This document shows, one piece after another, positions 1 to 31,281 of a stretch of 31,281 bases of DNA. Numbering within the stretch: position 1 is the stretch's first letter; every line of letters starts with the position of its first letter. The position numbers and the translations under genes were made by a program. The notes under the pieces are model-generated. The model did no database searches, was not told the DNA's origin, and saw only the letters and a list, made by a program, of their open reading frames with translations. Source of the stretch: Anaerolineae bacterium (GTDB taxonomy: Bacteria > Chloroflexota > Anaerolineae > Anaerolineales > E44-bin32); assembly GCA_030673735.1 (NCBI GenBank), contig DAOVIK010000001.1, positions 1 through 31,281 on the forward strand, in the 5' to 3' direction.

Positions 1-23
1 AGACGTAGCGCAAAATTTCGCAT
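1..23 (-). CDS. 5' end of a gene running off the left edge (MRNFALR...), probably co-transcribed with the two upstream membrane-protein genes
   Basis: Strong SD AAGGAGG (35-29) five nt upstream of ATG at 23; open to the window edge. Confidence 0.6.
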
Positions 24-85
24 CAGAACCTCCTTTATAGCAACCTATCTATCAGATTCAACCCATCCCCAGTCATCACATCTGA

Positions 86-886
86 TCAACGAATTTCGAC
101 CGAGCTCATTCCCGTTCTTATACGCACTTCGACTCGGTTGACCGCAGAGTCGAAATCGGGCGATTCGTGAACGCCGTTCCGCTTGGGGAACCGCGATGGA
201 TCAATCGAAATGTCCGACATGCCGCTTGAGTGGGAAATGCGTGCGGCAACGTCCTCGGGAACATGGATTCTGATCGATCCCATCCCTCCTCGGATGTCAA
301 CCCTCGAGTGGCCGGCAGCTTCCGGCAGCCAAAGCGTGACATCGCTGGCCCCGCATCGCAGATCGAAATCTTGCACCTTAAGCCCCCGCAGATCGAACGA
401 GGTTTCACTTGCCCCTGTCCGGCAGTTGAGCAACAGAGGCACATCGTCATTGAGAGTCACATTCCAATTCAAGCCGTGACTCCATGACCTTGTTGGCCAG
501 AAATGCGGAACGAAGCTAGATGGTCCCCTCAATGAAGCCTTGATCAGCTCTCCTTCCACATGGCTTTTCTGGCCCACCCCGCCTTCGAACGTGCCGGATA
601 GCAGCTCACCCGCTGGCGCACCGCTGCCCAGTTGCAACTTCCCAGCTCCATGGCGGATGCTGACACTCCCTTGGGTCGCCCCTTGCAAGGAGATGGAGAG
701 ACTCTCTCCTTCGATGGCGGGCGCGCGAACGGGCTTCGCCAGCAATACCCACAATCCAAGGGCTACAAAGAAACTTGGTCCTAGCAGCGCCCAAATATCA
801 AAGCCTAGCAATCCCAAGTTGTCCAGCAGCATCAGGCCCCCCACGGCAATGAGGGCAACACCCCAGAAAATGCCCCATCTTCGCAT
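86..886 (-). CDS. LiaF-like membrane protein: N-terminal DUF5668-type TM hairpin plus C-terminal DUF2154/toast-rack-like beta-repeat domain
   Basis: 266 aa; two N-terminal TM segments (IFWGVALIAVGGLMLLDNLG), then repeated GxGxxxI/L beta motifs (GAGKLQL, GASDVTL, GMGSIRI, GMSSVEI); SD GAGGTG. Confidence 0.7.
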   Translation of the reverse strand: MRRWGIFWGVALIAVGGLMLLDNLGLLGFDIWALLGPSFFVALGLWVLLAKPVRAPAIEGESLSISLQGATQGSVSIRHGAGKLQLGSGAPAGELLSGTFEGGVGQKSHVEGELIKASLRGPSSFVPHFWPTRSWSHGLNWNVTLNDDVPLLLNCRTGASETSFDLRGLKVQDFDLRCGASDVTLWLPEAAGHSRVDIRGGMGSIRIHVPEDVAARISHSSGMSDISIDPSRFPKRNGVHESPDFDSAVNRVEVRIRTGMSSVEIR

Positions 887-948
887 TCTTCACCTCGTTT
901 CTCAGGAGGCAATGCATCGCATTACCTGCTTGCCCCCACAGTCTGAAG

Positions 949-1464
949 CTACGCCGAGCGCGGTATCAGAGCCCGCACCAGCATGTACACTCCAACACCG
1001 ATCACGAGTATCGGCCAATAGGGTCCAAACAGTTCAAGCTCCCCAAATAATGAGCCGAAGATCAGGAAAAGGAGAGCGCTAACCAAGATGGACCTGACGC
1101 CCCGCAACACCCGCCGGCGCGTATCTCTGCCCAACAAGCCATGCACGATCAAGCCCAAGCCGACGAAACCGGGAATGAGCGTCCAAACATATTTCCAGCT
1201 ATCCCAATTGCCTGTGGTGTTTTGCCAGTAGAGCAATCCTCCAATGCCGGCAATCACGAATGCGGGTCGGGCCATGTGTGGTGATCCGCTGAGCAAGCCC
1301 AGAAACAACATGGCTGCCCCTACCCCGATCACGACCACGGGCCAGGTAAAGCGCTCGATCTGCCAAGCCTGAAGTGCGGGGACGAACCGCACGGCTATGA
1401 ACCATATTCCGAGCAGAATTAGCACCAAACCCGCTGCCAAACTCGATTTTCGCCTCTGGTCCAT
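949..1464 (-). CDS. Multi-pass membrane protein with repeated DUF5668/LiaI-LiaF-like TM units
   Basis: 171 aa, about 6 TM; repeated WP-x-hydrophobic-IGxG units (TWPVVVIGVG, YWPILVIGVG); SD GGAGGG. Confidence 0.65.
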   Translation of the reverse strand: MDQRRKSSLAAGLVLILLGIWFIAVRFVPALQAWQIERFTWPVVVIGVGAAMLFLGLLSGSPHMARPAFVIAGIGGLLYWQNTTGNWDSWKYVWTLIPGFVGLGLIVHGLLGRDTRRRVLRGVRSILVSALLFLIFGSLFGELELFGPYWPILVIGVGVYMLVRALIPRSA

Positions 1465-1789
1465 GCTCCCTCCGTAATGGAATTTATCGTGTCTGTATTC
1501 CGACTCCGTATCGCGCAGCGCCCTCCTGCAGGCCAGTCACGAAAGTTGCTCCTGCAAAGTATAACCTCGCGTTGAATTTCATCCGAATGCGCGGGATGAT
1601 ATCCAGTGCCATTTCACTGCTATTCCCGGCCAGTCTCATATCCCTACAATTAGGCGTAAAACCCTATATCCATTTGGGTTGTTCGCCCCGTAGAATCAAC
1701 AGCAGACCTCAGGGTATCGACTACCCTTGCATGCTGGGAGTTTCGTTCAATCCCGTCATAGAGCGAGCAACCGCAACAGGAGGGGGGTC

Positions 1790-2716
1790 ATGAAGCGCAC
1801 TACGTTCACACTTGCATTGACAGCGGCCGTTGTGCTTTTACTGTCGCTATCCGCTTGCGGGCTACTTGACACGAGCGGGGATCCTTCCGGCACGCAGACT
1901 CCTCCGACGCCTACTCAAGATCCAACTGCCTGCACCAACCATTTCGTTCAGGTCGGGTCCGCCACCATCGCCTTGGGGCAGGAATTTGATCCTGGTGAGC
2001 AATTTCATGTGGAATGGATCATAAAGAATGCTGGTACGTGCATCTGGACGCCAACATATTCTCTGATCAATACATCAGGAGACAGTTTGGGAGCACCGAG
2101 CCGGGCTGTTCTAGGGGCATTCGTAGCACCTGAAGAGACCGTGACGCTTCGCCTGCCGATGGCTGCGCCGGGCATTGCAGGAGAATACCCATCACTCTGG
2201 ATGCTTCAGAACGATCTTGAGCAGACCTTTGGCACGGCGCAAGACGACGCTCCACTGCGCGTGGTCATCAACGTCACCAGCTCGCTGCCAACTCCCGTGC
2301 CAACCGCCACGATTGAGCCTACTCAAGGTCCGCCCCCTGGGACACACGCCTTCAAGTTTGATCAGGTCCTGCCGACTGCACAATGCTTTGATTTCGTGGG
2401 TGGGCAAGTCTTATCCTGCGCCGATGCTGATGCCGATATCCGCTTCAACTTCCTCATGGGCCAAGGTGGCAACATCCTGCCCCTCCACCTCATGAACATG
2501 GGGCCGGGCTTGCAGTCAGCGCCCAACAGGAGCGATTGTGAATCTAGCAACTACTTCAAGCTTCCCGTGATGATGAGTATTCCCGCAGAAAACTCAACCG
2601 GATGGCATTATTGCTTCTACACCGATCGTAACTCCACCCGGTACTATGGCTGGCTGCAGACTGTAGACTTTAACAGCGAAGGGCTTACCTTCAGCTTTGT
2701 TACCTATGAGCCATGA
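1790..2716 (+). CDS. Lipoprotein with NBR1-Ig-like (FW) domain, Pro/Thr linkers and a Cys-containing C-terminal domain
   Basis: SD AGGAGG before ATG 1790; signal peptide with lipobox LSA-C; motif FHVEWIIKNAGTCIW typical of NBR1-Ig domains; 308 aa. Confidence 0.75.
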   Translation: MKRTTFTLALTAAVVLLLSLSACGLLDTSGDPSGTQTPPTPTQDPTACTNHFVQVGSATIALGQEFDPGEQFHVEWIIKNAGTCIWTPTYSLINTSGDSLGAPSRAVLGAFVAPEETVTLRLPMAAPGIAGEYPSLWMLQNDLEQTFGTAQDDAPLRVVINVTSSLPTPVPTATIEPTQGPPPGTHAFKFDQVLPTAQCFDFVGGQVLSCADADADIRFNFLMGQGGNILPLHLMNMGPGLQSAPNRSDCESSNYFKLPVMMSIPAENSTGWHYCFYTDRNSTRYYGWLQTVDFNSEGLTFSFVTYEP

Positions 2717-2867
2717 TTGCCCATAAAGCCATCCAGTAGCGATTGCACAAGGCCATAACGCATCACACGGCTGGAGTAATCCTCCAGCCGTGTTCCATTC
2801 CTGTTACCCATTTGGACTCGGTATATGCCCCGATAGCAGCCGGAATGTCTACTGCAAGACGTCGTTT

Positions 2868-3629
2868 CTACCAAATCAGAGGGATTAGAGCTCTGCGCTC
2901 GAGTGGGTAATCCGGGAACTCCCGACGATACCATAGGTGATGAGATCGAGCGCGCGGGGCAAGGTTGGCAACAGTCCAAATTGCGAACGCCAGCCCCGGC
3001 AACGACCAGGTAGCGATTGACCAGCCGGTCCACTGAATGATCTCTCCGAGATAGTTCGGACAAGAAACCCATCGGAATAGGCCACCTGTGGGGATCTGAT
3101 AGTTCGTATCTCCCGATCTCCGCAGGTCGCGCAGGATCCTGTCGGACTGGCGGTTGATCACAAGACCGATCACGAACAGTCCCGTCCCAACAAGGAAGCG
3201 AGGATCGCCGAGCCACTGATCCGTATAGTAGTCAGGGCGAGAGTACAAGTGAGAGCCGATGAGATAGGTGTTGATCAGGCCAAATGCAAAAGCGATGCCC
3301 GCAATCAGCAGCGGCATTCGCTTTGCGTCGCTTCTATGCAGGTATGGATAGACAAACGCCCGATACACATAGTGCAACTCCCACATGATGAAAAACAATA
3401 GTGTCGCCAGCGTCCAACCGTCGACTCCTGCCAGGAAACACAGCGCGAAGATGGTCGGCGCCGGAGCTTCCATGATGATCCAACCCAGTCTGGCGCTGAT
3501 GCTAGGACCCTATCCGCCTCGTGCGTGCCGTCCGTAGGGTGCAGAGATAAATAAAAGGACGATGAACGTAGCCGCCGCCAAGATAAACCAGATGATTAAT
3601 GCTATGTTGAAGGGTGTTAGTGTTGTCAT
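2868..3629 (-). pseudogene. Steroid 5-alpha-reductase (SRD5A/DUF1295 family) interrupted by in-frame TAG at codon 40
   Basis: The frame continues upstream of the listed ORF to ATG 3629 (ATGA overlap with the SDR stop, SD GGAG): MTTLTPFNIA...APYGRHARGG*GPSISARLGWIIMEAP; TAG at 3512-3510; C-terminal motifs YQIPTGGLFRWVSCPNYLGE and ANLAPRARSHHLWY; 253 aa if read through. Confidence 0.85.
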
Positions 3630-4639
3630 CCGCGCTCCAATAGTCTCCCTGAGCCGGGCGCTTCAAGAGAACCGTTCTCCCGAAACCAAGTCAGAGTATC
3701 CTCCAATGTGTTCTCAATTGGACGCGGCTGATACCCCAACTCACGTGTCGCCTTTGCGTGGCTTGCATTGGGATTAGCGCGCAGCGCTTGCAGCGAGGCC
3801 CGCGAGTAGAGCGCGCGGTTAACACCCATTCGGAAAAGCAATGGGGAAAGAGGTAGCGCAAGGGTTGCCAACCACATCGGCGCGACGAAGCGAGGACTCG
3901 GCACAGCACAGAACTGCTCAACAATCCTGGCAATCTCCTTTATCGATATCCAGTGGCCGGACAGCAGATACCTTGAACCTGAAGGCGCCTTCTCCTCGGC
4001 TTGCAGCGCCCCCAGACTCACGTCCCTTGCATCCACCCAATCAAATCCTCCGACCACGAGCGCCGGCAGCTTGCGCCGCGCCAAGGCGAGCAATACCTCG
4101 CCAAAGTGTGATGGTTTGTAGTCGTGGGGACCGATAATGCCTGTCGGGTTGAGAATAACGGCATCCAGGCCCGAGTCCATTCCGCGCCGCACCTCTAACT
4201 CCGACATGGCTTTCGAAACATCATAGGGCAGCGCATCTCCCCAATCGACGAGAGGACGCAACTCGTCGATCGCTTGATCCATCGGCTCGTTCTGCAAAGC
4301 ATGGACTGAACTCACATGGACTAGCCGCCGAACGCCCTGCCCCAAGCAGGCGTTGACGACATTCCTCGTTCCCTCCACATTGATCGCCTTCATGCGCGGC
4401 CAATCCTCATCGCGCAAGGAAATGAAAACCGCCAGATGATAGACAATCTCACATCCAGCGCAGGCTTCTTCCATCGAGGCGGGGCTGCTCACATCGCCTT
4501 GGAAGATCTCAAGATTGAGTCCTTGGAGGGCGCGGCGGTCACGATAAACCAGCGCGCGCACGGATCGCCCTTGGGCAAGCAGCGCGCGCACCAGGTTGGC
4601 GCCAAGATGTCCTGCGGCGCCAGTTACGAGGACGGTCAT
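3626..4639 (-). CDS. Extended SDR, NAD-dependent epimerase/dehydratase family (HpnA/DFR/3beta-HSD-like)
   Basis: MTVLVTGAAGHLG Rossmann motif, VHVSS catalytic Ser, YDVSK (YxxxK); 337 aa from ATG 4639. Confidence 0.88.
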   Translation of the reverse strand: MTVLVTGAAGHLGANLVRALLAQGRSVRALVYRDRRALQGLNLEIFQGDVSSPASMEEACAGCEIVYHLAVFISLRDEDWPRMKAINVEGTRNVVNACLGQGVRRLVHVSSVHALQNEPMDQAIDELRPLVDWGDALPYDVSKAMSELEVRRGMDSGLDAVILNPTGIIGPHDYKPSHFGEVLLALARRKLPALVVGGFDWVDARDVSLGALQAEEKAPSGSRYLLSGHWISIKEIARIVEQFCAVPSPRFVAPMWLATLALPLSPLLFRMGVNRALYSRASLQALRANPNASHAKATRELGYQPRPIENTLEDTLTWFRENGSLEAPGSGRLLERG

Positions 4640-4719
4640 AATTCTTCCAGGAAGATTTCCTGCCCTGACCCTTGTGTCAAGGCTGATGAATAACCTGCGT
4701 ATTCTAGCCACATGATCGG

Positions 4720-4754
4720 AAAACACAAACCCACCGTCCGCAGCCAACGGTGGG
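4720..4754 (-). terminator. Intrinsic terminator closing the tRNA-Val transcript
   Basis: 8-bp stem CCCACCGT/ACGGTGGG (4730-4737 with 4747-4754), followed on the minus strand by TTTGTGTTTT. Confidence 0.7.
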
Positions 4755-4759
4755 CTTCT

Positions 4760-4900
4760 TGGCGGGCGCGGAGGGTATCGCCTGCCCTGGTGTTCGCTCA
4801 GGGAACCCCGTTCCAGCTGACGCCCGCCGGGGCGGCCGGCCCACGACCTTTTCGACCCCTTCAGGAGGCAGGGATGTGGATTCAACTGGAACCATCCCCC
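4760..4900 (-). ncRNA. Candidate tRNA-Val-derived structured RNA (unassigned)
   Basis: Colinear blocks shared with the adjacent tRNA (CAGTTG, CACATCC, AGGTCGTGGG, CCCTCCGCGCCC), GCCA end, and 11-, 10- and 8-bp crossing helices; see findings. Confidence 0.45.
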
Positions 4901-4928
4901 AATTAGTGCGGTGGCCTTAAAAACAGAG

Positions 4929-5002
<74 letters not shown>

Positions 5003-5012
5003 TTGTGATCGC

Positions 5013-5041
5013 ATTATAGCAGAGCCCCTAGGGCGGAACAA
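5013..5041 (-). promoter_or_regulatory. Sigma70 promoter of tRNA-Val
   Basis: TTGTTC-17 nt-TATAAT with extended -10 TG. Confidence 0.75.
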
Positions 5042-5065
5042 GATTCGCCTGCTCCGCTTTGTGTT

Positions 5066-5094
5066 TTGTGGTGAATCCTTGCGAATGCTATAAT
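5066..5094 (+). promoter_or_regulatory. Sigma70 promoter of the DUF389 gene, divergent from the tRNA
   Basis: TTGTGG-17 nt-TATAAT with extended -10 TG. Confidence 0.65.
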
Positions 5095-5196
5095 CGCGGC
5101 GCTGTATGGGTTGCCGGAGATTACGCCCGGCCAGAGAACATGCACTTGGGAGTCTCCATTGGAGCATCCGATACGTCTTGTGGCCAGCCTACGCCA

Positions 5197-6393
5197 ATGA
5201 CCACCCCATCGCCGCCCACCTCTCCCGAACCCGCTCCGCCCTCTCGCGCCAGGCGGCGCAGAGCGCGGCGCATGCTGGACGGCCTGCAGGGTGATAAGCG
5301 GCAGGCATACCTTTCCGAACTCGCCCATAGCGTTTCTCCCGGAGTTGATTTATTCCTCAAGGCCATCCTTGCTGGATTGCTGCTTGGACTTGCCTTTCGC
5401 TTCGATCAGCGCGCATTGCTCTATGCTGCCGCACTGGTTGCGCCCAGCATGGCTCCTCTGGCAGGCGTGGCCTTGGCGTCCGTCTCTGGCTCCCTGCGTC
5501 TCTTCTTTCGCCTTCTGGCGGCTTTGATTCTGGCCACAATCATTCTCTCGGTAGTTTGCGCGTTGGTCGGCGGATTAGGCGTGCCTCTTTTCGCACTTGG
5601 TGACATGCCTGACACGTTTGCGATTCTGCATCCTGCAGACCTGCTTCTTCTATTCGGGGGAGCCGTGCTCATGTGCACCAGTCTGGCACGCGGCAGAAGA
5701 GTGCATCCTCTCGCCAGCGCAGCGGTGGCATTCGAAATCTTCAGTCCAGCGGGCGCTGTGGGACTTGGCCTGCTGCGGGCCGATCCTCCGCTGTGGCAGG
5801 GAGCCCTGCTCACTTTTGGTGCGCACCTCGCATGGGCTGCCGTAGTATGTGTGGCAACGCTTATCGTGCTGGGTTTCCGCCCGCTCGCTGGCCAAAGGCG
5901 ATCTTTCTCAATGGCGGTGCTCCTCACCGCCACGGTAGCCGTGCTTGCCGTAGCCGCACCAGCCGCCTATATGTTCAGCTACATGCCTCTCTACTCCGGC
6001 CCCGCATCAACGTCCACTCTAATCATCATTCCCACTCCCACGCAAACGCCCTCACCAAGCGCTACTATCCTGCCAACCTCCACTTCAACCACAACCCCTA
6101 CTCCCGCGCACACAAGCACGCCGACGATCACTCCCACTCCCACACCCATCATGGCAGTGATTTGGGGCACTGAAGGCCTGGGCGCCTACATGCGCGAAGG
6201 GCCATCCAGGGACACAACTCCGCTAGATTACCTTGAGGAAGGAACGTTGCTGGAGATCATCGGTGAACCCGAGCAGGTGAATGGTGAAACGTGGTGGAAT
6301 GTGCGCATCACATACGACAGCCAAGTGGTTGAGGGCTGGGTCATGAATGGCCTGATTGCCACTGTCACTCCCACTCCCTCCGCAACCCCCTAG
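5197..6393 (+). CDS. DUF389-family membrane protein with Thr/Pro-rich linker and C-terminal SH3b-like domain
   Basis: Multi-TM region with AALVAPSMAP and VAVAFEIFSP-type DUF389 motifs, TPTPT linker, SH3b-like end (GAYMREGPS...GETWWNV...EGWV); start uncertain (5140 or 5197), and the ORF-track start 5059 lies upstream of the promoter. Confidence 0.7.
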   Translation: MTTPSPPTSPEPAPPSRARRRRARRMLDGLQGDKRQAYLSELAHSVSPGVDLFLKAILAGLLLGLAFRFDQRALLYAAALVAPSMAPLAGVALASVSGSLRLFFRLLAALILATIILSVVCALVGGLGVPLFALGDMPDTFAILHPADLLLLFGGAVLMCTSLARGRRVHPLASAAVAFEIFSPAGAVGLGLLRADPPLWQGALLTFGAHLAWAAVVCVATLIVLGFRPLAGQRRSFSMAVLLTATVAVLAVAAPAAYMFSYMPLYSGPASTSTLIIIPTPTQTPSPSATILPTSTSTTTPTPAHTSTPTITPTPTPIMAVIWGTEGLGAYMREGPSRDTTPLDYLEEGTLLEIIGEPEQVNGETWWNVRITYDSQVVEGWVMNGLIATVTPTPSATP

Positions 6394-6505
6394 CACGTCT
6401 CCAACCGCATCCCATTGGATGAGCCCCCATATGACATTGCATTCCCCTTGGTGCTCCGGTAGCATCGACGAGTTCGCGGCCATCCGTCTTGGTACGGTGA
6501 TCGCG

Positions 6506-6534
6506 TTGACGGTGAATCATCGGGAAGATACAAT
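6506..6534 (+). promoter_or_regulatory. Sigma70 promoter of the metal ABC operon
   Basis: TTGACG-17 nt-TACAAT. Confidence 0.75.
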
Positions 6535-6591
6535 CGCTATCTAGCACCTTTCGTGGATCCGATGCAGTGGTATTGAATTGAGGATGACATC

Positions 6592-7584
6592 TTGAAACCT
6601 GTGAAAGCTTGGATCATCACTCTCATGGCATTGGGTTTCAGCGTTGCTGGGTGCTCGCTTCTTTCAATTGATTCCGGCGCGCAATCTCTCACGTCCCTGA
6701 ACGAATTGTCCGAACTGGACTTGCCCCCGGGAGAAAAGCTGCGCGTCGTCGTCACGACCAGCATCCTTGGCGACGTGGTGGCGAACATCGCCGGAGAGAA
6801 TGTGGATTTGCAGGTCTTGCTTCCTCCCGGTACCGATCCTCACGCTTACCAGCCAACACCCAGAGATCTGACGGCCATTGCCCAAGCTCATGTAGTGTTC
6901 ATCAACGGCCTGGGCTTGGAGATCTTCCTCGAGGACATGCTTTCAAACGCCGGAGGGCGAGCAGTTTTCGTTTCGCTCTCAGAAGGCGTGCCGGCGCGCA
7001 GACTCGATTCCCACGATATTGGCCTTGATCCGGAGCACGACGACGAATACGCGGTCTTCGATGCCCATGTTTGGTTGGATCCAGCTAACGTTGAGATATG
7101 GGTCGACAATGCCCAAGCCGCCCTTGCGACCTTGGATCCAAGCAACGCCGCACAATACTTATCTGCGGCAAGTTCTTACAAGGCCTCGCTGCAGGAATTG
7201 CAAACCTGGATTCAGGAACAGGTGGCTCAAATCCCTGAAGCTGATCGCAAACTGCTTGCAGATCATATGGCCTTAGGATACTTCGCAGACCGATATGGCT
7301 TCCGGATTGCAGGGGCAGTTATACCCGCATACAACACTACAGTTGAGATTTCCGCACAAGAGTTGGCCGCCTTACAGCAAGCGATCCAAACCACAGGAAT
7401 TAAGGCCGTCTTCGTCGCAATAAGCACAAATCCGACTATCTCTCGGCAGCTCGCTGCCGATCTTGGTTTGCAGTTGGTCTCGCTCTATATCGGATCGCTC
7501 AGCGATGCCAGCGGTCCTGCGGCAAGCTATCTCGACCTAATGCATTACAATGTGGAAGCAATCGTCAACGCCTTGCAGCCGTGA
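6592..7584 (+). CDS. znuA: Zn/Mn ABC transporter substrate-binding lipoprotein (cluster A-I, ZnuA/AdcA/TroA family)
   Basis: Lipobox VAG-C, VVVTTSIL, DPHAYQPTP, DAHVWLDP, short His/acidic loop; Zn versus Mn specificity is inferred. Confidence 0.8.
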   Translation: MKPVKAWIITLMALGFSVAGCSLLSIDSGAQSLTSLNELSELDLPPGEKLRVVVTTSILGDVVANIAGENVDLQVLLPPGTDPHAYQPTPRDLTAIAQAHVVFINGLGLEIFLEDMLSNAGGRAVFVSLSEGVPARRLDSHDIGLDPEHDDEYAVFDAHVWLDPANVEIWVDNAQAALATLDPSNAAQYLSAASSYKASLQELQTWIQEQVAQIPEADRKLLADHMALGYFADRYGFRIAGAVIPAYNTTVEISAQELAALQQAIQTTGIKAVFVAISTNPTISRQLAADLGLQLVSLYIGSLSDASGPAASYLDLMHYNVEAIVNALQP

Positions 7585-7608
7585 GGCTCCGGCCATCTGA
7601 CAGCCTTT

Positions 7609-8445
7609 ATGGATATCAGGATGGAGCAGTTCCTACCCCCGCCGCCAGAACATGATCATGCCGCCTTCCCGATCGAGGTGAATAACCTCACGGTTGGCTA
7701 TGATGGTCGCCTGGCCCTGCAGGACGTCTCGTTCGCCATCGAGCAAGCCCAGCGCGTCGCGGTTGTCGGCCCTAATGGCTCTGGAAAGACCACACTCTTC
7801 AAGGTCCTAGCAGGAACGCTATCGCCCGACGCGGGCACGGTTCAAGTGTTTGGGCATGGTCCGTGTGGCCATGTGTGCATCGCCTACGTTCCCCAGCGCA
7901 GCCAGATTGATTGGAATTTCCCTGTCTCTGTCTCCGACGTTGTGATGATGAGCCGCGCGCGCAAGATCGGCTTCGCCCGATGGCCTTTAAAGAGCGATTG
8001 GCAAGTTGTGCACGAATCGCTCGCTAGAGTGGACATGGCCGACCATAGCAAGCGTCAGATTGGAGAACTCTCTGGTGGGCAGCAGCAGCGCGTTTTCCTG
8101 GCTCGCGCCCTCGCCCAGGGCGCGGAAGTGATCCTGCTCGATGAGCCATTGACCGGCCTGGATACCCCCAGCCAGGAAACCATGTTTCGCATTCTGGATG
8201 AATTGCACAAGGAAAACGTGACCATCTTGGTGGCTACTCACGATCTGAACTTGGCCTCCGATCGCTTCGACATGGTCATGCTCATCAACCGCAGCCTAGT
8301 GGCATTCGGTCCCCCCGGCCAGGTATTCACTCGCGACCTATTGCTGCAGGCATACGGAAGCCAGATGCACGTCTTGCCTGGTGATGACGAAGCCGTGGCA
8401 GTGCTGGCAGATACATGCTGCGAGGGGGATGAGGAAACGCCGTGA
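7609..8445 (+). CDS. znuC: Metal ABC transporter ATP-binding protein
   Basis: Walker A GPNGSGKT, signature LSGGQQQR, Walker B LLDEP, YVPQ Q-loop, H-loop ATHD; C-terminal DTCC. Confidence 0.85.
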   Translation: MDIRMEQFLPPPPEHDHAAFPIEVNNLTVGYDGRLALQDVSFAIEQAQRVAVVGPNGSGKTTLFKVLAGTLSPDAGTVQVFGHGPCGHVCIAYVPQRSQIDWNFPVSVSDVVMMSRARKIGFARWPLKSDWQVVHESLARVDMADHSKRQIGELSGGQQQRVFLARALAQGAEVILLDEPLTGLDTPSQETMFRILDELHKENVTILVATHDLNLASDRFDMVMLINRSLVAFGPPGQVFTRDLLLQAYGSQMHVLPGDDEAVAVLADTCCEGDEETP

Positions 8446-9314
8446 GCGACCTGCTAGCCTGGCTGACAGAGCCCTTCCAATATCCTTTCATGCTTCGGGC
8501 GCTCTGGGCCTCCATGGTAGTCGGCGTGATTTGCCCCGTCTTGGGGACCTATGTCGTGCTGCGCGGCATGACGTTTTTAGGCGACGCACTGGCACACATC
8601 ATCCTTCCCGGCGTGGTCGTAGCGCATTTGCTGGGTTGGCCGCTTGCTGTAGGCGCTTTGATCGCTGGTGTGCTAGCAGCGCTGCTTATCGCGGCCATCA
8701 GCAGGCGCGCGGTTATTCGCGAGGACACCGTCGTAGGAGTGGTCTTTGCAGGAGCTTTCGCTCTGGGTATCGCTCTGCTCTCCCTGCGCGGAAACTACGC
8801 CATCGACCTTACTCACATTCTTTTCGGCAACCTCCTGGGCGTTTCTATCGCCGACCTGGTGCTTACTAGCGTTTTAGGACTGCTGGCGCTGCTGAGCGTT
8901 GTGGTCTTCTACAAGGAATTCCTGGTGTTATCGTTCGACCCAGTCCTGGCTGTTACGCTTCGTCTCCCCGTCAACTGGCTGCAGAACCTTCTGTTTGTCC
9001 TGATTGCCGTCGTGATCGTCGTGTCGATTCAAGTTGTGGGTGTGGCGTTGGTCTTAGCAATGCTGGTGACGCCGGCAGCGGCAGCATACATGCTCACGCG
9101 TCGCCTCTGGCCCATGATGGTGCTGGGAGCTGCTTTCGGAGTTATCTCCACCATCATCGGCCTCTACCTTTCTTTCTACGTCAACATCGCCTCTGGACCC
9201 GCGGTGGTGCTTGTAGAGACTGCGATCTTTGGATTGGTGTTCATCTTCTCTCCCCAGCGAGGCGTCGTACGAACCTGGCTGCGCCGGCGCCGCAATGCGG
9301 TCACCCCAACCTGA
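8442..9314 (+). CDS. znuB: Metal ABC transporter permease (ABC-3 family)
   Basis: FLGDALAH, HILFGNLLGV, SFDPVLA, LVTPAAAA motifs; GTGA overlap with the ATPase. Confidence 0.85.
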   Translation: MSDLLAWLTEPFQYPFMLRALWASMVVGVICPVLGTYVVLRGMTFLGDALAHIILPGVVVAHLLGWPLAVGALIAGVLAALLIAAISRRAVIREDTVVGVVFAGAFALGIALLSLRGNYAIDLTHILFGNLLGVSIADLVLTSVLGLLALLSVVVFYKEFLVLSFDPVLAVTLRLPVNWLQNLLFVLIAVVIVVSIQVVGVALVLAMLVTPAAAAYMLTRRLWPMMVLGAAFGVISTIIGLYLSFYVNIASGPAVVLVETAIFGLVFIFSPQRGVVRTWLRRRRNAVTPT

Positions 9315-9497
9315 GTCCCGCCTAAACGTGTCCCTTTAGACAGCGCTTCGCGTGGGCCCTCCAAATCTATCCTCGAGAGTCTAGGTTCCATCACTTCAAC
9401 CTGATTCAGCTTACATTGCGCATCAGCGCCGTTCTTGCGATGTCACATTCCTCATCGTAACTCGATTATCTTGATGAGCTCGAGGCAAGGCTGCGCC

Positions 9498-9525
9498 TTG
9501 CAAACCGTCTCGAAGCAGATATCAT
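9498..9525 (+). promoter_or_regulatory. Sigma70 promoter, probably leaderless, of the histidine kinase
   Basis: TTGCAA-16 nt-TATCAT, then 7 nt to ATG 9533; no SD. Confidence 0.55.
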
Positions 9526-9532
9526 TGAAAGC

Positions 9533-11290
9533 ATGAGACCCACACGGACCTGGCTGCCGATGAAACCGCAGGACTGGCTCATCGTGAGTGCACGATGGGT
9601 TTGGCTCGCTGCGCTGCCTATCATCGCCAGCCTTGCCGGTGTTATGTCTTCGAACCTGGCCTACATCCTCAGCGGCTGGGCCTTCTTATCATTCTTGGTA
9701 ACGTTACTCGACGCTACTGGATGGGGGCCCCCTCAACTGCAAGCGGCTGTGGTGACTATGGATCTCAGCTTCGCCGTGGCCGTTGTTGGCTTCTCGGGAA
9801 TGCTAGCCAGCCCTCTCTGGTGGGCCCTGCTAATTGCAGCGATACCACTTGGGCTTCGCTTCGGCACCAAGGAGGCCTTGCTGGTAAGCGCCGCAGGTGG
9901 GATCGCCGCAGCTACCATGATTCTCATCACAAGCGCCTCAACCCCCTGGATCCTGATACCCATCGCGTTTCAAACGCTCGCCGTGATCGTCTCCGGAGGA
10001 ATCCTTGGTTGGCTGACAAGCCGCGTTCGCACGCCGGCAATCGACATGGATAGCAGACAGGTTCTGGAACTGGAGGGACTTCGAAAGCTGGAGCGCGAGC
10101 GTACACGGACTCTATTCCGAATGGCCGCGGCTCTCAACGCCACATTGGATTACGAAGAAGTCCTCGAGATGGCGCTGGATCTAGGCGCAAAAACACTATC
10201 AAGAGGCCGTAGCGAAGATGACCAACTGGTAAGCGCCCTGTTGCTCTTCTCCGAAGGGGAGCTGCGCGTTGCCTCTGCGCGACGCCTCACCCATGCAGAC
10301 TGGCGCATCTCTCTCCACGGTGAAGAAGGCGTAATCCACCACGCGCTCAACTCAGGAGAGGCACAGTTGATTCATTCGCCGATGAAAGATCCAGAGATTG
10401 GCCAACTGGCGGCTCTTCACGCCAGCAGCGTCGCCCTCTGTATCCCTTTGAGCGCCGGCCTGGAAGCACATGGGGTACTGATCTACGCCCACAAAGACAC
10501 TAAGTACCTTTCGGCCGGGCGCGTGGAGTTGCTTCAGGCAATCGGCGAGCAAGCCATGATCGCTTTGCAAAATGCGCGCCTTTACCGAGATCTGCTGCAG
10601 GAAAAAGAACGTATTACCGAAATACAGGAAGAAGCACGCAAGCAGCTAGCGCGCGACCTACACGACGGTCCCACCCAATCGATCGCCGCCATTGCCATGC
10701 GCATAAACTTCGCCCGACGGCTTATGGAAAGAGATTTGGATGCAACTGTGGATGAACTCCAGAAGGTGGAGAGCATCGCCCGGCGCACCACCAAGGAAAT
10801 CCGCCACATGCTCTTTACGCTTCGGCCTCTGATCCTGGAAACGCAGGGGTTGATCGGCGCACTGTATCAGCTCGCCGAAAAGATGCGCGACACCCACGGC
10901 CAAGACGTGTACGTCGAAGTTGAAGATGAGATCACCGAGGACTTCGAGCTCGGCAAACAAGCAGTGCTCTTCTACATTGCTGAGGAGGCAGTCAATAATG
11001 CCCGCAAGCATGCAGAGGCTGAGCACGTCTGGTTGCGTCTAAAGAAGCAGGAAGACATGTTTCTTCTCGAGATTGAGGACGATGGTGTGGGCTTCAACGT
11101 GGGTTCCGTGGATGCTGATTACGAGCAACGAGGCAGCTTGGGTATGGTAAACATGCGCGAGCGTGCGGAGCTCGTCAATGGGGCACTTCGCATCGAATCG
11201 GCCGAAGGTAAAGGCACTTGCATCAGGGTTTTTGTACCCCTTACCGAAGAGAGTGCTGAGCGACTTCAACATCTCGGCACAGCTATTTAA
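9533..11290 (+). CDS. Membrane-bound GAF-domain sensor histidine kinase (HisKA_3, DegS-like)
   Basis: N-terminal TM bundle, GAF domain (ALQNARLY end), H box ARDLHDGPTQS, N box EAVNNARKHA, G1 DDGVGF, G2 LGMVNMRERA. Confidence 0.9.
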   Translation: MRPTRTWLPMKPQDWLIVSARWVWLAALPIIASLAGVMSSNLAYILSGWAFLSFLVTLLDATGWGPPQLQAAVVTMDLSFAVAVVGFSGMLASPLWWALLIAAIPLGLRFGTKEALLVSAAGGIAAATMILITSASTPWILIPIAFQTLAVIVSGGILGWLTSRVRTPAIDMDSRQVLELEGLRKLERERTRTLFRMAAALNATLDYEEVLEMALDLGAKTLSRGRSEDDQLVSALLLFSEGELRVASARRLTHADWRISLHGEEGVIHHALNSGEAQLIHSPMKDPEIGQLAALHASSVALCIPLSAGLEAHGVLIYAHKDTKYLSAGRVELLQAIGEQAMIALQNARLYRDLLQEKERITEIQEEARKQLARDLHDGPTQSIAAIAMRINFARRLMERDLDATVDELQKVESIARRTTKEIRHMLFTLRPLILETQGLIGALYQLAEKMRDTHGQDVYVEVEDEITEDFELGKQAVLFYIAEEAVNNARKHAEAEHVWLRLKKQEDMFLLEIEDDGVGFNVGSVDADYEQRGSLGMVNMRERAELVNGALRIESAEGKGTCIRVFVPLTEESAERLQHLGTAI

Positions 11291-11477
11291 AACCGTGCCA
11301 GCATGATCAATTTCTCCCTCTGAAGCGCATTGCCCGATGCGCAGTCCAGGCGCCATATTTCAACGTCAGCCACTCAAGCCAACGTTGCGACGCCAATATA
11401 ACCAAGCACCTGCCTTCGAGATTAGGCTAGCTCATACCCGGTCACACATCCGTGCGCGGGATGTAATTACGCCCACG

Positions 11478-11506
11478 TTGCCTCCATTACATCCATCGCA
11501 TACAAT
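11478..11506 (+). promoter_or_regulatory. Sigma70 promoter of the small Cys protein-trxB-hydrolase operon
   Basis: TTGCCT-17 nt-TACAAT. Confidence 0.65.
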
Positions 11507-11531
11507 TTCATGGGGGCCAGAGGAGGATGCC

Positions 11532-11774
11532 ATGACACACGATCTATCTATTGAATTCTTCATGTGTCCCCGTTGTCTTGTAGCCCAAATCAAAGCCGGA
11601 ACATGTCCTGAATGTAACGTGGAGTTGATTACATGCCATCCGGGAGCGGAAAACGACCCCTGTCGCCGTCCGTTGATGAATGCCGAAGGCCAGGTGCTTT
11701 CTCGAGCTCCCTTGTGGTGGTTGGCGCACTCTGCCAGTTCGTTGGTAGCCCAATTCGAAGATAATCATTCGTAG
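11532..11774 (+). CDS. Small Cys-rich, zinc-ribbon-like hypothetical protein (80 aa)
   Basis: SD AGGAGG before ATG 11532; CPRC-x9-CPEC-x6-C-x8-C. Confidence 0.75.
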   Translation: MTHDLSIEFFMCPRCLVAQIKAGTCPECNVELITCHPGAENDPCRRPLMNAEGQVLSRAPLWWLAHSASSLVAQFEDNHS

Positions 11775-11798
11775 GACCCGGCCAAGAGCGAGGAATCA

Positions 11799-12722
11799 AT
11801 GCCTAGAGAGAAGGTCATCATTATAGGGTCTGGCCCGGCGGGGCTGACCGCTGCATTGTACACATCACGCGCCATCTTGAAACCATTGGTGATCTCAGGA
11901 AACCAGCTGGGAGGCCAGGTTTCAATCACCTCCGAGGTTGAAAATTATCCCGGTTTTCCAGAAGGCACAACGGGGCCAGAACTGGTGGACTTCATGCAGA
12001 AGCAGGCCGAGAAATTCGGCGCACGAGTTCTCATCGATGAGGTCACTCAAGTTGATCTGCGCAATGGCTCACCCTTCACCGTCAAGACCCATGGGGATGA
12101 ATTCGAGACCGAGGCGTTGATCATCTGCACCGGAGCATCCCCGCGGCGTCTCGGCATCCCCGGCGAGGAGGAGTTGATCGGGCGGGGAGTTTCGTTTTGC
12201 GCCACCTGCGATGGCTTCTTCTTCCGTGAAAAAGAGGTGGTTGTGGTCGGCGGCGGCGACAGCGCAATGGAGGAAGCCAACTTTCTGACACGCTTCGCAA
12301 AACACGTGCGTGTGATTCACCGGCGCGATGAACTGCGCGCTGGGGAGACCCTGAAGCAACGCGCCTTCGCTAACCAGAAGATCAGCTTTGTGTGGGATAG
12401 CGTGGTTACGGAAGTGCTCGGAGACGGCCAAGTTCAAGCCGTGCGCGTTCGCAACGTGAAAACCGACGAGGATCAGGAAATAGCCTCCGACGGAGTGTTT
12501 GTCGCCATTGGGCATATTCCTAACAGCGCTCTCTTCAAGGATCAGTTGGAGATGGACGATCGCGAGTATCTAAAGACCGATGCACGCATGATGACCAGCG
12601 TCCCCGGGGTTTTTGCCGCCGGCGAAATCCAAGATCCGACTTTTCGTCAAATCGCGACCTCTGTCGGTCAGGGATCCGCAGCGGCGATGATGGCCGAACG
12701 TTGGCTCGAAGAGCAAGAGTGA
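11799..12722 (+). CDS. trxB: Thioredoxin-disulfide reductase
   Basis: GSGPAG FAD motif, CATCDG redox CxxC, GGGDSA and HRRD NADPH motifs. Confidence 0.96.
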
Positions 12723-12726
12723 GATC

Positions 12727-13512
12727 ATGAAAACAGCAGCCGGGATCTCCTACTCCGAGAGCGGCGGCGCGGAATCCGCTACCGGGAGGTACCCCCTGAT
12801 CCTGATTCATGGAGCGGGGGGCTCAGCCCTCCATTGGCCGCCCGAAGTGCGCCGCTTGCCGGGGCATTGGGTTTTGGGCATCGATCTTCCGGGACACGGT
12901 GAATCCGGTGGCGAAGGTCAAGCAACCATTGAGGGCTATGTCGAGCGTCTGAAAGCTTGGCTGAATGCGCTTTCCATCGATCGTGCAATATGGGTTGGGC
13001 ATTCGATGGGAGGGGGAATATCCCTGACCGCCGCGCTCCTGATCCCAGATCGCGTGGCGGGATTGGTGCTCGTGGGAACAGGAGGTCGCCTGCGTGTGCA
13101 TTCTTCGATCCTGGAGGCCTCCGCCCAGCCCGAGACGTTCCGCGGCGCGGTCGACATCATCATCTCATGGGCCTTCAGCCCAGAGGCCCCTCCAAAGCTC
13201 ACAAAACTGGCCGCTAAACGCATGGCGGAAACCCAGCCACATGTGTTACACCACGATTTCAAGGCCTGCAACCAATTTGATGTGATGTCCCGTCTTGAAG
13301 AGATCAACGTACCCGCGATCGCCATATGCGGACGGGACGACAATCTCACTCCGCCCAAATATAGCGAGTACCTTGCGGAGCACATTCCCGATGCGCGCCT
13401 GACGCTTATCGACGGTGCCGGGCACATGGTGATGTTGGAAAAGCCAGCCGAAGTGGCTCAAGCAATCCATGATTTCACCTCGCAGCTGATGGCCAAGGAA
13501 GAAGCTCCCTAG
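12727..13512 (+). CDS. Alpha/beta fold hydrolase
   Basis: HGAGG oxyanion motif, DLPGHG, nucleophile GHSMGG, CGRDD Asp, GAGH His. Confidence 0.88.
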   Translation: MKTAAGISYSESGGAESATGRYPLILIHGAGGSALHWPPEVRRLPGHWVLGIDLPGHGESGGEGQATIEGYVERLKAWLNALSIDRAIWVGHSMGGGISLTAALLIPDRVAGLVLVGTGGRLRVHSSILEASAQPETFRGAVDIIISWAFSPEAPPKLTKLAAKRMAETQPHVLHHDFKACNQFDVMSRLEEINVPAIAICGRDDNLTPPKYSEYLAEHIPDARLTLIDGAGHMVMLEKPAEVAQAIHDFTSQLMAKEEAP

Positions 13513-13535
13513 GCATTGCTGCTTTACTAAATGCC

Positions 13536-13566
13536 ACACGGGCGCTGGCTTGCAGCGCCCGTGTTT
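13536..13566. terminator. Hairpin between convergent hydrolase and rdgB genes
   Basis: Perfect 12-bp stem ACACGGGCGCTG/CAGCGCCCGTGT, 5-nt loop, short T tail on the plus strand. Confidence 0.65.
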
Positions 13567-13609
13567 GCCTATTCGATTCCTTGCCCGCGAGGGTTTTCTG
13601 AGCAACCTC

Positions 13610-14212
13610 TTACGCTTCTAAACCTAGGCGTTTGCGAAGGATGGGGAGGATCGCCTGAATGGCGTTCGCACGATGACTCAAGCGGTTCTTCTCCTCCATC
13701 TCCAGTTCTGCCATCGTACGCCCCACTCCATGCAGAAGGAAAATCGGATCATAGCCGAAGCCCATGTCACCTCGCTCTTCGGGAATGATCTCCCCCTGGC
13801 ATTCACCCTCTGCAAGATCAATCGCGCCTCCGGGGCTGGCCAAGGCTACCACGCTGAGAAAACGCGCCGTCCAGGGCCTGGGATAGGGCGCAAGCAAAGC
13901 CAGCAAGCGCTGCCTGCGTTGCTTATCAGTGCCTGTGGGCCCTATCAGTCGCGCCGAGTGCAGGCCCGGCGCCCCCTCCAGGGCATCCACCTCCAGGCCG
14001 GTGTCGTCCGCCAGACACCACATGCCGCTGGCGGCGCTGAAGGTGGCTGCCTTTAGACTGGCGTTTGAGGCATAATCGGCGCCAACCTCGTCCACATCAA
14101 GCTGCAAATCCAGGTTTTGGGGGTCCAGCAACGCCATTCCCAACCCATCAAGTAGGGCTCGCAACTCAGCCAATTTGCCCTTGTTTTTGGTTCCCAAAAG
14201 CAAGCTTTCCAC
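13610..14212 (-). CDS. rdgB: RdgB/HAM1 non-canonical purine NTP pyrophosphatase
   Basis: GTKNKGK, NASLKA, ADDTGLEVDALEGAPG, GFGYDPIF, SHRANA; GTG 14212 is the likely start (the ORF extends to 14254). Confidence 0.93.
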   Translation of the reverse strand: MESLLLGTKNKGKLAELRALLDGLGMALLDPQNLDLQLDVDEVGADYASNASLKAATFSAASGMWCLADDTGLEVDALEGAPGLHSARLIGPTGTDKQRRQRLLALLAPYPRPWTARFLSVVALASPGGAIDLAEGECQGEIIPEERGDMGFGYDPIFLLHGVGRTMAELEMEEKNRLSHRANAIQAILPILRKRLGLEA

Positions 14213-14247
14213 GACTTTTTCCGTATGGCTACTCGAACAGTACCACA

Positions 14248-14294
14248 TCACCAAATGCAGGCCGGTTCCGGCACATTACCCCTACATATGGTTG
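14248..14294. promoter_or_regulatory. Candidate tandem NrdR boxes in the rdgB leader
   Basis: CCCCTACATATGGTTG (14279-14294) and a weaker TCACCAAATGCAGGCC (14248-14263), 31 bp apart, versus recalled consensus acaCwAtATaTwGtgt. Confidence 0.35.
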
Positions 14295-14341
14295 CAACCG
14301 CATAACTATATGCACCTTATGTCTAGTTCTAATGTTCATTC

Positions 14342-14370
14342 TTGACCGGCGATTCTAACTATGATATAAT
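14342..14370 (+). promoter_or_regulatory. Strong sigma70 promoter for yceD-rpoD
   Basis: TTGACC-17 nt-TATAAT with extended -10 TG. Confidence 0.85.
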
Positions 14371-14382
14371 CGCCTCTGGTTC

Positions 14383-14922
14383 GTGGAAACCCAATTGCCA
14401 GGTGGTGTCCAGCTGAACACGCATGATCCGTTGCGGTTGAACGTCGGATTTATGCTCCATGAAAGCGTCGGCTTCAGCCGCAACTTTGATTTTGACCTCC
14501 CCGAAGTAGCCATCGAAGACATTCAGCTTGCCGCCTTTAGCGGGAATGCCAGCTTGACTCGCACAGCGCAAGGCTTATACGCACAAGGAGAGTTCACGGC
14601 CATTTCCCCCTCGCAATGCGTACGCTGCCTTGGAGAATACGATCAGCAACTTGCCGCAGAGTTGTCTGAATTGTTCGCGTACCCACCCGCTTCCGCATCC
14701 GATCCGCAGCTTGCGGTTTCCGTAACAGGCATCCTCGACCTTATCCCCATCTTGCGCGATTGCTTTCTTTTGGCCGTTCCGCTTCAACTCTTGTGCAATC
14801 CGGATTGTAAGGCTCTATGTGCGATTTGTGGTAACGATCGCAATCAGGCTGCTTGTGACCATCCTGAAGCCGAGGTCGATCCCCGCTTTGAGGTGCTTAA
14901 GTCATTGCTGCCTAAACAGTGA
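14383..14922 (+). CDS. yceD: DUF177/YceD family protein
   Basis: LRLNVGF, QCVRCL, LLAVP...LCNPDCKALCAICG, DPRFEVLKSL; the true start may be a few codons downstream. Confidence 0.85.
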   Translation: METQLPGGVQLNTHDPLRLNVGFMLHESVGFSRNFDFDLPEVAIEDIQLAAFSGNASLTRTAQGLYAQGEFTAISPSQCVRCLGEYDQQLAAELSELFAYPPASASDPQLAVSVTGILDLIPILRDCFLLAVPLQLLCNPDCKALCAICGNDRNQAACDHPEAEVDPRFEVLKSLLPKQ

Positions 14923-14997
14923 TCACGTTCACATGGCATCCGTTGTAGGGCTCTGTGTCAAATGAGCCCTCTCTCCTAGCCAACAAGGAGCTTGTGA

Positions 14998-16173
14998 ATG
15001 AGCATCTCCAACGAACGGTTGCAGAAACGAGAAGCTCTGGTAGGCCTGCTCGAAAAGGGTGACTTTCAAGGCTATGTCACGCTGGACGAGGTCTTGAGGA
15101 TCTTTCCCGAGGCCGAAGACGAAGAAGAACGATTGGAGCGCCTGGAATCCTACTTCCGTGGTGCTGGCATCGAGGTCTACGAAGAGATCTCGGATGTTCC
15201 GCCCCACATGCGCGCCGAAACCGAGTACACCGACGGCGAACCTTTCGACTTGAGCGAGATATCCAGCGACGACACCGTCGGCCTGTACTTGAAGGAAATG
15301 GCGCGCGTACCTCTGCTGAATACCGAAGAAGAGGTCGATCTCGCCAAGCGCATCGAGCGCGGCAAGGCCGCTCAAGCAAGCCTCATGGGGCTCAACGGCA
15401 CCCCGAAGTCCAGTGAGCGCGCGCTGCTGCGCAGCCACGTCCACGACGGCCAGGCAGCACGCCATCATCTCATCAAGGCCAACACTCGCCTGGTGGTCAG
15501 CATCGCCAAGAAGTACATGGGCCGCGGCGTACCCTTCTTGGATCTGATCCAGGAAGGCAACCTTGGCCTCATGAAGGCCGTAGAGAAGTTTGACTATCAT
15601 CGCGGTTATCGCTTTAGCACATACGCCACTTGGTGGATCCGTCAGACCATAACCCGCGCCATCGCCGATCAGGGACGCACGATCCGCGTTCCCGTTCATA
15701 TGTCTGATCGCATCCGCCGCCTGTACAAGCTCGCCCGACAGTTGGAACAGTACTTGGGCCGCAAGGCCACTCCCGAAGAGATTGCCGAGAGCATGCAAGT
15801 CGACGCTCGCAAGGTGCAGTGGATGATGCGCGTCTCTTGGCGGCCGTTATCGCTCGAGACTCCCGTTGGGGAGGAGGAGGATTCGGAGCTCGGATCCTTT
15901 GTCGAGGATAAGGCTACCCCTACTCCCACGCAGAGCGCCTATGAGAATCTCCTCGGCGCCAAGATCGAAGAAGTCCTTTCCACGCTCAGCCCGCGCGAGG
16001 CTCGCATCCTGCGCCTGCGCTTCGGCTTACATAACGGTCGTCCATACACGCTCGAGGAAGTGGGCCAGAAATTCGGCTTGACGCGCGAACGCATTCGTCA
16101 GATCGAAGGCAAGGCACTGCGCCGATTGCGCCATCCGCGGCGCTCTCGCCAGCTTAGGGACTACCTTTCCTGA
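14998..16173 (+). CDS. rpoD: Primary or primary-like sigma70 factor (RpoD/SigA)
   Basis: Region 1.1 (GYVTLDEV), 1.2 ([16 protein letters not shown]), 2 ([29 protein letters not shown]), 4 ([20 protein letters not shown]); SD AAGGAG. Confidence 0.92.
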
Positions 16174-16214
16174 CTCCTAGCGCGTTCGCGCGTGCCCACA
16201 ACAGCCTCCCCCTG

Positions 16215-16250
16215 TCAAGCACCCAGCTCAAAAGCTGGGTGCTTGAGTTT
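16215..16250. terminator. Terminator between rpoD and the convergent small gene
   Basis: Perfect 14-bp stem TCAAGCACCCAGCT/AGCTGGGTGCTTGA, 4-nt loop, GTTT tail. Confidence 0.75.
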
Positions 16251-16292
16251 CCATATAAGACCAAATCGTGTAGGTTGTCAGACGCATTGAGA

Positions 16293-16544
16293 CTATATCG
16301 GCTCGTGCTTGCCTCCGAAATCCCCCGGCGCTCTCAGCAGTCGCCAAGCGCTCTCGCTCTGTAGATAGGCCAACTCATACACCTGCCCTACAGGCGCCAT
16401 TACCAGCATGTGTTGCGCTCCCTCATGCTCCCAGCGCCTCCCCAAAGACATGATGACATACCGGCGACCTCGCCAGAAGAAGGCGGTCGGGCGCGGTGTT
16501 CCGTCGCGATCGAATTGCGCCTCGACCTCGATGGGCTCGTTCAT
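16293..16544 (-). CDS. Small hypothetical protein, DUF6504-like (83 aa)
   Basis: MNEPIEVEAQFD...PTAFFWRGRRYVI...W; ATGA overlap with the CinA-family gene stop. Confidence 0.65.
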   Translation of the reverse strand: MNEPIEVEAQFDRDGTPRPTAFFWRGRRYVIMSLGRRWEHEGAQHMLVMAPVGQVYELAYLQSESAWRLLRAPGDFGGKHEPI

Positions 16545-17023
16545 GCTCGCTCCTCGAGTTCGTCGAGCAGCAACTTCAGAGCCGCCTCGGCAGAGTTGTT
16601 CTTGTTCTCTGCCCGATCGCCGCTCCACTCGTAACGCTCGGCGCGCTCCCCCGTTGGGGTGATCACCGCAATCCAAGTAAGTCCCACGGGCTTTTGCGCC
16701 GTTCCACCCCCGGGTCCGGCAATGCCCGTGACCGCCACACCGACTTGCGCGCCGAGCGCTTTCCGAACTCCACGCGCCATCTCTAATGCGCACTGACGGC
16801 TCACTGCACCATGCTGTGCTAGCGTTTCACCGCGTACACCCAGCACGGCTTGTTTGACCGTATCGGCATAGCTCACCACGCCTCCCAGAAAGTACTGCGA
16901 TGAGCCAGGAGCGCTGGTCACAAGGTGAGCAATCAAACCGCCCGTGCTCGATTCGGCCACGGCCATGGTCAAGCCTCTGGCTCTCATCGTCTCTCCCACG
17001 GAGACCTCAAGTGGTGTCTTCAT
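16541..17023 (-). CDS. pncC: CinA C-terminal domain / PncC nicotinamide-nucleotide amidohydrolase
   Basis: AVAESSTGG, PGSSQYF, GAVS...MARG, TGIAGPGGG, KPVG; SD GGAG. Confidence 0.85.
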   Translation of the reverse strand: MKTPLEVSVGETMRARGLTMAVAESSTGGLIAHLVTSAPGSSQYFLGGVVSYADTVKQAVLGVRGETLAQHGAVSRQCALEMARGVRKALGAQVGVAVTGIAGPGGGTAQKPVGLTWIAVITPTGERAERYEWSGDRAENKNNSAEAALKLLLDELEERA

Positions 17024-17074
17024 GCCAATCTCCTGTTTTCGACCATCTCTCGAAATGGATTATATACGCACCTG

Positions 17075-17103
17075 TTGACAGCCCTCTGTGCCAAAGGTAT
17101 GCT
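17075..17103 (+). promoter_or_regulatory. Sigma70 promoter of xseAB, probably leaderless
   Basis: TTGACA-17 nt-TATGCT, then 7 nt to GTG 17111. Confidence 0.7.
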
Positions 17104-17110
17104 TCGAATC

Positions 17111-18352
17111 GTGAGCCAGCTTTCGTTCTTGGGCCTGGAGCAGATGGTCTGGTCGGTAGCGGATCTCAACCGCTATCTCAGACAAATACTTGAGAGCGAT
17201 TATCGCCTGCAAGATATGTGGGTTGCAGGTGAGATTTCGAATCTTTCCCGCCCTGCCTCAGGCCACGTGTACTTCACTCTCAAGGATGCCCAAGCTTCCT
17301 TGCGCTGTGTTGTCTGGCGTCCAGATGCCGCACGTTTGCCCCGATCGATCGAAGAGGGCTTGGCCGTCGAAGTGCACGGCCACATCAGCGTCTATGAAAC
17401 TGGAGGGCAATACCAACTCTACGTCGATGATCTTCGCCCCGCCGGAGAAGGCTTGCTCTATCAAGAATTCCTGCGCCTCAAAGCACAGTTGGAAAGCGAA
17501 GGTCTGTTTGCACCGGAGCGAAAACGCCCTCTGCCTGACTGGCCCAAGCGCATCGGTGTGGTTACCTCACCCACCGGCGCAGCACTGCGCGACGTTCTCA
17601 ACGTTCTGCGGCGTCGTTTCCCATTGGCCGAAGTGATCCTGGCTCCTACAGCCGTGCAGGGGGAGAATGCGCCAGCCGGCATCATCGAGGCCCTTGGCGC
17701 ACTCAATCAGCACACGAAACCGGACGTCATCTTGTTGGTTCGCGGCGGAGGATCCATCGAAGACCTTTGGGCCTTTAACGACGAAAGTGTGGCTCGCGCG
17801 GTAGCGGCATCTCAGGCTCCGGTTGTCAGCGGCATCGGCCACGAGACCGATTTCACGATCGCTGACTTCACCGCCGATGTGCGGGCTCCCACGCCCTCTG
17901 CGGCCGCCGAAATCGCCACACCCGATGGCGCTCAATTAGCCATCAGTGTGGAACAGCGGCAGCAGGCTCTTGGGCGATCCTTGCGTGATCCGCTGCAAAA
18001 ATCGCGCTTGGCGCTGGACGCTCGAAAGGCCGCCCTGCTTCGCGCCTCTCCCCGCGCAATCATCCTCAACGCCAAGCAGCGCATCGATGATCTCCTGCGG
18101 CGCGCACAAGCAGCATCCTCCTATGATCTTAGTCTGAAACAGGAGGCCCTATTGGGACTTGCGCAAACGCTGCGCGCAGTAGGTCCTGTTTCCGTGCTGG
18201 CACGCGGCTACGCCGTCGTGCAACGCAGCGATGATAGATCCGTGGTGCGCTCGGTTGCTCAGGTATCTCCCGGCGATGCCTTGGATGTTCGCGTCAGTGA
18301 TGGTGACTTCGGCGTTGAAGTGGCCAAGAAAGCTGGGGACCAGAAAGCATAG
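17111..18352 (+). CDS. xseA: Exodeoxyribonuclease VII large subunit
   Basis: WVAGEISN, SGHVYFTLKD, RIGVVTSPTGAA, RGGGSIEDLWAFN, GIGHETD, PTPSAAAE, LARGY; start placed at GTG 17111 just after the promoter. Confidence 0.95.
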   Translation: MSQLSFLGLEQMVWSVADLNRYLRQILESDYRLQDMWVAGEISNLSRPASGHVYFTLKDAQASLRCVVWRPDAARLPRSIEEGLAVEVHGHISVYETGGQYQLYVDDLRPAGEGLLYQEFLRLKAQLESEGLFAPERKRPLPDWPKRIGVVTSPTGAALRDVLNVLRRRFPLAEVILAPTAVQGENAPAGIIEALGALNQHTKPDVILLVRGGGSIEDLWAFNDESVARAVAASQAPVVSGIGHETDFTIADFTADVRAPTPSAAAEIATPDGAQLAISVEQRQQALGRSLRDPLQKSRLALDARKAALLRASPRAIILNAKQRIDDLLRRAQAASSYDLSLKQEALLGLAQTLRAVGPVSVLARGYAVVQRSDDRSVVRSVAQVSPGDALDVRVSDGDFGVEVAKKAGDQKA

Positions 18353-18419
18353 GCCACAAGATCAACCTGTGGGAAATCTGCATACGTGACATCCGGGGTG
18401 GATGCATCCAGGAGGGACG

Positions 18420-18668
18420 ATGGCAAAGAAGAAGACCGTAAGCCAGTTCTCCTACGAAGAAGCGTTCCAGGAGTTAGATTCCATCGTCGCCCAGCTTGAG
18501 GGTGGAGAACTCCCATTGGAGAAAGCCCTGAAGCTGTTCGAACGCGGCCAGAAGTTGGCCACACGCTGCAATGAGCTGCTTGAGAAGGCCGAATTGAAGC
18601 TACGCAAATTGGTGCCGGATGATGCGGGCGAGTTCGTCGAAACCGAGTTCGATCCCGAGGAGGTATGA
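18420..18668 (+). CDS. xseB: Exodeoxyribonuclease VII small subunit
   Basis: SYEEAFQELDSIVAQLEGGELPLEKALKLFERG; SD GGAGG. Confidence 0.94.
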   Translation: MAKKKTVSQFSYEEAFQELDSIVAQLEGGELPLEKALKLFERGQKLATRCNELLEKAELKLRKLVPDDAGEFVETEFDPEEV

Positions 18669-18745
18669 GCCTTAGAGTGCAGGAGCGACGCTGTACCGAA
18701 GAATCCGATGCGTTCTTAGTTGGAGCGTGTCTCGTTATTGCGCCA

Positions 18746-20308
18746 TCAAGACTTCGATAGCAGCCGGGGAAGTTGCCTCGCTTCAGGGGCTTTCAGCAGC
18801 AGCGCAGCCAGCCAGTAGACTACCCCCCCAATCGCTACGCCACCTATCCCAAGGATCCAAGAAGCAGAGCTCTCCATTACGGCCATCCACGCGAAGACGA
18901 CCAGCGCCATCAACGACGATGCAATCACCGTCGCCAGCAGGCCGCGCCGGATGCGCGCCAGGTCCAGACCCTGCAAACGGCGGCTCATCAACCACAGCAG
19001 GACCGCCGATTCGATGGCCGTTGCCAATGAATTGGCCAGTGCCAGCCCACCAAGCGGCATCCACCCAATACGGGCAAAGAGCGCGGAGAAGCCCAAACTG
19101 AAGATGACATTGAGGGTCATGGCGGCGGCACCCACCAGCGCCGGGGTGCGTGTGTCCTTCATGGCATAAAAGGCGCGCGACACAATCTCAAGCAAGGAGT
19201 GGCCGACCAATCCGGCAGCGAACCATAGCAAAGCCCAAGCGACCTGCTCGGTAGACTGAGCGTCGAACGCGCCACGCTGAAACAAAAGGGCGACCAGAGG
19301 ACGGCGCAACAAGATCAAGCCCAGGCTTGCCGGAAGCGAGAGGAAAACCACCCCGCGCAGTGTGTTCGCCAGCGAACTGCGCATTTCCGTGATCTTTCCG
19401 CGCGCTACCTGCTCCGAGAACGTCGGCAGCGCCGCGATGGCAATCGCTTGTGCGATCACTCCCTGCGGCATCAGCATCAGCACGAATCCCAGGGTGATCC
19501 CCGTAAGGCTGCCGACGGGCTGCATCGAGGCCAGGATGGTGTTTACCAAGAAGTTGAGTTGTACGACGGCAGAACCTAACAAACGTGGAGGTATCAGCCG
19601 GCCCACCTGTCTCACGGCGGCATCCCGCAATCCGAGTGTCAGGTGGTAGCGTGGTCTGCCCTTGGGCAAGGCAGGTAGCTGGATTGCCAAGTGCATCACG
19701 GCTCCCAGGATTACGCCCCAAGCCAAGCCCAAGATACCCATGCGCGGCGCCAACACCAACACACCAACGATCCATCCCAGCCAAGACATCGTGGGGGCAA
19801 GCGCCGGAAGGAGAAAGTGCTGCTGTGCATTGAGGATCCCCATTAACAATCCGCTCAGGCCATAAATCACAGCCGTCGGCAGCAACAGGCGCAGCAGCGT
19901 TACCGTCAGGTGTTGTTGCTCAACCGCAAACCCCGGAGCGAGCGCGTGGCGCACCAACCACGGAGCAAAGATCCACACCACCGCCGCTCCAACGCTCATG
20001 ATGACGAGCACCAAGTTGGCAATCGACGATGCCAGATGCCATGCCCCTGCTCGATCATCACGGGTAAGGAAGTCGGTGAAAGTGGGAATGAAAGCCGATC
20101 CCAATGCCCCCGCCGCCATCAGGCTGAAAAGCAGGTCCGGAACCCGGTTGGCGGCGTTGAAAGCATCGATCTCTGTGCCTGTGCCGAATCCGCCGGTCAC
20201 CAGCACCCATTTGACCAAGCCGGTCAGGCTGGAGAGCACGAAGCCCACCATAACCACCCCAGCAGCTCGGGCTATCTGGCGATCCGCGGAAGCGTAGCTG
20301 TCGCTCAC
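18746..20308 (-). CDS. murJ: Lipid II flippase MurJ/MviN
   Basis: 520 aa, about 14 TM; DAFNAANRVPD, SAFIPTF, ALLFQRGAFD, RAFYAMKDTRTP. Confidence 0.93.
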   Translation of the reverse strand: MSDSYASADRQIARAAGVVMVGFVLSSLTGLVKWVLVTGGFGTGTEIDAFNAANRVPDLLFSLMAAGALGSAFIPTFTDFLTRDDRAGAWHLASSIANLVLVIMSVGAAVVWIFAPWLVRHALAPGFAVEQQHLTVTLLRLLLPTAVIYGLSGLLMGILNAQQHFLLPALAPTMSWLGWIVGVLVLAPRMGILGLAWGVILGAVMHLAIQLPALPKGRPRYHLTLGLRDAAVRQVGRLIPPRLLGSAVVQLNFLVNTILASMQPVGSLTGITLGFVLMLMPQGVIAQAIAIAALPTFSEQVARGKITEMRSSLANTLRGVVFLSLPASLGLILLRRPLVALLFQRGAFDAQSTEQVAWALLWFAAGLVGHSLLEIVSRAFYAMKDTRTPALVGAAAMTLNVIFSLGFSALFARIGWMPLGGLALANSLATAIESAVLLWLMSRRLQGLDLARIRRGLLATVIASSLMALVVFAWMAVMESSASWILGIGGVAIGGVVYWLAALLLKAPEARQLPRLLSKS

Positions 20309-20316
20309 AAGGGGTG

Positions 20317-20325
20317 ATTATAGCA
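20317..20325 (-). promoter_or_regulatory. Extended -10 promoter of murJ
   Basis: TGCTATAAT 8 nt upstream of the GTG start; no SD. Confidence 0.6.
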
Positions 20326-20482
20326 GTGCGCAGGATCGATTCCCATTGTTGGAAATCATCTCATCAACAAGTGCGGCAATCCCACGATGCAGGCTCGATC
20401 CTACCCCTCCCTCAGCCATCCGAGCGCCGGTGGATGGTGTACACTTGCGGAGAGTTGTGAGCTTCAAAGCAGGATAGCCCGG

Positions 20483-20962
20483 ATGGCAAAGAAATCTAAA
20501 CCCCGTCAAAGTTCCGACGATTGCTTGATCTGCCGCAAGCATAGCAGAGAAGCTACGGCACCCGGCGGCGCGATCTATTCGGATCCCCTGATCTACGCCG
20601 GGCACGCATCCTTTCCTGCGGACGAGACGGTCACCTATCCCGGCATTCTGGTGATCGAGCCTCGCCGACACATTCCCGGACCCGAGGATCTAACCGATGA
20701 TGAGGCAGTAGCTATCGGGCTCCAGATCGCCCGCCTCAGCCGGGCGCTCAAAGCGCGTACGGACGCCGAGCATGTATACATCTTCAGGCTGGGTCATCAC
20801 GTTCCACACCTACACGTCTTCCTGGTACCACGCTACCCAGGGACGCCCCGCCAGTATTGGGGAGTGCGCGTCGACGAATGGCCTGAGGGACCTCGCGCCA
20901 ATGCCCAAGAGATCGAAGCTCTTTGCACAGGGTTGCGCTCCTTCTTGCAGGACCAGGCTTGA
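20483..20962 (+). CDS. HIT-family protein with variant triad
   Basis: DCLIC, IEPRRH, HHVPHLHVFLVPRY; 159 aa from ATG 20483. Confidence 0.8.
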   Translation: MAKKSKPRQSSDDCLICRKHSREATAPGGAIYSDPLIYAGHASFPADETVTYPGILVIEPRRHIPGPEDLTDDEAVAIGLQIARLSRALKARTDAEHVYIFRLGHHVPHLHVFLVPRYPGTPRQYWGVRVDEWPEGPRANAQEIEALCTGLRSFLQDQA

Positions 20963-21027
20963 AGTGCCAGCGCACATATCAAGTATGTGACATCAGGGTT
21001 GATCAGCTTATGTAATAAACCGGAGCG

Positions 21028-21744
21028 ATGAAGATGTTCGCCAAATCCGCAGCACTGTACGATGCGATCTATTCCTTCAAGGATTACCAGAACGAGACCA
21101 AGATCTTGCGAGAGTTGATCGAGCGCCATAAGCAAAGCGACGGAACGGATCTCTTGGATGTTGCATGTGGAACAGGCGCGCACATCGCTTTTCTACGTTC
21201 GCATTATCGTGTCGTAGGTCTCGATCTCGACCCACAAATGGTTGAAATAGCACGTCAGAAGTTTCCTGAGATCATCTTTCACGAAGACGATATGGTGGAT
21301 TTCACACTCGATCAGAAGTTCGATGTCGTGGTATGCCTCTTCAGTTCGATCGGCTATCTAAAGACAGAAAATCGTCTATTTGCCGCCGTGCACAATATGG
21401 CGCGGCACCTCAAAACAGGCGGCGTTCTGGCCATTGAACCCTGGTTGACCCCGGATGTCTTTCAATCCGGCACGGTCCACGCCACGAATGTCGATCAGCC
21501 CGAGCTCAAAGTCGCCCGCATGAACATCAGCCAAGTTGAGGGTGATCTCTCGGTGTTTGACTTTCACTACCTTGTGGCCACTCCCCAAGGAATTGAGCAT
21601 TTCACCGAACGCCATGAACTCGGGCTTTACTCACATGATCAGTACACGCAGGCGCTCGAGCGGGCGGGCCTCGTTGTCATCCATGATCCTCATGGCCTCA
21701 GTGGAAGAGGGCTTTACCTTGGCGTGGCTTCTACAGCTGAATAA
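21028..21744 (+). CDS. Class I SAM-dependent methyltransferase (TylM1/DesVI-like)
   Basis: LLDVACGTGAH motif I, FDVVVCLFSSIGY, GGVLAIEPW; SD GGAG. Confidence 0.85.
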   Translation: MKMFAKSAALYDAIYSFKDYQNETKILRELIERHKQSDGTDLLDVACGTGAHIAFLRSHYRVVGLDLDPQMVEIARQKFPEIIFHEDDMVDFTLDQKFDVVVCLFSSIGYLKTENRLFAAVHNMARHLKTGGVLAIEPWLTPDVFQSGTVHATNVDQPELKVARMNISQVEGDLSVFDFHYLVATPQGIEHFTERHELGLYSHDQYTQALERAGLVVIHDPHGLSGRGLYLGVASTAE

Positions 21745-21882
21745 GGCAATGAATGAGCCTTATTCCCCGGCGCAGAGATTGGTGGGGGGAAACCCGCCCC
21801 TAAGGGGGCATAGCTACATTGTGAGTTCATGGCTGTACAATGGGCCAGAATTGCAGCAGCGGGTGCACCAAGAGGAGGATTG

Positions 21883-24800
21883 ATGGCCGCCAATAAAGAT
21901 AGGTTCTTGGGTGAGTTGCGCTTCGGGCAACGGCTCACGACTAGCGTCCGGGTAGCCGCCAGCGGGGTTTCCCTCTTCCTCGGGTTGATCTTTCTCGTTG
22001 CTGGCCCATCGCTGCAACTCGTTGGAAGCCTCTCCAGCGCAGCAGCCTTGGTCGCGGGTCTGGCAATCGCACTGACGCTGTTGAACATCTTTGAGTTGCT
22101 CGGCGGCAGCGGCGTGCGCGGGGGAACCTACATTCTTGTTCAAGAGACTGTCGAAGGTATTTGGGGCTTCATCACCGGATGGGCAATCGTTGCCGCCACG
22201 CTGGCGCTAAGCGCCGCCTTTGCCAGATCCGCCGCTGCTCACATTCTCCTGCTTTTCCCATTCTTGCCTATTGGCGAGGGACCGGTGGCATTGATCATCG
22301 GAACCTTGTTGATCCTGATACAGGTTTTCCGCCTGCTTCCTCGTCGGCAACGCTTGTGGTCTGTCGTGCTGACATTGCTCATCACTCTCATGCTCGTGTT
22401 GTTGTCATCCTTGTCGGCCTTCGATTCAGCGAACCTTCAGCCCGCAACACCGCCCAGACCCGGCGACTTCCTGCACGTCAGTGCATGGATCGCCATCGGC
22501 TACGTAGCTATCGAAGCCATTCTTGCCACGCGGCGTCAAGTGCGAGATGTGGCTCAACGACTGCCGCGTGCCCTTTTACTCACCCTCTCGGTAGGTATTT
22601 TCGCGATCATCCTGGCAACCTTGCTGGCTGCCGCGCTTCCAACAGCCGAATCCCCTTCGCTTGGAACGGCATTTGTGGTCGCAGTGGGCACCTTCGGTTG
22701 GCCCCCGAGTTGGGTTGTGACCATCATTGGCATCCTTGCCACAATTATGGCAACCAGCGCAAGTTTGATGACCTGCGCGCGACAGATCAACGTATTCAGC
22801 CAACAAGGCACCATTCCAGCTGCAATACGCCGGCTGCGCTCGCCATTCCGTCTTCCGCCGCTTCTATTTGGCGCCTTGTTTCTGCTTTCCGCACCATTGA
22901 TGATATTGGTGCCAGCCAATTGGCTCACCAATCTTTCGGCGGCTGCTTTTCTGGTTTCTATGATCCTCCTATGCTCGGCTGCGATTTACAGCCGACGCGC
23001 CGAGCCCGATCGGCGACGCCCCTTCCTGCTGCCATTCTTCCCACTCGTGCCCGGAATTGCATTGGCCCTCAACGTCGCCCTGCTATTGGCCGTTCCGGGC
23101 TTGCCCCTGCTCGCGCTGGCAATTTGGCTGGCGGTGGGACTGATCTTCTATATGGCATACGCACGCACTCACCAAATGGAAGCCCAGGAGGGCGTGCTGA
23201 CCTTCGGACCGGACCCACACCGTGCCAAGCCCGAAGATGTCTACCGTATTCTGGTGCCCCTCAGCGAGACCCTTGAGCGCCAATTCATGCTCGATATGGC
23301 AACCGCGCTGGCAAGCCAGATGAATGGCGAGGTTGTCCCTCTGCAGGTGATCCGGGTTGCGGATCCCCTGGCGATCGAACGCGGCAAGCGAGTTGCTCGC
23401 GAGCGCAACACGCTCTTTCAATGGTCGACGCGGGTGGCCGCGGATAGCGGTGTTCCCGCGTTCCCGGTCACCAGGCTGGCTCGTAGCGTTTCTGAAGGAA
23501 TTCTGGATACTGCCAGCGAAGAGCAATGTGATTTGATCCTCATGTCATGGGTCATCGATGCCGGCGCGCGCGGAGGGCACATGGGGCATGTGCTTGATCC
23601 GGTGGTGCGCCGCGCGCCATGCGATGTTGCCGTGGTGGCGCTGCAACACGATCAACTTCGCGAAGCCGACGAAGCTTCTACTCCTGGTGAACCCGCCCCC
23701 TCAACGCGTGTTCAGCGCATCATCGTGCCCACTGCGGGAGGACCTCACGCACCTTTGGCCACACGCTTGGCCTTGATGCTGGCCCGGCAGTATGGCGCCA
23801 ACACAACGGCGGTCTACGTAGCCGATGCGCAAGCCACGCCGGCGGAAATCGAGGAAGGGCATAGCTATATCCAACAAACCCTGGCAAAAATGCGCCAACA
23901 GGCCCAGCAACTGGCCACCTCGGATGATGAAATCGCCGCGTTGGCTGAGCTTCCCATCGAAAGCCATGTCGTTCCGGCTGACAGCGTCGTGCAGGGCATC
24001 ACTGGATCAGCAGAAGAGAGCGATCTGCTGTTCATCGGGGCTTCTGAGGAGAGCCTGATCGACCAAGTATTGTTCGGCACCATACCCGAGCAAGTGGCGC
24101 GCACATGCCCGGCGCCCGTCGTGATGGTCAAGCGCTACCGCGGCTTGCCACGCTTCTGGATGCAACGCGTTTGGGATGCTATCAGCCAAGGCTTGCCAAA
24201 TCTCACCCGCCAGCAGCAACTGTCGGTTTACAAAGAGGTGCGCAAGAACGCAATTCCTTCGGTCGACTACTTCGTCATGATCGGCCTGTCTGCCATCATT
24301 GCCACGTACGGCTTGCTTCAGGACAGCAGCGCAGTGATCATCGGTGCGATGCTCGTAGCCCCGCTGTTCACTCCCATCCTGGCCCTCAGCCTGGCGCTTG
24401 TTCAGGCTGATATCCGCCTGCTCAGGCTCGCGGTGGAGGCAACGCTCAAGGGTATCGCCTTGGCCATCGGTGTGGCCGTTTTTCTGACCGCTCTTTCCCC
24501 GCTTCGAGGCGTAACCTCCGAGATCGCAGCCCGAAGCCAACCCAACCTGTTCGATCTTGCTGTGGCGCTGGCCTCCGGCGCTGCGGGCGCGTATGCTGTG
24601 GCTCGCAAGGATGTTGCCACCGCGCTCCCGGGAGTAGCCATCGCTGCCGCGCTCGTGCCGCCCTTGGGCACAATTGGTGTCGGCTTGGCGCTGGGTGAGA
24701 TCACCGTTGCCAGAGGCGGAACCCTGCTCTTCTCTACCAACTTGATCGCCATCGTCCTGGCGGGCACGATCACGCTCCTGCTGCTGGGGTTCCGGCCCGA

Positions 24801-25167
24801 AGGACGCGGAATTCAGCGCGAGCGTCTTCGTATGGGTATCGTGATCTCCTTGGTGCTGCTCGTGCTGATCTCGATACCGCTTGCCGCGGTGTTCGTCAAT
24901 GCCGTGCAGGAATCTAGCACCAGACAAGCCATCCAGCGTGTGCTGACGCGCCAGCTAGACGACCTACCGGACCTGGTACTGGTAGAGTTCGATTTCGAGG
25001 AAGATGGGGACCAATTGAACGTGGTGGCCACTCTTTACGCCCGCGCTGAAGTGGAACCCGAAACTGCGTTACGTCTCGACAATGAGTTGGAACGGCAACT
25101 GCGGCAGCCGGTTCACCTGCACATCGTGAGTATTCCGGTGGTGGAGATTGACGCATCGCAACCCTGA
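21883..25167 (+). CDS. Fusion of APC-family permease, two USP domains and DUF389/TIGR00341 domain (1094 aa)
   Basis: SD GAGGAGG before ATG 21883; APC motifs (GGTY...GFITGW, RRPFLLPFFP); USP (RILVPL, DLILM, PCDVAVV; RIIVPTAGGPHA, DLLFIGA, PVVMVK); DUF389 (SAVIIGAMLVAPL, PNLFDLAVALASG, LPGVAIAAALVPPL). Confidence 0.85.
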   Translation: MAANKDRFLGELRFGQRLTTSVRVAASGVSLFLGLIFLVAGPSLQLVGSLSSAAALVAGLAIALTLLNIFELLGGSGVRGGTYILVQETVEGIWGFITGWAIVAATLALSAAFARSAAAHILLLFPFLPIGEGPVALIIGTLLILIQVFRLLPRRQRLWSVVLTLLITLMLVLLSSLSAFDSANLQPATPPRPGDFLHVSAWIAIGYVAIEAILATRRQVRDVAQRLPRALLLTLSVGIFAIILATLLAAALPTAESPSLGTAFVVAVGTFGWPPSWVVTIIGILATIMATSASLMTCARQINVFSQQGTIPAAIRRLRSPFRLPPLLFGALFLLSAPLMILVPANWLTNLSAAAFLVSMILLCSAAIYSRRAEPDRRRPFLLPFFPLVPGIALALNVALLLAVPGLPLLALAIWLAVGLIFYMAYARTHQMEAQEGVLTFGPDPHRAKPEDVYRILVPLSETLERQFMLDMATALASQMNGEVVPLQVIRVADPLAIERGKRVARERNTLFQWSTRVAADSGVPAFPVTRLARSVSEGILDTASEEQCDLILMSWVIDAGARGGHMGHVLDPVVRRAPCDVAVVALQHDQLREADEASTPGEPAPSTRVQRIIVPTAGGPHAPLATRLALMLARQYGANTTAVYVADAQATPAEIEEGHSYIQQTLAKMRQQAQQLATSDDEIAALAELPIESHVVPADSVVQGITGSAEESDLLFIGASEESLIDQVLFGTIPEQVARTCPAPVVMVKRYRGLPRFWMQRVWDAISQGLPNLTRQQQLSVYKEVRKNAIPSVDYFVMIGLSAIIATYGLLQDSSAVIIGAMLVAPLFTPILALSLALVQADIRLLRLAVEATLKGIALAIGVAVFLTALSPLRGVTSEIAARSQPNLFDLAVALASGAAGAYAVARKDVATALPGVAIAAALVPPLGTIGVGLALGEITVARGGTLLFSTNLIAIVLAGTITLLLLGFRPEGRGIQRERLRMGIVISLVLLVLISIPLAAVFVNAVQESSTRQAIQRVLTRQLDDLPDLVLVEFDFEEDGDQLNVVATLYARAEVEPETALRLDNELERQLRQPVHLHIVSIPVVEIDASQP

Positions 25168-25245
25168 CGCACAGCAGCCTTACTGGTCGCACATAAAAAG
25201 AGATCACTTAGCCGAGACATGGTTGAGTGCTTGCATTTAACGCGA

Positions 25246-25274
25246 GTGAGCCGGGGACGCCGACCCCGGCTCGC
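25246..25274. terminator. GC-rich hairpin downstream of the APC fusion, possible terminator
   Basis: 9-bp perfect stem GAGCCGGGG/CCCCGGCTC, extendable to 11 bp, 7-nt loop; no clear U tract. Confidence 0.4.
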
Positions 25275-25544
25275 CCAAGTAAGGAGGAGAAGAAGAGATT
25301 CCACCCTTGCACTAATAATCTATTACCTATTGATTGATCGTGCTGGTCAGATTCCTGACGCTTAACCTACGGAATCCCTACGCTGAGGGGCTTTCGGACA
25401 CAACTTGCACCTTACACACCACTTTCCCTAGCCTACATCTTCCTGGTCCGATCGAGTTGGCACCGTGCCCACAGGACGTTACCAGGCCAATTCGATATAG
25501 CGGGAGTCTCCTTTTCTAGTACATCATCAGGGTATGGTGAGAGA

Positions 25545-25572
25545 TCGACAATCTGAGCGATCGTAATACAAT
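25545..25572 (+). promoter_or_regulatory. Possible sigma70 promoter of the lactate permease
   Basis: TCGACA-16 nt-TACAAT. Confidence 0.4.
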
Positions 25573-25706
25573 GATGGAGTCAGATTGGAATCCGGTTGTT
25601 GTGGCGCCGCTGAAATTGCCTTTATAGTCGGACCTGTCTAGCCTGCGGTAGCGATTGGCCAGCAATCCAAGCCGCCCACTTTCTCCGCTATCACCTCGGA
25701 GGATCC

Positions 25707-27251
25707 ATGCTTCTGGACAGCCTCCTTGCCCTGACTCCGATGCTGATCATCCTGATCTTGATGCTGCGTTTTCGCTGGGGCGCAGCCAGGGCGGGACCGA
25801 TCGGGTGGTTTTCGGCAATCATCATCGCGGCGTGGCGCTTCGGTGCAGGGCTCGAATTACTTGCCCTTGCCCAGGCCAAGGCCATGCTGCTTACGCTGGA
25901 TGTACTGCTGATCGTGTGGGGGGCGTTCCTGCTCTATCGAGTGGCGGATGAGGCCGGCGCCATTGGGATCCTCGGAAAAGCTCTGCCTCATCTAACCTCC
26001 GACCGTGGCATGCAGGCCTTGTTGATCGCCTGGGTGTTTGCCTCCTTCTTGCAAGGTGTCGGGGGGTTCGGGGTTCCGGTCGCTGTGACAGCTCCGATCC
26101 TGATTGGACTGGGCTTCAACCCACTGATTGCCGTGGTCATGCCGGCGATAGGCCACGGTTGGACGGTGACGTTTGGTTCTCTCGCCTCCTCGTTTCAGGC
26201 ATTGATGGCCAGTTCGCAGATAAGCGGCGATCAACTGGCCGCGCCATCGGCCCTGCTGCTTGGGTTGGCCGGCCTTGCCAGCGGCTACATGGTGGCCCAT
26301 GTAGCCGACGGATGGAAGGGTGTGCGCAGATTGGTGCTGCCGGTCTTCATCCTGGCAATCGCCATGGGGGCAACGCAGTTGCTGTTGGCTGTCTGGGGTT
26401 TATGGAGCATCGCCAGTCTTGGAGGCGGCCTGGCCGGGCTTGCAGCGGGCCTGCTCCTGGCCAGGCGCTACCGGGGAAGCATAGAGGCTACATCCAAGCG
26501 AATGCTCAATATCCGGCATGTGATCCTGGCTTTATCGGGCTACATCGCCCTGATCGTTTTTACCTTGATCATCCAGCTCGTGGTCCCTGTACGCGAGCTC
26601 TTGGGTCAATTCGTGATACGAGTTCCATTCCCCGAGATGACCACCGCGCTGGGATTCACGACGCCCGCCGGGTTCGGGCGCAGCATACCACTCTTCCGTC
26701 ATGCGGGGGCCATTCTGGGTTATTCGGCCTTGCTATCCTTCTTGATCTACCGCAAAGCGAGTTTCTATGCGCCCCATGCTGCCCGCCGGATCCTATCCGG
26801 AACCGTGAGCAGAGTGATCCCCTCCAGCTTGGGCATCGTCGCCATGGTGTCGATGGCGGTTGTGATGAGCCATGCGGGGATGACCGATGCGCTGGCGCGC
26901 GGGATTGCGCTTGGTGCTGGAGCCTTCTTCCCACTGGCTTCGCCTTGGATCGGCGCCCTTGGCGCTTTCATGACTGGCTCTAACACCAACTCCAACGTTG
27001 TCTTCACCATGATGCAGCGGCGCGCGGCCGAACTTCTGGGACGTAGCGTTCCGTTGATCCTTGCGGCGCAAACCGGCGGCGGCGCAGTCGGTTCGGTTGC
27101 CGCGCCGACGAAGGTCGTGGTCGGAGCCAGCACCGCGGGCATGGCGGGGAAAGAAGGAATGGTGCTGCGGAAGCTGTTGCCATATGTCGCTGTGCTGCTC
27201 GGTCTCATGAGCCTGATCACGATCCTCTTTCTAGGAGTCTGGCCGATATGA
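25707..27251 (+). CDS. lctP: L-lactate/glycolate permease (LctP family)
   Basis: 514 aa multi-TM; FLQGVGGFGVPVA, GAFMTGSNTNSN, AAQTGGGAVG; SD GGAGG. Confidence 0.85.
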   Translation: MLLDSLLALTPMLIILILMLRFRWGAARAGPIGWFSAIIIAAWRFGAGLELLALAQAKAMLLTLDVLLIVWGAFLLYRVADEAGAIGILGKALPHLTSDRGMQALLIAWVFASFLQGVGGFGVPVAVTAPILIGLGFNPLIAVVMPAIGHGWTVTFGSLASSFQALMASSQISGDQLAAPSALLLGLAGLASGYMVAHVADGWKGVRRLVLPVFILAIAMGATQLLLAVWGLWSIASLGGGLAGLAAGLLLARRYRGSIEATSKRMLNIRHVILALSGYIALIVFTLIIQLVVPVRELLGQFVIRVPFPEMTTALGFTTPAGFGRSIPLFRHAGAILGYSALLSFLIYRKASFYAPHAARRILSGTVSRVIPSSLGIVAMVSMAVVMSHAGMTDALARGIALGAGAFFPLASPWIGALGAFMTGSNTNSNVVFTMMQRRAAELLGRSVPLILAAQTGGGAVGSVAAPTKVVVGASTAGMAGKEGMVLRKLLPYVAVLLGLMSLITILFLGVWPI

Positions 27252-27433
27252 ATATCGTCGATGAAACCTCAAGCGCAAAGACTAAGCTGCGTCTCCAGGC
27301 GACGGCCTTCCTGCTGATCGTGTTGCCATCGTTCGGCCTCTAATTGGCCATCACCTCGGGCCTTGCCTTGGTGATATGGCTCCTCTTCGCACCCATCGCG
27401 GCAGCCATGATCCTGGCAACATTCGCATCCTAA
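27248..27433 (+). pseudogene. Small two-TM membrane protein interrupted by TAA at codon 32
   Basis: ATGA overlap with lctP; MNIVDETSSAKTKLRLQATAFLLIVLPSFGL*LAITSGLALVIWLLFAPIAAAMILATFAS*; hydrophobic coding continues in frame past TAA 27341-27343. Confidence 0.55.
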
Positions 27434-27528
27434 TCTCCTGCCCGCCATTCCAAGTCCGCATCTTGTTGATACACCAGCACACCCTGACCAGAGTAGTACC
27501 TACCCACGTCTGATGTACAATGTGGGCC

Positions 27529-28542
27529 ATGGATGAAGTAAACGTTTTGATCACGCTCCCCTATCCTGACTCGCTACTGGGACGCCTGCAGGCCGTTTCA
27601 CCGAAGCTGCAGTTCCACGTTCATCCGGCGCGCAATCCTGAGGAACTGCCGGAGGAGCTGCTTCCAAAAATCGATGTGCTGTACACAATCGACACCCTGC
27701 CGGTGCCCGAAAGCATACCCAATCTGGCCTGGATCCAGTTCCACTACGCCGGCATCGATGCGGTTCGCAATAATCCCTTGCTGCGGGCCAAGATCCAGGT
27801 AACGACGATGAGCGGAGCAGCGACACCACAAGTGGCCGAGTTTGCCATGATGAGCATCCTGGCTCTAGCACGGCGCGTGCCGTTGATGGTGATCGACAAG
27901 CTGGGCAAGCATTGGGACGAGGACCGCCTACAGCGCTTTCAGCCTCTCGACCTGCGCGGCAGCACCGTGGGCATCGTCGGCTACGGCAGCATCGGACGCG
28001 AGGTGGCGCGCCTTTGCCGAGCCTTCGGCGCCGATGTGCTGGCAACCAAGCGGGATCTCAAGAAGCTTGAAGAGACGGGCTACATGCCTGAAGGGCTTGG
28101 CGATCCGCAAGCCGATCTCGTCACACGCTTGTATCCCCCAGAAGCCCTACGAACCATGGCCGCAGAATGCGATTTCCTGGTCGTTACCGTACCGCTCACT
28201 CGCGATACGCGGGGCCTCGTGGGGGAGGAGATCCTGGGAGCCTTGAAACCCACCGCCTTCTTGATCGACGTCTCGCGCGGTGGTGTTGTCGATCACGGGG
28301 CGCTCATCACGGCGCTGAACGACGGGAGCCTCGCCGGAGCGGCGTTGGATGTCTATCCGCTAGAGCCACTTCCCGAGAAGAGCCCTCTCTGGGAGATCCC
28401 CAATGTGATCATCTCGCCGCATGTGGCGGGAGCCTCCTCACATTACTACGAGCAAGCCACCGAGCTCTTTGCCGCCAATCTGCAGCTATACCTGGAAGGG
28501 CAACCGCTGCTGAACCTTTACGATCCCAAGCTAGGCTATTGA
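27529..28542 (+). CDS. D-2-hydroxyacid dehydrogenase (NAD(P)-dependent)
   Basis: AGID, GIVGYGSIG, VPLTRDTRG, IDVSRGGVVD, AALDVYPLEPL, SPHVAG; start ATG 27529, 7 nt after TACAAT. Confidence 0.9.
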   Translation: MDEVNVLITLPYPDSLLGRLQAVSPKLQFHVHPARNPEELPEELLPKIDVLYTIDTLPVPESIPNLAWIQFHYAGIDAVRNNPLLRAKIQVTTMSGAATPQVAEFAMMSILALARRVPLMVIDKLGKHWDEDRLQRFQPLDLRGSTVGIVGYGSIGREVARLCRAFGADVLATKRDLKKLEETGYMPEGLGDPQADLVTRLYPPEALRTMAAECDFLVVTVPLTRDTRGLVGEEILGALKPTAFLIDVSRGGVVDHGALITALNDGSLAGAALDVYPLEPLPEKSPLWEIPNVIISPHVAGASSHYYEQATELFAANLQLYLEGQPLLNLYDPKLGY

Positions 28543-28555
28543 GTAGGGAGATCCG

Positions 28556-29305
28556 ATGATCGAAGGTGCGGTGTTTGACCTGGGATCAACGCTGATCCGC
28601 TTTACGGGAGAATGGCAAGAAGTGGTTAAAGAGGGCCATCGACGGATGGTGCAATCCTTGGTGCAGAGCGGATTAGAGCTAGATACAGACCAATTCGACA
28701 TGGCCTTCGAGCAAACCTGGCAAGAGACGGTTGTCCAGCGCGAGATCGACCACATAGAGCGTCCCATGGCAGACCTACTGCATCAATTGTTGGCCGAATT
28801 GGGACATACACAGGTCTCGAACGCGGTGGTGAGCCTGGCTCTCGAGCGCATGTTCTCCTCCAGCGAGGCATATTGGCATCCCATGCCGGGCGTATACTCC
28901 GTGCTGGAGAAGCTGCGTGAAGCGGGTTTGCGGCTGGGTATCGTCTCAAACGCCAGCGACTCGGCCAATGTCCATCGCCTGGTGGATAAAGCCGAACTGC
29001 GTTCCTATTTCGATCCAATCGTGGTGTCTGCTGAGCAGCGCGTACGCAAACCCGATAAGCGCGTCTTCGACCCCATTCTGAATGCCTGGGACCTTCCTCC
29101 CCAGCGCTTGGTGATGACCGGCGACAGCCTGGCGGCTGACGTCATAGGCGCACGCAATGTTGGTATGTATTCCATTTGGCTTACAGCAGACGCCGACACA
29201 CCAGGCAATCAGGCATTGCGCGACAAGGTCAAACCGGATGCGGTCGCGGAAGAGCTGGTAGAGGTGCCTGACATCATACGCCAGATCGGTAAGTCAGACC
29301 GGTAG
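28556..29305 (+). CDS. HAD-superfamily hydrolase
   Basis: Motif I FDLGSTL, motif II IVSN, motif III RKPD, motif IV GDSLAADVIGA. Confidence 0.88.
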   Translation: MIEGAVFDLGSTLIRFTGEWQEVVKEGHRRMVQSLVQSGLELDTDQFDMAFEQTWQETVVQREIDHIERPMADLLHQLLAELGHTQVSNAVVSLALERMFSSSEAYWHPMPGVYSVLEKLREAGLRLGIVSNASDSANVHRLVDKAELRSYFDPIVVSAEQRVRKPDKRVFDPILNAWDLPPQRLVMTGDSLAADVIGARNVGMYSIWLTADADTPGNQALRDKVKPDAVAEELVEVPDIIRQIGKSDR

Positions 29306-29316
29306 AAGTTTCTGCA

Positions 29317-30030
29317 ATGAGAGTCAAGCGAGTAAGCGAGCACATCGCACGACTGGAAATCCCATGGCGCTTCCTCGGATTAATTAACTACCCAGTTGCG
29401 GTCTATTTGGTGCGGGAGGGGAGCGGCTATTCCCTCATCGACACCGGCGTTACCGAGAGCGCTGCAGCACTGATCCGAGTCCTGCGGGAAGTTGCAGGGG
29501 GCCATGGGCCTGACCAGGTGCTGCTCACGCACGCACACCACGACCACGCTGGTGGGTTGAGTGCACTGCAATTGACCTGGCAACCTCCAGTTCTCTGCCA
29601 CAGAGAAGAAGTCCCTTTCGTAACCGGCGAGATGAATTACCGTCAGCTCCCGTCCCGGAGCCCTGCCTACCGGTTGGGCCGCTTGACACTGAAGCACTCG
29701 GAGTGGGCCGTCAATCTGAAGCCACCACTCGAGGGCGGTCAGTCAAAAATGGGAATGGTGGTCATCCATCTTCCAGGACACACTCCGGGGAGCATCGCCT
29801 TCCTGCACCCTCAGGATCGGGCCGTTATCTGCGGAGATGTGATCCGGAATTTAGGAGGCCGGCTCTCAGGCGCCTTCCCTCTGACCACGCAAGATCCTCA
29901 AGCCGCGCGCCAGGCGATCCGCCGCCTCGCAGAATTGGACTGCAATCTGCTCCTGCCCTCCCACGGGCAACCCATCATTGGCAACGTTCGGGGGAAACTG
30001 CTGCGATACCTGAAACGCAGCAGGAAATGA
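29317..30030 (+). CDS. Metallo-beta-lactamase fold hydrolase (glyoxalase II-like family)
   Basis: LIDTG, THAHHDHAGG, PGHTPGS, CGD, LPSHG. Confidence 0.88.
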   Translation: MRVKRVSEHIARLEIPWRFLGLINYPVAVYLVREGSGYSLIDTGVTESAAALIRVLREVAGGHGPDQVLLTHAHHDHAGGLSALQLTWQPPVLCHREEVPFVTGEMNYRQLPSRSPAYRLGRLTLKHSEWAVNLKPPLEGGQSKMGMVVIHLPGHTPGSIAFLHPQDRAVICGDVIRNLGGRLSGAFPLTTQDPQAARQAIRRLAELDCNLLLPSHGQPIIGNVRGKLLRYLKRSRK

Positions 30031-30118
30031 GCCTCCTCGACCGGTCCCTAACCTTTTACCAATCCGAACCATGATAGAATGCTTCGTTTGATTCTCCTCA
30101 CCTCCGGAGCGCGCCAAC

Positions 30119-31281
30119 ATGCTACGCAGGATTCGTAACGCGACCACAGGCTACCCGCGCCAGTTCTGGCTGATCTTCTGGGGCATGCTGATCAATGCCT
30201 CAGGCGGAAGCATGGTATGGCCGTTCCTGACGATCTACATGCGCCAGCAACTCGACGTGCCGCTCACTTCCGTGACGCTGCTTCTAACCGCCAACTCAGT
30301 AGCGGGATTGGTGGCCACCTCATTCACAGGCCCCGCTGTCGATCGCTTCGGCCGCAAGAACGCCATGATCCTGGGCATGGCCGTCAATGGAGCCACCTTT
30401 CTGTTTATGTTTAGAGCCGACACAATGGAGATGTGGCTGGCTCTGATGATCATCAACGGGATCTTCTCGCCCCTCGTCCGCGTGTCCATAAACGCCATGG
30501 TTGCTGATCTTATCGAAACCGAACGCAGGGCGGATGCCTATGCGCTGCTGCGCATGATCCAGAACCTCGGAGTGGCTATTGGACCTTCGGTGGGGGGCTT
30601 TATCAGCAGCGTATCCTATGGGCTTGCGTTTACCATAGCTGCGATCGTCCACTTCACCGTGGCCACACTGCTGCTCACGCTCGCGAAAGAGACCATTCCC
30701 AGCGAAGAGCCCGGTGCCGAAAGGCGAGCAGCGGGATATGGTCCAGTGCTGCGGGATCGCGCTTTCATGGCAGTCTGTACGATGCTCATGCTCGCCGGCA
30801 TGGCCTATTCGCTGATGATGGTCTTGCTTCCGGTTTATGCCAAGGAGAACTTCGGCGTTCCGGAGTCGCAATATGGATTCATCATGGCTACCAATGCAGC
30901 CATGGTGGTTCTCTTCCAGTATGCCATCACGAAGATCACCGGTCGCTACCACCATTTGCCTGTAATGGCCGCTGGAGCGATGTTCTATGCGCTGGGCGTA
31001 GGCAGCGTAGCCTTAGGGCAAAGCTTCCCAGCGTTCCTGGCCAGTATGGTGGTGCTAACCATCGGCGAAATGATCATCATACCCACAGCGACGGCGTTGA
31101 CGGCCAATCTGGCTCCCGCCGACATGCGCGGTCGCTACATGGGGGTTTACGGCCTAAGCTGGGGAGTGGCCTTCGGCATCGGTCCGGTGATCGCCGGCCT
31201 GCTCAACGACTACGTCGCACCCGTGGCGATCTGGTACGGCGGATTGGTCATGGGTTTGATGGCAGTGGCGGGATTCGTACT
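30119..31281 (+). CDS. MFS transporter, truncated by the right edge and absent from the ORF track
   Basis: SD GGAG, ATG 30119, MLRRIRNATTGYPRQFWLIFWG..., MFS motif A GPAVDRFGRK; TG-extended TAGAAT upstream; read in frame at the 5' end and apparently open to the edge. Confidence 0.88.
   Translation, partial: MLRRIRNATTGYPRQFWLIFWGMLINASGGSMVWPFLTIYMRQQLDVPLTSVTLLLTANSVAGLVATSFTGPAVDRFGRKNAMILGMAVNGATFLFMFRADTMEMWLALMIINGIFSPLVRVSINAMVADLIETERRADAYALLRMIQNLGVAIGPSVGGFISSVSYGLAFTIAAIVHFTVATLLLTLAKETIPSEEPGAERRAAGYGPVLRDRAFMAVCTMLMLAGMAYSLMMVLLPVYAKENFGVPESQYGFIMATNAAMVVLFQYAITKITGRYHHLPVMAAGAMFYALGVGSVALGQSFPAFLASMVVLTIGEMIIIPTATALTANLAPADMRGRYMGVYGLSWGVAFGIGPVIAGLLNDYVAPVAIWYGGLVMGLMAVAGFV

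Follow-up and report, generated by a model that had tools for sequence, protein, structure and literature searches.

The question raised by this locus is what kind of sequence separates a tRNA-Val gene from its terminator in the window, i.e., the whole 31,281-nucleotide (nt) stretch of Anaerolineae DNA analysed here. The element concerned comprises 141 nt (4760-4900, minus strand) downstream of tRNA-Val, and the initial annotation had read it as a tRNA-Val duplicate remodelled into a structured non-coding RNA (ncRNA) with three crossing helices, naming an att-site scar and a decayed tandem repeat like the tyrT trailers as duller alternatives. Here, the element is compared with the intact tRNA-Val gene, with the only other genome of the genus (G001; the window lies on contig C270 of its own genome, G000), and with 98 genomes of the bacterial family, in which homologues of the element interior were searched for. 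Taken together, the stretch is probably a non-functional tRNA-Val pseudo-copy that arose by DNA rearrangement at the tRNA-Val gene, decayed, and carries repeat insertions.

Locus organisation and tRNA-derived blocks

The only tRNA gene detected in the window by ARAGORN and Rfam is the intact tRNA-Val(CAC), whose 3' end is followed by CTC and not by CCA, meaning that CCA is not gene-encoded. The promoter-like sequence upstream of the gene is not called by a consensus promoter scan; it is kept in G001 and is similar to the promoter of a dispersed family of related genera described below. On the other side of the gene, the spacer holds AAGGCCACCG, which duplicates the terminator 5' arm (AAGCCCACCG), and a repeat search returns direct repeat D3 (4909-4918 vs 4748-4757, 10 nt, 90%). 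The terminator itself sits after the pseudo-copy, where it is the sole terminator-like site from tRNA-Val to the next gene, and it resembles the terminators following family copies in genomes G077 and G004 as well as the one following tRNA-Val in G001. Because the only terminator comes after the pseudo-copy, 4760-4900 is most likely co-transcribed passively with tRNA-Val as a 3' trailer. The features of the locus are as follows, in the order in which they are met on the minus strand.

5013-5042, minus strand: promoter-like CTTGTT, 18 nt, TATAAT upstream of tRNA-Val, inferred by reading
4928-5002, minus strand: intact tRNA-Val(CAC), identified by ARAGORN and the Rfam tRNA model (70.2 bits)
4901-4927, minus strand: 27-nt spacer 3' of the intact tRNA, holding the terminator-arm copy
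4879-4900, minus strand: 5' part of the pseudo-copy, GGGGGATGGTTCCAGTTGAATC, with weak likeness to the tRNA 5' half (CAGTTG)
4872-4878, minus strand: CACATCC, anticodon and start of the 3' anticodon stem (direct repeat D4; alignment A3)
4850-4871, minus strand: insertion 1, 22 nt in place of GTG (alignment A3)
4840-4849, minus strand: AGGTCGTGGG, variable loop and T-stem 5' strand (direct repeat D2, 100%)
4806-4839, minus strand: insertion 2, 34 nt, degenerate copy of the palindrome CCGTTCGCCCCGGCGGGCGCCGGCCCGAACGGGG (85% identity to the G053/G057 copies)
4781-4803, minus strand: insertion 3, 23-nt hairpin CCCTG...CAGGGCAGG, after the TT of the T loop (G004/G077 copies)
4760-4780, minus strand: rest of the T loop, 3' T stem, acceptor 3' strand, G73 and CCA (direct repeat D1; G001 comparison)
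4727-4757, minus strand: intrinsic terminator, 12-bp stem and T run (terminator scan)

The tRNA-Val blocks stand in the element in the same order as in the gene, and all sequence facts given for them by the initial annotation hold on the minus strand. CAGTTG occupies positions 13-18 in tRNA-Val and in the element alike, CACATCC lies at 4878-4872, the variable-loop and T-stem block at 4849-4840, and CCCTCCGCGCCC at 4775-4764, followed by GCCA at 4763-4760 where the tRNA gene has CTC. The repeat search gives colinear direct repeats of 17 nt (88%), 10 nt (100%), and 10 nt (90%). Two expansions claimed earlier are likewise present: the T loop is replaced by 64 nt between GTGGG and CCCTC, and 22 nt separate CACATCC from AGGTC, compared with 3 nt in the tRNA. 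Since homologues of the element exist, the tRNA-derived blocks are beyond chance and represent true homology. The tRNA-Val gene probably once ended in the last of these blocks, 4760-4780. The 5' part, 4879-4900, is more ambiguous, as it also bears a weak likeness to the module 3' end of the dispersed family (GGGGTTCCAG in G057), whose hidden Markov model (HMM) has no match in G000.

None of this amounts to a tRNA. ARAGORN finds no tRNA in the element nor in any copy in relatives, and the Rfam tRNA model has no match in 4760-4900 even at E-values up to 10. The acceptor stem is not formed, with GGGGGAT at the 5' end unpaired with CGCGCCC at the 3' end, and the T loop is interrupted by 57 nt, leaving no 7-nt T loop.

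Crossing helices and folding of the element

For a tRNA-Val duplicate with three crossing helices, the initial annotation suggested a role as a tRNA mimic or processing element, or else as a ribozyme-like trailer. The helices exist: an inverted-repeat search finds helix i as 11 nt at 91% and helix iii as 8 nt at 100%, and inspection by eye shows helix ii, which has one bulge. The three do cross each other. Yet they do not rise above chance, as two contiguous stems of at least 8 bp are observed against a mean of 3.1 in 1000 dinucleotide shuffles, and the probability of a longest stem of at least 11 bp in the same shuffles is 0.16. The minimum free energy (MFE) of the element is -63 kcal/mol and that of dinucleotide shuffles -63.25 kcal/mol, a z-score of 0.06; with a z-score of 0.23 for the opposite strand, no thermodynamic signal is seen on either. 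Among the homologues, folding z-scores are +0.49 for G077 and -0.40 for G057, and the single value of -2.82 is explained by an intact insertion 2 palindrome.

Comparison among homologues bears on the same proposal from both sides. By eye in alignment A3, helix i is missing in the G004 and G053 homologues and partial in that of G057, in which two of its pairs are broken. One compensatory pair each is found in helices i and ii, and few homologues share all inserts; the pair in helix ii is a T-A to C-G exchange relative to the G077 copy. Helix iii carries one uncompensated change, 4763 C>A, found in a related strain from a marine-sediment study. The window DNA occurs in cold-seep metagenomes, and the related strain covers 4616-4847 with seven differences, within which, for this one strain, the element is no better conserved than its flank. 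The DNA contigs of this comparison break at the tRNA-like repeat near 4847, and the RNA runs match no more of the stretch than a tRNA-sized share.

More favourable to a functional RNA is the 3' end of insertion 2, where three substitutions relative to the family consensus (CGGCCCGAAC to CAGCTGGAAC) each add a pair to helix i, and the G-U pair of helix i, which would be a C-A mismatch on the opposite strand. The segments involved are 4810-4820 and 4882-4892, where each of the three insertion 2 differences creates a base pair with the upstream GTTCCAGTTGA. Pure decay does not account for the changes in either helix i or helix ii, but the comparisons behind this are post hoc and draw on just one or two sequences; for those raising helix i pairing, hairpin-templated mutation or selection could both be the explanation.

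The element also retains CCA and belongs to the transcription unit of tRNA-Val, and its T-arm-like and acceptor-like 3' end with CCA recalls tRNA-like ncRNAs such as tmRNA and YrlA. Unlike these, it has no Rfam or ARAGORN match (no Rfam family is matched at gathering thresholds or even at E-values up to 10), no acceptor stem, no conserved fold, and no counterpart in the sister genome, where the syntenic site lacks it. A metagenome scan with the junction of insertion 2, TT, and insertion 3 returned only a near-identical copy of the G004 locus and no close relatives of the element, and a contig scan with a 15-mer gave chance matches only, mostly to Streptomyces. With chance-level helices, inserts that are independent and shared piecemeal across genera, and an uncompensated break in helix iii, a functional structured RNA at this site is highly improbable. 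What stands of the earlier interpretation is an insert-expanded, tRNA-Val-derived sequence between the tRNA and the only terminator-like site; the structured functional ncRNA is unsupported, and the duller alternatives of an att-type scar or a decayed tyrT-like tandem repeat fit better.

Empty site in the sister genome and proposed rearrangement at tRNA-Val

In the only other genome of the genus, the site is empty: in G001, the tRNA-Val gene with its promoter leads directly into CCA and a terminator, the next gene is the one found downstream in the window, and the element is absent between the same flanks. By eye, the 3' flank of the element (CCAAGAAGCCCACCGTT) reads like the G001 flank (CCAGGAATCCCATCGTT) and unlike the flank of the intact tRNA. 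Given this likeness, the 3' end of the element, i.e., CCA together with the terminator, seems to be the original end of tRNA-Val. In the window, the intact tRNA is followed downstream by a same-orientation repeat of its 3' part, with D1, D2, and D4 colinear, and the three insert lengths explain exactly why the repeats are spaced 166, 109, and 90 nt apart.

From this layout, we infer the order of events and the mode of insertion as follows. Approximately 166 nt would have been inserted or duplicated inside the tRNA-Val gene, the upstream part of the inserted DNA giving a new 3' portion that left tRNA-Val intact and with no encoded CCA. The old 3' portion, encoded CCA and terminator included, would have moved downstream. 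Integration into a tRNA gene, with a regenerated target and a displaced fragment, would give this geometry, and a short tandem duplication would give it equally. Carrying three short insertions, the displaced part would since have decayed, and the resulting pseudo-copy is most likely transcribed passively behind tRNA-Val, as a 3' trailer that would be removed by trimming.

A regenerated target with a displaced fragment is the signature of integration into tRNA genes described in the Islander paper (PMC4383910). Like the displaced tRNA fragments at the attL/attR sites of genomic islands treated there, the locus shows an intact tRNA followed by a same-orientation 3' repeat, an original flank, and an empty site. 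It is unlike them in that about 50 nt lie between the copies, no integrase is nearby, and the fragment is split by three inserts; furthermore, the 5' part of the element may extend past the usual anticodon-loop or T-loop crossover. With so short a distance between the regenerated tRNA and the displaced fragment, any former island is now gone. Neither an integrase nor a transposase is found beside the element, and the two PF00589 matches of G000 lie on contigs C265 and C146, not on the window contig C270. The module-bearing contigs of five relatives, described below, hold no integrase. An integrase 2.3 kb upstream of the real tRNA-Val gene in G054 was rejected as a link, being on the wrong side for a 3'-end island.

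Three other genera contain comparable arrangements. In G019, G021, and probably G047, an intact tRNA-Val(CAC) is followed by a partial copy of the tRNA-Val 3' part, and the partial copies of G019 and G021 carry their own terminator-like hairpin. The loci concerned (L246, L247, and L251) carry, with the same reservation for G047, a second copy running from the T loop to the 3' end, with its flank, within 60-110 nt of tRNA-Val(CAC). Judged from these arrangements, tRNA-Val(CAC) seems to have been rearranged repeatedly within this bacterial family.

A rival origin would be a simple in-situ tandem duplication of the whole tRNA-Val gene as a unit of about 100 nt, followed by decay and by purely local growth of the inserts through slippage or hairpin-templated mutation, with no mobile or integrative element involved. 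The element without its inserts does align to almost the whole tRNA, with CAGTTG in the same position, the duplicated unit takes in part of the terminator arm, and the exact fit between repeat spacings and insert lengths speaks for this origin. However, the inserts are homologous in both sequence and position to inserts in other genera, which a purely local origin cannot explain, and we consider this account very unlikely.

In the trailer of Escherichia coli tyrT, the 3'-terminal segment of the tRNA, including CCA, is repeated downstream and co-transcribed. The present locus is similar in repeating a tRNA 3' segment with CCA downstream of the tRNA gene, and differs in having a single decayed copy, interrupted by unrelated inserts, instead of a tandem array.

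Repeat insertions and a dispersed tRNA-derived family in related genera

Bearing on the nature of the inserts is their distribution among relatives. In alignment A3, insertions 1-3 behave as independent modules that are combined differently among copies. Insertion 1 has the same site and length as an insert in G077, with related inserts in G079 (L057), G061 (L058), and G085 (L191). Insertion 2 is common to G004, G053, and G057, and insertion 3 to G077, G004, and a tRNA-Pro-type copy in G055. Insertion 3 also occurs in reverse orientation in G099, and the G069 copy has none of the three. The palindrome of insertion 2 has 7-bp inverted termini (CCGTTCG/CGAACGG), which are eroded in the window copy. 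At least four different tRNA-like 3' parts (T stems GTGGG, GTAGG, GTCGG, and GCAGG) carry it precisely where the 5' T-stem strand would meet TTCGA, and it is also nested inside unrelated palindromes. This nesting, the reuse of the units, and the reversed occurrence of insertion 3 fit short DNA-level repeats and not helices grown by a structured RNA. The insert identity of 74-85% across genera would require either site-specific mobile repeats or long retention, and the latter would hint at constraint.

Two further readings of insertion 2 were discarded. Its excision from 13 tRNA-like 3' parts yields no tRNA detectable by ARAGORN, contrary to an intact tRNA with an intron-like insert, and an exact match to the insertion 2 end on G000 contig C106 is a chance match within a coding P-loop region. 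A palindrome of about 34 nt (CCGTTCG...CGAACGGGG) is seen at the same T-arm position in L229-L231, L237, L238, L064, L225-L228, and L232-L236, and its placement suggests a mini-element with a T-arm target preference.

Small palindromic repeats occur in Chloroflexi and can lie inside genes (PMC3733652). Similar to the REPs, MITEs, and Rickettsia palindromic elements treated in the same paper, insertion 2 is a short dispersed hairpin inside other sequences, insertion 3 is found in either orientation, and GTAG-type hairpins occur in the family module. In the relatives, and only there, insertion 2 occurs as multiple dispersed copies bounded by terminal inverted repeats, its exact ends being found 6-12 times per genome; in G000, there is no further copy. 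Unlike REP-type repeats, it does not reach hundreds of copies, it prefers fixed tRNA-like T-arm positions, it has no linked RAYT or Y1 transposase, and none of the repeats is active or present elsewhere in G000. The Y1 transposase family PF01797 is found in 55 of the 98 genomes of the bacterial family and is absent from both G000 and G001. A REPtron-like association found no support, as the module motif is absent from the six best Y1 loci and a genome has no more than 1-8 GTAG hairpins. In L215 (G081, contig C103), a gene recognised by eye as an IS3-family-like transposase OrfA lies just past the hairpin repeats that follow tRNA-Pro(CGG).

Beyond the inserts, the search uncovered a low-copy dispersed family in many genera of the bacterial family. 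Its unit combines a sigma-70-like promoter with a roughly 170-nt module, a 3' part from either tRNA-Val(CAC) or tRNA-Pro(CGG), and a terminator; examples are L038 (1501-1751, minus strand), L039-L059, and L188-L224. The tRNA-Pro(CGG) version is the exact native 3' part, and the two tRNAs have the anticodon stem and variable loop in common. The module, an imperfect palindrome, is put together from an anticodon-arm-like motif (CCACACGG / CCGTGAGG) repeated in both direct and inverted orientation. Each genome holds 1-8 family copies, often truncated, between ordinary chromosomal genes, with ordinary metabolic genes as neighbours. In the copies, no upstream GGGCGCG acceptor strand is found, save for one GGGCGTG about 570 nt upstream in L006. 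Neither a homology search nor the family HMM finds a module anywhere in G000, and the window therefore holds at most the tail of a family unit.

These units could be genuine ncRNA genes with a tRNA-like 3' domain, and the window element a dead paralogue, truncated at its 5' side and joined to the end of tRNA-Val. Between genera, module identity is 73-90%, with the promoter conserved and terminators present, the mean MFE z-score of the family is -2.1 on the forward strand vs -1.6 on the reverse strand, a rod-like fold is common to the individual MFE structures, and several U-G pairs would be A-C mismatches on the opposite strand. On the other hand, RNAalifold on 28 gappy rows gives almost no consensus structure, and the rod-like consensus obtained with ViennaRNA from the 20 best rows has pair counts, and hence covariation, not above shuffle controls. 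Seven canonical members have no Rfam match at E-values up to 1, many copies are truncated or decayed with their 3' parts swapped, and no tRNA acceptor stem is formed. The real tRNA-Val and tRNA-Pro genes are, moreover, trailed by the same hairpin units as those of the module, and G000 lacks the module altogether. On balance, a genuine ncRNA gene family of this kind, with the window element as its dead paralogue, is unlikely.

Several loci show further features around the modules. A decayed 3' part of tRNA-Met(CAT) lies in reverse orientation to the left of most modules (L044, L222; L237), and some of these remnants carry a CACC...GGTG palindrome in the anticodon loop, between CTCA and TAAC. 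In L032 (4253-10100; contig C1 of G054, 114455-120275), a module and its tRNA-Val 3' part stand 5.7 kb apart. The intervening segment holds a NiFe-hydrogenase operon and a methyltransferase, is flanked by a 12-bp direct repeat, GGGTTCACATCC, corresponding to the anticodon loop, and contains no integrase. In L220 (1388-9691; contig C42 of G085), three same-strand module copies lie within 8 kb in a cassette-like arrangement, two of them directly downstream of a same-strand gene (a P-type ATPase and a sulfatase, respectively) and the third with a Fic gene and a CoA-ligase gene around it.

It could be speculated that the dispersed family is an undescribed system of which the window element is a dead copy, producing RNAs of about 250 nt with a tRNA-3'-half tail or acting by site-specific recombination at anticodon-arm-like sites. 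The direct repeats of G054 and the single genes preceding the modules of G085 would point to the recombination form, and in either form the mini-palindromes would target fixed T-arm positions. Such a system, with a dead copy in the window, is rather improbable.

A tRNA-Val pseudo-copy left by rearrangement and marked by repeat insertions thus remains the preferred reading of 4760-4900. Read in this way, the element is a fossil of a tRNA-gene rearrangement and mainly a warning of how easily crossing helices turn up in GC-rich tRNA debris. While the window element itself matters little, the wider repeat pattern in several genera may deserve separate study, as the dispersed family and the T-arm palindromes would bear on how mini-elements choose their targets and on how tRNA genes seed repeats.
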